From assembly GCF_006345805.1 (NCBI RefSeq), contig NC_042997.1:57598001-57662000 (forward strand): 64,000 nucleotides of DNA, written 5' to 3'. This DNA comes from Octopus sinensis (taxonomy: Eukaryota). The position numbers and the translations under genes are program-made. This document shows positions 1-64,000 of this stretch, in pieces. The stretch's first letter is position 1; each line of letters starts with the position of its first letter. The notes under the pieces were generated by a model. The model worked only from the letters and a program-made list of their open reading frames with translations, was not told the origin of the DNA and did not search any database.

Positions 1-233
1 TTCCAGGCTTAGCACATTGAAAGCTTACTGCCATTTTTTGGCACCTCAGTAAATGAGATGAAAGAAAATTTAAGGGGCTTCATTATCTTGGGTAAGATGG
101 GACTCAGATGCCCTCCTTGACACCAACCTTTTTAGTCACTTCTTAATATTAATATTAAGTAATGTTAACCAAATTGGTAAATTATTGAGAATTATTTTAC
201 ATTATTATATCATTGATAATTATATTATATTAG

Positions 234-700
234 TATCATCATCATCATCATCATCATCATTTAACGTCCGCTTTCCATGCTAGCATGGGTTGGACGGTTC
301 AACTGGGGTCTGGGGAGCCCGAAAGCTGCACCAGTCCAGTCAGATCTGGCAGTGTTTCTACAGCTGGATGCCCTTCCTAACGCCAACCACTCCAAGAGTG
401 TAGTGGGTGATTTTATGTGCCACCGACACAGGTGCCAGACGAGGCTGGCAAACGGCCACGCTCGGATGGTGTTTTTTATGTGCCACCGACACAGGTGCCA
501 GACGAGGCTGGCAGACGGCCACGCTCGGATGGTGTTTTTATGTGCCACTGACACAGGTGCCAGATGAGGCTGGCAAACGGCCACAATCGGATGGTGTTTG
601 TTACGTGCCCACAGCACGGAGGCCAGTCGATGCGGTACTGGCTACGACCACGTTCGGATGGTTTTCTTGTGTGCCACGTGCCACCGGCACTGGTACCACA
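234..700 (-). mobile_element. SINE/non-autonomous retroposon with RTE-type 3' end and (ATG)n tail (family A), containing an internal 62-63 bp tandem repeat
   Basis: (CAT)n run followed by TTTAACGTCCGCTTTCCATGCTAGCATGGGTTGGACGG. Near-identical sequence recurs at 21655, 38585 and 44720. CpG-rich, so probably young. Confidence 0.75.
411..660. repeat. Tandem repeat, 62-63 bp unit, 3 good copies plus 1 degenerate copy
   Basis: Unit TTTTATGTGCCACCGACACAGGTGCCAGACGAGGCTGGC... starts at 411, 474 and 536. Confidence 0.9.
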
Positions 701-2127
701 AAGATACAAATTCCATTGATGTTCATCTATTTTGATATTATTGTTAATTATTTTATAACTTGGAAAAATGAATGACAAAATTAACTCTGGTGTGATTTGA
801 CTATAGAAGAATGAGTGACTGATCTAGAATAAAACTCAACTGCATAAGACAATGGTTTGCTACCAAGCTAAACTACAGTATTTAACAATAACAACTGTAT
901 AAGGTTATACCATGTAATAAACAGTCCTTTTTTAACATCTTTCTTACTTATTGTATATCATAATCACAATCCATGAACTTGTTAAGCAGGATAATTATGA
1001 TTCTACATAAAGTAAAAACAAATTTCCAGGTTCAGACATATTTAATTATCCCCAAGTGAAGATAAACAGGCACAAATCTAAAGACGGGTACAATCCTAAA
1101 CTTGTTAAAACAAAAGATGAAATAAAGGCAATTACCACACATTCTCACAAAAATTTTACAACTTTCAAAATAAACCTTTGTAAATTGAGATCACCTTGAT
1201 AATCCTCATCGTCAGTTACGAGTTCATTTTTTTCATGCTGGCTTAAAGTTGAAGGGATCTGCAAGACCTTATATTTCCATGCAACTCTATCAAGCATCAT
1301 ACCTTTGAAATTCACATTGCTTTGATCTATTCTGTCCAACATCTCCTAATTATCCCATGCCAATTCTTCACTCAAATCAATCCTATCTACTGTAATTTTT
1401 ATCACTGGGTCGTTATTTCTTGATCATCAAATCCCATTTGTTGGGACTATATATCTTTATGCATGTAGTTAATATCAGTTAATATCTCTGCTATATACAC
1501 TTGTCAAATGCGTCTAGTAAAAGTTACAGCATAATCTATGTCATATTGGATTTTGCTATCAATAGAATAATATTAACTATGAATTTAAGATTTGAGATCA
1601 ATACTTTTATTTAAAAGATTATTTCAATTTAATACCAAACCTTTAAATTTTAAAAAGGTTAACTTTATTCAACAGTCGATTATATATTTTGCCATAGTGT
1701 AACTTATGTCATTAACACTAAAGCTATTACAGAAATTTAGCCATGCAAAAGACAAACTAACAAATGACAAGGAACTATATTACATATTTTATGATAAAAA
1801 TCAAGTAAAGAATTGACAAATAGTGTTCTCACCACCTGCACCTTAAAAAGTTCAATTTAAGAATATCTGACAATTATCAAAGTTTAGGGTGTATATTTAC
1901 TAATCAATAACTTTCTTGTGTCTAAATAAAATTATAAAGTAAGCAACCAGTCAACTAAAATTTTCTTAGGTATTTTTCTATTATTGAAAAAAAAAAGAAA
2001 ACATAGCTGACACTAACTGTTCAAGTTATCAAAAATAAGCTATTTTTACTTAATTTTAAAACTAAAAAAAAAAAGTAAAGAAAAAACAAAACGAAGCACT
2101 GTGATAAGGTTGCTATAAAATACATAC

Positions 2128-2163
2128 GTGGAGGTGCCGAGGCCTCAGCTTCTGTTGTAAAGA
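2128..2163 (-). CDS. Candidate 36-nt symmetric (phase 1-1) microexon of the RILP-like gene, encoding (I)FTTEAEASAPP
   Basis: Minus strand reads ...tatattcactttcag|TCTTTACAACAGAAGCTGAGGCCTCGGCACCTCCAC|gtatgt. It is a GC-rich island in AT-rich DNA, has canonical splice sites, and stays open in the frame left by the phase-1 donor at 31179. Confidence 0.55.
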
Positions 2164-3321
2164 CTGAAAGTGAATATATACAAGCAGAATTATTAATTAC
2201 AAAATAATAAAGCTAGAAGCAATGGTCCTATATTTAGTCCAAAGTAGAAAGAAAGAGGGAGTAGAATTATCTCAGTCACCCAAACACACACAAAATAGAA
2301 TGAAGTAACAATATTTATCTTTTCATGGATTTTCCTCTTGGATTTCAGTTCAATTTCTACTGTTTATATGTTTTAGCCTCGTTGTAAAAAGCCTAAATGT
2401 TTCTGAAAACATTTGAAACAGTTTGCCATATAATATATGCTTTTCTAGGTTCTTGATTAAGATACATATTTGACTAGAAGTTTTGTTGTTGAATGTTTTT
2501 AAGAGAACCTACAATGGATAAAGTGAGGTAGTCATATTTACCACATCATATTCATAAGAATAGCTGCCTTCCTAGATATAAGAACTATCTTCATTGCACA
2601 GAATACTAATTATTGATTTTAGAGCTACCATTACCTTAGTGTACATCTGGATAGGCTGATATGCTTAAATTAGAAATTTCAAGTTTAAGTTTCATTTTAA
2701 AAGATGTATCTCTTTTTATGAATATGATGGTTAAAGGTTTGATCAGATGAAATGGAGGATTTTAAACTCAGTAGCTCCCAACAATATTTTTATGTTAATG
2801 AACTACCTGAAACAATAATTCCAGAAAAGGTAACTGTAGCAATTTGACTGGTGTAGAAAAAGATCATTTGTAAAAATCAAATTCAGTATTGTAAAAATCT
2901 AAAATTTTGTAGCAGGATATAAATTTTGGGGAATTTCATATGCTGATTATAACAAAATAGTCTCTTGTCGAGGAACTGACTGTAATTTTAAGCAGTATAG
3001 TTGAATTAATCAATTAGTACAAGCTAAAAAGCTATATCAGTACAGTTTATCTAACTATAAGGGACATTGTTCTTGGTTCAGACAGGGAAGATTATAATCT
3101 GCTATGACATGTTTGCCAAATTTTAACATAAAAACAGTTAGAAATAAGATTAGAGGATGGAAGTTCTGTGAATTATTACTTCCACCATTTTCACTTCAAG
3201 TTGGAACCACTTTTGCTTAAATCACCATTACTTTTTTCATAAAGTCAAAGTATGTTACAACTTATCGTTTCCATCACTCATAAGTTTGAGTAATAATAGT
3301 ATAAGTTACCATTATCACTCT

Positions 3322-4065
3322 CATCATCATCATCCTTCGACCAACTTATGGTTGGTCGAAACTCCATTGACAATCCCTTTCCACACTACATGGTCCTACA
3401 TTGCTGCATTCAGATCTCTAATATCCAGCCTTGAGTCTCAAGATATAGTATCTGGAAATGTCAGTCTCCTGGAGAAAACACTTCCAGAGGGATGCCATAG
3501 GAGCAGGGATGAGATAACCTCTTTCTCTGCCCAATGACAGTGGCAAGCAAATTGTAGCTGTTTCTGCTTTAGCTTGAGGGATATTGGTATCAGATTTCCA
3601 TGGATGTTACTAACTGTTGGGCGTGATCTCCAACTGATGTTCTGTATCTTTCTGAGCAGGTTGGGATATGTTCCATCTAGGTGTTTTTTCTAAGAGAGCT
3701 GATAAGGTTCAGGTCTCTGATCCATACAGAAGGACAGGCTCAATCAGTGTTCTAAATATTTTAACTTTTGATGTGGGTGGAAAGTTTGAGTGCCAGATCT
3801 TATCAAGTCTGTTACATGCATCCCAAACAAGATCTTTGTGGATGCAAAAGTCCTTTTGGAAGTCAACTATATGTGATCCAAGATATTTAAAGTTGTCAGT
3901 TAACTTGGAAGAGGTCATGATAAACTCTCTCTTACTCTCATTGCAGTAAAGGCCAACCTAGTTTGCTGTTTTCTCCAGTGCTTGTAACAAAGATTCTGCA
4001 TCTTTAATACAATGGGAAATCAAGGCAAGATTGTCAGCAAAATCAATGGTATAATAACGAAAGCA
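3322..4065 (-). mobile_element. 5'-truncated RTE-clade LINE (reverse transcriptase C-terminus, decayed) with 16-bp TSD
   Basis: Minus-strand translation gives DFADNLAL, NFKYLGS and LIEPVLLYGSET. Has an (ATG)n tail. TSD TTACCATTATCACTCT at 3306-3321 and 4066-4081. Confidence 0.9.
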
Positions 4066-7000
4066 TTACCATTATCACTCTAACCTGCTTCCCTGACATC
4101 AACGTTAAGATTAACACTATTACAGCCACCACCAACTGATAGTTCAGTCTATTAAAAGTTCAGAGTAACTGGAAAAAGCAACAAAACCTCTGACTGTGGT
4201 AATGGGAAAGGTATATCTTGGCATATAGTAAGAGTACATCAGTAAGGCAGTGAGTTGGAAAGTTTGCAGATATATATTGTATTTTAGAACAGACACCTTT
4301 GCCAATAATTAAATACATACACTGACTGTTATACATTTCTTTATTCTATAATTATTTGATTATCGGTGTCAAAATATTTTTCTTATCACATTTCTATAAC
4401 CAGTCCACTGATCTCTATTATGTAAGGAAACTGATAAAAGACTTTGATATGCTTAATCAAATAATTATATAATTAAAAAAATGAAAAGATAACAGTGCAT
4501 GTGTATAATTATAGAAAAACATAACTCTTCTAAAACACAATATTTGTTCCAAAGACACACACATGTATATATGTATTGTTACACACGCACACACGCACGC
4601 ACAAAGAAAACAAAAAGGAGCCAAATGTTGCAGAGATGTAAGTATGATTTGCTAGGTTGTGTGCCACAAATCACAGAAGAAACATTTGTTAAAGTACTGC
4701 TTCTTGGAGAGGAACTACCTTTATTATAGAATTAGAACAGTTCTGATCTAAAAGATTTGCAAGGTTGAACCATTCTGGGACAGTTAATATTTACTGTAAT
4801 TTTTTTAAAGTCTGGTATTGTGGGTAGGCACTTCAAAATCCTGATGCCACAATGTTGGCCTTCAATTATTGGATCAGAAAAATATTTCAGAGGAATGTAA
4901 TTCTGGAGAGGAATTATTAGACAAATTGTCATGGTAGTAAGAAGATTATGAAAGGAGAGAAAACTGAATGGGTATACGATATAGGAACTGCTTAGTGTTA
5001 CAGAGAAGTATAAGCTATAATGGTAATCAAAACAAGAGTGAAATGTAACAGCCTGATAGTGGACAAAATGGTTATTATAGCCATTGAGAGGTGTCCTAAA
5101 ATTTAACAAATATAACTTTATCTCACAAGACACTTTATGGAGATTACACAGTATCTCACTTCCTGAAGATTATACAGGTTTTCACATCCTAGAGATTATA
5201 TAATCTATTTCAGAGTGCATCAACATCATTTTATGTCTGCTTTCTATGTGGACATGAATTGGTCTAATCATCACAGCTTGAGTCAGTTCTTATTCAAATT
5301 TACTGCTCTCCTCTATAGTTTGGAGGACTATGTCTTACATATATGTTTAAGCTTTGGTATGGTTTCTACAACTGCATACCCTCACTAACACCAACCACTT
5401 TAAAGAGTGTGACTGAAAGAATTTTATTCTGGCACCAGCACTAGTGGAGTTGCCTATGTCCAGCAAAACTAAGTAGTTCTCACTATGCTATGTTGTCCCT
5501 GTTCAGGGCAATGAGGCCAAGAGGGTGAGTGAAAGAGAATGCATTGGCAGAGCATGAACAAGGAAACAGGGTGAAAGAAATATTATGATGGGAGAAACAG
5601 AATGACTGATGAGAGTGCTTCATAAAAAACTTGCTGAAAGCTCTTCACTCTGCCTACTTGAGAAGTAACACAAGTGGTCAGTAGTCCATTTTAAAACAAC
5701 ATGCAATAAAACAACCACTGATGAATAAAAACAAAAGATGTTTCATGCCAGCACCATGCTAATAAAAATTATGTGACTTAAATGATCAGACTTTTGCAGG
5801 AGCAGAAAAAAAAAGGCATGTTTAAATTACATTTTATACTTTTGTTATATTTATGATGTTGATAAATGCTCTGTGCAATGTGAAATTAATTAGAGATTCA
5901 ATGTAAAAGTGTGGTCTAACACAGGATTTCTAGGGTTTGTGTTTAGCTCCAGATTTAACAGTGTTAAGCAGATAAAATAGTGAGTCACTTTTTGAAAATG
6001 GAACACTAATGCATTCCAGGTAATATATTAACACAGTCTGATAACTATTCCTCAGTGGTTCAAAGCAGGTGAAATTAAGTGATTTAGTAATGCAATTGTT
6101 ATCATTGGATAACAATAAACTTATGATGCATCAACAACTAGTCTATCTCACTTACTCAGATTTTTGACCACAATTATATATTTTTAGAAATGTTTATAAT
6201 CTATCATTTTCTGGGTATTGGTATAGACAAATGGATGTAAAACTTAATACTGAAAGTAATACCAATCTAGACTTTTACCTCTTTTCTCAACTCAAAATAG
6301 GTCAGTCTTTGTCTTAGAAATCCAGAATTTTTCATGACTTGTTTGAAAATGTATCTAACAACTGGATTGTGCTTTTTAATGTCGGGTTATTAGCCATAAA
6401 AATAAGTGAAATCTATCTTATGACTGAGTAAACTGAGTCAAATAATGTAACTGAGTTACTGGTATAGCTCAATATCTGGTTTTGGATCCACCAACTAATA
6501 TCCCATATCGGCTGCAGTTCTTAAGCATGTTTATATGCAGCTAACAGTGTCAAACAATATCCTCACATAAGCAGATTTACTACACTAACATATAAGTTTG
6601 ATTAAAAATAAACCAATAATAAAATCCTGAAAGTAAATTAAGGTCTTATATTAAGATATATATTTTTTTAAAGACATATAATTTGAAAGTGCTGTTATTT
6701 GAGAAAAAAAATAGTTTAAAAGCTACCAACTTGGATTTCTTATATTTACAAATGAATTGCAACAGAAATATTAAAGTATTACTAAACTAACAACTTTCAA
6801 TTGCTAAAGATGACAAACATCATGATACTGTGTATGCCAGTGTATAAGACACATGTAGCAAAAACTTACCATGCATCTGATACAACTGTATTGTGGATGG
6901 GATACCAAGTGTATAATGAAACAAATGAAATTTGTTTTTTCCACATAAAAGTAAGAGTTTATCTTATGTGAGAATGTACCATATACACTGGCAATCAAAC

Positions 7001-7342
7001 TAAAACTATAGGTTACTAGTTATACTACAGCCACCTAAATTCTGTTTTGTTTTTAGCTTATTCAACTAATCATAAGACATCAGTTTATTATCACCAACTT
7101 CTTTACCCTTCTACCAAATCCTAGTATCAACTGTAGTCACAATGGTTCTTATTCTAAGGTAATTCTAATTTACATCTTAGAGCAATTGAACTTCATTACT
7201 GAGATCAGGAAGCAGATAGTTTCCTACTATGCAGAAGGTTCAGAAGGAAGGAATGACCCTAGTGTTGATAATATGAGAAAATACAATATTGTTATAGTTG
7301 GAGATGGTCATATTTTGTCAATTAAACACATGCATTATATGG

Positions 7343-8063
7343 TTGGTCTTTACTTTTAGCTTTATTATTTTTTTTACGTTTCTTTGTCAAAGCTCTTTTG
7401 TCATACGTTCTGTGACCTCTTCAGCGACTCTTTATCCCACGTATCTCCTTTTGTTCTGCTTAGTCCATTTTGTCCTTCTGTAGTATCCTTATCTGCACAT
7501 GTTTTTGTGTCTGTATGAGTGTGTGTGTGCACACGTGTCTGTGTTTAGTATGTGTGTTTCATTGTGTTTCATGTGCGTGTATATGAGTTTGCTTACAAGA
7601 CTCCTTGTACTCATGTCTCTCATTTGATTATTATATTTATTTGTTTATTTGGTTTTTGTTTGCTCTTTCTTTTTTCTCATTCTATCTTTAATATGTGTGT
7701 GTGTGTATATATATGGATTTATGTATTATATGTTTGTATCTGTGTCTTTTCTTCTTCTTTCATTCTATCTTTATTCATCAGGTTGTGTAGTGTGGTGGAG
7801 TGGAGGGATGTTATTATTCCATTCATGCTTTCTGTTGAGGCTTGGCCTGTCTATTACTATGTGTGTGGCTTCTGTAATCTAAGTGTCATGTCTGTTCTAT
7901 GTGTTGATAATATCTTGATATCTACATTATTAACCAAGCTTCCATGTTCAAGAGGAGCCGTGTGGGATAAAGAGTTGTTGAAGAGGTCACAGGATATATG
8001 ATAGAAGAGCTTTGACAAAGGACACTAAAATAAAAATAATAATAAAACTGAAGTAAAGACCAA
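7343..8063. repeat. Inverted-repeat (foldback) element with ~100-115 bp arms around a TG-rich spacer
   Basis: 7343-~7457 is the diverged reverse complement of ~7949-8063, e.g. CTTTGTCAAAGCTCTT vs AAGAGCTTTGACAAAG and CTCTTTATCCCAC vs GTGGGATAAAGAG. Confidence 0.8.
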
Positions 8064-11000
8064 AGATAGAGTGTCTGTGTTTATTAGCAAAATATAACCA
8101 TCCTCAAGTATAACAATATCTGCTTCAACACATGATTTCACATCAAGAATCTTGCAAAACAAATACAAAAACATAACAATAGATATTCCTTAGGAACATT
8201 GAGAGTGTGTCCCTAATATTCAAACCGCTCATAATTCCATTTGGCTTATACTTAACATTGACTTCTGATAAATAAAACACACTACAGAGTTAAAGATATA
8301 CAAAAAGGGGAGAATAAAGAAATTTTGATGTTCACAACTGAAGTGAATTAGTAATATTTGTGAAGTGGTTCCAACTAGAAATTGAAGTGGAATTATAGAC
8401 TTAATTCAATGAGTTACTGCTGGCCCACAGTCTACTACCAAGATCACATTAATGAATATATCATTGTTTTATAACTATTTCCCTTGATATATTCAATAAA
8501 CAAGGAATAGTTCATAGATATATAACTAACTAGCTTACATTAAGTGTTTGGACTTGATAAAAAAATAAAAGGAATAAATTTTATTTATAACAAGAGGCTT
8601 ATTTATATAGTTTATAAAGTGAGATTTATAATGAGAATAATTAGCTTGGCAAAAGATAAAGCAACAAAATCTATGAAATGAATTACAAAAGAAAATTAAA
8701 TGAATTTAGATGACAAAATATAAAGCCAGAAACATAAGTGTAAAATAAGCTGATAAACACAACTATATGTGTTAAATAGATCTAGACACACGCACATACA
8801 CACTAAAAGCAAAACAAAAATATATAACAAAAGGAAAATTGACTAAAATACAATAAATATTAGAAGATAAGTAAATAACAAATAGAATTTTAAGATGCAA
8901 AGGCAAAGCACATCAAAATACAACAGAAAAACTTACAAACAGAAAAATACAAATCATATGTATTAAAACAAAATATTTTATAAATTAAATTGAGTTGTGT
9001 TATACATGTGAAAACTCGGAGTATTTTTGCTAACATTGCACCTATCTCTGTATATATATTTGAAAATAAAGATGTTTTTATAACAATTTGAAATCTGCAA
9101 GAAGAATCAAAAGCAAGAAAGGGTCCTCAGGAAAATATTTTTCTTTTTCTCTCCCATGCTGCTAGAATATCAAAAGAATTGGATTTACAGAGGATGTGAA
9201 TGGAAGTAAGAGATAAAAGGTTCATTTTACATACACAATATAGGCAACTGTAGAAAATACAAAGCAAATTTGTATAATAGTTAACCTATAAATCAACATA
9301 ATTTAATCTACTTTAGTACTGCTTGTGTGTGTGTGTTGCATTGTAGCTGGATGCTTTTCCTGGCACAGAGTGAAAATTGAGATTTTGCTGACAATTTTGA
9401 TTTTTATTCTCTAGGTGTTGCTTGGATCATTATTAGACTTAGGTCAAATCAATTGACTATAACCTTTTTCTTGTTATGCCTAGTAAAAAGAAATCAATAA
9501 ACATCATAATCAACAATTTGAGATAAAAGAAGAGAAACAGGCCTTATTGACACTAGTTTCCCTTTACTGTCTCAAATTTGTACTAATAAATGGCTAATAC
9601 CCACTTTACCTTTAAACTCTGCATTTAATTCATTCATAATTTTATTGAAGGGGTTATTTCCTATTGTAAGCGCCAACTCAAGGTGAAGCATCTTGCTCCT
9701 TGCTACACTAGACATTAGTGTAGTCAATATAGCTTTCATTTAGCTTTCCATAGTTAATTAAATTGCTTAAAAATCATTGCCTCTACAGCTATGCCAAGGT
9801 AGTAACTACCAAAGGGCAATAACTGATGTGATTCATCTTAAAGGTCAAATAAAAATCAAGAGTAAAAAGTGTTTTGCAAGATGACTTTATCATTAATGTT
9901 ATAGAATGAGAATTTAATGAAAGTCTGTTAAGGGTATGTTGTTCACAATTCAGACAAGACAGAGTATGACTGGTGATGATTTGTTTTAAAAAACTTTTGC
10001 ATGAAACATGAAGGGCAACGAAAAATTCACACCTGCTGAAAGTTCTGTGCATGTTTATTTCCACTATTTTTACTCCAAGTTGAAACCACTTGTAACACAA
10101 TATTGAGAGTGTCATAAGAAAAGATTGTTACCATATCTGTTCATATTCAAATAGCCAGGATTTCTGGCAACAATTTATTCCAATAACAACTACAGAAAGT
10201 CAGTAAATACTCTTTAAATTCTACAGGATAATCATGTTATTGTTTTGGATGTATTTTTCATTTTCCACAGGTTTTCAGATGAACTGCTACTAAAACGTAT
10301 CATTAAATACTCAAAAGATCTCATATTAGTAGCAATTAACTATTAATCTCCTAGCCTATGTAATGCATTTTGGACAATTACTCAGTGCTTTAGTACTCTA
10401 ATTCTCAAAATTTAAAAATTCTCTCTTAATGCCTTAACATTGAAATATTGGTTATAAATTCAGAGTATCTGCAGCAACTGTTTAAGAACAAATTGAGTAC
10501 CATCTTCAGGATGTGTAGTGAAAAGATTAAAAAAAACAAAATACATCCCTGAGAAAAAGTGGTATGAAAAATCAAGTGAGCAGTTTATGAAGGAAAAGTA
10601 ACTTCTATGGGATAAACATGTTATATCTTCTTGGTGGTCTTTCTAGTCTGAGAAAGACAATTCTGCAATTTCTTGCTGAACAACCTGCAAAGATGATTTG
10701 TTTGCATGTATAGATGCACGGTGTGCCACATGTCAGATGTCAAAGTGATTGCAGAGCAACGTGAAATGAAGTAGTTTGTTCTTTCTGGTCCAGGAAATGA
10801 AATCATGATCTTGTGATCATGAGTGCAAGATCCTAACCACTAGGCCACACATCCTCACAACATATTATAAGAATAGATGAAATATGCTGCATAAGAAAAT
10901 GTTGTGAGTTTGTATTAGAAAGTCATCAGCAGAAGAGACAGATAAAGAAGTCTTCTTGAGATGAGGCTTAAAAACATTGAACTTAAAAACACTGGAATTC

Positions 11001-12571
11001 ACATCTGTTTACCATGCTGGTATAGACAGGAAAGTCTACTACACCAGCTTAGAAATACCAATAATCTTCAGTCAATAAAGTACTTTTAGCTTCTAATATT
11101 AGGAGATATTGAGAACAGTAAATGACATATTCAGCACAGACATTAACAAGTGTAGAATCCAGAAAGATATGTTATGGAGAACACTGTAGAGATCATTTGA
11201 CATTGCAAGCTGTTGTTAACAGTGATGGTGGTGGTGGTGCTGCTGCTGCTGCTGTTGATTATTTCAGTCTTAAGTACTCATTCAATGAAGGCATAATAAA
11301 CAAGCTCACTTTATGCAACATAACTTGCAGCATATCTACTAAAACTGTTGAAAGTACACATTTGTCATATGCACTCTCTATCAATGATGACTTCGTCCAT
11401 AATCCACAATAGACTTCAGATAATCTAAAAATGGTTAACAATAGGTGACATCCAAACATTATCTATCTCTTCAGGTCAGGTGAGTGGGTAGAAAATAAAC
11501 AAAAACCAAAACAAAACAATAATTTCTACAGAAAAACAACTAATTTATAAAATTCTATTGATTTCCTTTTCTCTTTCTCGTTTTATTTGACACAGAAAAT
11601 TTGGTATAATACACGAATAGAAGAATAAAGCATAGTTGATGCTGTTGACGTTTGGCTTTAAGTCAGCTTTAATATAGCAAGTCAGTATAATGCCATCTTA
11701 TTTTCAGACAGATCTATGTATTACCTTATTTCAAAGTGTTCCACTTTTTTTTAAGAGTGTAGGGTGTATAGAGGGCTGCTGTTTCTAGCAAACTCAGTAA
11801 CCGCATGGCAATGCAACTTTCACTGGCTCAATAGCATCATAATGATGAACTTTGGTATTAATCAGAAGATATGTGGGAATTTCCACAAGGCTTTCACTAT
11901 CTTCTTCCTCTTAATTTGTTTGTTATCAAATGAAAATGTATTATTCAATGAAAACATTTTAGCACTTTATCACTCTCCACCAGACACACACACAATAGGT
12001 TAAAAACAAAGGAATAACTCCTTGTCCTTGACATACATCATTCTAGTGGTTGTAGAAGCCAAACCAAGGTCCTAGTAGGTTGAACAATTGAGATCTCATC
12101 TTGTAGAGGTCAGGACTAAAATTCCTTCACCTTTTTGCAACTTTTCCTCCAAATTTCTATAACATGATAGCCAGGTACATATTGAGTGTTCCCTCACTAC
12201 CCCTGCCCAAATCTCATTTTTATAGTGTTTATTAAGGTTTTTCAGTTATGCTTTCTCTGAGATGCTTCTGGCATCCTAGTGTCCTCAATATATGATTATG
12301 CTAAAATGGATTTTATGCAACACAAATCTATGCTATCTTACCTTGTCTACAAGTCTTTCTACTAGCTTCACAACTTAATTTATTACTTTTAGATCTCACA
12401 ATTTTTTAAAATGTAGTCTGTATGTTTGTACCACATTTTGATGGGATGGTCATATTAGTCATCAAGAATAATCTCTCTCTCCTGTTTGATTAGCTAATGT
12501 GACTTTCATAGACATTCTCCGTTGATGTATCATTATTTTACTCTAAATTTACCGAAACCATGACCTAATAT

Positions 12572-12852
12572 ATGGGGAAACTACCACCTGTGTTGCCTCT
12601 TGTGAAAGGTAAGAGAGTCCAGTTTGCTGGACCTTGTTGTAGAGCTGAAAAAGAGGTAATTTCTACTCTTCTCCCCTGGAAGCCATCTACCCGCAATACC
12701 AGAGGGCGCACACTCTCCTACCCTGATGTAATCTCCAGGGATACAGGCACCCAGCAACAGGACCTCCGTAATGCCATGATGGACCATGAAGTCTGGCGTA
12801 GCATGGTAAATTCCATTGTCTCGACCACAGTCGAACAATGATGATGATGATG
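12572..12852 (+). mobile_element. Short 5'-truncated RTE-clade LINE 3' end with 12-bp TSD
   Basis: ORF RVQFAGPCCRAEKEVISTLLPWKP...AMMDHEVWR resembles an RTE ORF C-terminus. Has a (TGA)n tail. TSD ATGACCTAATAT at 12560-12571 and 12853-12864. Confidence 0.88.
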
Positions 12853-13712
12853 ATGACCTAATATGAAAACATCCAACGCCATACTTAAAAACAAATTCAA
12901 GTCAAACAATTTGGCAATGGCTCTAATTTATGGAGAGTTGTTAAACACGATTTTTAACTTCTCAGCTTAGCATCTCTTGGCATTAGCATAAACTATTTAA
13001 GGTGTTTTTAAATATTTAAAAATAATTTAAAATAAAACATTATTTTTTTTTTTTAAGTGAAAAAACTATTTGCACTAACTCATGAAATCATCATCAAAGG
13101 GGATTATGCTTTATTCTGTGAATGATGTGACATTTTAATTTGGTAATGAGTATATAAAAAAAGGATATTTGAAAATTGAATTAAACAAATAATCATATGA
13201 AAATACATTTCCAAAAATAAAATTACATGCATAGGAAGATGTTAGCCTCAATTTCTCTACTTTATATCCAACAGTGTTTAGAAAAGCTTAACTGTCTTTG
13301 TATCTAACAGGTGTGCTTTGAAAAATATTACTTGTGTACGTGGTAATAATAGTTGGAGGCACCATTACACTTCTCCATACAACTCTTAACAGCATAATTC
13401 AATTATAAGCAGAGGCTGAAAAAAGCAGCTACAATTGTTTGTTAACTGAACTAAAATCAAGGATTCTCATTCAATTTTATTTCTGTGATTCTCCTGAAAC
13501 ACAAAATATCTATCACATGTTCATTTCTTAATTGATAATGAACTCCAACTCTAAGTAAAGCATTTAACTCTTTCCTAAACATCTCCAAGAAATGCCATAG
13601 TTATTGAGATGCTTCACTATCAACTATAATATCAAGAGTTCAGAACTTGCTAGTTCTTATTGTGTACTAAACCACAGTGGTCTATTTTTCTCAACCTGTC
13701 TATCATATTTAA

Positions 13713-13933
13713 CCCTTTAGTGTTTAAACTGGCCAAATCTGGCCCAATATATTCTACATGTTTTATATTCAAACTGGCGATGTCTAGCCTCTCACACCTA
13801 CCCTACAATGCCATTCTAAAAATAAGTAATCACATCATTGAAACCTCAAAGCTGTAAGATGATCCAGGATTAATTCAAAACAATTTGAGTGAAAAAGTAT
13901 TACATTTAACAGAGTAATCTGAACACTAAAGGG
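13713..13933. mobile_element. piggyBac-like MITE (221 bp)
   Basis: TTAA on both sides (13709-13712 and 13934-13937). TIRs CCCTTTAGTGTT / AACACTAAAGGG. Related copies at ~23056 and ~42209. Confidence 0.8.
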
Positions 13934-15454
13934 TTAAAATATATTTCATTAACCATTCATGGCTAAGTGGGTAAACTAAGGGAATGTCCAACTGTGAAAA
14001 GACATACTCCAATAATTTACAATGACATCCAAGATTTCAAAGAGGACTAATAATAAAGAAGTAGAACTGAACCTGTGCATGTGTTATTATTATTATTGGT
14101 GCAATGACTCTTCCAAGACACAACAAAATTTGTTTCAACACACGGTTTCACATCAAGAATCTTGCAAACGAAATATAAAAATGAAATATATTTTCTTTTT
14201 TCCTTTTTTTTATTTTTGACTTTTATGGCTTAGTTGGGAAGGATAGCAGTGCCAATGGCCTTTTCCAGAGAATCCAGTATTGGTGGGAGGAAGAGAATTA
14301 TTTTCACATAGAAATCTGGCCTGAATGCTAACAGCACCTAAAGGCCATGTGATGATGCCATTACCAGGTGACAGATTGTTTAATATACCAAATATGTATT
14401 GTTTATGGATTTTAAAGTGTAATATTATGAATTTAAAATATTATGAGTACTGACGCAAATAAATATAAAATATACAAAATAATTTTAGAAAGTAGAAATG
14501 CTTTGCGAAGATGGAAATGTGAAAGGTGGTATAATATATATTTTCTAAAAGAGTAATTTGACAAACAATATTTGCCAAGTTTGATCAAACTATTGCTCTT
14601 TATTTGGTAGGTTTTAATCTAAAATGCATCCTAAGCAGTATATTCACTGCCATGCTGGATTTTTTTTACAGTACACATTATCATAAAGAATGTTTTAATG
14701 CTTTAATCTACCAAACTTTATTTTTGATGACTGTGGATTAGTGGAATAAGTGTAAATGCATAATTCAACCCGACCCAAGATAATATTTTATGTAAAAGAT
14801 AATCAGACCAAAGATAATCAGAAACACTAGCAATAGAAACATCAATGGGAATAAGGTTATGCATTTTCAAATCATTAACCTAATTTTTTAGAGAAAAAAA
14901 GATTTTTTAAATATTTGAATCTACACTATATTTCATTTGGTTCAATCTCTGATCATCTTCAGATGTGTACATAGTACTAGACTAGATTTGACTTATGAAC
15001 TTTCTAAACTAGCAATAATAATGTTTCTTATCAACAAGGTCACTTATATGGATACAATATTGTTGCAGTTTTGTAAATATATATGTGTTATGTGTGTCTC
15101 TGTATCTGTGGGTGCCTCAGAGTGCATGTGTACATATATATACATATGTTTCCACAAATATATTTCATTACATTTTGGACATACACTTGGTTATATACAT
15201 CATGCACAAATGTAATTCTTTCTCAAATAAATTGCATTTCATATTTCAAGGCCCTGATGAAGCCATAAGGTGTTATTCAGACTTTCAACTATGATTCCAT
15301 TTATCTTAAAACAGAAATAGCTGTAAGCTAATGATGTTCATAAGATAATCATTTATTCCTTCGTCATCTCTTTTTCTTATATATGTTTGCATATTTAACT
15401 TGTTTGTTTTCATACTTCATATTTAAACAGTTGGTGACATCCTATAACCATATA

Positions 15455-15457
<3 letters not shown>

Positions 15458-15535
<78 letters not shown>
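15458..15535. repeat. (TA)n microsatellite
   Basis: Perfect TA run of about 39 units. Confidence 0.95.
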
Positions 15536-15543
<8 letters not shown>

Positions 15544-15900
15544 ATATAATTTATATTATTATTTAAATGAATGTCACACATCCATTTCCAAATAAGTTTA
15601 TCTTCACCTTTTTGATGCAACTCTACTCTATACTGTTTTCTCCCCTATCCTTCTCTAATTCTCTTTTTCTCAATAAGATATTGTCAGTCATTAGAACTGT
15701 TATGGAAAAAGACCAAGGTCTCCATGAATGCAAAAAAATACTGATAACATCAAGGAGATGTTAATACACTATGCTTAAGAATGGTTAACTTCTGACTGAA
15801 AAGGGAATTTACCAATTTGAAGAGAATGTTTTGGTATGATCATCAGCAATGGCTAACATACAGATTAGAGTACATTGGAAATTTAACACTTGAAAGTACA

Positions 15901-16085
15901 TCATTGTCATCACCATTTAATGTCCCTCCATGCTGGCATGGGTTGGATGGTTTGACAGGAGCTAGCAAGTCAGAAGGCTGCACCAAGTTCTTTTGTCTGC
16001 TTTGGAATGATTTCTACAGCTGGATGCTCTTCATAACACCAATCAATTTACAGAGAGTGCCAGGTGCTTTTTATCTGGCATCAAC
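15901..16085 (-). mobile_element. Family A SINE copy (decayed)
   Basis: CCATGCTGGCATGGGTTGGATGGTTTGACAGG and TTCTACAGCTGGATG motifs are shared with the copy at 234-700. Confidence 0.65.
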
Positions 16086-16670
16086 AGACTGGTTAAGATA
16101 TGTGGATGATACTTTTCTAATCTGGCAACATGAAGAGATGTCCAAGATCTTGTAGACCACCTTAACTCATTACATACTTCAATACAGCCCCAAGAGAACA
16201 AGCTACAGTAGCATCCACCCTTAGTGGTTAGCCACATTTAAGTGGTAAAATATACTTCACACTGTCGTGCAGCTACTGTTTATACCTCGTTCAGAGATTT
16301 ATTATTGCTTGTTTACACTTTTTCGAGATTAGTGACTTTTTGTCACTGGAAAAAGGATATATGTATTTGCATTGGGACCCCTTTGCATCGAAGACCGGTG
16401 ATTGTCGTACGCTGACGACAGGTAAATACCCAGAAACCTGGGTCTGTACGTATCACATCAGGTTGACAATGGGAAGGATGGCTTCCCTTTGCAAATACTG
16501 ATAGGGCACAGAAAGTGTGTCAATAGCCAGCTGGAGAGGATGTTCTCCTGGGGCTACAAGCTACAGTAGCATCCACCCTTAGTGGTTAACCACATTTAAG
16601 TGGCAAGTATATTTCATATTGTCGTGCAGCTACTGTTTATACTGTTCAGAGATTTATTATTGCATATTTA
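16086..16670 (+). mobile_element. Penelope-like element relic: RT fragment plus pseudo-LTR-like direct repeat
   Basis: WLRYVDDTFLIWQH...HLNSLHTSIQ matches Penelope RT motif C. A ~110-bp direct repeat at 16198-16308 and 16556-16663 (period 358) encloses a hammerhead motif. Confidence 0.75.
16406..16450 (+). ncRNA. Degenerate minimal type-I hammerhead ribozyme
   Basis: CGTACG-CTGACGA-CAGGT AAAT ACCCA-GAAA-CCTGGG-TC-TGTACG. Core boxes are intact and stem I pairs. Stems II and III are restored by reverting CpG transitions. Confidence 0.7.
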
Positions 16671-17919
16671 AAAACATTTTGAGTCAATATGTTCTTAACT
16701 TTAGCTTAATAAGGAACAAATGAGTTTATTTTACTAATTTCTTCCTAATTCTTGATTATTATTTTCAAAATTAATTGAGATACATAAGCAGTGGACTGCA
16801 TTAAAAATATGGTAACGAAAGAGCTAAACTATGAATCACACCATCCACACAGTGTTAAGAAAGGAATTGGCAAATAGCTACAAGATATGGTAAAAACAAT
16901 CTGCACCTATGTATAAGCAAATACAAAAGAAATGTGTCACCTGAAAAACACATTACTAAACAGCAAAATACCCAGCCATCCTAAAGTAAAATGTAGAAGC
17001 TAAATCAAACTCCACTGTTTCTTTATTTTACTGCAACGACAGATCTGAAAAAATTTAGAAAATCTGCACTACATATAACATTAGAATTATGTTCCAAAAT
17101 AATACCATACTTTACAGATTTTCCCCCCAAAGTAGTAAGAACTGCATTTATAATAACTCATTAATTTGTGGGAGGTCTAATAAAGAAGTGCATTGGGGGC
17201 AAGATTTTAAAATCAGATAAGAGGAATATCAGAAGACAGAAGCTCATGTAGACCACATGAACTGACTATATATTTCAATTTGAAGTGTCATATAAGAAGA
17301 GAAACACCAAATTAAGATAAAGCTGAAAATATATGGTTTGAGAACGAAAATATGTTGTGGTAGAATGGAATTTCCATGACAGATAGTTGAAATTTTTTTT
17401 TTTTAAATCAAAATTAGCATTATTTATAATGCTTACTGATAACCTAATCAGTAAGCCCAGCACTGACTTCAGATCAATATGGCTGCCATTTTGGAAAGGT
17501 AAATATAAATAAATTAAAACTATGATAGTAATTGTACTTGCGAATACTACCCTTAGTTTAGAGATAGGTTATTTTTAGAATCTAGTCTTGCACTATGTGT
17601 ACACATCTAGGAATAAGATTGATGGTGATTGGAAATAAAATCAATCAAAACATAATATAAAGATTTTTCACTTCTGAAAATGAGGGTAAATAGTTAAAAA
17701 AATTATTACTTTATTAACAACTCATCTCAAATATTTAATCAATGGGGAGTGTGTTTGCAAATCCAATATATATTGGACCAAATATTTTCAATTATCTGTT
17801 TCAGACATTAGCAACTTAACTTTAACCCTTTGCCTGTCGAAAGTCATTTCATAAGTCTGTCCTAAGTATCTGTACTTGTTTTCAGACTTTTAGTTAGCTC
17901 TTGTTTCATATGTCCTGAG

Positions 17920-20907
17920 CAGTGTTGCCAACTTAAAATCACAATTTTATGCTAAATTTCAGTAGTAAAAATACCAAAAAAATGCTAAATAAGAAAAAAA
18001 ATGCTAAAGACTAATTATATTGAAAAGCTTGATTTTTATTTACATTTTTATTTACTTTCTTTAATTATATTCAACATTGAGAAATAATTTCTTGAATTTC
18101 ACTGATTTGATCACTGCCTACGTCTTGACTTCTGTATACATTCAAGGTTCCAATCTTGTTAATTATGTGTTTTGGAATATCGAGGTTTTTGCAATATTTG
18201 CCATATCTTTTCAGGCCATATTTTACAGACAGTATTGATCTAAGCATGGGAAGATGCATTTTGCTTTTCAATTTTGATTAGATTACACTCATACTACTGA
18301 ACAACCATTCAACTTCTGCATTTGAGTTTGGCAATGCCAATAGAGTAATGGCAAAATTTGCAACATCTCTAAAAGGATTTCCTCCAGTAGCATCTTTATA
18401 TTCCAAGACTTCCAGTCAGAATGCCTCAGTATTAGACATATTTGTCCATTTAACTAAATGAATGCTATTAAACTGAAATTCAATTGAAGCATTTTTTTCT
18501 TCATTTAAATGCATTGCTTCTAAGACAGGTAAAATTGGCTCTTTGAAATGCAGCAAAATATTCTCTACTGAAAAACATTTGATATTCCTTAGTATATTAA
18601 TATTTTCTGGCAAATGGTGCTTGAGCTCTTTATAAAGGCAGAGTAAAAATTGTTGTGCCCTTTTGTGAATATTATTTTCTCCAGTGGCTGTTACAGTTTT
18701 CATGATAATCATTTCTGATATCTTTCACTCGAACCTTTACCCTAAATTTGGTTTAGGATCCAGAAATGTTTCAATAGAAGCATCAGGATCAAGGGGATTG
18801 ATTCTACATGTTGACAACACTACCATATTAGCAACAGGTTTGACCAAATTTGAAAAATCTTGAAGTAATTTTGTTTTGTCGACAGTGTTTGATTCAAACA
18901 GTTTATTCACTTCCTGAACACGTTTTAAAATTGGATGCAAAAAGAAAAGGTAAAGTTCATTCCTAGAATCACAAAACATTTCATGTAACATTTGTGCTGT
19001 AAAGCATTTTTCTTTTGTAGTTGTAGTTTGGAAGTGAGTTTGCAATTCAAACCATTGGCTTAAAATTCTATTCACCACTGGTTCTATTTACAGCCACCTA
19101 GTTGTACAAGAATTCACAATCTTCAAAGGCTCTTTATCAATGATAGCAAGGTAAAGTTGTTTGTAGGCACTTTGTCTTGTTGAAGAATGAGAGAACCATT
19201 TATAGGTTTCAGATACTAAAAATTCTAAATTTATGGGCAGACATTCAGCACAAGTGTGGGATACTGCCAACTGTAAAGAATGACATACACATCTAAATAG
19301 AAGTAATGATGGAACAACTTCTTTTAATTTCTGGAAAACACCATTGTTGACTCCTATCATTAGCATTGTCGGTTCCTATAGCCAGTAAATTTTTTATATC
19401 TAATTTCTTTTTCACTAATTCACTTTTTAAGGCATCTGCATTACATGTTTCTAAAGATATCATACTGAGATATCTATGTACCACTTTTTTGTGAGTATCA
19501 CTGTAATATATGATAACAATTCCTAACAACTTGTTTATTGATATATCACTGGATTCATCTAATAACAGGCAAAATTTTCTATCTCCAATATCAGAAATCA
19601 AATCTCCATCAAAATATGGAACTAGAACATTTCTCCCAATATCTGCACATTTTGTACGATGCAACTTCCCTTTGGATATAATGTCACTATTAGACATATA
19701 ATTCTTACATAACTCTATTTAGTGATCACAGCTATTAAATGATGAGTGGCAACGGCAACAAATAAACATTGCTAAATTTGCTTCAAGCATAGATGTCTTA
19801 TCATTTTTGGTTTTTATAAAATTGGTAAGAGGAATCATTTGCTGTGGAGTTGATGCCTTATGTTTCTTTGCTTCATAGTGACTTTACTAAAAGTGAATAT
19901 TTTGCTAACATATAACATCTACAATATCTGCAATGTGCTTTAGATTGGTCACTAGGTACTTCACACAACCACTTCGTAAACGCTGGCATCTTAAGCATTC
20001 CTTTCGGAATTTTTGCTGGTACAATTTTGTTTTTTCTTTGCTCATTATAATGCAGTGGGAAGCAAAAAGATAAAATGAATAATTAATAAAAATATAACAT
20101 TGAAAACACAAGTTAACAGTTTGCCACTAATAATTCTTTCATTCGCCATTAACAATTCATATGTTTGCTGCTTACAAATTCTTGAGGTGAAGAATACTGA
20201 TTCAGGATGCAGGGTGGCCAACTTATAAATGGAAAAGAAAAATCTGCAGAAATCCTAAAACTGTGTTCTGATATAAACCTGGGAATATCATATTTTGCTT
20301 CTAATCTTATATTTAATATCTATATATCTATTGGTAAAACCACCAATATAACTACAATACTTGAAAAAAAAAAAAATAAGTAGAAATATAAAAATATATA
20401 ATCCAAAACAAGCATGAAAAAACACAGGCCTATTTTAACACAGTTAAATCAGTCAACCTGTCATGATAGAAACTCATCACTACAGAATAAAGCATTGTTA
20501 GAACAAATTTCTATGCTTTTATTCTTTGCAACATATTTACATTATTGCATAGTGAGTTAAGGTGCTGATGTGAGTTATCTTTTCCCCCTCCCCCCACCAG
20601 TACCACTCTGTATCCAAGCAGGGAGGGGGGGTGGAAAAGTTCATAACTTGATAAACTTCCTTTTGATAAACTTTCATTTGAAATTTCAACAATAGCCAAT
20701 AGTACTAAAATTTGGCTTTAAGATACTTTAACAAAAGTAGAAAAGGAGGAAAAAGAAGAAAACAAAGAGTATTGTGGAAATGCTAAAAAAAATGCTAAAT
20801 AAAATTTTAAACCTGCTATTTTCCCTGCTAAATTCAAATATTTTCTGCTAAATGCTGAAAAAAAATGCTAGATCTAGCATAAAATATGCTAAATTGGCAA
20901 CCCCCTG
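17920..20907 (-). mobile_element. Near full-length decayed hAT DNA transposon (~3 kb)
   Basis: Ends CAGTGTTGCCAACTT and AAATTGGCAACCCCCTG form an imperfect TIR pair. Clusters of subterminal TGCTAAA motifs at both ends. Contains a transposase pseudogene. Confidence 0.85.
18071..20045 (-). pseudogene. hAT transposase pseudogene (ZNF862/Tip100-like type), with frameshifts and stops
   Basis: Successive ORFs give MSKEKTKLYQQKFRKE, KLHRTKC, LLLDESSDIS (catalytic D), IGTDNA, RCVCHSLQLAVS (CxxH), TTRWL, and the C-terminal dimerisation region LPNSNAEVE.LFS. Confidence 0.9.
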
Positions 20908-21489
20908 AATAATATAAAACTTTCCTTTCATAAAATCCAAGTTACTCTGGTAGTTGAAAGAAAATTGGGAATGTGTATCATATATGATGCATGGACACCA
21001 GGGAAAAATGTTCTACATATCACATGTGATACACAAGATAAGCTAAGATTAAAGTGGGGAGACAAGTAGTTTCATGAATGTATACATGGAAAAGGAGAGT
21101 AAAGCTCCTTGACTATTGTTATAATGCTCTTAGATTTTTCATGATAGTTACAGCAAAATTTCAATTCATGACCCAGTGATCAAAAGTCCAGCAATGAAAT
21201 TTTACAGCCACTTAATTGGCCTCATATAATATAAATACTTACTCGAGTATTTGACTTTTACATTGATTTTATATGACAGCATGGGTTAGATGAGTATGTT
21301 ATTGTGGCATTGTCCTTCTAATGTTAATACTTATTCCAAATGGTTTAGAAGGCATGAAGTGGCTAGATAATCTGTTGACAGGAGAAATGCCAACAACAAT
21401 ACCACTTAAATGTGATGTTCATAGAAGCATATAAAAATGTGAATAAACACACAAATACACACACATACGCACAAATATGTATGCACATA

Positions 21490-21628
21490 TGATGGGCTGC
21501 TTTTCATTTTCTGACTATATTGGTCAGCCCAGCACTAGAGTATAAGGTGCTTACCCAAGGTGCTAACAGTGGGACTGAACTTAGAATCACCTGATTGAAA
21601 AGCAAACATGTTAAACACACAGCCATGC
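21490..21628 (-). mobile_element. tRNA-derived CORE-like SINE (family B), decayed
   Basis: CCCAAGGTGC...CAGTGGGACTGAAC...ACACAGCCATG is shared with many copies in the window. Confidence 0.6.
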
Positions 21629-21632
21629 TTGC

Positions 21633-21787
21633 ATCATCATCATCATCATCATCGTCGTTTAACGTCCGTTCTCCATGCTAGCATGGGTTGGACGGTTCGA
21701 CCGGGGTTCTGGGAAGCCAGAAGGCTGCACCAGGCTCCAGTCTAATTTGGCAATGTTTCTACAGCTGGATGCCCTTCCTAACGCCAT
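21633..21787 (-). mobile_element. Family A SINE, 5'-truncated young copy
   Basis: (CAT)n plus high similarity to 261-385. Confidence 0.75.
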
Positions 21788-23055
21788 CTATGTATATTTA
21801 CAATTTATGCATCAATGCTTATTAAAATATAATTCTGTGAGACTACAATTAGACAATAACAGTTTCATTAACTTTTGACCTCATCAACATGATTGAAGAG
21901 TCAATTTAATCACTTTGTTGTAATTCAGTTGTTCTATTACAAATTTAGAGAAAATGACATCAAACAAGTGTTGTGACCAAGTAAAACCTTTAACTTTTGT
22001 CCTTTTAGACTATTTTTAATTTTACAGGATTTCATCATCTACTTAAATAAGAACAGTTGAACTTATTTCAAGCAGAACATTTTATACTTAATTATTATCA
22101 ATTACTAGTCTTATCATTGCTGCTGCCACTACTGTACTTGTCATTGCTATCATCATTATCACTACCATCATCATCATAATCATCATCAGTACTACCTTGA
22201 CTATGACTGACATGCTAAACATCATATGCTCACTGATAAGAACGAAGTATGGCATATCTGTTGTATTGAAGTGAAACAGTCAAGTAGTCATAGAATTGGA
22301 CTCCCATTGTAAAAGGTTTCAATTCAAATACATTGTACACACATTATGTAATAGCAAAGAACACTTAATTCTACATGCACTCATCACCAAGCTTTTGGGG
22401 ATAGATACCAAGTAATTTGGTGGTCTCTTAACCAAGGGGGAAATTTACTTCAATTAATGCCATGCAACTGGAGCTAAATATTCTCTTTATTGACACTCAT
22501 GGTATGTTTGATATAATGAACATGTTGGTGAAAACAGTGTTGTTGCCTTTGGCAACAGCAAAGGTTTCAACTGTGTCTAACATTCAGATTTTCTGGCAAA
22601 ATTGCCCACATGTGTTTCATTCATTTCCATCACATATTTGTCATTACATTCAACAATGCCCATTCCTATGCAGATGATCCCACCCTTCATTCATTCTGCA
22701 CCTAAGCATCATCCACATGTAACCTAAACATCTGACCAAACCTACACTGACTCCATGAACAAAGATCTCAAAAATCACTCCCCAATGGGGTTAGGTCAAT
22801 CTTGACTGCTTTAATAGCATAATGACAATCAGTACACATATCAAAGAAATATTATCACAACCCATCCCCTTGAATAACATCCAACTAGAACTTGCAAGTT
22901 TGTTACAAATGCTAGGCCTCATTATCAGAGAATCTCCCCTGGTAAATGCACATCTGCAACATAGCAAAGACTGCATCATAAAGAATGGTCTTCTTCACAG
23001 CCAAAAATACTTCAGCCTTATTTACCCACAAACAGCTATCAACTCTCAACAAAGC

Positions 23056-23357
23056 TTAACGTTGTAGCATTTAAACCAGCTTTATTGAGCCCAAATATTC
23101 TACACGTTTTATGTTCAAACCTACTGGATCTGTCCTATCACACCTACCCTGCAATATCATTCTAAAAATAAACAGGCACACCATCAAAATCTATAAGCTA
23201 TAAAAAAATCATATAAATTTAAAACAATGTGAAGGAGTAAAGTGTGAATGGAAAAGGATTAAGTGAGACATACAACAAAGTACGTCTCCCACATCTGCAC
23301 ACAAAACAGGTAGAATATTTGGGTTGGATATAGCCAGTTTGAATGTTAAAGAGTTAA
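23056..23357. mobile_element. piggyBac-like MITE variant whose two ends are both of the same end type (extended inverted arms)
   Basis: TTAA at both ends. CCCAAATATTCTAC at the left and GTAGAATATTTGGG at the right. Homologous to 13713-13933. Confidence 0.6.
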
Positions 23358-25994
23358 GAGGAATATAAACTGTGATTTCATCACTCACAGAAGCTTGAAA
23401 AGCCTGCATAGCCCTTTCCTCCAGATGAAACCAATAGAAAAAAGAAATAAAAATATAAAGCATTTGCTTTCCTACTTCCATACTATTTGAGGCTGACTGG
23501 AACTACTTTACAATAACATAAAATTTTCTGTCAAAAAGCGCTAAGATATGTTCCAGCACAAGCCAAAACAGCCAATGAAGAAGTCTCTGTAAGGTTGTTT
23601 GGTCTGCTAGAAGTAGCAGCTAAAACACCTTCAAATCATAACCTACTATTTTAAAAAATGAAAATTGGATAATGTAGTGCTGGGTGCACTATGACTTGAA
23701 AAAAACCCTAAAAATCAAAAACAGGATGGTAATGGCTAGAATGTCTTTAATCATGTTTGATTATAGATTTGCTTGATGATGGCTGTTTTGGGAGCCAAAT
23801 AACAACATAAACATTTAACTACTAGAGATCAAACCAAAATGTTTAAACAAAAACAGATTAGAAAACTAGATGGTGATTTTGTGCCAGTCTAGAGGTGTAT
23901 AAATTGACAGCTGTTGGGGACTCGAGTTTGCTTGCTCTAATCTTTATTAAATTATTCTCAGTACTTTTGCATTCTAAATCAAAAAATAATTTGCTTATGG
24001 CAGAAAAGTACGCCAATTACTTTGAGAAATTTCTCAAACAATAAGATGAATTGGTGACTAATATGGAATCATGAAAAAAGGCTGGCTGTTCTGTATTCAA
24101 TATATTCAAGAAATAATGACAAATTGCTGCTGACAGATAACAAAGATGGTGACAATACATGCATACATACTACGCGTTTATACTAGTGATATTTTCTCAC
24201 TTGCATAATCAATTTTTTGAAAATGCTTTCGCACAAGAAAGATAAAAATTTTTGATATTCTTGTCACCATTTTGAGTTTAGATTTTTTTTAAATATTAAC
24301 AAAGGGTTGTAAAATTGGCAAAAGCAACTTTCTTTGATTCATGATCTTGCATCATCTCATCAGTGGAACTGAAAGTAAGTTATATTCTAATAACCAGTTT
24401 CTAAATCTTTAATCTTTATATATTGCTTCTAGTCAATTTATCCACAGTCTACTGGCACTTTTGTCACTCAGAATCAATTTACATGCAAGCTAGTGAGACA
24501 ACTTCACAAGTAGCAACAACTGGGTTGGCCTGTACAACTTTAAACCAGGTTGGAATGGTAACAGGAAACTGTTTTCAAAAAAAAAAAATAGCTTAAAGTA
24601 TTTTTAATTAATCATCTTTTAAAAATACCATGTATTAATGTAATAGCAAAAGTCAATACGCTTTTTCTGTGTTGTCATAATGTAAGAGACCAAGTTATAC
24701 AGGTATACAATGGCAACTACATAGTAGAGCATATGTACAACTTAGAGAGAACCATTTTGTATATACTTTATTCATTTGTTCCATGTCTGTCTTTCCATAT
24801 CAATGTGGATTGGATAATGGGGAGAATTTGAGGCAACATTCTATATCTTGATGTCCTTCCTGTTGCTAACCCTTACCTATTTTTTAAGTAAGGGAATTTT
24901 TTTTTATTCAAATATGAAGCTTTCCTTTCATAAATCCCAAGTTACTTTGGTGGTTGAAAAAAAATTTTGAATGTATATCATATATGATGCATGGATGCCA
25001 GAGGAATATGTTCTGTGTATCACAGGACAGGCAAAAGGCTAAAAAATAAGAAATAGCAAATGAAGTTCTCATAATTGACAGGAAAGAAAGTGGGGATGTT
25101 GAAGACAATAAACCATAGCCCAAGAAGCCCAAACACTGTTAAATGAGAATCCTTTGAATCCCTGGCTAACAACATTTCTTCCATCAACTTGTTAATGGAA
25201 ACTGCCTCCAGAAATCAATATCTTAAAGTCTTACAGAAATTAATTATCTAGAATTGTCACTAGTAAGTAAACAATTGAAATTCTCCAAGTCAATTTGACT
25301 AAACCCTGTTACAGCTGTTAGGTATGTTTCTGATAGTGAAGATCCACCAAATGTTGATGCAGTTCACCATCAATCATTTCAGATTTCTACGAGCAGGAGG
25401 CAGGGAACAGTGGACCATCATATCTCTACTATAATGATTATTACTATAATTCATAAGGACAAGGGGTCACACCTACTTCTGTTTCATTTTCACCACATCA
25501 ACCTCATGTGTCATAAGTAATAATTTACAGAATTAGCTTTTAGATCTTTACATACTGTAACATTAAATATTGTAATAAAGTATGTTTTCATGTTTTATAT
25601 AGTTATACAATGTTTACAGTATTTTCTATAATTTTGTTACTGTTTATTATACTGTAGATATTTTCAATGGAATATATGCTTACAATATTAACAGCTACTC
25701 TCAGTTAATATGGATAGTTGGTTAAATTGGAAAACTCTTTCCCTGTATTAGGACAATTAAATGAGTGTTCACAATATATATATATACACATATATATATA
25801 TGATGGATTTCTATACAACTTCATCATCATCATCATATATATATATGATGGATTTCTATACAACTTCCATCTGTTAATTATCAGCTTTAGATTTATTTTT
25901 CAGATATCTCTCTTGGGCAACTCTCTAGTAATCTGTCTTTTCGGTGGTAATCAGTCAGTTAACTCTTTCAATAGTGAGAATTTATAAATAAAAA

Positions 25995-26140
25995 AAAGAT
26001 GAAGACGGGTGTGTAAATAATGCACAGGAAGTGAGAAAGTCTTTTACGTTTCAAGCCTACGCACTTCGCACTTCGACAGAAAGGAACACAGAAATAAACA
26101 GGGAAAGAAAATAGAAAAAGGTTTAGTGGCTAGAGATCTA
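25995..26140 (-). repeat. Dispersed repeat, probably Penelope-derived, carrying a hammerhead-like motif
   Basis: Reverse complement is homologous to 54960-55100. The motif reads CTTTCTGTCGA...GCGTAGGCTTGAAACGTAAAAG. Confidence 0.5.
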
Positions 26141-26379
26141 TCATGCTCTTTCAATAATTGTCTGCACCAAATTTTTGTAATAGAGTGAAAATGGGGATAG
26201 GCAATTTTTTCAAAACTATGGCTTTAAGAAGAAAACATAGACAAATTTAATAGCTTTAGGTATGTGTTAATGACTGCGGTTTTATGGGTGTGGTGATTAG
26301 AAATGTATTTAATATGATTGCAGAACAATCTATATATGAAGCATCAAAACAAGGAGATAAATGTATTATAATCTTTTAT

Positions 26380-26680
26380 TTCTTACTTGTTTCAGTCATT
26401 AGACTGCAGCCATGCTGTGCCACTGTTCTGAGGAATTTTAGTCAAACTAATCAACTCCAGTACTTACTTTCTTTTTAAGTCTGGTACTTATTCTATCAAT
26501 CTCTTTTGCTGAACTACTGAGACACACACACACGCACACTATATGTATACAATGGGCTTCTTTCAGTTTCCACCTACCAAATCCACTCACAAGGCTTTGG
26601 TAAGCCTGAGGCTATAGTAGAAGACACTTGCCCAAGGTGTCACACAGTGGGGAAGCAACTTCTTACCACACAGCCATGAA
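26380..26680 (-). mobile_element. Family B CORE-like SINE
   Basis: GAAGACACTTGCCCAAGGTG (reverse complement of the CORE-like CACCTTGGGCAAGT), CCACTCACAAGGCTTTGGT, and 3' region CTTGTTTCAGTCATT. Confidence 0.7.
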
Positions 26681-27669
26681 TATGAAAACGAAATGAATAT
26701 AATCATAACGTCTACAAGATATTTTGTCCATAACAATTATAAACTATGTATAATTCAGCATCAGTTCAGAGTTTAGCAATGCCAATAATTACTATGTATG
26801 ATGATGGTGATGAGTGGTTATTTGAATAACAACTAAATGTAATGATAATGTGAATGCAATGTTAATGAGCTTATGCATGAGTTATTATGCGACAAAAAAT
26901 GTCTCCTTTTAGTTTTTCAGTTATGGATGGACTGGAAATAATTCCCTGCTTATTTGTGGGTGACATATTAAGACAAGGCATAAGGCCTGAAATTTGTGGA
27001 GAGGAGGTAAGTCAATTTCATTGACCTAAGGGTTTGAAAGATACTTAATTTATTGATTGTGAAAGAATGAATGATAAAGTCAACCTCAGCAGAATTTGAT
27101 GTCAGCACATGAAACTGGAAGAGATGCTGCTAACAATTCTGCCATTCATATCTAGGTTGCATTATAAGAGTATACATCGAATTTGTACATGACTGGTACT
27201 TTATTTCATCAACCATGAAAAGATGAAAGGCAGAATTTCAACTCAGAATGTAGAGGCCCATAATTTAATAGCAAGCAGTATTTTGTTTAATGTTCTAATG
27301 ATTTAGTGAAGTTAACTTTAGATATGAATAATTTCTATTTATTAAATAAAATTGTAACATGAATTCTATAAATCTTTTTCAAAAAGTTTCTTATTCAGTT
27401 ATTTATTTAGTAATTAAAGTTTCAAACTCAGCCTGAAAGCCAATTATTATTGGAAGCATATATAGACAAATTAACTGAACCTGGTTTAATACTGTTAGTT
27501 ATTTTACAGACTATGAAAGGATGAAAAACCAAGTTGGTCCTGAAGGAATGTTGTTTAAACACTTTAACTGAAAACAACATATGATCAAGAGTATTCCAGC
27601 AATGATCATCTCATCTTTTTTCATTGTATTTAATTTATCCTATTTTTTTTTTTATCTAATATCTACTCT

Positions 27670-27836
27670 ATTGAGTGGTTGATGTTAGGAAGGGCGTCCA
27701 GCTGTAAAAAATCCTGCCAAAACAGTCACAGAAGTCTGGTATAGGCTTCTGCCTGACTGTCGCTTGTGAAACCATCCCACTCATGCTAGCATAGAAGGCA
27801 GACATTAACGATGATGATGATGATAATGATGATGAT
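27670..27836 (+). mobile_element. Family A SINE 3' part with (GAT)n tail
   Basis: GTTAGGAAGGGCGTCCAGCTGTA...CATGCTAGCAT...ATTAACGATGATGATG. Confidence 0.7.
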
Positions 27837-28306
27837 ATATTTGAGTATTATTTCTAACAGGTCATGCAACCATGATCCCTTTTCTGGTCCATAAGTTCAG
27901 GATCTGAAGCTAAACATATTGAAGCATTTAATTTTGGACTAGTGCTTTATTATATTTGCCAATTCAACATCCTTGATAAGTTAACATTACAGTCGGTTAA
28001 GTCAATAAAAGGTCAGACTAATAGCTATATCCTGTCAGGGAAGAGAGTCCACTTAAATGTAAATTGATAGGATGAGTTGACAAAACTAAGCGTTGTAAGT
28101 GACACGAGCGCAATGAAATGGACAAATGTTTCATTATTTCATTCAGACAAGCTAAGTAGTCCTAGATATTTTACAAGAATTCAAGTCTTTAGTGGTCTTC
28201 AGGGATTCAATGGATAGCTGAAATCATTATTTTAAAATGGATCCTGAAAACTAATGTATTATGGAATACGCTATTATTAATATCGTGTTGAGTCAAAATC
28301 TTAGTA

Positions 28307-29569
28307 TCAGGCTGAGTAAAAAGTAAGCAACGTTTTGGAACATGAAATTCATCACAATATATTTCAACCATGCAGAAATTATATTCATCAAAATAAGTAC
28401 CATTACAATCAACACATTTTTGCCAACAAGTTACAAGTTTGTTTATTCTGGTAACATAAAAATCTGGAGTTCTGGAACTGATGTACTCTTTGAATGCACT
28501 TTCAGCATCTGTTTGATTTTTGAAATCCTTCTCTTGCAGGAAACCATCAAGGTGCTTGAGAAAGTGGTACTCGGTAAGTGAAAGGTCTGGGGAATAAGCT
28601 GGGTGGGGAAGAACTTCATAGCCAAGTTCCCACAACTTCTGGAGTGTCATTAGTGAAACGTGTGGTCAAGCATTGTCATGAAGAATGATTGGTCCTCTTC
28701 TGTTGACCAGTCTGGGATGAAGGAGTAGCAGTTCTTTTTATTCATTTTGGCAATTTCATAGCAATATGTTTTTGCAGTAATGGTTTTTCCACATTTTAAG
28801 AAGTTATAGTGGATTAGTCCAGCAGTACATCACCAAACAGTCATCATAACTTTCTCAGATTTAGGGAAGGTTTTTGGTGCTTCAGTTTGATTCAACCACT
28901 GCAAAGAATGTTTTTTATTATTGTACAGAATCCACTTTTCATCACAAGTTACAATACAGTCGAGAAAAGGATTGGTCTGGTTATGGAGAAGAAGCAACAA
29001 GCAAATTTCATATCTGTGCATTTTCTGATCTCTTTCAAATTGGGTGGTACCCATTTGTTGAGCTTTTTTGATTTTCTGATCACATGCAAATGGTTACAGG
29101 CAGTTTTCTGGCTAATTTGAAGTTCTTTTGGCAGTTCTCAAGTGGGTTTATGTGGATCTTTCTCAATGACGGTCTTTAATTGACCGTCATCGATGATAGA
29201 TGGGCATCCACTACACTTACGATCTTCAAGGCTCAGGTCTCCACTGCGAAATAGCTTAAACCAAAACCATTTTTGAGCTGACCATTCACTGGTCATTTCT
29301 TCACCAAATGTTTCATTGATATTGCGAGCAGTTTCAGCTGCTGTATGTCCTTTTTTGAAGTTGAATAGCAAAATTGCTTGAATATTGTGCTTTAACAGTT
29401 CCATTTCAGATGACTGTAACAACGGTGAAAAAATATCAATGTTAATTTATTGATGCATTTGGGCAAGTCTATGCCTTTATTATCAGACAATTTCAAAAAT
29501 AAAAAACTGCAAAAATCCAGTACAATTTCTTCATGGTTCAAAACGTTGCTTACTTTTTATTCAACCTGA
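28307..29569 (-). mobile_element. Full-length decayed mariner transposon (1263 bp)
   Basis: TA TSD at 28305-28306 and 29570-29571. ~31-bp TIRs TCAGG(C/T)TGA(G/A)TAAAAAGTAAGCAACGTTTTG with 2 mismatches. Confidence 0.93.
28385..29404 (-). pseudogene. Mariner DD34D transposase pseudogene
   Basis: HTH region FKKGHTAAETARNINETFGE, then TCDEKWILY, LHDNA, HPAYSPDLSLTEYH and WQKCVDCNGTYFD. Multiple frameshifts. Confidence 0.92.
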
Positions 29570-29774
29570 TAATATTTTAATAACTTATTTGCTTTATTCA
29601 TCAAGTTACAACAAAAGCAGCCAAGCATTCAAAGTAGAGGTCATTGTGTAACACCATATGAAGCCACTTTTCTGCCAATTCTTTGATCCCATACTTGATA
29701 CCAGTTCTTTTCCTTTGAGTCAAAGAAATCCTTCACTGAAGCTTCTACCTCCTCTTGGTTGATGAAGAGTCATG

Positions 29775-30165
29775 AGTGCAGGAAGTGAGCCATGGATTGG
29801 AACAAATAATAATCTGTGGGGAATATTTTTTTGCAATCCTAATGTGCACAAGCAGTGGTTAAGCAAGAGCCAAGTTCCAGAACCTGTTGTCAAACATGGG
29901 TGTTTTGAAGACAAGTTGATGCTCTGTGTCTGTTGGAATTATCAGGAGATAATTCACTTTCAGTTCATTTCAGTGATGCCAACCATCAATGTCAATCTGT
30001 ATGCTGAACCATCAATGCTAACCTGTACTCCAAACCTCTGGAGCAAATGTATGTCATTGTGTGGCATTGGTTAACAGAAAGCAAGTTCTTTTGCAGCAAG
30101 ACAATGCAAGGCCTCATACCACTCGAATGACCTGCAACAAACTCCAAGAACTTGAGGAAATGCCA
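29775..30165 (+). pseudogene. Fragment of a second, different mariner transposase
   Basis: G.E.W, QWL, KLMLCVCWNYQEIIHF, then VNRKQVLLQQDNARPHT (second catalytic D). Confidence 0.8.
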
Positions 30166-31178
30166 CACTCAGCTTGTGCTGATGACACTTCATCAACTAA
30201 GAGGGGTTTGACATGATCAGATGAGCCAGAGGGCTGCACCAAGCTGCAATATCTGCTTCGGCATGCCATCCCTAATACTAACCGCTTCACAGAAATGTAC
30301 TGGGTCCTTTTTTTCATGGCACCAACACTGGTGAGATCACCAAGAACCCACAAGACAAGATCCCTCAAATGAACTGTGTACATGGTTAACACCACCTCAA
30401 ATCAGTGCTGATTTTGTGATCCCAGAAAGGGTTTACAGTTTTTGTAATACAGTTTTGTCAATGGTATGTATGTTAGGTTACAATGAGAGCAGTGATTGCA
30501 TCTGTGCTTTTGAAAGAGACTAGGCTGTCATGTCCCCTTTGAAAGATGTTCTTAATGTCTTTGTAAAATCAGTGAATGTTTGGCATGAGATGTTTGGATT
30601 CTATGTGGAAAGACAAGTGAAGAATGTTATTTGTATAGGTGTTTATCTTGTTTAGGTGAAAACAAGTAAGTCATTAATGTACAGACAGTAGAGTGTGTGT
30701 GGAGGACATTACCAAACCTTGAGGTACATCAAAGATGATAGATTGAGGACCACAGTGAGATTCTATCAGCACATGGTGCAATACTGTGGTCTGATAAGTA
30801 TCATGGGGTTTAAAAAAGAAAAGCAAAAATTATATACTGATGAAGAGAACAGGAAAGTAACTTAATTAGGAGGTTTTCATGCAAAAACAGTTGACAATCA
30901 TTGCTGATGTCAAGTGCAATGACAAAGCTATTGCTGAAGTTCTCAGGAGCAAAGAACTACTGGTGAAATGATAATATTAAAAAAGACAGCAATAATGTAT
31001 TTTAATTAAGAGATCACATACGTATATTGCAAAACATATGTTTACATATAAAGCTAACAAATACATCAAGACAGAAAAAAAAAGACAACAAAAGGAACAA
31101 GAAAAAAAGAAAAGAGAAAATGGGACAAGATAAAAAAGAAAAGAGAAAATGGAACAAGGAAAAAAATATTAAAATTAC

Positions 31179-31338
31179 TTTTGGATGCTGCCAGAGCCTC
31201 TGCTACAGCCAACTTCTGTTGTTCTTTCAATGTTTCTCTTAAATTGTGATACTGTTTATTTTCACGTTGGAGGTGATCTATATTTTTTAGTAAGTCTTTT
31301 ACTTCTTCTTGCCAGTTATCTTCTATTAACTCCAGTTC
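31179..31338 (-). CDS. RILPL1: Internal coding exon (160 nt, phase 0-1) of a RILP-like protein homolog, coiled coil following the RH1 domain
   Basis: tgttttatgcag|GAA CTG...TCC AAA A|gtaatt. Peptide ELELIEDNWQEEVKDLLKNIDHLQRENKQ resembles, from recall, the RILPL1 segment ELELVEDVWRGEAQDLLSQIAQLQEENKQ. Flanking exons are not in the window. Confidence 0.8.
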
Positions 31339-31437
31339 CTGCATAAAACATAATATATATTATAATATACACACATACACATACAAGCACATATATATAC
31401 ACATATAACAAATGCATATATATAAATATATACATGC

Positions 31438-31440
<3 letters not shown>

Positions 31441-31502
<62 letters not shown>
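31441..31502. repeat. Compound (CT)n(CA)n microsatellite
   Basis: Visible directly in the sequence. Confidence 0.95.
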
Positions 31503-31506
<4 letters not shown>

Positions 31507-33509
31507 TATAATAAAAAGAATAGAGTATGAGGTATCCGAAGATGTTGTTTCAACAGCTTTTCCAAACAAGGGTGGTGGAAGTGTATGCAATTTTTGTTCA
31601 TTAGCAGCATTAGAGACCCTACAGCAGAAACATAGTCTAATAAACAAGCCTAATGAATCATTAAGTTCCTCACACAAATAACTAAGTCTTTGGTAAAATT
31701 CCAATAACCTTAGCATTGGGGTGGGGGGTACCAGGCAGGGGAATTATCTCTGCATATTCACACTTATTTTGTCTACTTTTTTCCCTAAAGTAATGGTTAT
31801 TAAGAAATAATTGATATTGGACCTTGATTAATTATTACTCACTTTAATTTTTATTGGAAATTCTTTTACTGCATCTTTTAAATTTTAATATTTTTATTCT
31901 AACTTAGTACTTTTCCATACTAGTTCAAATATTATTGCTATTAGCCTATCATTTCATTTCTTAAATCACAAGCACTTTAACTCCATTAATGGCTTAATTC
32001 TTTGGTTTTCAATTTGATTTTAGTCCCATTAATCCTTTTATCCCAAACTGTTACCATTTCACTCACAAGGCTTTGGTCAGCCCAATGCTGTAATAAAAGT
32101 CAATTGTCCAAGGTGCCACACAATAGGACTAAACCTGAAATAATGTGGTTGGGAAGCAAACTTTTTACCTCCCTCCCCCCCCCCTCTCTCACACACACAC
32201 ACACATTCCAATCAAGAACAATTTAAGGACAATGATTAATAATGAAGAGAAAAATTAGTTAAAATTTTTATTAGCAATTCCACATTTTATGAATAATCAG
32301 TTAAATCTATAAAGCTTCTTAAGAACCAAAGAATATAACTGATTTTTTTCTAAATGGCTGTCTTACTTTAAAATTAGGGAAAATTTGTAAAATATAGCAA
32401 AATCATCAAAGTTGTAAAGAAAGACATTCCAATGAAGAGCAGAAAGTAGGCAGTAGATTTCATTTGCTGTAAACTTACTGTTGGCTATGCCATACATTTG
32501 AGCTCACTACACAAGTTTAGATGAAGAACTGCTACTTATTAAATAGCAAATGTGTCATGATTCATGTCATTTTCCTCTAGAAACATTTTTGTAATAAACT
32601 TCAAGCCAGACTATTTGACTTTCTTCATTTTTCTTAGATAAATAAAACCAAAATTCATCACCATTTTATTATTCTATTCATGTCAGTCTGATAGAAAGGA
32701 AGGCTATTCCACATTCAAAAATAAAATTAATCAAATCTGACAGACATTTCCAAATGGGTACGATACTAATTTATTCAAAAGACAATTCTGGTTAGATGTG
32801 ACATAGCAAATTGTTTTCAATTCATTGCATTTCTTTTTTGAGATCTACTAAATGAAAGACTAAAATCTAAAACAGGTAAACTATATACCATTAAGCTTTC
32901 AAAGTGAAAATATAAGAAGCAGAACACATATTTTTTGTTTTCGAAATCCAATCCAGCTTCTAAATAAATGTGGTTTATTAACTGATACATTTTTAAAGTT
33001 TTTCTTTTCCATAAAAATGGTTGACTCAATGACACTTTTCAAAATTAGTTTTACTCACTCTCATAAGCTTAGACTAAGCGATATAGCAATATGGTTTTCT
33101 TGATTTATCAGTTGCACCTGACAAACTAAAAAGAGCACATTAAGAGCTCCACTGGCATTTGAATTGTTACTTTCAGTCTCTGGACTCACATAATTTACTT
33201 ACACTACTTTGTTGACATACCAATCAAAGTTAATTGCATCAGTGATTAAGACTATATTTAGAAATCCAGTCAAAGTATTTTCCTGGCCATTGTTTATTTA
33301 ACTTAGAATAGTTTTATTCTCCCAACTTACCTGAAATAAACAGTATTTAATTCTAACTAAAACAGTTAGTTACTCAAGATAATTTTCTCTGTTTTCATAT
33401 GTACTTTATCCTAAGCTTGATATATGTTCATTTCATGCTGAACAGTAAGATATAATATGAAATTACTAATACAATATCATATTAGTTTTGTTTGCTGAAA
33501 AGCTTTAGG

Positions 33510-34170
33510 CCAGTGTATTTAGATGTAATGTCATCAGCAAGCTCAGGATTTCCTGCGTGCAGTTACTCATGCCCTTTCTCAACAGCTACAAGGTGTATGC
33601 ATTTTTTAGCTAGTTCAAATCAAGAGAGATGATGTTTAGGGAAGATCTCAGTGTCAAGGTAAAAACAATCTTCCTGGGTCCAAATGACAAGTTCTGAATG
33701 TGAACACCTGTGATGAATTGGTGGTCATTTATGCCCCAAATGGGCAGGGAAGACAGACTTCCAGGCATCTAGAGTCTTTTTAGGAATGTTCCATTTATTA
33801 GTGCTTGATGGCGAATGGAATAGCATTTTAGATTCATGCTGAGATTGTGTAGGGATATCCAATAGAAAAGTGAATGTAAAAACTTCTTAAACCTACTCAA
33901 GAAGTTCTAAATATCTGTCAGGTAAGAACTGGATTTCTTGAAAGATGCCAAAGTGGACACAGGCAAACTGTACAGGGTGATCCAAATCATATTTAGATAG
34001 AGTATTGTAAGTTTTGGTTGGTAGATTACACAGACCACAAGTCTGTGATCAACACAATCAACCTAGATAGGATGCAGTGACAGGGAACTAGCTACTGGAA
34101 GCTGAATGTATTGTTCTTGGCATGGAAAATCTGTAGCAACTGGATTAGCAAGAGATTGATTACCAACAGC
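33510..34170 (+). mobile_element. Heavily decayed L1/Tx1-clade LINE endonuclease relic
   Basis: APE motifs occur in the expected order across frames: VVIYAPNG (33721), YLDRVL (~33990), TDHK (~34030), SYWKLN (~34090). Confidence 0.7.
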
Positions 34171-34907
34171 CAATGGTCATTCTCATATGTGTGTGTACAT
34201 ATGCATAGTCCTGGTCAAATTTAATATTTTCCTAAATATATTTTGATATAGAAATGAATGTTAATGGCATGTTACAATATACATCAGTGCTCTTAGTACC
34301 ATATGTCTATATGAGAGGACCTCTCAAGGTGAATACTGCAATATTTGGTGTTTTATATATCCATATTTAGTAGGATATAGAGATTGCCATTCACTATATA
34401 TAGTGAATATTTAAGGCTGAGAGAAGACAGAGGGTAGTATCTGTTTGGGGTACAGTCGGTGGAGTAGACAGACATTCTAAATGGCATAGTCATAAAATCA
34501 AGATTTATTTGAAGCAATGGTATGAGATATAGTAAGAGAATACTTCAAACAAGTTGTTGGCTGCTATTAAGGGATCGCCCACTAGCAGACCAATGATAAT
34601 GGGACAGGGGAAGTCTTATCATGTAGTACTACAGTTAACTACAATAAAACAATGCTGCTATATTATATACAGATAAAGTTTAGGGCTATTCAAAAGATTA
34701 TTAAGAAGAATATTTATGAATACTTTTAGTATATATCAAATTTTACACAATAGAGGGAGGAAAAGAAAATATAGAAATAGTTTAATATTTATTCACTTAA
34801 ATACTAACTTATCAGATATCTTTGAATATTGATTAAATGATATTTACTGGTATTAATAAAGGAGTATTGAGGTAAAAGAACATGCTAATTATATATTTAA
34901 AATTTTA

Positions 34908-35035
34908 GACTCACAAAGGCCTTGGTCAACCCGAGGCTACAGTAAAAGACACTTGCCCAAGATGCCACGCAGTGGGACGGAACCCAGAATCATGTGGTTG
35001 GGAAGCAAGCTTCTTACCACATAGCTACACCTGTG
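34908..35035 (-). mobile_element. Family B SINE 5' part
   Basis: CACTTGCCCAAGATGCCACGCAGTGGGACGGAACCCAG...AAGCTTCTTACCAC, with A/B-box-like head on the minus strand. Confidence 0.72.
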
Positions 35036-35144
35036 CTTTGCTCAATATGCAGAAAAGGAGTGGGCAAAGACTCCATATGATGTATTCAAAGTAAGCTATG
35101 GATACACGAGATATAGTGGAATCACAGACTTGCCTGGAGGACTT

Positions 35145-35750
35145 ACTAGAAGTAGTTGATAGCTTTTGTTACCTAGGAGATGTAATTATCAAAAGAGGTG
35201 TTTGCTCTTAAAGTATAATGTCAGAGAAAGAACAGGTTGGAGAAAGTTCAGGAAGCTACTACTGCTGTTGACAACAAATATTTCTTACAGTGAAGGGCAG
35301 ATTGTATGATGTTTATGCTAGAAATGCTGTGTAGTAGTGAGACATGGGACTTGAATACTGAGGACTTGAGAAGACTGGAAAGAAATGAAACAAGCTTACT
35401 TCCATTTGTAAGTGTGTATGAAAAACAAACAAATGAGCTGAGACAAAAACTGTGTATAGGAGGTACTGAAACAGGTTTCAGATATAGTGTGCATTAGTAT
35501 AGACGTGTGATGCATATAGATGAGGACAGCTGTATAAAGATGTGTCAATCATTTACTGTGGGTGGAGCTTGTGAAAGACGGACACCAAAGAAGACATGGG
35601 ATAAAATGGCAAAGGCTGACCGTAAGAGCCTGAGTTTCATGGAGGAAATGACAAAGGACAAGGATAACTGGCAATGCATGATTCTTAAGAAGTCCTGCCC
35701 ACTTAGATGAAACCGAGTTCTGGAAGCGGTGTGTGTGTGTAATGCACAAA
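35145..35750 (+). mobile_element. Decayed RTE LINE 3' region
   Basis: LEVVDSFCYLGDVI, GWRKFRKLLLLL, MLCSSETW, LRRLERNE and RRTPKKTW are typical of the RTE ORF C-terminus. Confidence 0.85.
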
Positions 35751-36499
35751 TGGGCCCTTCACCCAATCTCCTCCTAAGTAACTTCCCAAGCAGCTATTAT
35801 CCCTGTTATTGCAGCTCTCACTTGATACTACTTGTTTCTCTTAAAATTGGGAACCATTTCACTTGTTATCCATTCTTCATCCATTAATACTGTCCTCTTC
35901 CCTCACACTCTTCCCATTGGACCATCAAATCATCTTTCTTCCTTCACAACCAATATGCCTCTCACTCTCCTCTTGCACTACACCTCTTTTTCTCTCCCCT
36001 ATTTCTGCAAACTGCCCAATCATATATCATTGCTCTCTCATCCCCCTTCTGTCTGCTGTATTACCATTACTATCCTACTCTGTTCACCAACTTTCTTTTG
36101 CATCTCCTTACTTCCTAAAATTCATGCATCACTGGTCATCCCCCACCCATTATCCACCTTTCACTACATCTACCTCCAACCCTACCCAATTTCTACAGGT
36201 GTTGCCCACCTCCTCTTCCTTCACCAATTCCCCTCTTTGCTTGCTCCCTCATATATGCTTGCAAACCCCCACCTGCCTACACTTCTAGTTCTTCTGTTTC
36301 CACTTTTTTAACTCACCTCACTCTTTGAGGGACCACCTGGACACCTCATCATTGTTATTTTATCTCTTTCCAGCTCTAATAGTTCATTCTCACACTCTCT
36401 TCAAAGCATGAATAGCCTTGTATATAGGAAGAAAAACCTGTTCTGCTTCCCATCTTGTAGCATAAACTACCACCCTTGTTCGGGGTTCATGGTATTATA

Positions 36500-36715
36500 A
36501 GCAGTATGGTGACCTCACTAGTGCTGGTGGAAGGTAAAAAGCACCCAGTACATATTGTTAAGTGATTGGCATTAAGAAGGGCATCCAGTTATAGAAACCA
36601 TGTCAAAGCAGACACTGGAGCACATTGCAGTCCTTGGAACCATAAGATCATGCCAAACTGCCCAACCCACCATACTAGTATAGAACATGGGTGTTAAATG
36701 GTGATAATGATGATG
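36500..36715 (+). mobile_element. Family A SINE copy (decayed)
   Basis: TGGCATTAAGAAGGGCATCCAG...CCAACCCA...GTTAAATGGTGATAATGATGATG. Confidence 0.62.
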
Positions 36716-38515
36716 AACTTTTATAATGCATTTTAGACAGCAATTACAATATATACTTCTTTTTTTATATCTCTTAATACTATAGAAGATTATATATGAG
36801 CAATATTTTTTCCAGGATTTCAAAGTCCATAAATAAAGGTGTGCATTATACACAAGTGTATATTATATGCAAATAAATGTAGTTCAAAAAATTAAATAAC
36901 AGTAAGGAAACTTATCCTAAAGAGTATAAGAGAATAATGAAACAGTAAAATAAATTACCCAATGGAAAAAAACTCCCTCATGCTGTAAAGCAACCTTATA
37001 AAAAAAAGAGTTAAGGAAAATAACTCAAATGGACCAATGGTGTGAATATAGATGAGTTAGGGGATGATGTACTGAATGGCATGTGCAAAAAATTCTCAAT
37101 TAATTTAATTGGCATTTCCCTCTTAATTAGAGAAAGCAAACAAAAACTAAACAATTATTCGTGACTTATTTTCAACCTGTCTCTGGGCAATGTGACAATT
37201 CCATTTGATTAAGTTGGGTTGTAGTTAAATAAGATCAACTACCTTGTTAGTATTAATGAGTAGTTAAGAGAAATACGTACAGAATTATATTGCTTTTTTA
37301 ACTGGAAGAATATACTTATAACTTAAAAGTTGAGTATTATATTAGGAATAATAATAATTTCTTACACCAGTGCAAAGTACAAATTTATAGAGGAGAAGCA
37401 TCATCATCAGTATCATAACATTCACTTTTCTATATTTGCTTGGGTTGGACAGAATTTATTGAAACAGATTCTATGGCCAGAAAGCCCTTTTTGTCACCAA
37501 TCCTCAACTATTTCCAAATAAGGTGATATTTCTCAATGACCAGACATGTTTCCAAAGTGTATTGGAAATGAAGGATGCCACAATGACACTCATTTACAAC
37601 TATCCTGTGATGTCAAGGCAAGGAGGCAGTACTCCACCACCTGTATGTACACACAAACACACGCACAAACACACACACATGCATATGGTGGGCATTTTTC
37701 AGTCTATGTCAACCAAATCTACTCAGAAAGCTTTGGTCAGTCCAGCGCTATAGAAGACACTTGATTAAGATGCCATGCAGTAGGACTGAATTGGGACTAA
37801 ACAACAAGAGCAAAAACTTGTTTGTATTATATGAAGAGAAATTGTAATTTTATCAGCTTGAATACATAGGCAGCAATATAATACATTTGGTAAGCATTGC
37901 AAGGGTCAAATGGAGATTGAGAAAAGGGAGAAGCAGAAGGATTGTTATAGCCATTAATATGCAATATAGCTAAAATGGTCCTTTTAAATATAAAATGGTT
38001 GTGATTCTCTGTGGCTTGTTAATTATGGCTTTTGTATCCAGCAGTCGGTGTCACTAATACGTTAGTGAACTTATTTCAATTTACATTTCTGAGAAGATAG
38101 CCATATGTTTCAAATAGAGAAATATTTTAAGTAGAAAGCAGTTCAATGACAAAACAGGTTTTCTTTTACAAGAGACACATCTTTAATGATTTCTACTTTT
38201 CTCCTTGACATATAAAATACTGAACCAAATGAGACCTGTTCTGAAAATATTCTGTATATGTGTGTTTGCGTAATATCCACAAACACATACATACAATGTT
38301 CTAGTTGTTTGAACAATGGAACTCCCCGTTTGTTGCTTATAATGTAAGAAGGTGAGCATTCCACAAATACTTGTATTCTTAATGTAATATACTCAATTAG
38401 AATCAGTGTGACATGGCAGAGGCCTCCACACAGTTTCTGTCTACCTAATTTCATTTACAAGGCAAGGCTTAGGTGGAATCTCTTATGCATGTATTATGTA
38501 TGAATGTGTAGGTAC

Positions 38516-38570
<55 letters not shown>

Positions 38571-38755
38571 TCATCATCATCATCGTTTAATGTCTGTTTT
38601 CCATGCTGGCATGGGTTGGATGGTTTGACAGGAGCTGGTCAGCTAGAGAGCTGTCCAGGCTCCAACTGTCTTTTGGTAGGGTTTCTATGAGTGGATCCCT
38701 TCCTAATGCCAACCCCTTTACAGTGTGTTGGGTGCATTTTACATACCACTAGCAT
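38571..38755 (-). mobile_element. Family A SINE copy within compound microsatellites
   Basis: (CAT)n followed by TTTAATGTCTGTTTTCCATGCTGGCATGGGTTGGATGG. Confidence 0.7.
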
Positions 38756-38840
38756 ATTTGTGTGTGTGTGTGCGTGTGTGTGTGTATCTATATATACATG
38801 TGTGAGTCATATAAGAAACCATACATATATATATATAAAC

Positions 38841-38871
<31 letters not shown>

Positions 38872-39713
38872 GATAGACAGACAGAATAATAGATACAGAT
38901 AGACTGATACATACACATATTATTGATACTTTTGTTCTTTATATGGAGTGGGATATTCTATATTCAGTGTCTTTCGACTTTTCAGTGTACTTAATTTTTA
39001 GTTTATATATCATACATGTATATATCTAAATAGATATATATGCTAGTATATATATCTTCACAGATTAAATGATCCACAATGGAAACCCTTGAAGATAGAG
39101 AACTGTCCAATCAATGTTGCATGGAAATACAAACATTAAAACATGAATGATAATAATAAGAATACAAATACACATTTTACTATTTTAATTTATTTCCTTT
39201 GTAATAGAACTTCCGAGAAAACAAACTATTTAAAGTGGTTTGTCAACTGTAAATAAGTAGATCTATGACTAACACTTCAAATTTAAGTGCTGTATTGTCA
39301 TTCTTCTTAAACAACAGCACCTTTCAACCTTTCTCCATTTTCACAATCTTGCCCAATTTGTGTGCAGTAAAAAGATGCACTAAATGTGTGAAGTAATGAA
39401 AAAAAAAAAAAATGAAAACAAATGAAAACTCGTATATAACAGATTTCAAGAAACAAATGTTATTTAAATTTGTAATACTTAAACATTCGTTTTTGTTATG
39501 TATCATTAAATTCTGCATCTTAAATCACAATTGCGACCAGTGAAGACCAATATGATAAAACTACAATCATAGATACATATTATTACAAGGAATGCGATAT
39601 GTTAATACGCTGCTAGTACAAACCAATGTTGTTATGTATACTTTTGACTATAATACATTCAAACTCTATTAACACTTTTGACTATCCAAATTAGGTGGAT
39701 GGAAATACAAAAT

Positions 39714-40140
39714 AGCTGTGTGGTTAAGAAGCTCATTTTACAACCATGCAGTTTTGGGTTCAGTCTCACTGTGCAGCACCTTGGTCATGAATCTTCTATT
39801 ATAGCTTTTGGACAAACAATGCATTGTGAGTGGGTTTGATAGACAGAAACTGTAAGGAAGTCCATAATATGTATTGTATATATGTACATAAAAAGGGGTA
39901 CACATGCATGTGCACATGTGTGTGTGCAAGCATGCACATATGTGTGTGTCCCACCACCACTTGACAACTGGTGTTTGTTTGTTTACATTCCTGTATCTTA
40001 GCAGTTCAGCAAAAAAGAACAATACAGTAAGTACTAGACTTCAAAAATAAGTACTGGGGTCAATTTCTCTGAATAAAATTTTCAAGGTGGTAACCTCAGC
40101 ATGGCCATAGTCTAATGAGTGAAACAAATAAAAGATAAAA
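39714..40140 (+). mobile_element. Family B CORE-like SINE, near full length
   Basis: Head GCTGTGTGGTTAAGAAGC (A-box-like) and GGGTTCAGTC (B-box-like), CACCTTGG core, internal TG repeat, and 3' CAGCATGGCC...GAAACAAATAAAAG. Confidence 0.7.
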
Positions 40141-40271
40141 AAAAGCAAAGATCTTAGATAAAGAAGATATGCATATTGCAAGTCAACACTTTTCAAGTAG
40201 ATTTACAAATGTAGGAAAACATGGTAAAAGAATTATTCAAACTATTTCAATTATAGTCATCTCGTCTATAT

Positions 40272-41737
40272 CAGTGATTCCCAACGTGATCCCTGGGGCC
40301 CACTGGTGGTCCCCAGAGAATTCATAGCCATAAAAAAAATTGAAGCCATTTCAGATCTGTTATTCATTAAAAGTTTGTCTGAAACTACTAATGGAGAAGA
40401 TATATTCAATGAAGTAATGCAGTATTTTAATGATAAAAATATTCCATTGACTAATTTGATCAACATTGCATCAGATAGAGCTGCAGCCATGACTGGAAAA
40501 GTGAAAGGCTTTGTTTCTAGAATGAAATCAGTTGCTCCTCACATTTTTTATGTACATTGCATTATCCACAGACAGTATTTGGTTGCTAAGAATATTGGAG
40601 GACACATGGAAGAAGCACTCAACACTGCCATACATGCAATTAACTTTGTCAAATCAAACTCAGTAAATAATAGATTTTTTATGCAATTCTGTGAAGATGA
40701 AGATTTGAAAACCCTGTTGCTTCACACAGAAGTAAGATGGTTGTCAAAAGGCCTGAGCCTTGAAAGACTAGTGAATTTGTAGGAACAATTAATCAACTTT
40801 CTCATGTTCAAGAGTCAGATGACTCAATACAACTCCAAGAAGCAAGTTGATACAGTTAAGAAAATTTTGGAAAGTCTTTCTGAGTTTAAATCAAAAATAT
40901 TCTACTTGAGTGATATTTTTAAAACAGTGAATCTGCTTAACTTAGAGCTGCAAGGTAGAAAATCAGATTTGGTCACCTGTTCTCAGAAGATAAAAGGGTA
41001 GATGGGGAAATTAAAATTTTGGAAAAAACAGTTTGAAAAAAAAATTTGGCATCATTTCAAAATTTTAACACCACTGTTCCTACATCAGAATGCAGTGCTG
41101 CATGCATTGCCCATCTTGAAGGTCTTCATGTAGACTTTGAGAGAAGATACAATGATTTATTAAAGGCGGACTATCCACTCTGGAGATGAAAATTTTGAGT
41201 TGGCTGAAACATTGTTGGATTTGAAAAAGAATATGAAACTGAGAAGAGTTGAAAAAGAAGATGTCATTGCCTACATAAAGGAAATATTCGTAGAAGCAAG
41301 CATCATATTTTTCCCTACCACATGGATGGTAGAATCTGCATTTTCAGCTGTTGTAGATATTTTAAGTAGAAAAAGAAATAAATTAGATGACAACAGCAGA
41401 GGAACTATCAGACTAAGACATAATGAGTTCATTGAAATTGATTATGATATCTTGCGTCAGAAACACCAATATCAAGCTAGTCACTAGCCCTAAAAATGAA
41501 CGACTTTATGAAAAAGGATTTTGATAGCTTGTGTTTATCTTTGTTTACTAAAATAAATTTTAAATTTTATCTTTTGTTTGCTAAAATAAATTTTAAAATG
41601 TAAATAGACTATTTTGTCTTTTCATTAAGTATTTTAGTGTGAAAATAGAACAGCATAAAGTAAAAGTAGAAGTGGTCCCTAGAAATTTTTTCAAGTAAAA
41701 AAATGGTCCCTGGGCTGAAAAAGGTCAGGAACCACTG
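40272..41737 (+). mobile_element. Internally deleted Charlie/Buster-type hAT transposon (1466 bp)
   Basis: Perfect 8-bp TSD GTCTATAT (40264-40271 and 41738-41745). TIRs CAGTGATTCCCAAC / GTCAGGAACCACTG. Subterminal TGGTCCC motifs. Confidence 0.93.
40330..41487 (+). pseudogene. Charlie/Buster (ZBED5/SCAND3-like) transposase pseudogene lacking its N-terminal half
   Basis: TTNGEDIF, ASDRAAAMTG, HCIIHRQ, LLLHTEVRWLSKG, FYLSDIF..NLLNLELQG and FPTTWMVESAFS. Confidence 0.9.
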
Positions 41738-41789
41738 GTCTATATTATGGAACATTGTCCATGGATGGAAAAAATATACTTGTAGTCAT

Positions 41790-43200
41790 AAATTAAGGAG
41801 CAGCATGTGTCATGATTGGATTTAGTAAAGATATTAACTGTAAGCATCAGTTGTGTTACATATAAGGATTACATTTAGCTGGTTGTGATTTTCCTTACAA
41901 GAAACCTGAAGGAAACTGTGATGAGGCAAACAATGCTAATAAATGTGAGTGTACATTTGAAGATGATCAAAATGTGGTTAAAATATTATGTATTATGCAT
42001 TGCAGTAGACCATTTCACTGAAGTAAATTCAAGCATTGATAATGTCATGTAAAAATGTGAGACTGATTGTCACTTTATTTCATAGGTCTCCAATTAAAAG
42101 ATGAAATATTTCAGAAATCTCTTAAAGAGGACCATGACTATGAATTGCAATTAATCACTGATACTAAGGGAAGGTGGAATAGTTATTTGCAATGATTTGC
42201 AATGTTCCTTAACACTCTAGCATTCATACTACTCTGTCAAATGTAATGTTTATTTATTCACATTGTTTTGAATTAATCATGAATCATATAGCTTTGAGAT
42301 ATCGATAATGTGACTGTTTATTTTTAGAATGACAATGTAGAGTTGATATGAAGGGCTGAACCTGGCCAGTTTGAACAAAAAAAACTGATAGAATATTTGG
42401 GCCAGATATGGCTAGTTTGAATGCGGAGGGGTTAGAAGCTGCAAAAGTTATAACCAACATGAAGTAACCGCTTGACTTTTCACACAATGAATTTAATGCT
42501 GTTCTTGCTGTTATATAAGCATTATCCAGTTAAAATTGGAATATAAAAACTAGATTGAAGGGATGAAGAAATGCAACCTTGATCTCTGCAGAAGGTATAT
42601 TTATTTTTTATTCTACAAGTGAACTGAAAAATACTTCAATGTGCCTCTCGATGAGAGAATGCATCAGGAAAAGAATTTGAACAGCAAAGAAATAAATGTT
42701 TAATAGAATGATGAAGTATTTAAATACTCCTCTTTTAATTTTGATTACATGACTCCTTTCTAATTTTGTCATTAGAAACTTCATTGCAAAATACTGCAAA
42801 GAAACCATATGAAAGAATGTTTGCTCATCACAATGTCAGAAGAATCTCCTACACCCCATTCTGAAACTGACCCTATAATAAATAAAGCCTCCACTCCTTC
42901 AAAACAAATATCTCTATAACAGAGATTAAATATTGCCATTAACAAAGCTGTTGTAAATCAACAAAGGATACTCAATCATCTTCTGATCCAAAAACATTAT
43001 TAAAGAGAAGAGATGTGAAAATACTTGAAATTACAGGACACAGAACTTGTAGAAACTCTTGCTTGTCCTCAGTACCAATCTTTCTGTTTCCACCAGATCA
43101 GAAGGGACTCTTTGTTATAAAACTGAGTGACAACACCATCAAGAATTTATGCTTCTAGAAACAATACTATCACTCTGAGTGAAAGAAGTTTTAGTATTCA
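41790..43200 (+). pseudogene. Old, highly decayed hAT transposase relic interrupted by a MITE
   Basis: Fragments HQLCY..GLHLA.CD (~41845), D...RWNS (~42160) and SERSFS (~43180) occur in hAT order. Confidence 0.5.
42209..42436. mobile_element. piggyBac-like MITE copy, opposite orientation to 13713-13933
   Basis: TTAACACTCTAGCATTC...GAATGCGGAGGGGTTAG, with internal homology to the reverse complement of 13713-13933. Confidence 0.7.
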
Positions 43201-44643
43201 GAAAGAAAAAAAAATTTTGTTGTAAATTGTCAGTAATTTCTACACAAGCACAATTTTTTTATGGAATAAATCTTGATGTTTCTTGCTTTAGAGTGTTCAA
43301 AACTCTAAATCATTAAATAAGAGCATTTGAAAATAAAAATAAACTAGGGTTTACTACTACGAATCTGGGGTGAAAGTAATGATTATTTGGATTGAAAGGG
43401 AGCTTCACTTGAACAGTATCTGAACTGCAAAAGGAGCTTATAACTATAGTAATATGGCAACACAGAAATAAAATTGTTTCAGTTTTGGCAGTTAAGTATA
43501 CATTAATAAATACAACCAAAGAAGGAAGGTAATAAAGTTGATCCCTACCCTTTTTCCCCCCACCAAAAAAATGAATGGTACAAAAATAGTGGCACATGAA
43601 ATACCATGAACAAAATGTTAATTTATGAAAATATTGATGAGATGTCTTAAAATTTTCCTCTATATTATTTAGCTTTTTATTTTACCCTTTAACAAGCATT
43701 TTTGTTCCATGCAAATAGGGAAATTGCATTGCATTTAAAATATGCATTACTGGAGCAATTGTTAAAGCTGGATGCTATTCAGTTGTAAATTAAAAGGGTT
43801 TTTTTCTTAATTGGCTTAGATATATTTTCAATGTTTTAATAAATATGATGTTTAACTTATTTATTTATTCATTCAATAAATTTGAGCATTTGCATATTAT
43901 TAAAGGTACTTTATGTAGGAAGGGGGTCTTTCATTTTTCTGATCACTTAAAAGTGAATGAAAGTAAATGTTCTCAGGTGAAGTGGTAATACAATAGTATT
44001 GAGATTGTAGTGATCAATAGATTGCCTTTTAACCTTAAAACTTTTAGGATCAAATGATAACAACTATTGTAATGGAAATTGCTTAGATACATAACCTATC
44101 TTATTTCATTCATTTTAACATCTATTTTCCTATACTATCATGGGTTAGATGAATATATCATTGAGGCATTGTTTCACAACTAGATGTTCTGCTTATCACT
44201 AACGCTTATCTGCTTATCAATCAAGCAAGGGTTGTTTTTGTCTCATATGTCTTTGAAGGCAAGCAGGCAATTTGTTGACAAACGAAGTGACAATAAAAGC
44301 ATCACTTGCAGCAAGCGAGTTTCATAGATTCCAAATGTAAACAAGCACATATGCACACACACACTCCTGCAAGCATGTGCATGCACACACACACACACAC
44401 ACATTCACCCATACACAAAATCCACTCACAAGGCTTTGGTTAGCCTAAGACTATAGTATAAAACACCTGCCCAGAGTGCCGTACAGTGAGACTGGACCTG
44501 ATACCATATAGTTTGGAGGCAAACTTCTTAACCATACATCTAAGAAGTTAAAGAATCTCTTATATCAACTACATTACATAACCTGAGACTCACTTTCATA
44601 TTAGCAATCTCTTGTTATCAAATGACTATTTTCATCTATCTAT

Positions 44644-44695
<52 letters not shown>

Positions 44696-44705
44696 TATAT
44701 TATTC

Positions 44706-45050
44706 TCATCATCCTCATTGTTTAACGTTTTCTTTCCATGCTGGCATGGGTTGGATGGTTTGACTGAGGACTGGCAAGCTCCAATCTGATCTGGCAAGGT
44801 TTCTGCCCTTTCTAACGCCAACTGCTCAGTGAGTTTAGTGGGTGCTTTTTTTACGTGCCACCGACATGGGAGCCAGTCAGGCAGCACTGGCATCGACCAC
44901 GCTTGAATGGTGTTTTTTGCATGCCACCAGTACTAGCATCAGCCATGCTCAAATGTTGCTTTTTACGTGCCACCAGCACAGGTGCCAGCACTGACATAGG
45001 TCACGACTACGATTTCACTTGACTCAACAGGTCTTCTCATGCACAGCATA
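44706..45050 (-). mobile_element. Family A SINE copy with degenerate internal tandem units
   Basis: TTTAACGTTTTCTTTCCATGCTGGCATGGGTTGG plus repeated TTTTACGTGCCACC units. Confidence 0.72.
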
Positions 45051-45779
45051 TTGCCTGGCAATTGAGTGAGAGTTAACAGATGAGATGAAGAAAATTTTTA
45101 CATAGAAAACACTTAGTAGCACTCAAAAGATTTGAACTTACACTCCAAAATCTTTACTGAGAACCAAGAAAGCTGGGTAAAGAGTGGTTATAAAGGGAAT
45201 TCAAGTGAGCAGATATGGAGACAATGATGCAAATAAACAGAAAAAAACTCCTTGGATTTGATGTACAGAATATATACACATGTATTCCTGTAAATAAAGA
45301 AAGGGCAAAGACTGAAAGATGTTCAGATGATTAACATTCAAGTATAAATATATATTTACATATATATTGACAGAGCAAACTTACATTATATGGACTCAAA
45401 GAATTAGAGGGGAGAAAACATGGTGTTAAAAGCCTGACAGCTGTTTCTAGGGGTGCAGAGTAACTTTGTAATGTTGGCAGATATAGTTCACCATTACAAC
45501 TAGTAATGGAAACAAACAAACATTGGAAAAAAACCCAACCTCCTTCTTCACAGTAGAGAGAAAAGAATCTAAACTAGGCAAACTGAATAGTCTGTCCATG
45601 ACTATACATAAGATAGTGTAAAAATCAACTGCTGGTATGTCCAGCTGATGCATACATAGGAATAAATTCATATATGAATTACAAGCAGTGCTAGTGTAGT
45701 AAACATTACTGAACACACATACTCAATGTATGTACTTTGTTTGCCAGTAGGCTGCAATTTAAGGGTAACAAGTTCATAT

Positions 45780-45897
45780 GAACTTATTCTTTGTAAGCCT
45801 AGTACTTATTCTATCGGCCCCTTCTGCTAAACTGCTAAGTTACAGGGACGTAAACACACCGACATCTGTTGTCAAGAAATGTGAGGGGACAAACACA

Positions 45898-45931
<34 letters not shown>

Positions 45932-46062
45932 ACAGGCTTCTTTCAGTTTCTGTCAACCAAATCCACTATAGAAGACACTTGCCTAAGGTGCCATGCTGTG
46001 GGACTGAGCCAGAAACCATGTTGTTGAGAAGCAAGCTTCTTACCACACAGCCACACTGTGCC
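45780..46062 (-). mobile_element. Family B SINE
   Basis: GTACTTATTCTATCGG...(CA)n...GAAGACACTTGCCTAAGGTGCC...CTTCTTACCACACAGCCAC. Confidence 0.72.
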
Positions 46063-46579
46063 TATATATATATATATTATATATATATATATATATATAT
46101 TTACTATTTGACTTTTGCAAGCTGTATAACAGTATTTTATTTGTTTCCTTGAAATTTCTATTTTACATATTATCTTTAGGTATTGCATTTGTATGTAGAG
46201 TTAGATAAGCAATTGTAAAAATTATATAAATGTTAATTGTTGTTTTCTTTCTAAATAAAAAAAAAATCAAACAAAACAAGATTTCACTTTAATTGTTGAA
46301 GTCTAAAAAGTATTGTGAACAATGGTTCAGATAAAACATCCTACTGCTACAAAGATAAGAAGAAAAAATTGAGATTAGGTAAAAGAAAATTATGCATTTC
46401 AGACAGTCAAGGAGACATTTTTATTCATTAGCAGTCATTCAAAGAGATACCGTTGTTCAATAGTGGCCATTGAATCTGGCATCGTTCTTCATTAGTAAAC
46501 ATTCAAGGAGACCTCAATGTTCTGTTGTAGCCAATCTTATTATGCATTTAAATATCATGGAAGGTAAAATACCTAATAG

Positions 46580-46895
46580 ATTTTTACTTGTTTCAGTCAT
46601 TGAACTTCAGCCATGCTGGGGCACCACCTTGAAGGGTTTAGCTGAACAAATTGACCCAAGGACTTATTATTTTTTTAAGCCTGGTACTTACTCTATTTAA
46701 TCTCTTTTTGCTGAACTGCTATAATACAGGGATATAAACAAACCAACACCAGTTGTCAAGCAGAAGGGACAAATACATTCACACACACACACACATACAT
46801 GATGGACCTCTTTCAGTTTCTAACTACCAAATCTGCTCACAAAGATTTGGATGGCTCAGGTCTATAGTAGAAGACATACTCGAGTGGGACTGAAC
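46580..46895 (-). mobile_element. Family B SINE
   Basis: CTTGTTTCAGTCATT...CCATGCTGGGGCACCACC...TATAGTAGAAGACA. Confidence 0.68.
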
Positions 46896-49284
46896 CCTGG
46901 TCCAGTAGTTCACTGATACCACATGTTTTTATAACACAAAGTTAGAGAAATTTGTTCTCCAAGATAAAATCTTGCAGCAAATGCTATTCACATTCTAGTG
47001 TGCAGGAACATGTTAAAAATATGTACATATCACTATATATATACATGTGTGTGTAAGGGGAGAGATAGTATTTAATTTTCTGTGTTTCAACCAAACTAAA
47101 AAAAAGTCATATTCATATCTCCAATAAACAACATCTCATAACTTTGCATTTTGTGAGGACAAGTTCAATAAGAAAATCCCTCACTTGAAAAACAGGTAAG
47201 GGTTGACATCAGAAAGGCAATCCAGCTATAAAATACTGCCTCAAATAAGTTTTCGTCTAAGCCGTGTCAACATGGAAAAGTCAACATACAAATGAACAAA
47301 TGAATTATAAGTACCACTAGTTGTTTTTTGCATTACTCCATAAAAAAAAGAAACCCAGCTCAACAGGCATAGAAGGATTTACTAGAACTGCTAGCAGAGA
47401 AATTATATTATTTGATTCATCAGGAAGGATATCCAGCTATAAAATATGCCAAAGCAGACATTAGAGCCTGCCAGCTCCTGTCAAACTGTCCAACCCATCC
47501 CAGCATAGAAAACAGATTTTAAATGATGATGATGTCTCAAATTCCTCTGACACTATACTTAAACTTTTTTATTGATCGTACTCCCAGCAAAACTATAAAT
47601 TTATGGACCTTTCTTCTTCAAATACACAAAAACAATAACAATTAGGCCTTAAAATACTGTCAACCAACATAAAGAAAATATGAACATAATCTTTGTCCCC
47701 CAAAAATTATTATTTACACAAACTAAACAATTTAGTTTTGTTTTTGTTTAATTCAAATCACTACATTTAATGATCTTCAACAAGATTTCAATGACTAAGA
47801 AGAAGATTCTTTTCCCTGTTATATTTCAATAATAAACTTCCTTCTGTCAGTAACCCAAACTACTACTATGCTGATGAGACAGCATTTCTTTTTTTAACTG
47901 GGCCTAGAAAGCTTCCATACTGTCATTCAACCTGCTAGAAACAGCAGCCATATCTCCAACAAATCACACACTGCCAGCTTAAAAACAAGGATCCATAGGA
48001 TGTTGTAGTCTTAGGTACATTATGTGTGAAAAAAAAAAATGGGACAGATAGCTCTGATCGAGCAGACCTGGGGTTAAACAATAATAACAGTTACCTTTAG
48101 AATACTGTTGAACAATATTGAGAAAAATATGAACATAATCTAATGTCTCAAAAAAAAAAAATATCTTACACAAATTAAAATTTCGTCTTGTTGCAGAAGA
48201 ATAAGCATTTAAATATTTAAATTTCAAAATCCTTCAACACCAAATTATGGTTCATCAACTCTTGAGAGAATTTAGAGCATTAGTGATAAGTTTTACTAAA
48301 CCACTAAGTATACTGATTGTTTGAAATCATTGAAACAAAATAGTAGTTATAAATAAAAGAATATCAGCAAATAAGCAAAAAGCAGACTGTAATGGTAAAA
48401 AATGTTTTAGAAAACTGAAATATGTATCAATTTTTAAAATAAATATCAAGAGCCCCCCCCCCCCCCAACTGTCTCAATCTATTATCATGCAAAAAATGTC
48501 AAGTAGGTATAGCCTAGCTTAACAGCTTCTTTCCTATTACTTTCTTCCATCAGAAATAATCAATTCTATAGTTCCTCTAAAAGCTGTTAGTTGAATTGAT
48601 GCCAGTAGACTAGCCAGGAATCTTTATTTTAACTTAAACAATGAATGTCAGAAGCTCCATATTTTGATGGAAAATAATGAAAGGACAAATGATTTGATGC
48701 AAAAATAATTCATGTTCTTAAAAACATTAGAACTAGTAACATTCAAGAACTGAGAATCTCTATTAAATAATAGCTATGTTGAGAGGAAGAAAAGCTGGTT
48801 CAGAGCATCAATCAAAATCATTGCAGTTTATTCTGAAGTGAATTTTGATCAAATGATCAATACAGAAAACTGGAAATCAATTGCATACTGGATCTTACAG
48901 AGTCAGCAGCAACAGTGACAAGCATGAAAATACCTGTGCAGAAATGAAAGAACTTGTTCCTGCCGATCTATGAAATAAGCTGAAATTTTAGAAGCATTTG
49001 AAATGAGTGGAAAATGAAAAGTGAGAAGACTTTAAAAGAATAAAAATATTTCTTTTAATATTTGGTTTTTGTATTTTGATGTGAACTTAGAGCATATCAT
49101 TGATGTTATGGATGAGGTCATGAATGGCAATGAAAGGACTTTGACAAAACTAGCTGACTGATTGACTGACTGAATGATCAATAAAACAATTGATTAGTTA
49201 ATTGGTTAAATGTTGACCAATTATCAATTTGATTGATTGATTCTAGTTTCAGCTCACGAGCTGTGGCCATGCTGGGGCACCGCC

Positions 49285-49615
49285 ATTTTCTGTTGTTCAA
49301 CTCATCAAAATGAAAGAAAATTTTAAAGGAATATTTTGTTCTGTATGGGAGGGTCAATATATCACTAATAAAGATATGCACTGAGTTTGATTTGTTAATT
49401 AATAATAAGAATCTTTTCTCCTCAAGGTTTGAAATTTTGGAAGGAGGTGCTACATTGCCCCCAGTGCTCAACTGGTACTTGTTTTATTGACTCTAAAAAG
49501 ATGACAGATAAAGTCAACCTTGGCAGCATTTGAACTCAGAACATAATGACAGAAGAAAATGCTGCTAAACATTTTGTCTGGCAAACTAACGATTCTGCCA
49601 GCTTACCGCCTTGAC

Positions 49616-49653
<38 letters not shown>

Positions 49654-49734
49654 GTGATATATTGACCCTCCCATACAGAACAAAATATTCCTTTTAAATT
49701 TTCTTTCATTTTGATGAGTTGAACAACAGAAAAT
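49285..49734. repeat. 83-bp near-perfect inverted repeat (arms 49285-49367 and 49652-49734)
   Basis: Arms are reverse complements with one mismatch. The spacer holds a family C SINE and an (AAT)n run. Confidence 0.92.
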
Positions 49735-51787
49735 TTGTGAAGAATTTTTAAATGCAGTATGTAACTGAATAAATATTGTTTTATTCATGATGTTGATCCA
49801 AAGATGAGAAAATTATATTCTCATACAACCTGTTATTTAATAACAACAGTAAATATAAAAAGAATTAAATTAATTTCCCTGTCACATTAATGTATATAAA
49901 TTTGAAAATTCTTAAAAATTATAATTTTTCATATATCTATTTAAGCTTATTTTAACAAAATTGGGCCTTACATGACTGAGCATATTGGGTATTGAGCAAT
50001 GAACAAAAGGTTTCATGGTTAGCAAATATAATACACAAGAAAAACACTTGAAAACTGAGTCATTAGAGAGGTTATGAGATATTTTAACTGAAGAATATTA
50101 CACTACCTTCAATTGCAAAGCAAGCAATAACATAAAACAGGCAGAAAAATATTTAAGTATTCCATCAAAGTCTTGAGAGATAAAATATGATCTGATCTTC
50201 AAATGTCAACTATATTTAAATAAAGCAGAATTCAACTCACAATAACAAGATACACACATTATATCAGAGATTTTGATCTTAGTATAATTCTAAGGATTCA
50301 TAGAAAAATAAATCATATTACAGATGAATTTAGGTTAGACACTGCTTAATTTGCTTTTGTGTCTCTAAATGAAAATCTAGTGATCGCAAGTGAGGAAAAT
50401 ATGTAATTGTAGAGCATGAGGTTCAACAATTCAGCCAAAGGTTTTGAATCAAAAAGTCATCAAACTCATACTAACGTAAATATGTTGAAAATAAATAAAG
50501 TTTATAAATGCAATCTTATGAGAAGATTTGTCCAAGAATTGTAGAGGATTGAAGCCAAACTAAATGTCCCAGTTAATAGTATAAAACAGTGTGCATCATT
50601 TGTATGTCATGAGGGATTGGCAATAGAAACTAACCAGAAGTTCACTGTTTTATATTGCTATCTGAGAATAACAGCACTGCTGGTTACAGGTTTCCAATGC
50701 ATTTAACACTTACTCATTGTATTTCTTACAGGGTAACTAACAAGGGAATATTTTCAATTTGATGCAAATGAGTTTGTTCTTGTAGAGGCCCTTGTTCTAA
50801 GAGTACTAGTTTTTCACTTATGTTTACGTGCTTCACTGATATGTATGTATACATATTTATATATATAGCATCCATGCTTGCACAGACTAGACAGAATTTG
50901 TTGTTGAGGTAGATTTTTTTATGGCCAGATGCCCTTCCTGTTGCTAACTCCCACTTATTTCCAAGTAAGGTAATATTTTCCCCATGACCAGACATTTTGG
51001 CTAGATATATAACATAAGACAACACTGAGACATATGAACAGGCACTGTAATGCAGATCCATCTAACCACTGCTAGCACAGAAAAGTGAGCATTAATATTG
51101 ACTACTAACACTGGTTGAAGACAACAAAATTATGAGGAAGATACAGTGGATTAAATCAAACCAGTACTTGATAGGTCCTTTACTTTATGGACACAGTAAG
51201 AATGAAAGGCCAAATTGACCTTAGTAAGATTTGAACTCTTAATATAAAGGGTGATAGATAAATACACCAAGGCATTTTGTCTGACACTATAACTTTGCTA
51301 ATCCACTATCATTTATATACGATAAATAATGACAATTATATTTATTTTAAAAGCTGCCCCTCCAGCCATCAAAACTCTTCAACAGTTACCAGTTGATAGC
51401 ATCAGGAAAAACATGGATAATGTGGTATTTCCAAAGGATTGACATTCTAAGGAAGAACTGGACTTAGTGGTTAGTGCAGGGTGGTGTAAGATGAAGAGAG
51501 ATGATGGTTTCAATATTCCTGATAGGAGATGGCCTGAGACTAGCCAGCTTCATAGAACAGAGACCACTGTAGTACAGGTGGAAAAGATAGAAGAGGAAGC
51601 AACATTCTTGTGGACCAAATATTTGGAGTGTGTTTATGATAAATAACAAACTGATACACTTTTATTTTTATTTTTGTTTAGATATAATACAAAAGAATAG
51701 ATAATGACCTAAAGTATAAATACAAAAACAAATACTTTTGCTTTAAAAGCTTATATTTCATACATCTCATGTTGTAACATAAAACAA

Positions 51788-52005
51788 GGCAGCGAGCAGG
51801 TAGAATTGATTCTGCACAGGACAAAATGTTTAGCAGCATTTCTTCTGGCTTTATGTACTGAGTTCAAATTCTGTCAAGAGCAACTTTGCCTTTCATCCTT
51901 TTGGGTGTCAATAAAATATGTACTAGTTGATGACTGGAGGTCAATGTAATCAATTCACTCCCTCCTTTACAATTGCTAGACTTGTGCCAAATTTTTGAAA
52001 CCATT
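51788..52005 (+). mobile_element. tRNA-derived SINE with Nin/Deu-like central domain (family C)
   Basis: B-box-like GAGTTCAAATTC followed by CTTTGCCTTTCATCCTTT..GTCAATAAAAT. Confidence 0.65.
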
Positions 52006-52098
52006 ATGTCATAGGATAGTCATGTACAATTTAATGAACAGTAACAGGAACTGAAAAATAGCATATCAAAAACAAGATAATGATTTTTTCTATAAGCA

Positions 52099-52454
52099 CT
52101 AGCAGTATCGCCCGGCGTTGCTCGGGTTTGTTTCGACCCGCTGGAATTGTAATTTTGAAAAGTAAAAATTTTGTGAACATTTTTCTGGTCGAAATACACC
52201 GAAAAGTGGCGACACAGCAGTGAAAAAATCGTAAAAAATAGAGATTTTCATAGAAAAAAGCAGCTTTTTGATGTAAATAATTTTTGGTGTTAACATGTCC
52301 GATTTGAATTTTATGTTCTACGGAAGGAAGAGCAACCCTCTTCTATCATACTTTCAATTTTGGTCAACTTGCGCTGCAGGGTCTCGGAGGAGATAGTGTT
52401 AGTGAAGGTTACCAAACGTGGACGCACACAGACAACTTCAGCTTTATATAGAGA
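52099..52454 (-). mobile_element. Non-autonomous Helitron (356 bp)
   Basis: Minus strand: A|TCTCTATATAAAG 5' end, 3' hairpin CCCGAGCAACGCCGGG, then CTAG|T. No TSD. CpG-rich. Confidence 0.8.
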
Positions 52455-53675
52455 TAACACACACACATTAATACACATACATAGACACACACACACACAC
52501 ATGTATGTATGGATGTATATATGTACATCTGTCCACTTCTTGCAATATTTTTATCCTTCACTTCCTACACACACCACCTTATTAGCTTACAATTTCTTTC
52601 TGTCAACATTGACAACAGAAGTACGCTCGCCAATTAATACTACCAAAATTTAACGACAGAAAGTAAATAAAAACCAATTTACCTTTTTGTATTGTTATGG
52701 CAATTCGACCGTCGGTAGTTGTGTGTGTGTTTTTGCAAATGTGTTCGAATGAGAAGTGAGTTGTTGTTTTGGCGCCTTTTTTACTAATAACAAACACACT
52801 CGTGTGTGTGTGTTTGAGTGTTTGTATGTAGTTGCTTGAAACGTTTGTGTTTGTCACTGTCATATATGTATGTGTATGCATGTGTGTGAGGAATGGCAAA
52901 CCAGATAGATAGCACGTGAAGTTCTTTTGAAGTTCGCGCTCCGCTTGTGTGTGTGTGTGTGTGTGTGTGTGCTTTAGGTACACAGCACAACATTACTCTC
53001 TCCGTCTCTTTACACACACTAACAAAAGCACTTCACTTACACACCACACTTTCTGTATCGCACACCCCATCAAACACACACACACACTCACGCACGCACA
53101 CATGTACATCAATGCTTTTGGAGTGAAATGTTAAAATATTGAGTTTTCTCGAATTTTGTCCTAATTGGGGGTGAAATTGAAAGAAATTTTGTATGGCATG
53201 ACCGAATGGAAGTACTTGTAAAAATCATAGGTAAACTGTAATTGAAGAAATTGTGTGAGGAGTAAATCGTTATGTATTTATTTGTTTCTGTTTGCTGTTT
53301 TTTTTTTTTTTGAGTAGTGGTTTAAGGTACACTTCTCTCGTTTTATAGAAATACTTTCACTTTAATCGTTGCACACTTGCAAAGAGAAAGGAGAAATTAG
53401 GGTGATAGCGTGAGTGAAGCAGATCGCTCCGTTTTTTTGTGTGTGCGTGTGCGTGTGTGGTAGCCCACACTAAGAAAAGCACTTCACTTACACACCACAA
53501 TGTGAGTTTTCTCTAAATTTTGCTTAATTGGGGTTGAAATTTTAAAAACAGGACCTGGCACGACCCGATGCATTCTACTCTTAAAAATGCTAGGTAAATT
53601 GTAATTGAAGAAATCCTATATTGTAGATTTCTATAAGAGACAAAGGGAGGCAGATAAAATCTGCCTTTTATAATA
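52455..53675 (-). mobile_element. Probable 5' extension of the Helitron (compound element) with internal duplications
   Basis: CpG-rich block contiguous with the Helitron. Duplicated segments at ~53027/53478 and ~53160/53525. Terminal hairpin GGCAGAT-AAA-ATCTGCC near 53649-53665. Confidence 0.55.
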
Positions 53676-54771
53676 AGCTTGAGCATTGTGGGAGAATAAA
53701 TACATGACATTAATTTATACTTTTCAAGAACATTAGTGACTAAAAACAACTAATTTGGATTTAGCACAAAGATAAAGTTGTAGAGTAGGAAGTATAATTT
53801 TTTTTTTTTTAATTCAGTATATTACTGACACTTATATTATTCTAAGAGATGTAAGGTAAAACTGACAAAAAAATATTTAATCAAATCATTACTATCTACT
53901 TATTCTGCATATACTATTCTAAATCATATAGCTCTTTCTTCTTCAGCAGCAGCACCACCACTGCCACCATTATTTAATGTCTGTTTTCCATGGATTTCTA
54001 TGTACAAATTTTTAAAGCGATTTCTTATGCAAGAATATGTATATATATATATAAGATAAATTATGTAAGAATTTATATAATGTATAAATTCTTATATAAA
54101 CAGAAGATAATGGGAAGATATAACATTTAATATTTTTTTCAAAGGTTAGCGACCTAAAGAAACTGAAGCTGTTTGAACTAAGCAGGCTTGAACAGTAGGT
54201 TGCAAACAGTAGGTTTGCTGAGAACTTACTACTGAAGCACCTGCTACTCTCTAAATCATAATGATGAAAATTTACTATAAAAATAAACATTTGTTTATTG
54301 TTATAAGACACAGGCTGTATAAATGAGATACATTGTCTTATCTAATGAAGAAAATTGTTTTTTTCTTTTTATTTTATTTTTATTTCATTGATCTTGAACT
54401 CTTGAGAAAATTTTGAGCTTTAATCTTTACAACATAAGAAAGATAAATAGAATATTTAAGGAGCTGCTTTTTTGAGAATAAAACAATTTAATATCAAATA
54501 TCTACAGAGCACATTATTGTTTTTTAATATTTTTCTATTATTATGTCTATTTGTGCAACAATGTTGACAGTTTCAAAACTAAAAAGATTTATTATTTAGA
54601 TTTGTTGATCGAAAGAGGAAGAGCTATGCATGTAACCTCCAAATCCCTTCTGGAATGAAAAGGTATAAAGACAAAGGCTTATTGTTAACTCTAGACTCTA
54701 GATTAGCCTTGATTTATGAGCAAGAGTGTTCCTCTCATGAATATCCCATATTTTTTTCAAACTGGCATGCA

Positions 54772-55325
54772 CAGGTATGGCTGTGTGGTAAGAAGCTTGC
54801 TTCCCAACTACATGGTTCTGGGCTCAGTCCCACTGCATGGCACCTTGAGCAAATCTCTTCTACTACAGCCTCAGCCTGACCAAACAAACTCAAAGAAGCC
54901 CATTGTGGCCATTTCATCATGTTGAATAGTTTAATCTCTACACATTTTACTCTCTCAAAATTTTTCTATTAATCTTCTCTGTCAAAAAGCATAGGCTCAC
55001 AATGTCAAAGACTTTTCCATTCTTCCCAAGCATTAAATGAATACACCTACTTGTTGTTTCTACACCTGTCTTAATCTTTTGTTTTCTGTGAATTTGAACT
55101 ATATGTGTGTGTGTATGTCTTTGTTCTGTGTTTGTCCCCTCATCACTGCTTCACAACCAGTTTTGGTGTGTTTACATCCCCGTAACTTAGCGGTTTGGCA
55201 AAAAAGGCCAATGGAATGAGTGCTAAGCTTAAAATATAAGTCCTGGAGTCGATTTGTTCAACTAAAATCCTTCAAGGTGGTGCTCCAGCATTGCCACAGT
55301 TAAATGACTGAAACAAAAGAATAAA
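54772..55325 (+). mobile_element. Family B SINE split by an intervening repeat at ~54900-55100
   Basis: Head TGGCTGTGTGGTAAGAAGCTTGCTTCCCAAC...GGCACCTTGAGCAA at 54778. The 3' half TGTTTACATCCCCGTAACTTAGCGG...TGACTGAAAC lies at 55105-55325. Confidence 0.65.
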
Positions 55326-56149
55326 CTCATCAGCTAAAAATGGTAATATACAAACAATAGAGACAATGTAAGTATCTGCCACTACTGCCTATATTTCCAG
55401 GGACAGTATATTTATATTTTCTCTCAGCTATTTCTTGGTCAGGTTAGCTAGCCAACCTGTTATCTTGTCACAGTTTCTATCTACCTAAATGTTTGAACCA
55501 AACCAGATCCCAAGCTACTTAACTGGTTTATCAATCCTGAGACTTACAAAGATGGCCAGTAAGAACAAAGCTGTACACAAGAAATGGGAAAATTGATTAC
55601 CTCAACCATTAGTATGTGTTTAATTATTGACCTCTAAAAAAGTAGACCCTGACAAGATTTGAACTCAAGATGTAAAAGAACATATTTAAATACCACAAGG
55701 CATTTTATCCTCTGTTCTATCAATACAGCTAGTTCAAAGGAAATCAAAAAATGATTATCATTATTAACCTAAAATATTTTATTAGCAAAAGCAATATCTG
55801 AAAAACCTCAAGTTTATGAGCTCATAGTTTTTAATTTCAATGAAATCCTCCTATTTTGCTAAATTGGGTCAGTAGCCGAGCTACAATTCCCAGACAGAAA
55901 GTCTTCATTTAAAATGCAAAACACCATTAGGTCATGCATAAACAGCACAATAACATATATCCACATGTAAATGTGAAGCATCATGTTTGTGTAAAGTACT
56001 ATGATCAATATTACATTAGAAATATAGACACAAAATAAACATTTCATCTGTCACAAAATCAACCAAAACAAAACGTCATTATAATATAGGGCAGAAAATA
56101 TATATAAACTAAGAAACTGACGATATAAACATTGAATACACACACATAT

Positions 56150-56207
56150 ATATGTATCACCTCTTAATAATATATAATATATATATATGTATCAACTCTT
56201 AATAATA

Positions 56208-56239
<32 letters not shown>

Positions 56240-56331
56240 GTATCAACTCTTAATAATATATATATATATATATATGTGTATCAACTCTTAATAATTATAT
56301 ATATATATATATGTATCAATCTTAATAATAT

Positions 56332-56368
<37 letters not shown>

Positions 56369-56376
56369 CAACTCTT

Positions 56377-56414
<38 letters not shown>

Positions 56415-56420
56415 ACTCTT

Positions 56421-56470
<50 letters not shown>

Positions 56471-56478
56471 ACTCTTAA

Positions 56479-56523
<45 letters not shown>

Positions 56524-56683
56524 ACTCTTAATAATATATTATATATATATATGTATCAACTCTTAATATATATATATTATATATATATATATGTATCAAT
56601 CTTAATAATATATATATAATATATATATATGTATCAACTCTAATAATAATATATATATATATATATATATAATATCAACTCTT

Positions 56684-56733
<50 letters not shown>

Positions 56734-56921
56734 CAACTCTTAATAATATATAATATATATATATATATATGTATCAACTCTTAATAATAATATATATATA
56801 TATATATGTATCAACTCTTAATTATTATATATATATATATATATATGTATCACTCTTAATAATATATATATATATATATATATATCTATATATATATATA
56901 TATATATATATGTATCAACTC

Positions 56922-56967
<46 letters not shown>

Positions 56968-56970
56968 ACT
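56150..56970. repeat. Minisatellite: GTATCAACTCTTAATAAT anchor plus variable (AT)n, about 20 units
   Basis: Visible directly in the sequence. Confidence 0.93.
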
Positions 56971-57718
56971 CAACTAATTTCACAGGTTTTTGGGAGTGTC
57001 TGCAAAGGTCATGGGTACTAAACACACATGAAAAATGTAGAAAAACTATCTATCTAAATAAAAACGACGATTTCTTTTACGTAGGTATAGGGAGTAAAAA
57101 GAAGTTGAAATTTTCAGTCGAAGAATAGAAACTTTTCGAAGGAAAGTAAAAAGTAATGAAACCAAACAACTTCAACAAATAAAGATGACAAGAATGTTTA
57201 TATAATCACAAGTGCCATAGATATTTTTTTTAAAGAACTGGAATATTCACGCCTACCCCACAAATACTTTAGTCACATGGCTAAATACTTAAATCACATG
57301 ATTGAAGTAAGGCTACTCCAACTGAGTCGAATTACATAACAATAACACTTAATATTTTTCTTGCGCCAACAAATGGATCTCTACTTGGTTGCTTGGCAAG
57401 CTTGAAATAGCAGACAAATCTTTCTATCAAAGTACCGTACATTCTACTGTCTTTAAAAATCTCATACTAGATAATATAGTTCTAGTTATACTAGAGTATG
57501 TTTGAAAAGGAAAGAAAGGAGATAGGAAGGTCATGGTAGGAACGTCTTTGATCACAGGTCTGTTACATCAGGGTTAACCTGTGCCTATGCAACAATAAAC
57601 ATATTTCTTTCTTTGGCACAAGGCCACAAGGCACGTTTGGTTGGGTAGATATCTTACTTAATCAAGACACAAAAGATAAAGGGAACTGTGGCAGGATTTC
57701 AACTCTGAAATCTAGTCA

Positions 57719-57754
<36 letters not shown>

Positions 57755-57929
57755 ACACACACACACACACACACGCGCGCGCGCGCACGCACACATTATC
57801 ACCACAACAATAATGAATTCTTATACATAGGCACTAGGCTGAGAATTTTTTTAGGGAGGTCTCTGGATTATATTGATTCCAGTACTTGACTAGTACTTTA
57901 TTTTCTTAACCTCGGAAGGATAATAAATA

Positions 57930-58612
57930 ATAATCCTTTCTACTATAGGCACAAGACCTGAAATTTGGGGGGGGAGGGATAGTCGATTACGGTGGAGATA
58001 AAGAATACGGCGAATACGTACACCACCCGTTTTCGGCATAACAAAAACCCTAACCCTAAATCGTAAACACCGGGTGTACATACTCTTTACTTCCGCTGTC
58101 GATTACATCAACCCCAGTACTCAACTGGTATTTATTTTATCGACCCTGAAAGGATGAAAGGCAGTGTTGACCTCGGCAGAATTTGAACTCAGAACGTAAC
58201 GGCAGACAAAATACCTATTTCTTTACTACCCACAGGGGGCTAAACACAGGGAGGGCAAACAAGGATAGACAAACGGATTAAGTCGATTATATCGACCCCA
58301 GTACGTAACTGGTACTTATTTAATCGACCCCGAAAGGATGAAAGGCAAAGTCGACCTCGGCGGAATTTGAACTCAGAACGTAACGGCAGACAAAATACAT
58401 ATTTCTTTACTAAACACAGAGAGGGCAAACAAGGACAGACAAACGGATTAAGTCGATTATATCGATCCTAGTACGTAACTGGTACTTATTTAATCGACCC
58501 CGAAAGGATGAAAGCAAAGTCGACCTTGGCGGAATTTGAACTCACAACGTAACGGCAGACGAAATACCGCAAAGCATTTCGCCCGGCGTGCTAACGATTC
58601 TGCCAGCTCGCC
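57930..58612 (-). mobile_element. Young family C (Nin/Deu-like) SINE cluster with three head-to-tail core units
   Basis: GTCGATTA..TCGACCCCAGTAC..CTGGTA..ATCGACCCCGAAAGGATGAAAGGCAAAGTCGACCTCGGCGGAATTTGAACTC repeated at ~58098, ~58282 and ~58452. Confidence 0.8.
57991..58097. mobile_element. 107-bp Mutator-like MITE with 9-bp TSD, inserted in a SINE
   Basis: GTCGATTAC duplicated at 57982-57990 and 58098-58106. Imperfect TIRs GGTGGAGATAAAGAATACG / CATACTCTTTACTTCCGCT. Internal CCCTAACCCTAA. Confidence 0.7.
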
Positions 58613-59892
58613 AGAGCCAGCAGTTTTGAGGGGAGATGGTTAGCCAGATCCCCAGTACTTGACTAATACTTTTATCGATCCCAGAGTGATGAAAGGCAAA
58701 CTTGATGTCGGCAGGGTCTGACTTCAGAATGTAAAGAGCCAGAACAAATATTGCAAAGCATTTTTTCCGATTCTGTAACGGAGCCGAAAGCCACACCTAG
58801 AAGAAAAAATAGGGGAAGGGCGTAGTTGACTTAATTGATCCCAGTACTTGACTAGTCCAATATTTCGTAGACTCCCTCTCTCATATCATGGGACGAAACA
58901 ATAACAACAATAATATTAATAATTTTTTATTAATCACCAATGGCTGACAAAAACATCACGGAAAAAAAAATAGAATGTACTAAAGAATGTGTGTGTGTGT
59001 GTGTGCACATGTGTATATATTTATGTGTGTGTGTGTGTGTGTGTGTGAGTGAGAGAGAGAGAAAAAAACACACACACACACACATACATACATACATAAA
59101 CACACACACACAAATAAAATTGAGGAAAGTAATAGTGGGAGTGAGGAAAGACCTCCTTCAGTGCAGTAAACAAATCTACTCAACTGACTGTCATGTGAAT
59201 AATTTTTTGTTGTTTTTTTCTCTTTACTCCTCTGGATCAAGGCTGAAGATAGTTTAAGCATATACGCATACACTATACATATACATTGTACACAAAACTA
59301 GAAGAGGACAGGAATGTCAAAAAAAAAAAAATGAAAATTTAATTACAGAATGCAATAATTATTAACTCGCCAACATTTCAGAAAATCTTCATTAGTTTAT
59401 AGCTCTCTCTCTCTCTCTAACCCAGCTCATTTTCTATACAAACGCATCTAAAACTAAGATACAACTCTCGCAACACATACACAATACAGTTGACCATCGT
59501 GTCATATTTTACACAACAGGTGTAAACATTAATGTAATACAAAGAACAACAATAATAATCATGTGAGACACACACACACACATACATGTAACAAAGTGGA
59601 TGTACCATATAAAAACCCATACTTGGAGGTTTGTCTAGTGGTACAGCAGAAGCTCATATGAAACTGTTGAAAATAGATGATAATAATAATAGATTTCTTC
59701 AGTTGGCACAAGACCAAAAATAAGTAGCAAAAATATTGTCACTTGCACCCAAAGCATGCTTGATACTTATTTTGTTAATTCTATAAAGAGATTTAGAGTG
59801 GAAACACAGAGGGACAAAATTAAATATCTAAAGATATTTAGTGTACCACATTACTATTGCTGCTATAAATAATTTCTGAGCCACAATGTCAA

Positions 59893-60355
59893 GAAAGAAA
59901 GTATATGTGATTGGGTAAAACTATATTATTAAAAAAGAGGGTAATTGTGACTTGGGAAAAGGATATTATTAAGTAAGAGGGTATATATCATTGGGCAAAA
60001 AGTATATTATTAAGAAAGAGGGTATATGTGATTGGGCAAAAGTAGGGTATATATGATTGGGCAAAAGTATATTATTAAGAAAGAGGATATATGTGATCAG
60101 GCAAAAGGATATTATTAAGAAAGAGGGTATATATGATTGGGCAAAAGTATATTATTAAGAAAGAGGATATATGTGATCAGACAAAAGGATATTATTAAGA
60201 AAGAGAGTATATGTGATTGGGCAAAAGTATAGTGTTAAGAAAGAGGGTATATGTGATTGGGCAAAAGTATATTATTAAGAAAGAGGATATGTGTGATCAG
60301 GGAAAAGGATATTATTAAGAAAGAGGGTATATATGATTGGACAAAAGTATATTAC
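59893..60355. repeat. 40-bp minisatellite, about 12 units, with two unit variants
   Basis: Unit AAAGAGGGTATATRTGATTGGGCAAAAGTATATTATTAAG is interspersed with the variant ...GGATATATGTGATCAGGCAAAAGGAT... Confidence 0.93.
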
Positions 60356-60956
60356 TAGTACTTATTTTACTGATTCACAAGGATATGAAGTCATAAATTT
60401 AAAAATTGTAAAGCATTTATGCTATAGTAAGTACAGTATAAAGCCAGAGAAGGACACGGTTAACCAAATTGGCTTCTACTAAATTATCATTATACTCTCT
60501 TGTTATTGACAAAGGGAATGAACAACAGAGTTAATCCTAGTGAGATTTGAACTCAGAATGCAAAAGGATATGAATAATTTGTTTTGTCCAATGCCCTAAC
60601 AATTCTACCGCCTACTTATCTCACAATATCATCATAATAATTATGTTTCTATATGTCTGAGATGACTGAGAATAGTCTGATGTACCTTTACAATTCAGGT
60701 TGTCAATAAAGCTAATCAGCTTTTAATGGATACAACTGTTTATGAATGAGCAAGCATGAAATATAGACATTTAATAGTTCATTCTATAAAGCTAACTTGT
60801 GAATAAAATAAATGGTTTAAAATGCTTCAACAATAAAAGAAAAGTCAGAGTTGAACCAGTATAACTAGAGCTGAATCAGTATAGCAACAGCATTTATATA
60901 AGTTCTTCGGGGTTATTGAGAGGGTAAAAGAATAGAAAAAAACCAAGAGAGCAAAA

Positions 60957-61613
60957 ATATTCTGAAATGCTACTCTTTTAGACTAACCTATTAGAATCAT
61001 ATGAAAAACAGAAAATATTGATTTCTTTCCTTAGTATAAGGCATAAGGGCCTCTTTTGTAATACTAATGTACACACACACAAACACAATTTGGAATTATT
61101 CAAATTTGCGAAAACCTTTCTACCCATACTAGTACGGAAAAAGGGAGAAGAGAAGTAGAAAAATATTTTTGCATAGCTTCAAGTATGCATAATGAAATGC
61201 ATGACAAAATAATTTGTATCCTTGCCAGGTATCTATTTTTTTTTTCTGTAAAGACTATAGGCTTTATATAGGCATTATAATTGGTACATATCCAATATAG
61301 GTTTTGTTAGAAAAAAAGTAAAAAAGAAACAACTATATGTAGACATGGAAACAACTTCAACAATGTCTGCAATTTCTCAAGAGGATGTTATCTATTAAAT
61401 ACCTGAACTTGTACCTATGTACAAGTTTTGGTAGATTCAGTTGTTTGACTAACAAAATTCCAATTTGAGAAATTAACGTGCAAGTGGTTGCATATTCCAC
61501 AGTAACAATAAGCTATGCAAAAGTATTTTCTTTGCTTCCCTTTTCCTTTTTCCAGGCCAGTAAGAATAGAAAGGTTTTCACAAATTTGAACAATTACAAA
61601 TTGTGTATATGTA

Positions 61614-61658
<45 letters not shown>

Positions 61659-61779
61659 ATTAGTGTTACAAAAGAGGCTTTTACTCCTTATACAAAGGAA
61701 AGTAATCAATATTTTCTGTTTTTCATATACTAATAGGATACTAATAAGTTACTCTAAAAGAAAAAGTATACCAGAATAT
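60957..61779. mobile_element. Foldback/MITE-like element with long diverged inverted arms (60957-61179 and 61510-61779)
   Basis: ATATGAAAAACAGAAAATATTGATT vs AATCAATATTTTCTGTTTTTCATAT, CCTCTTTTGTAA vs TTACAAAAGAGG, TTTTGCATAGCTT vs AAGCTATGCAAAA, and a (CA)n run mirrored by (TG)n. Confidence 0.8.
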
Positions 61780-64000
61780 AAGTACCTTTAATGCATTTCT
61801 CAGGGCATGATACAATGTGAAAAGGTTGGACCTTTGAATTTCATGTACAGGCCAGAGGGAGGGAGGAATTGACCCATGAAAGGAAAAGTTGACCTCTGTG
61901 GGATTTGAACTCAGAGCACAGAGACTGAGGAAAATACTGCATGGTGTTCTATCCAGCACTCTTACAACTCTACTAATTTGCTATCTTACAAGTTCTAAGT
62001 TGCTTTATGATTGTGCTATTTCATATTTTTCTTTTACCAAGTTATCTAATGAAGTTAGTCAACATTTCCAATGAGAACCTATACAATAAAACAGGCCTAG
62101 AACTAACAAGAAAGCCTCTTTATTGTCACTCAAGGAAAGATATATATGGATAATGCATTCCATGACACACTGTGCTCGAAGAAATATATGGGATGGTCAT
62201 AGCTGATTTGGGGTTAAACACCAGCAGCAGCAGCAAGATGCCTCAGGAGCATCTCTGGAAAGTAAGATGTATATAAGATGTCTGAGATGTGCAGTCAAGA
62301 TTACACAGGAAAGAATTAGATCTGGAAAGTAATAGAGAAATTAACCGAAGACCATGTAGTATCATGCCATGACAGAAGAGCCATTGCATGGGAGAGGGGA
62401 GTAGGTGAAGAAAGATGATTTCAGCCTTATGCTTCACTAAGAATGAAATTATCTAAGGGAAATGCTAAACTAAAGGATGGACAAATAAGAAAAAAAGGAC
62501 TTCAATAGCAATAACAAGATTGTTGTTAATGGTTAACTTCAGTACACTGAATAAGGATCTGATTCAAATGTATAAGTTATCAAGTATGTGAGGGGTCCTT
62601 TGATCAAGTGATTGGCTTTCTTCTAAGTGCAGTTTAGAATACTAGAGATCAAAGATGAAATAACATCCAAGATTTGCAAACAATATTTTATTGAAGAACA
62701 TACTTAGGCACTCTTAAGTGCTAAGAACAATTCAAAAAGTTATTTTACTCACAAGATATCTAGAAATGTGGCAAATGACATGAGGGTAAGCTGTTGAAAT
62801 ACTGGACTAGACAGTCATGAGATCAGGCTTAAGTTGCCATAGACTCCTGAATAAGGTTCATAACACTGCTTCAGCTTGCCTAACTGAAAAGAAAAGAGAC
62901 CTACCCCCCATTTCTACTTCATAGTTGAGAGAACAATTGGAAAGGTATTCAACTGCAAAAATAATTGTTCTATGTAAGCATGTAAAGATGGCTATAAAAT
63001 TTCTATTAGATGACACATACAGCCAAATTTTGTCGCACAGTGGTAAAATTGGTTGAATTAACCATAATATACAGACCTTGGAGGAAGGAAAGCAGAGTCA
63101 AATTCTATGTGATATGAACTCAGAACAAATTAGATACAATAATGCATTGAGTCTCATAGTGTAAGCCAGATCCACTGCTGCCTAAGGCTAGACTATCTTT
63201 GTGAATAGATATAAATGCTTTTCAAGTAAACAGAACCATATACTTTTGAAGAAATATTTGGTTGCTCAAAATCAACTTCTTAGCCTTACCAATAAAACAT
63301 GGTGGGAAGTATAGTAAAACAGTGGAGAATGATGATCTAACTCAATTTCTCAGTAAGCTAGTAGTAGTGTTTATAACATAAGCCCTACAGTAAAACAAAG
63401 ACCAAGATTGCAATAGGATATAAGTGAAGTTTATATCATTTTTTAACATCTATTTTCCATGTTGGAATTAGCTGGACATGACTACAGTATGGCAAATCAC
63501 TCATTTCAATTCCTGCATCATCTCATCATGTGACCCAGCAACATGAGATCTGACACTGCACTGCTATTCCTTTCCTTGTCTTCCTCTACTGCAGACACTT
63601 TTTGATATTAGTGTACAAGTTAATGAGGAAGCCTCTATATATCACTTGACATCCTAAAAATAGCAACCAAATTTTCCTCAAATCACTGTCATTAAAAAAG
63701 AAGCAGCAAGGCCACATAAGACAATATGGTCTTCAAATATATACCAAATGATCATAGATGGAACGCTTTTGATCAATCAGGACAAATCTCACGCACAGCA
63801 ACAATAACAACAATTGTTAGTACTACTCTTTTCCTCTAGCAATCATTGTCCATTCACATCTCTTGCTCAAGTCAGCACAGTCAAGTATCCTTCATATAAT
63901 AGCTGATGCTTTTATTGCTCAGATGCATTCTCAGCTCACTTATGCACTGGCTTTTGTGCAAGTTAATGTCATATCCAATGGTTTATATTGCACTCATTTC

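What the first reader, a model, noticed from the sequence alone, without database searches (positions are those of the whole stretch)
16406..16450. Fossil minimal hammerhead ribozyme apparently disabled only by CpG decay
Seen: intact CTGACGA, GAAA and GTC core with a predicted cut after 16444. Reverting four CpG-type transitions (16420, 16432, 16439, 16445) gives a perfect stem I (CGTACG/CGTACG), a perfect stem II (CGGGT/ACCCG) and a palindromic stem/loop III (ACCCGGGT). Known: Penelope-like elements and retrozymes carry minimal type-I hammerheads with palindromic loop III that work as dimers. Inference: methylation-driven mutation disabled this copy, and active relatives may exist in the genome.
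Basis: partly seen in the sequence, partly recalled or inferred. Interest (0 to 1): 0.72.

Follow-up and report, generated by a model that had tools for sequence, protein, structure and literature searches.

The report
Decayed retrozyme copy, C·A-mismatch hammerhead

Summary
The 45-base type I hammerhead motif is real. It lies in a 1.3-unit insertion (about 16186-16665) of a dispersed 357-bp protein-free repeat with Penelope-like insertion ends: a non-LTR retrozyme. The fourth does not: A16432 occurs in 86 genomic matches against 0 with G, and in 36 of 37 copies of a 75%-identical sister family. The 'perfect' stem II therefore never existed; helix II starts with C·A. Family stem I has two G·U wobbles and continues past a 3x1 internal loop, so the motif has canonical, not minimal, size. 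Compensatory changes between the two families support stems I and III. CpG decay is real but passive: it tracks flanking CpG depletion (rho -0.73), and this copy is typical. 'Disabled only by CpG decay' is not shown: two of three changes keep G·U pairs, and the insertion holds one hammerhead, so it has no cis partner. Copies with intact core and stems exist; no intact tandem pair or cleavage signal was found. The scan has reported similar retrozymes in this genome, and C·A mismatches in other genomes. Low-moderate interest.

The parts
16186..16200 (-). 15-nt inverted 5' stub of the element (mirror of 16541-16555, 14/15 identical); marks the 5' junction of the insertion
   Evidence: junction printout, read by eye
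16198..16555 (+). one full ~357-358 bp repeat unit (family A), no ORF
   Evidence: 91-94% identical to most of the 40 scored of 2341 candidates
16556..16665 (+). partial second unit (terminal redundancy); ends at the family's second fixed 3' end point near 16660
16387..16402 (+). 5' strand of distal stem I (16387-90, 16393-96, 16398-402)
   Evidence: double changes at 16393-16464 and 16394-16463 between families A and B
16403..16405 (+). 3-nt side of a 3x1 internal loop in stem I (opposite T16451); likely partner of loop II
   Evidence: tertiary contact inferred, not tested
16406..16411 (+). stem I 5' arm (6 bp); family has G at 16409
16412..16418 (+). catalytic core C3-A9, intact in this copy
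16419..16432 (+). helix II: C16419·A16432 mismatch, then pairs 16420-23/16428-31 (16420-16431 broken here by a CpG G>A) and loop
16433..16436 (+). core G12-A15.1
16436..16443 (+). 8-nt palindrome = helix III of the dimer; C>T at 16439 in this copy leaves G·U pairs
   Evidence: 16438/16441 C-G in family A, U-A in family B
16444..16444 (+). C17; predicted cleavage 3' of it
   Evidence: hammerhead consensus; no read-end pile-up seen
16445..16470 (+). 3' strands of proximal and distal stem I
16087..16185 (+). flank, not part of the family: short frameshifted relic resembling a Penelope-type reverse transcriptase (YVDD motif)
   Evidence: 50% over 22 aa, E 0.21, weak; single-copy in the genome search; not shared by other family loci

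Best explanation
The motif is the type I hammerhead of a dispersed 357-bp non-coding repeat (a non-LTR retrozyme) that is likely copied into the genome by a Penelope-like element's enzyme, and this is a passively decayed, single-hammerhead daughter copy that is likely inactive. Mechanism. (1, inferred) A source RNA with two or more units, or two RNA molecules, pairs through the 8-nt palindrome to form helix III and cuts after C16444, releasing unit-length RNA that likely circularises. (2, predicted) The lone monomer folds as a long rod in which 16419-16423 pairs with 16436-16440 instead of forming helix II, so it would stay uncut; the family-wide C·A at the base of helix II would favour this off state. 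(3, footprint shown; enzyme inferred) Reverse transcription starts at one of two fixed points about 45 nt apart, runs a variable distance (median 326 nt, sometimes past one lap), often adds an inverted 5' arm, and favours dinucleotide repeats. (4, shown) After insertion, copies decay at CpGs in proportion to the CpG depletion of their flanks; this copy's flanks are strongly depleted.
For: Family size and dispersion. Covariation between families A and B in stem I and helix III: 91.6% of cells paired, 0/500 shuffles as high, slid controls 20-45%. Circular majority unit folds at -130.8 vs -94.3 +/- 5.8 kcal/mol for 100 shuffles; 8 of its pairs change on both sides in family B. Two fixed 3' ends in 46 of 51 single-arm insertions, and one arm at each in 15 of 23 two-armed insertions. 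Dinucleotide repeat within 40 nt of the 3' end in 39 of 74 copies vs 78 of 1599 window tiles. Abundant Penelope-type (RT + GIY-YIG) elements in the genome, some with 782-aa open frames. Wobble-compatible C>T changes are in excess at three stem positions: 9/57, 13/58, 12/58 vs 3.3% background. CpG decay vs flank CpG o/e: rho -0.73, n=83; non-CpG divergence rho 0.16, p 0.14. Matches descriptions in PMC7229834, PMC4209133, PMC8557442, PMC11167929 and bioRxiv 10.64898/2026.07.22.740005.
Against: No cleavage evidence. RNA reads from a related organism cover the family thinly in both directions with no start or end pile-up at 16444/16445. No Rfam hammerhead hit for family A; only 16.3 bits (cut-off 34) for one family B copy. 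Helix II shows no double-sided change, and the covariation is essentially one A-versus-B split in hand-picked rows. Nearest-neighbour energies do not favour the dimer even for the family majority (about -57.9 vs -62.4, rough). No autonomous partner with a matching terminal repeat in 39 PLE loci; two of these merely contain a family copy. None of 4 distinct same-strand tandem pairs has both hammerheads intact. 18 of 107 testable pairs of the predicted rod are broken in family B. The three C>T hot spots show no linkage to other variants and could be mutational.
Confidence: 0.8

Rival explanations
1. The unit is only the pseudo-LTR of an autonomous Penelope-like element, and all copies are 5'-truncated remnants of it.
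For: Penelope-like insertion anatomy. PLE coding fragments lie next to several copies (L004/L049, L027, L031, L032, L039). An RT-like relic abuts this copy. bioRxiv 10.64898/2026.07.22.740005 derives retrozymes from pLTRs.
Against: Upstream of a unit lies another unit or unrelated DNA; no shared coding sequence. The neighbouring PLE fragments differ from one another and are mostly separated from the unit by (TA)n. The young PLE has a different hammerhead and no similarity to the unit. The window's RT relic is single-copy.
Confidence: 0.1
2. One reading: a minimal hammerhead with a perfect 5-bp stem II, inactivated solely by four CpG transitions.
For: Three of the four positions are CpG transitions relative to the family. 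The copy lies in CpG-depleted DNA (flank o/e 0.11). The U-A/A-U form of stem I is common in organism E.
Against: G at 16432 was never found (0 vs 86; A in 36/37 of family B; no alternative letter listed at 16432 in four organisms' contigs). The span is canonical and stem I is extended. The insertion holds a single hammerhead.
Confidence: 0.03
3. The family's hammerhead was already catalytically dead or irrelevant when the family amplified. The C·A is a crippling lesion, and the stems are kept only as part of a rod needed for recognition by the PLE protein.
For: G10.1-C11.1 is described as highly conserved (PMC4209133). The predicted monomer fold is non-hammerhead. In the anole Poseidon element, hammerhead cleavage was not needed for insertion in vitro and no RNA-seq ends were seen at the cut site (PMC11167929). 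No read ends here either.
Against: Core nucleotides are kept between families that are 75% identical while N7 and loop II change (28/33 identical over 16412-16444 vs 15/26 over 16386-16411). The palindrome covaries to stay a palindrome. A mismatch at the base of helix II is tolerated in the axolotl Amex2 ribozyme (U·U; PMC7229834).
Confidence: 0.07

Closest known systems
Metazoan non-LTR retrozymes with type I hammerheads (mussel ~350-390 bp, axolotl 330/350 bp, coral; Cervera & de la Pena 2020, PMC7229834, sections 13-14 and passages read; Li et al. 2026 bioRxiv 10.64898/2026.07.22.740005, part 1 of 5 and passages read)
   Same: Unit of 150-450 bp, no ORF, GC under 50% (0.47), type I hammerhead in each unit, highly self-paired predicted circle, short palindromic helix III; monomer-rich families are described.
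   Different: Mostly 1-1.3-unit dispersed insertions rather than arrays (2 of 74 runs reach two units). C·A at the base of helix II (axolotl Amex2 has U·U there). Circular RNA and cleavage not shown here.
Minimal hammerheads in pseudo-LTRs of Penelope-like elements (Cervera & De la Pena 2014, PMC4209133, parts 1-2 of 4 read)
   Same: [quoted passage not shown]
   Different: Those have helix II of 7-8 bp, helix I of 4-5 bp and a poorly defined loop 1 (S. mansoni families). Here helix I is 6 bp plus an internal loop and a long distal stem, helix II is 3-4 bp, and there is an additional unpaired A before G12. No linked ORF.
Penelope-like element insertions (Craig et al. 2021, PMC8557442; Frangieh et al. 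2024, PMC11167929; passages read; author names of the latter recalled)
   Same: Partial tandems, inverted 5'-truncated arm, an extension of a few tens of bases at one end (two fixed 3' ends), microsatellite bias.
   Different: No RT or GIY-YIG gene; the mobilising element is not identified.
Rfam Hammerhead_1 (RF00163)
   Same: Same 45-nt span and 14-nt spacing between A9 and G12.
   Different: Scores below the gathering cut-off (16.3 vs 34 bits for one family B copy; no hit for family A); the model skipped helix II.

Membership tests
Type I hammerhead ribozyme | Core C3 U4 G5 A6 N7 G8 A9 / G12 A13 A14 A15.1 / U16.1 H17 | tested here: met
Type I hammerhead ribozyme | Helix I closes the motif, supported by covariation | tested here: met
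   (16407-16449 G-C vs A-U; distal pairs)
Type I hammerhead ribozyme | Watson-Crick G10.1-C11.1 directly next to A9/G12 | tested here: not met
   C·A stands there in families A and B, and A·A in part of organism E; a G-C pair follows one step out
Type I hammerhead ribozyme | Rfam Hammerhead_1 score above gathering cut-off | tested here: not met
Type I hammerhead ribozyme | Self-cleavage after H17 | not testable with these tools
   no read-end signal in fragmented cDNA libraries of a related organism; uninformative
Minimal PLE hammerhead (min-HHR) | Long helix II (7-8 bp), short helix I (4-5 bp), poorly defined loop 1 | tested here: not met
Minimal PLE hammerhead (min-HHR) | Palindromic helix III/loop 3 allowing a dimer | tested here: met
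Non-LTR retrozyme | 150-450 bp non-coding unit, GC under 50%, type I hammerhead in the unit | tested here: met
Non-LTR retrozyme | Tandem units, with at least two intact hammerheads in active loci | tested here: inconclusive
   partial tandems common; 4 distinct same-strand pairs among 106 copies, none with both intact; only a small part of ~2341 candidates examined
Non-LTR retrozyme | Highly self-paired predicted circle | tested here: met
   z -6.3; 8 double changes, 18 broken pairs in family B
Non-LTR retrozyme | Expressed as linear and circular monomer RNA | tested here: inconclusive
   family reads present at low depth in both directions in organism B; a circle closed at the cut site cannot be told from tandem DNA
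Autonomous Penelope-like element | RT + GIY-YIG ORF between pseudo-LTRs | tested here: not met
Penelope-type insertion footprint | Fixed 3' ends with a tail, 5' truncation, inverted 5' arm, microsatellite bias | tested here: met

The most novel reading that the evidence does not exclude
Families A and B carry an active hammerhead variant that has given up the G10.1-C11.1 pair for a conserved C·A (A·A in a relative). This makes a built-in switch: in the monomer or circle, the 5' strand of helix II is captured by the helix III palindrome (off), and only when a second hammerhead takes the palindrome can the weak helix II form (on). The excess of wobble-preserving variants would record selection on many source RNAs, and the two fixed 3' ends would map where the borrowed Penelope enzyme starts on the RNA.
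Probability: 0.25. Interest if true: 0.55.

Novelty: new member of a known kind. Interest (0 to 1): 0.28.

Why it matters
As a single locus it does not matter: it is a typical decayed copy, 2.8% non-CpG and 23.5% CpG divergent from its family. The family is a usable test case. Natural intact copies exist. The conserved C·A and the predicted off-fold make a simple test of how dimer-type hammerheads avoid cutting their own circles. The family may escape standard hammerhead searches, so retrozyme counts in such genomes may be too low. The copy-by-copy CpG decay also acts as a read-out of regional (mosaic) germline methylation. It is also a caution: 'reverting' a fossil by eye to the textbook structure invented a base pair that the family never had.

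Tried and rejected
Rfam on the window and on family A loci: no hammerhead hit. The two same-strand hammerheads 2.4 kb apart on contig C8868 are a local duplication of one two-armed insert, not a full PLE. Terminal-repeat match to PLE loci: none. The window's RT relic as family partner: single-copy. Protection of catalytic G8 after insertion: not seen (G>A 7/58, like other CpGs). Subfamily linkage of the three C>T hot spots: none at p<0.02. Pseudoknot partner for loop II shared by families A and B: none of 4 bp or more with a double change, or of 5 bp or more; two 4-bp partners for the stem I bulge are chance-level. Sequencing-run search: no RNA holder on record was listed, which is no evidence either way. 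The depth dip over the hammerhead was not used: sister-family reads fail the likeness filter there. Lunse et al. 2017 (PLE hammerhead variants) was not available, and supplementary figures of the Cervera papers were not read; either may already show C·A variants. Literature searches listed no description of this family; PMC13282606 has no occurrence of hammerhead, retrozyme or ribozyme in its main text. This is not an exhaustive absence claim.

Full report
Observation. The letters and positions are as reported. The motif is not chance: a relaxed hammerhead scan gives this one hit in the window and none in 30 simulated windows. Rfam gives no hit at gathering level or at E up to 10.

Context. 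The motif lies in a repeat unit of about 357-358 bp (16198-16555), followed by a partial second unit to about 16665. A 15-nt inverted stub at 16186-16200 precedes it. The host is a 2.7-Gb AT-rich animal genome; it is probably an octopus, a guess from recalled repeat features that an earlier scan note shares. A search with 16300-16560 gave 2341 candidates, of which 40 were scored, mostly at 91-94% identity. No family locus carries a shared ORF. An RT-like relic at 16087-16185 is weak (E 0.21), single-copy and not shared with other loci, so it is flank.

Testing the four reversions. In 33 rows chosen by similarity (these include duplicates of one locus and one sister-family row), the majority is G at 16420 (28), C at 16439 (25) and C at 16445 (32), but A at 16432 (33). 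Exact patterns over the core and helix II gave 86 genomic matches with A and 0 with G; backward controls gave 0. A transition-tolerant pattern gave 179 matches, and all 100 listed have A (counted by eye). A sister family B (1274 candidates, 40 scored), 75% identical over 396 columns, keeps A in 36 of 37 rows and C or its CpG product T at 16419 in 36 of 37. Contigs of four coded organisms list no other letter at 16432 at the 8% level; organism E often has A at 16419. The base of helix II is therefore a conserved mismatch. The family also has G at 16409 (59/63) and 16448 (56/63): two G·U wobbles that this copy has changed to Watson-Crick pairs, a form common in organism E.

Structure. Between families A and B, pairs 16407-16449, 16438-16441, 16393-16464 and 16394-16463 change on both sides, and three more change between wobble and Watson-Crick. 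N7 and loop II vary freely while the core is kept. On 26 hand-picked full-length rows (13 A, 13 B), 91.6% of cells pair, 0/500 shuffles reach this, and slid controls give 20-45%. This is essentially one evolutionary split, and helix II itself has no double change. The 45-nt span and 14-nt helix II region equal those of Rfam Hammerhead_1, which one family B copy matches weakly (16.3 bits, cut-off 34). With a 6-bp helix I, a 3x1 internal loop and a long distal stem, this fits the canonical type I description in PMC4209133 better than its minimal class. The circular majority unit folds at -130.8 kcal/mol vs -94.3 +/- 5.8 for 100 shuffles; of its pairs 71 are unchanged in B, 10 change on one side, 8 on both, 18 break and 4 fall in gaps.

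On or off. As a monomer, the majority sequence prefers a fold in which 16419-16423 pairs with 16436-16440 (probability 0.95; -31.2 vs about -21 kcal/mol for the hammerhead fold). RNAalifold predicts the same helix for both families. The palindrome duplex is -14.9 for the majority and -9.8 for this copy. A rough dimer sum is -57.9 vs -62.4 for two free monomers of the majority, and -33.4 vs -57.6 for this copy. Tertiary contacts and Mg2+ are not modelled, so these numbers only rank the copies. In this copy only 16420 breaks a proximal pair; 16439 and 16445 leave G·U pairs. It is likely weaker than the family form, but it also has only one hammerhead, so it lacks a cis partner whatever its CpGs.

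Decay. Sixty-three other copies diverge from the majority by 3.6% at non-CpG and 14.9% at CpG positions; this copy by 2.8% and 23.5%. Across 83 copies with usable flanks, CpG decay correlates with flank CpG o/e (rho -0.73, p 4e-15) and non-CpG divergence does not (rho 0.16, p 0.14). Mean decay is 0.22, 0.18 and 0.04 for low, middle and high o/e flanks, and this copy's flank o/e is 0.11. This fits passive exposure to regional methylation; PMC9476566 (abstract only) reports gene-body, not transposon, methylation in octopus. Catalytic G8 decays like other CpGs (7/58). Three non-CpG C>T changes in stems are in excess (9/57, 13/58, 12/58 vs 82/2501; p 1e-4 to 4e-8, uncorrected and picked after the fact). 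All keep G·U pairs, which suggests several structure-preserving source RNAs, but they show no linkage and a mutational cause is not excluded.

Intact relatives. Of 106 distinct copies (21 duplicates dropped; 20 loci were added mostly because their cores looked intact), 30 keep the core and all helix I-III pairs, and one (L171) equals the majority over 16406-16450. None of 4 distinct same-strand tandem pairs has both hammerheads intact. In the earlier set of 84 the figure was 15. RNA reads from related organism B cover the family at tens of reads depth in both directions, carry the majority letters, and show no end pile-up at the cut site.

Mobilisation. Among 74 insertions, 3' ends cluster near 16616 and 16660: 46 of 51 single-arm insertions end at one of them, and 15 of 23 two-armed insertions use one of each. 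Thirty-nine of 74 have a dinucleotide repeat at the 3' flank, against 78 of 1599 tiles of the window. These are the tandem, inverted and tail features described for Penelope-like elements (PMC8557442 and PMC11167929, passages). The genome has many RT-GIY-YIG elements (12,363 candidates, 150 scored), including young ones with 782-aa frames, but their terminal hammerhead differs and they share no sequence with the unit. The partner is inferred, not identified.

Comparison and novelty. It works like, and is best filed with, metazoan non-LTR retrozymes (PMC7229834; bioRxiv 10.64898/2026.07.22.740005); circular RNA and cleavage are untested. It fails the adjacent G10.1-C11.1 feature that PMC4209133 calls highly conserved, though a U·U at that place is known in axolotl. 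Earlier scan notes, unchecked, report other retrozymes with the same footprint in this genome and C·A mismatches in other genomes; a sequence look-up found no note on this family. Lunse et al. 2017 and paper supplements were not seen and may bear on the C·A. Verdict: real motif, ordinary decayed copy, new member of a known kind; interest 0.28.

Noticed in passing
L094:4997 (+), L095, L096, L097, L099: A young Penelope-like family with CxxxxCxxC linker and GIY-YIG domain (Neptune-type by recalled features; 782-aa open frames) has a terminal hammerhead-like core with the U3-A8 swap and a palindromic helix III.
   Followed up: partly
L133-L162: Sister family B, older (8.6% pooled divergence), 1274 candidates, with the same hammerhead layout and compensatory changes.
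   Followed up: yes
L164, L167-L170: A further hammerhead family that passes the Rfam cut-off; L169/L170 form a tandem about 431 bp apart; unrelated to unit A.
   Followed up: partly
L031 about 1295-1335; L048:1202 (+) and 1094 (-); L096:83; L005:1337: Other hammerhead-like cores beside PLE ends or in neighbouring repeats.
   Followed up: no
L004/L049, L027, L031, L032, L039: Family A copies sit next to fragments of different Penelope-like elements, mostly across (TA)n tracts; likely a shared target preference, though co-insertion is possible for L027.
   Followed up: partly
window 15899-16086: Fragment of a very abundant, highly transcribed SINE-like repeat directly upstream (about 1000 reads depth per direction at 16000-16050 in organism B).
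   Followed up: no
window 17240-17279: 80% similar to 16144-16183 and translates to a similar short stretch; possibly a second RT relic.
   Followed up: partly
window 28207-28665 (-), 40228-40782 (+), 19293-19718 (-), 18737-19087 (-): Open frames that look like DNA-transposase relics (mariner-like and hAT-like, judged by eye from recalled motifs).
   Followed up: no
run X18 (organism E): The family there often has A at 16419 (A·A at the base of helix II) and the U-A/A-U form of stem I.
   Followed up: no
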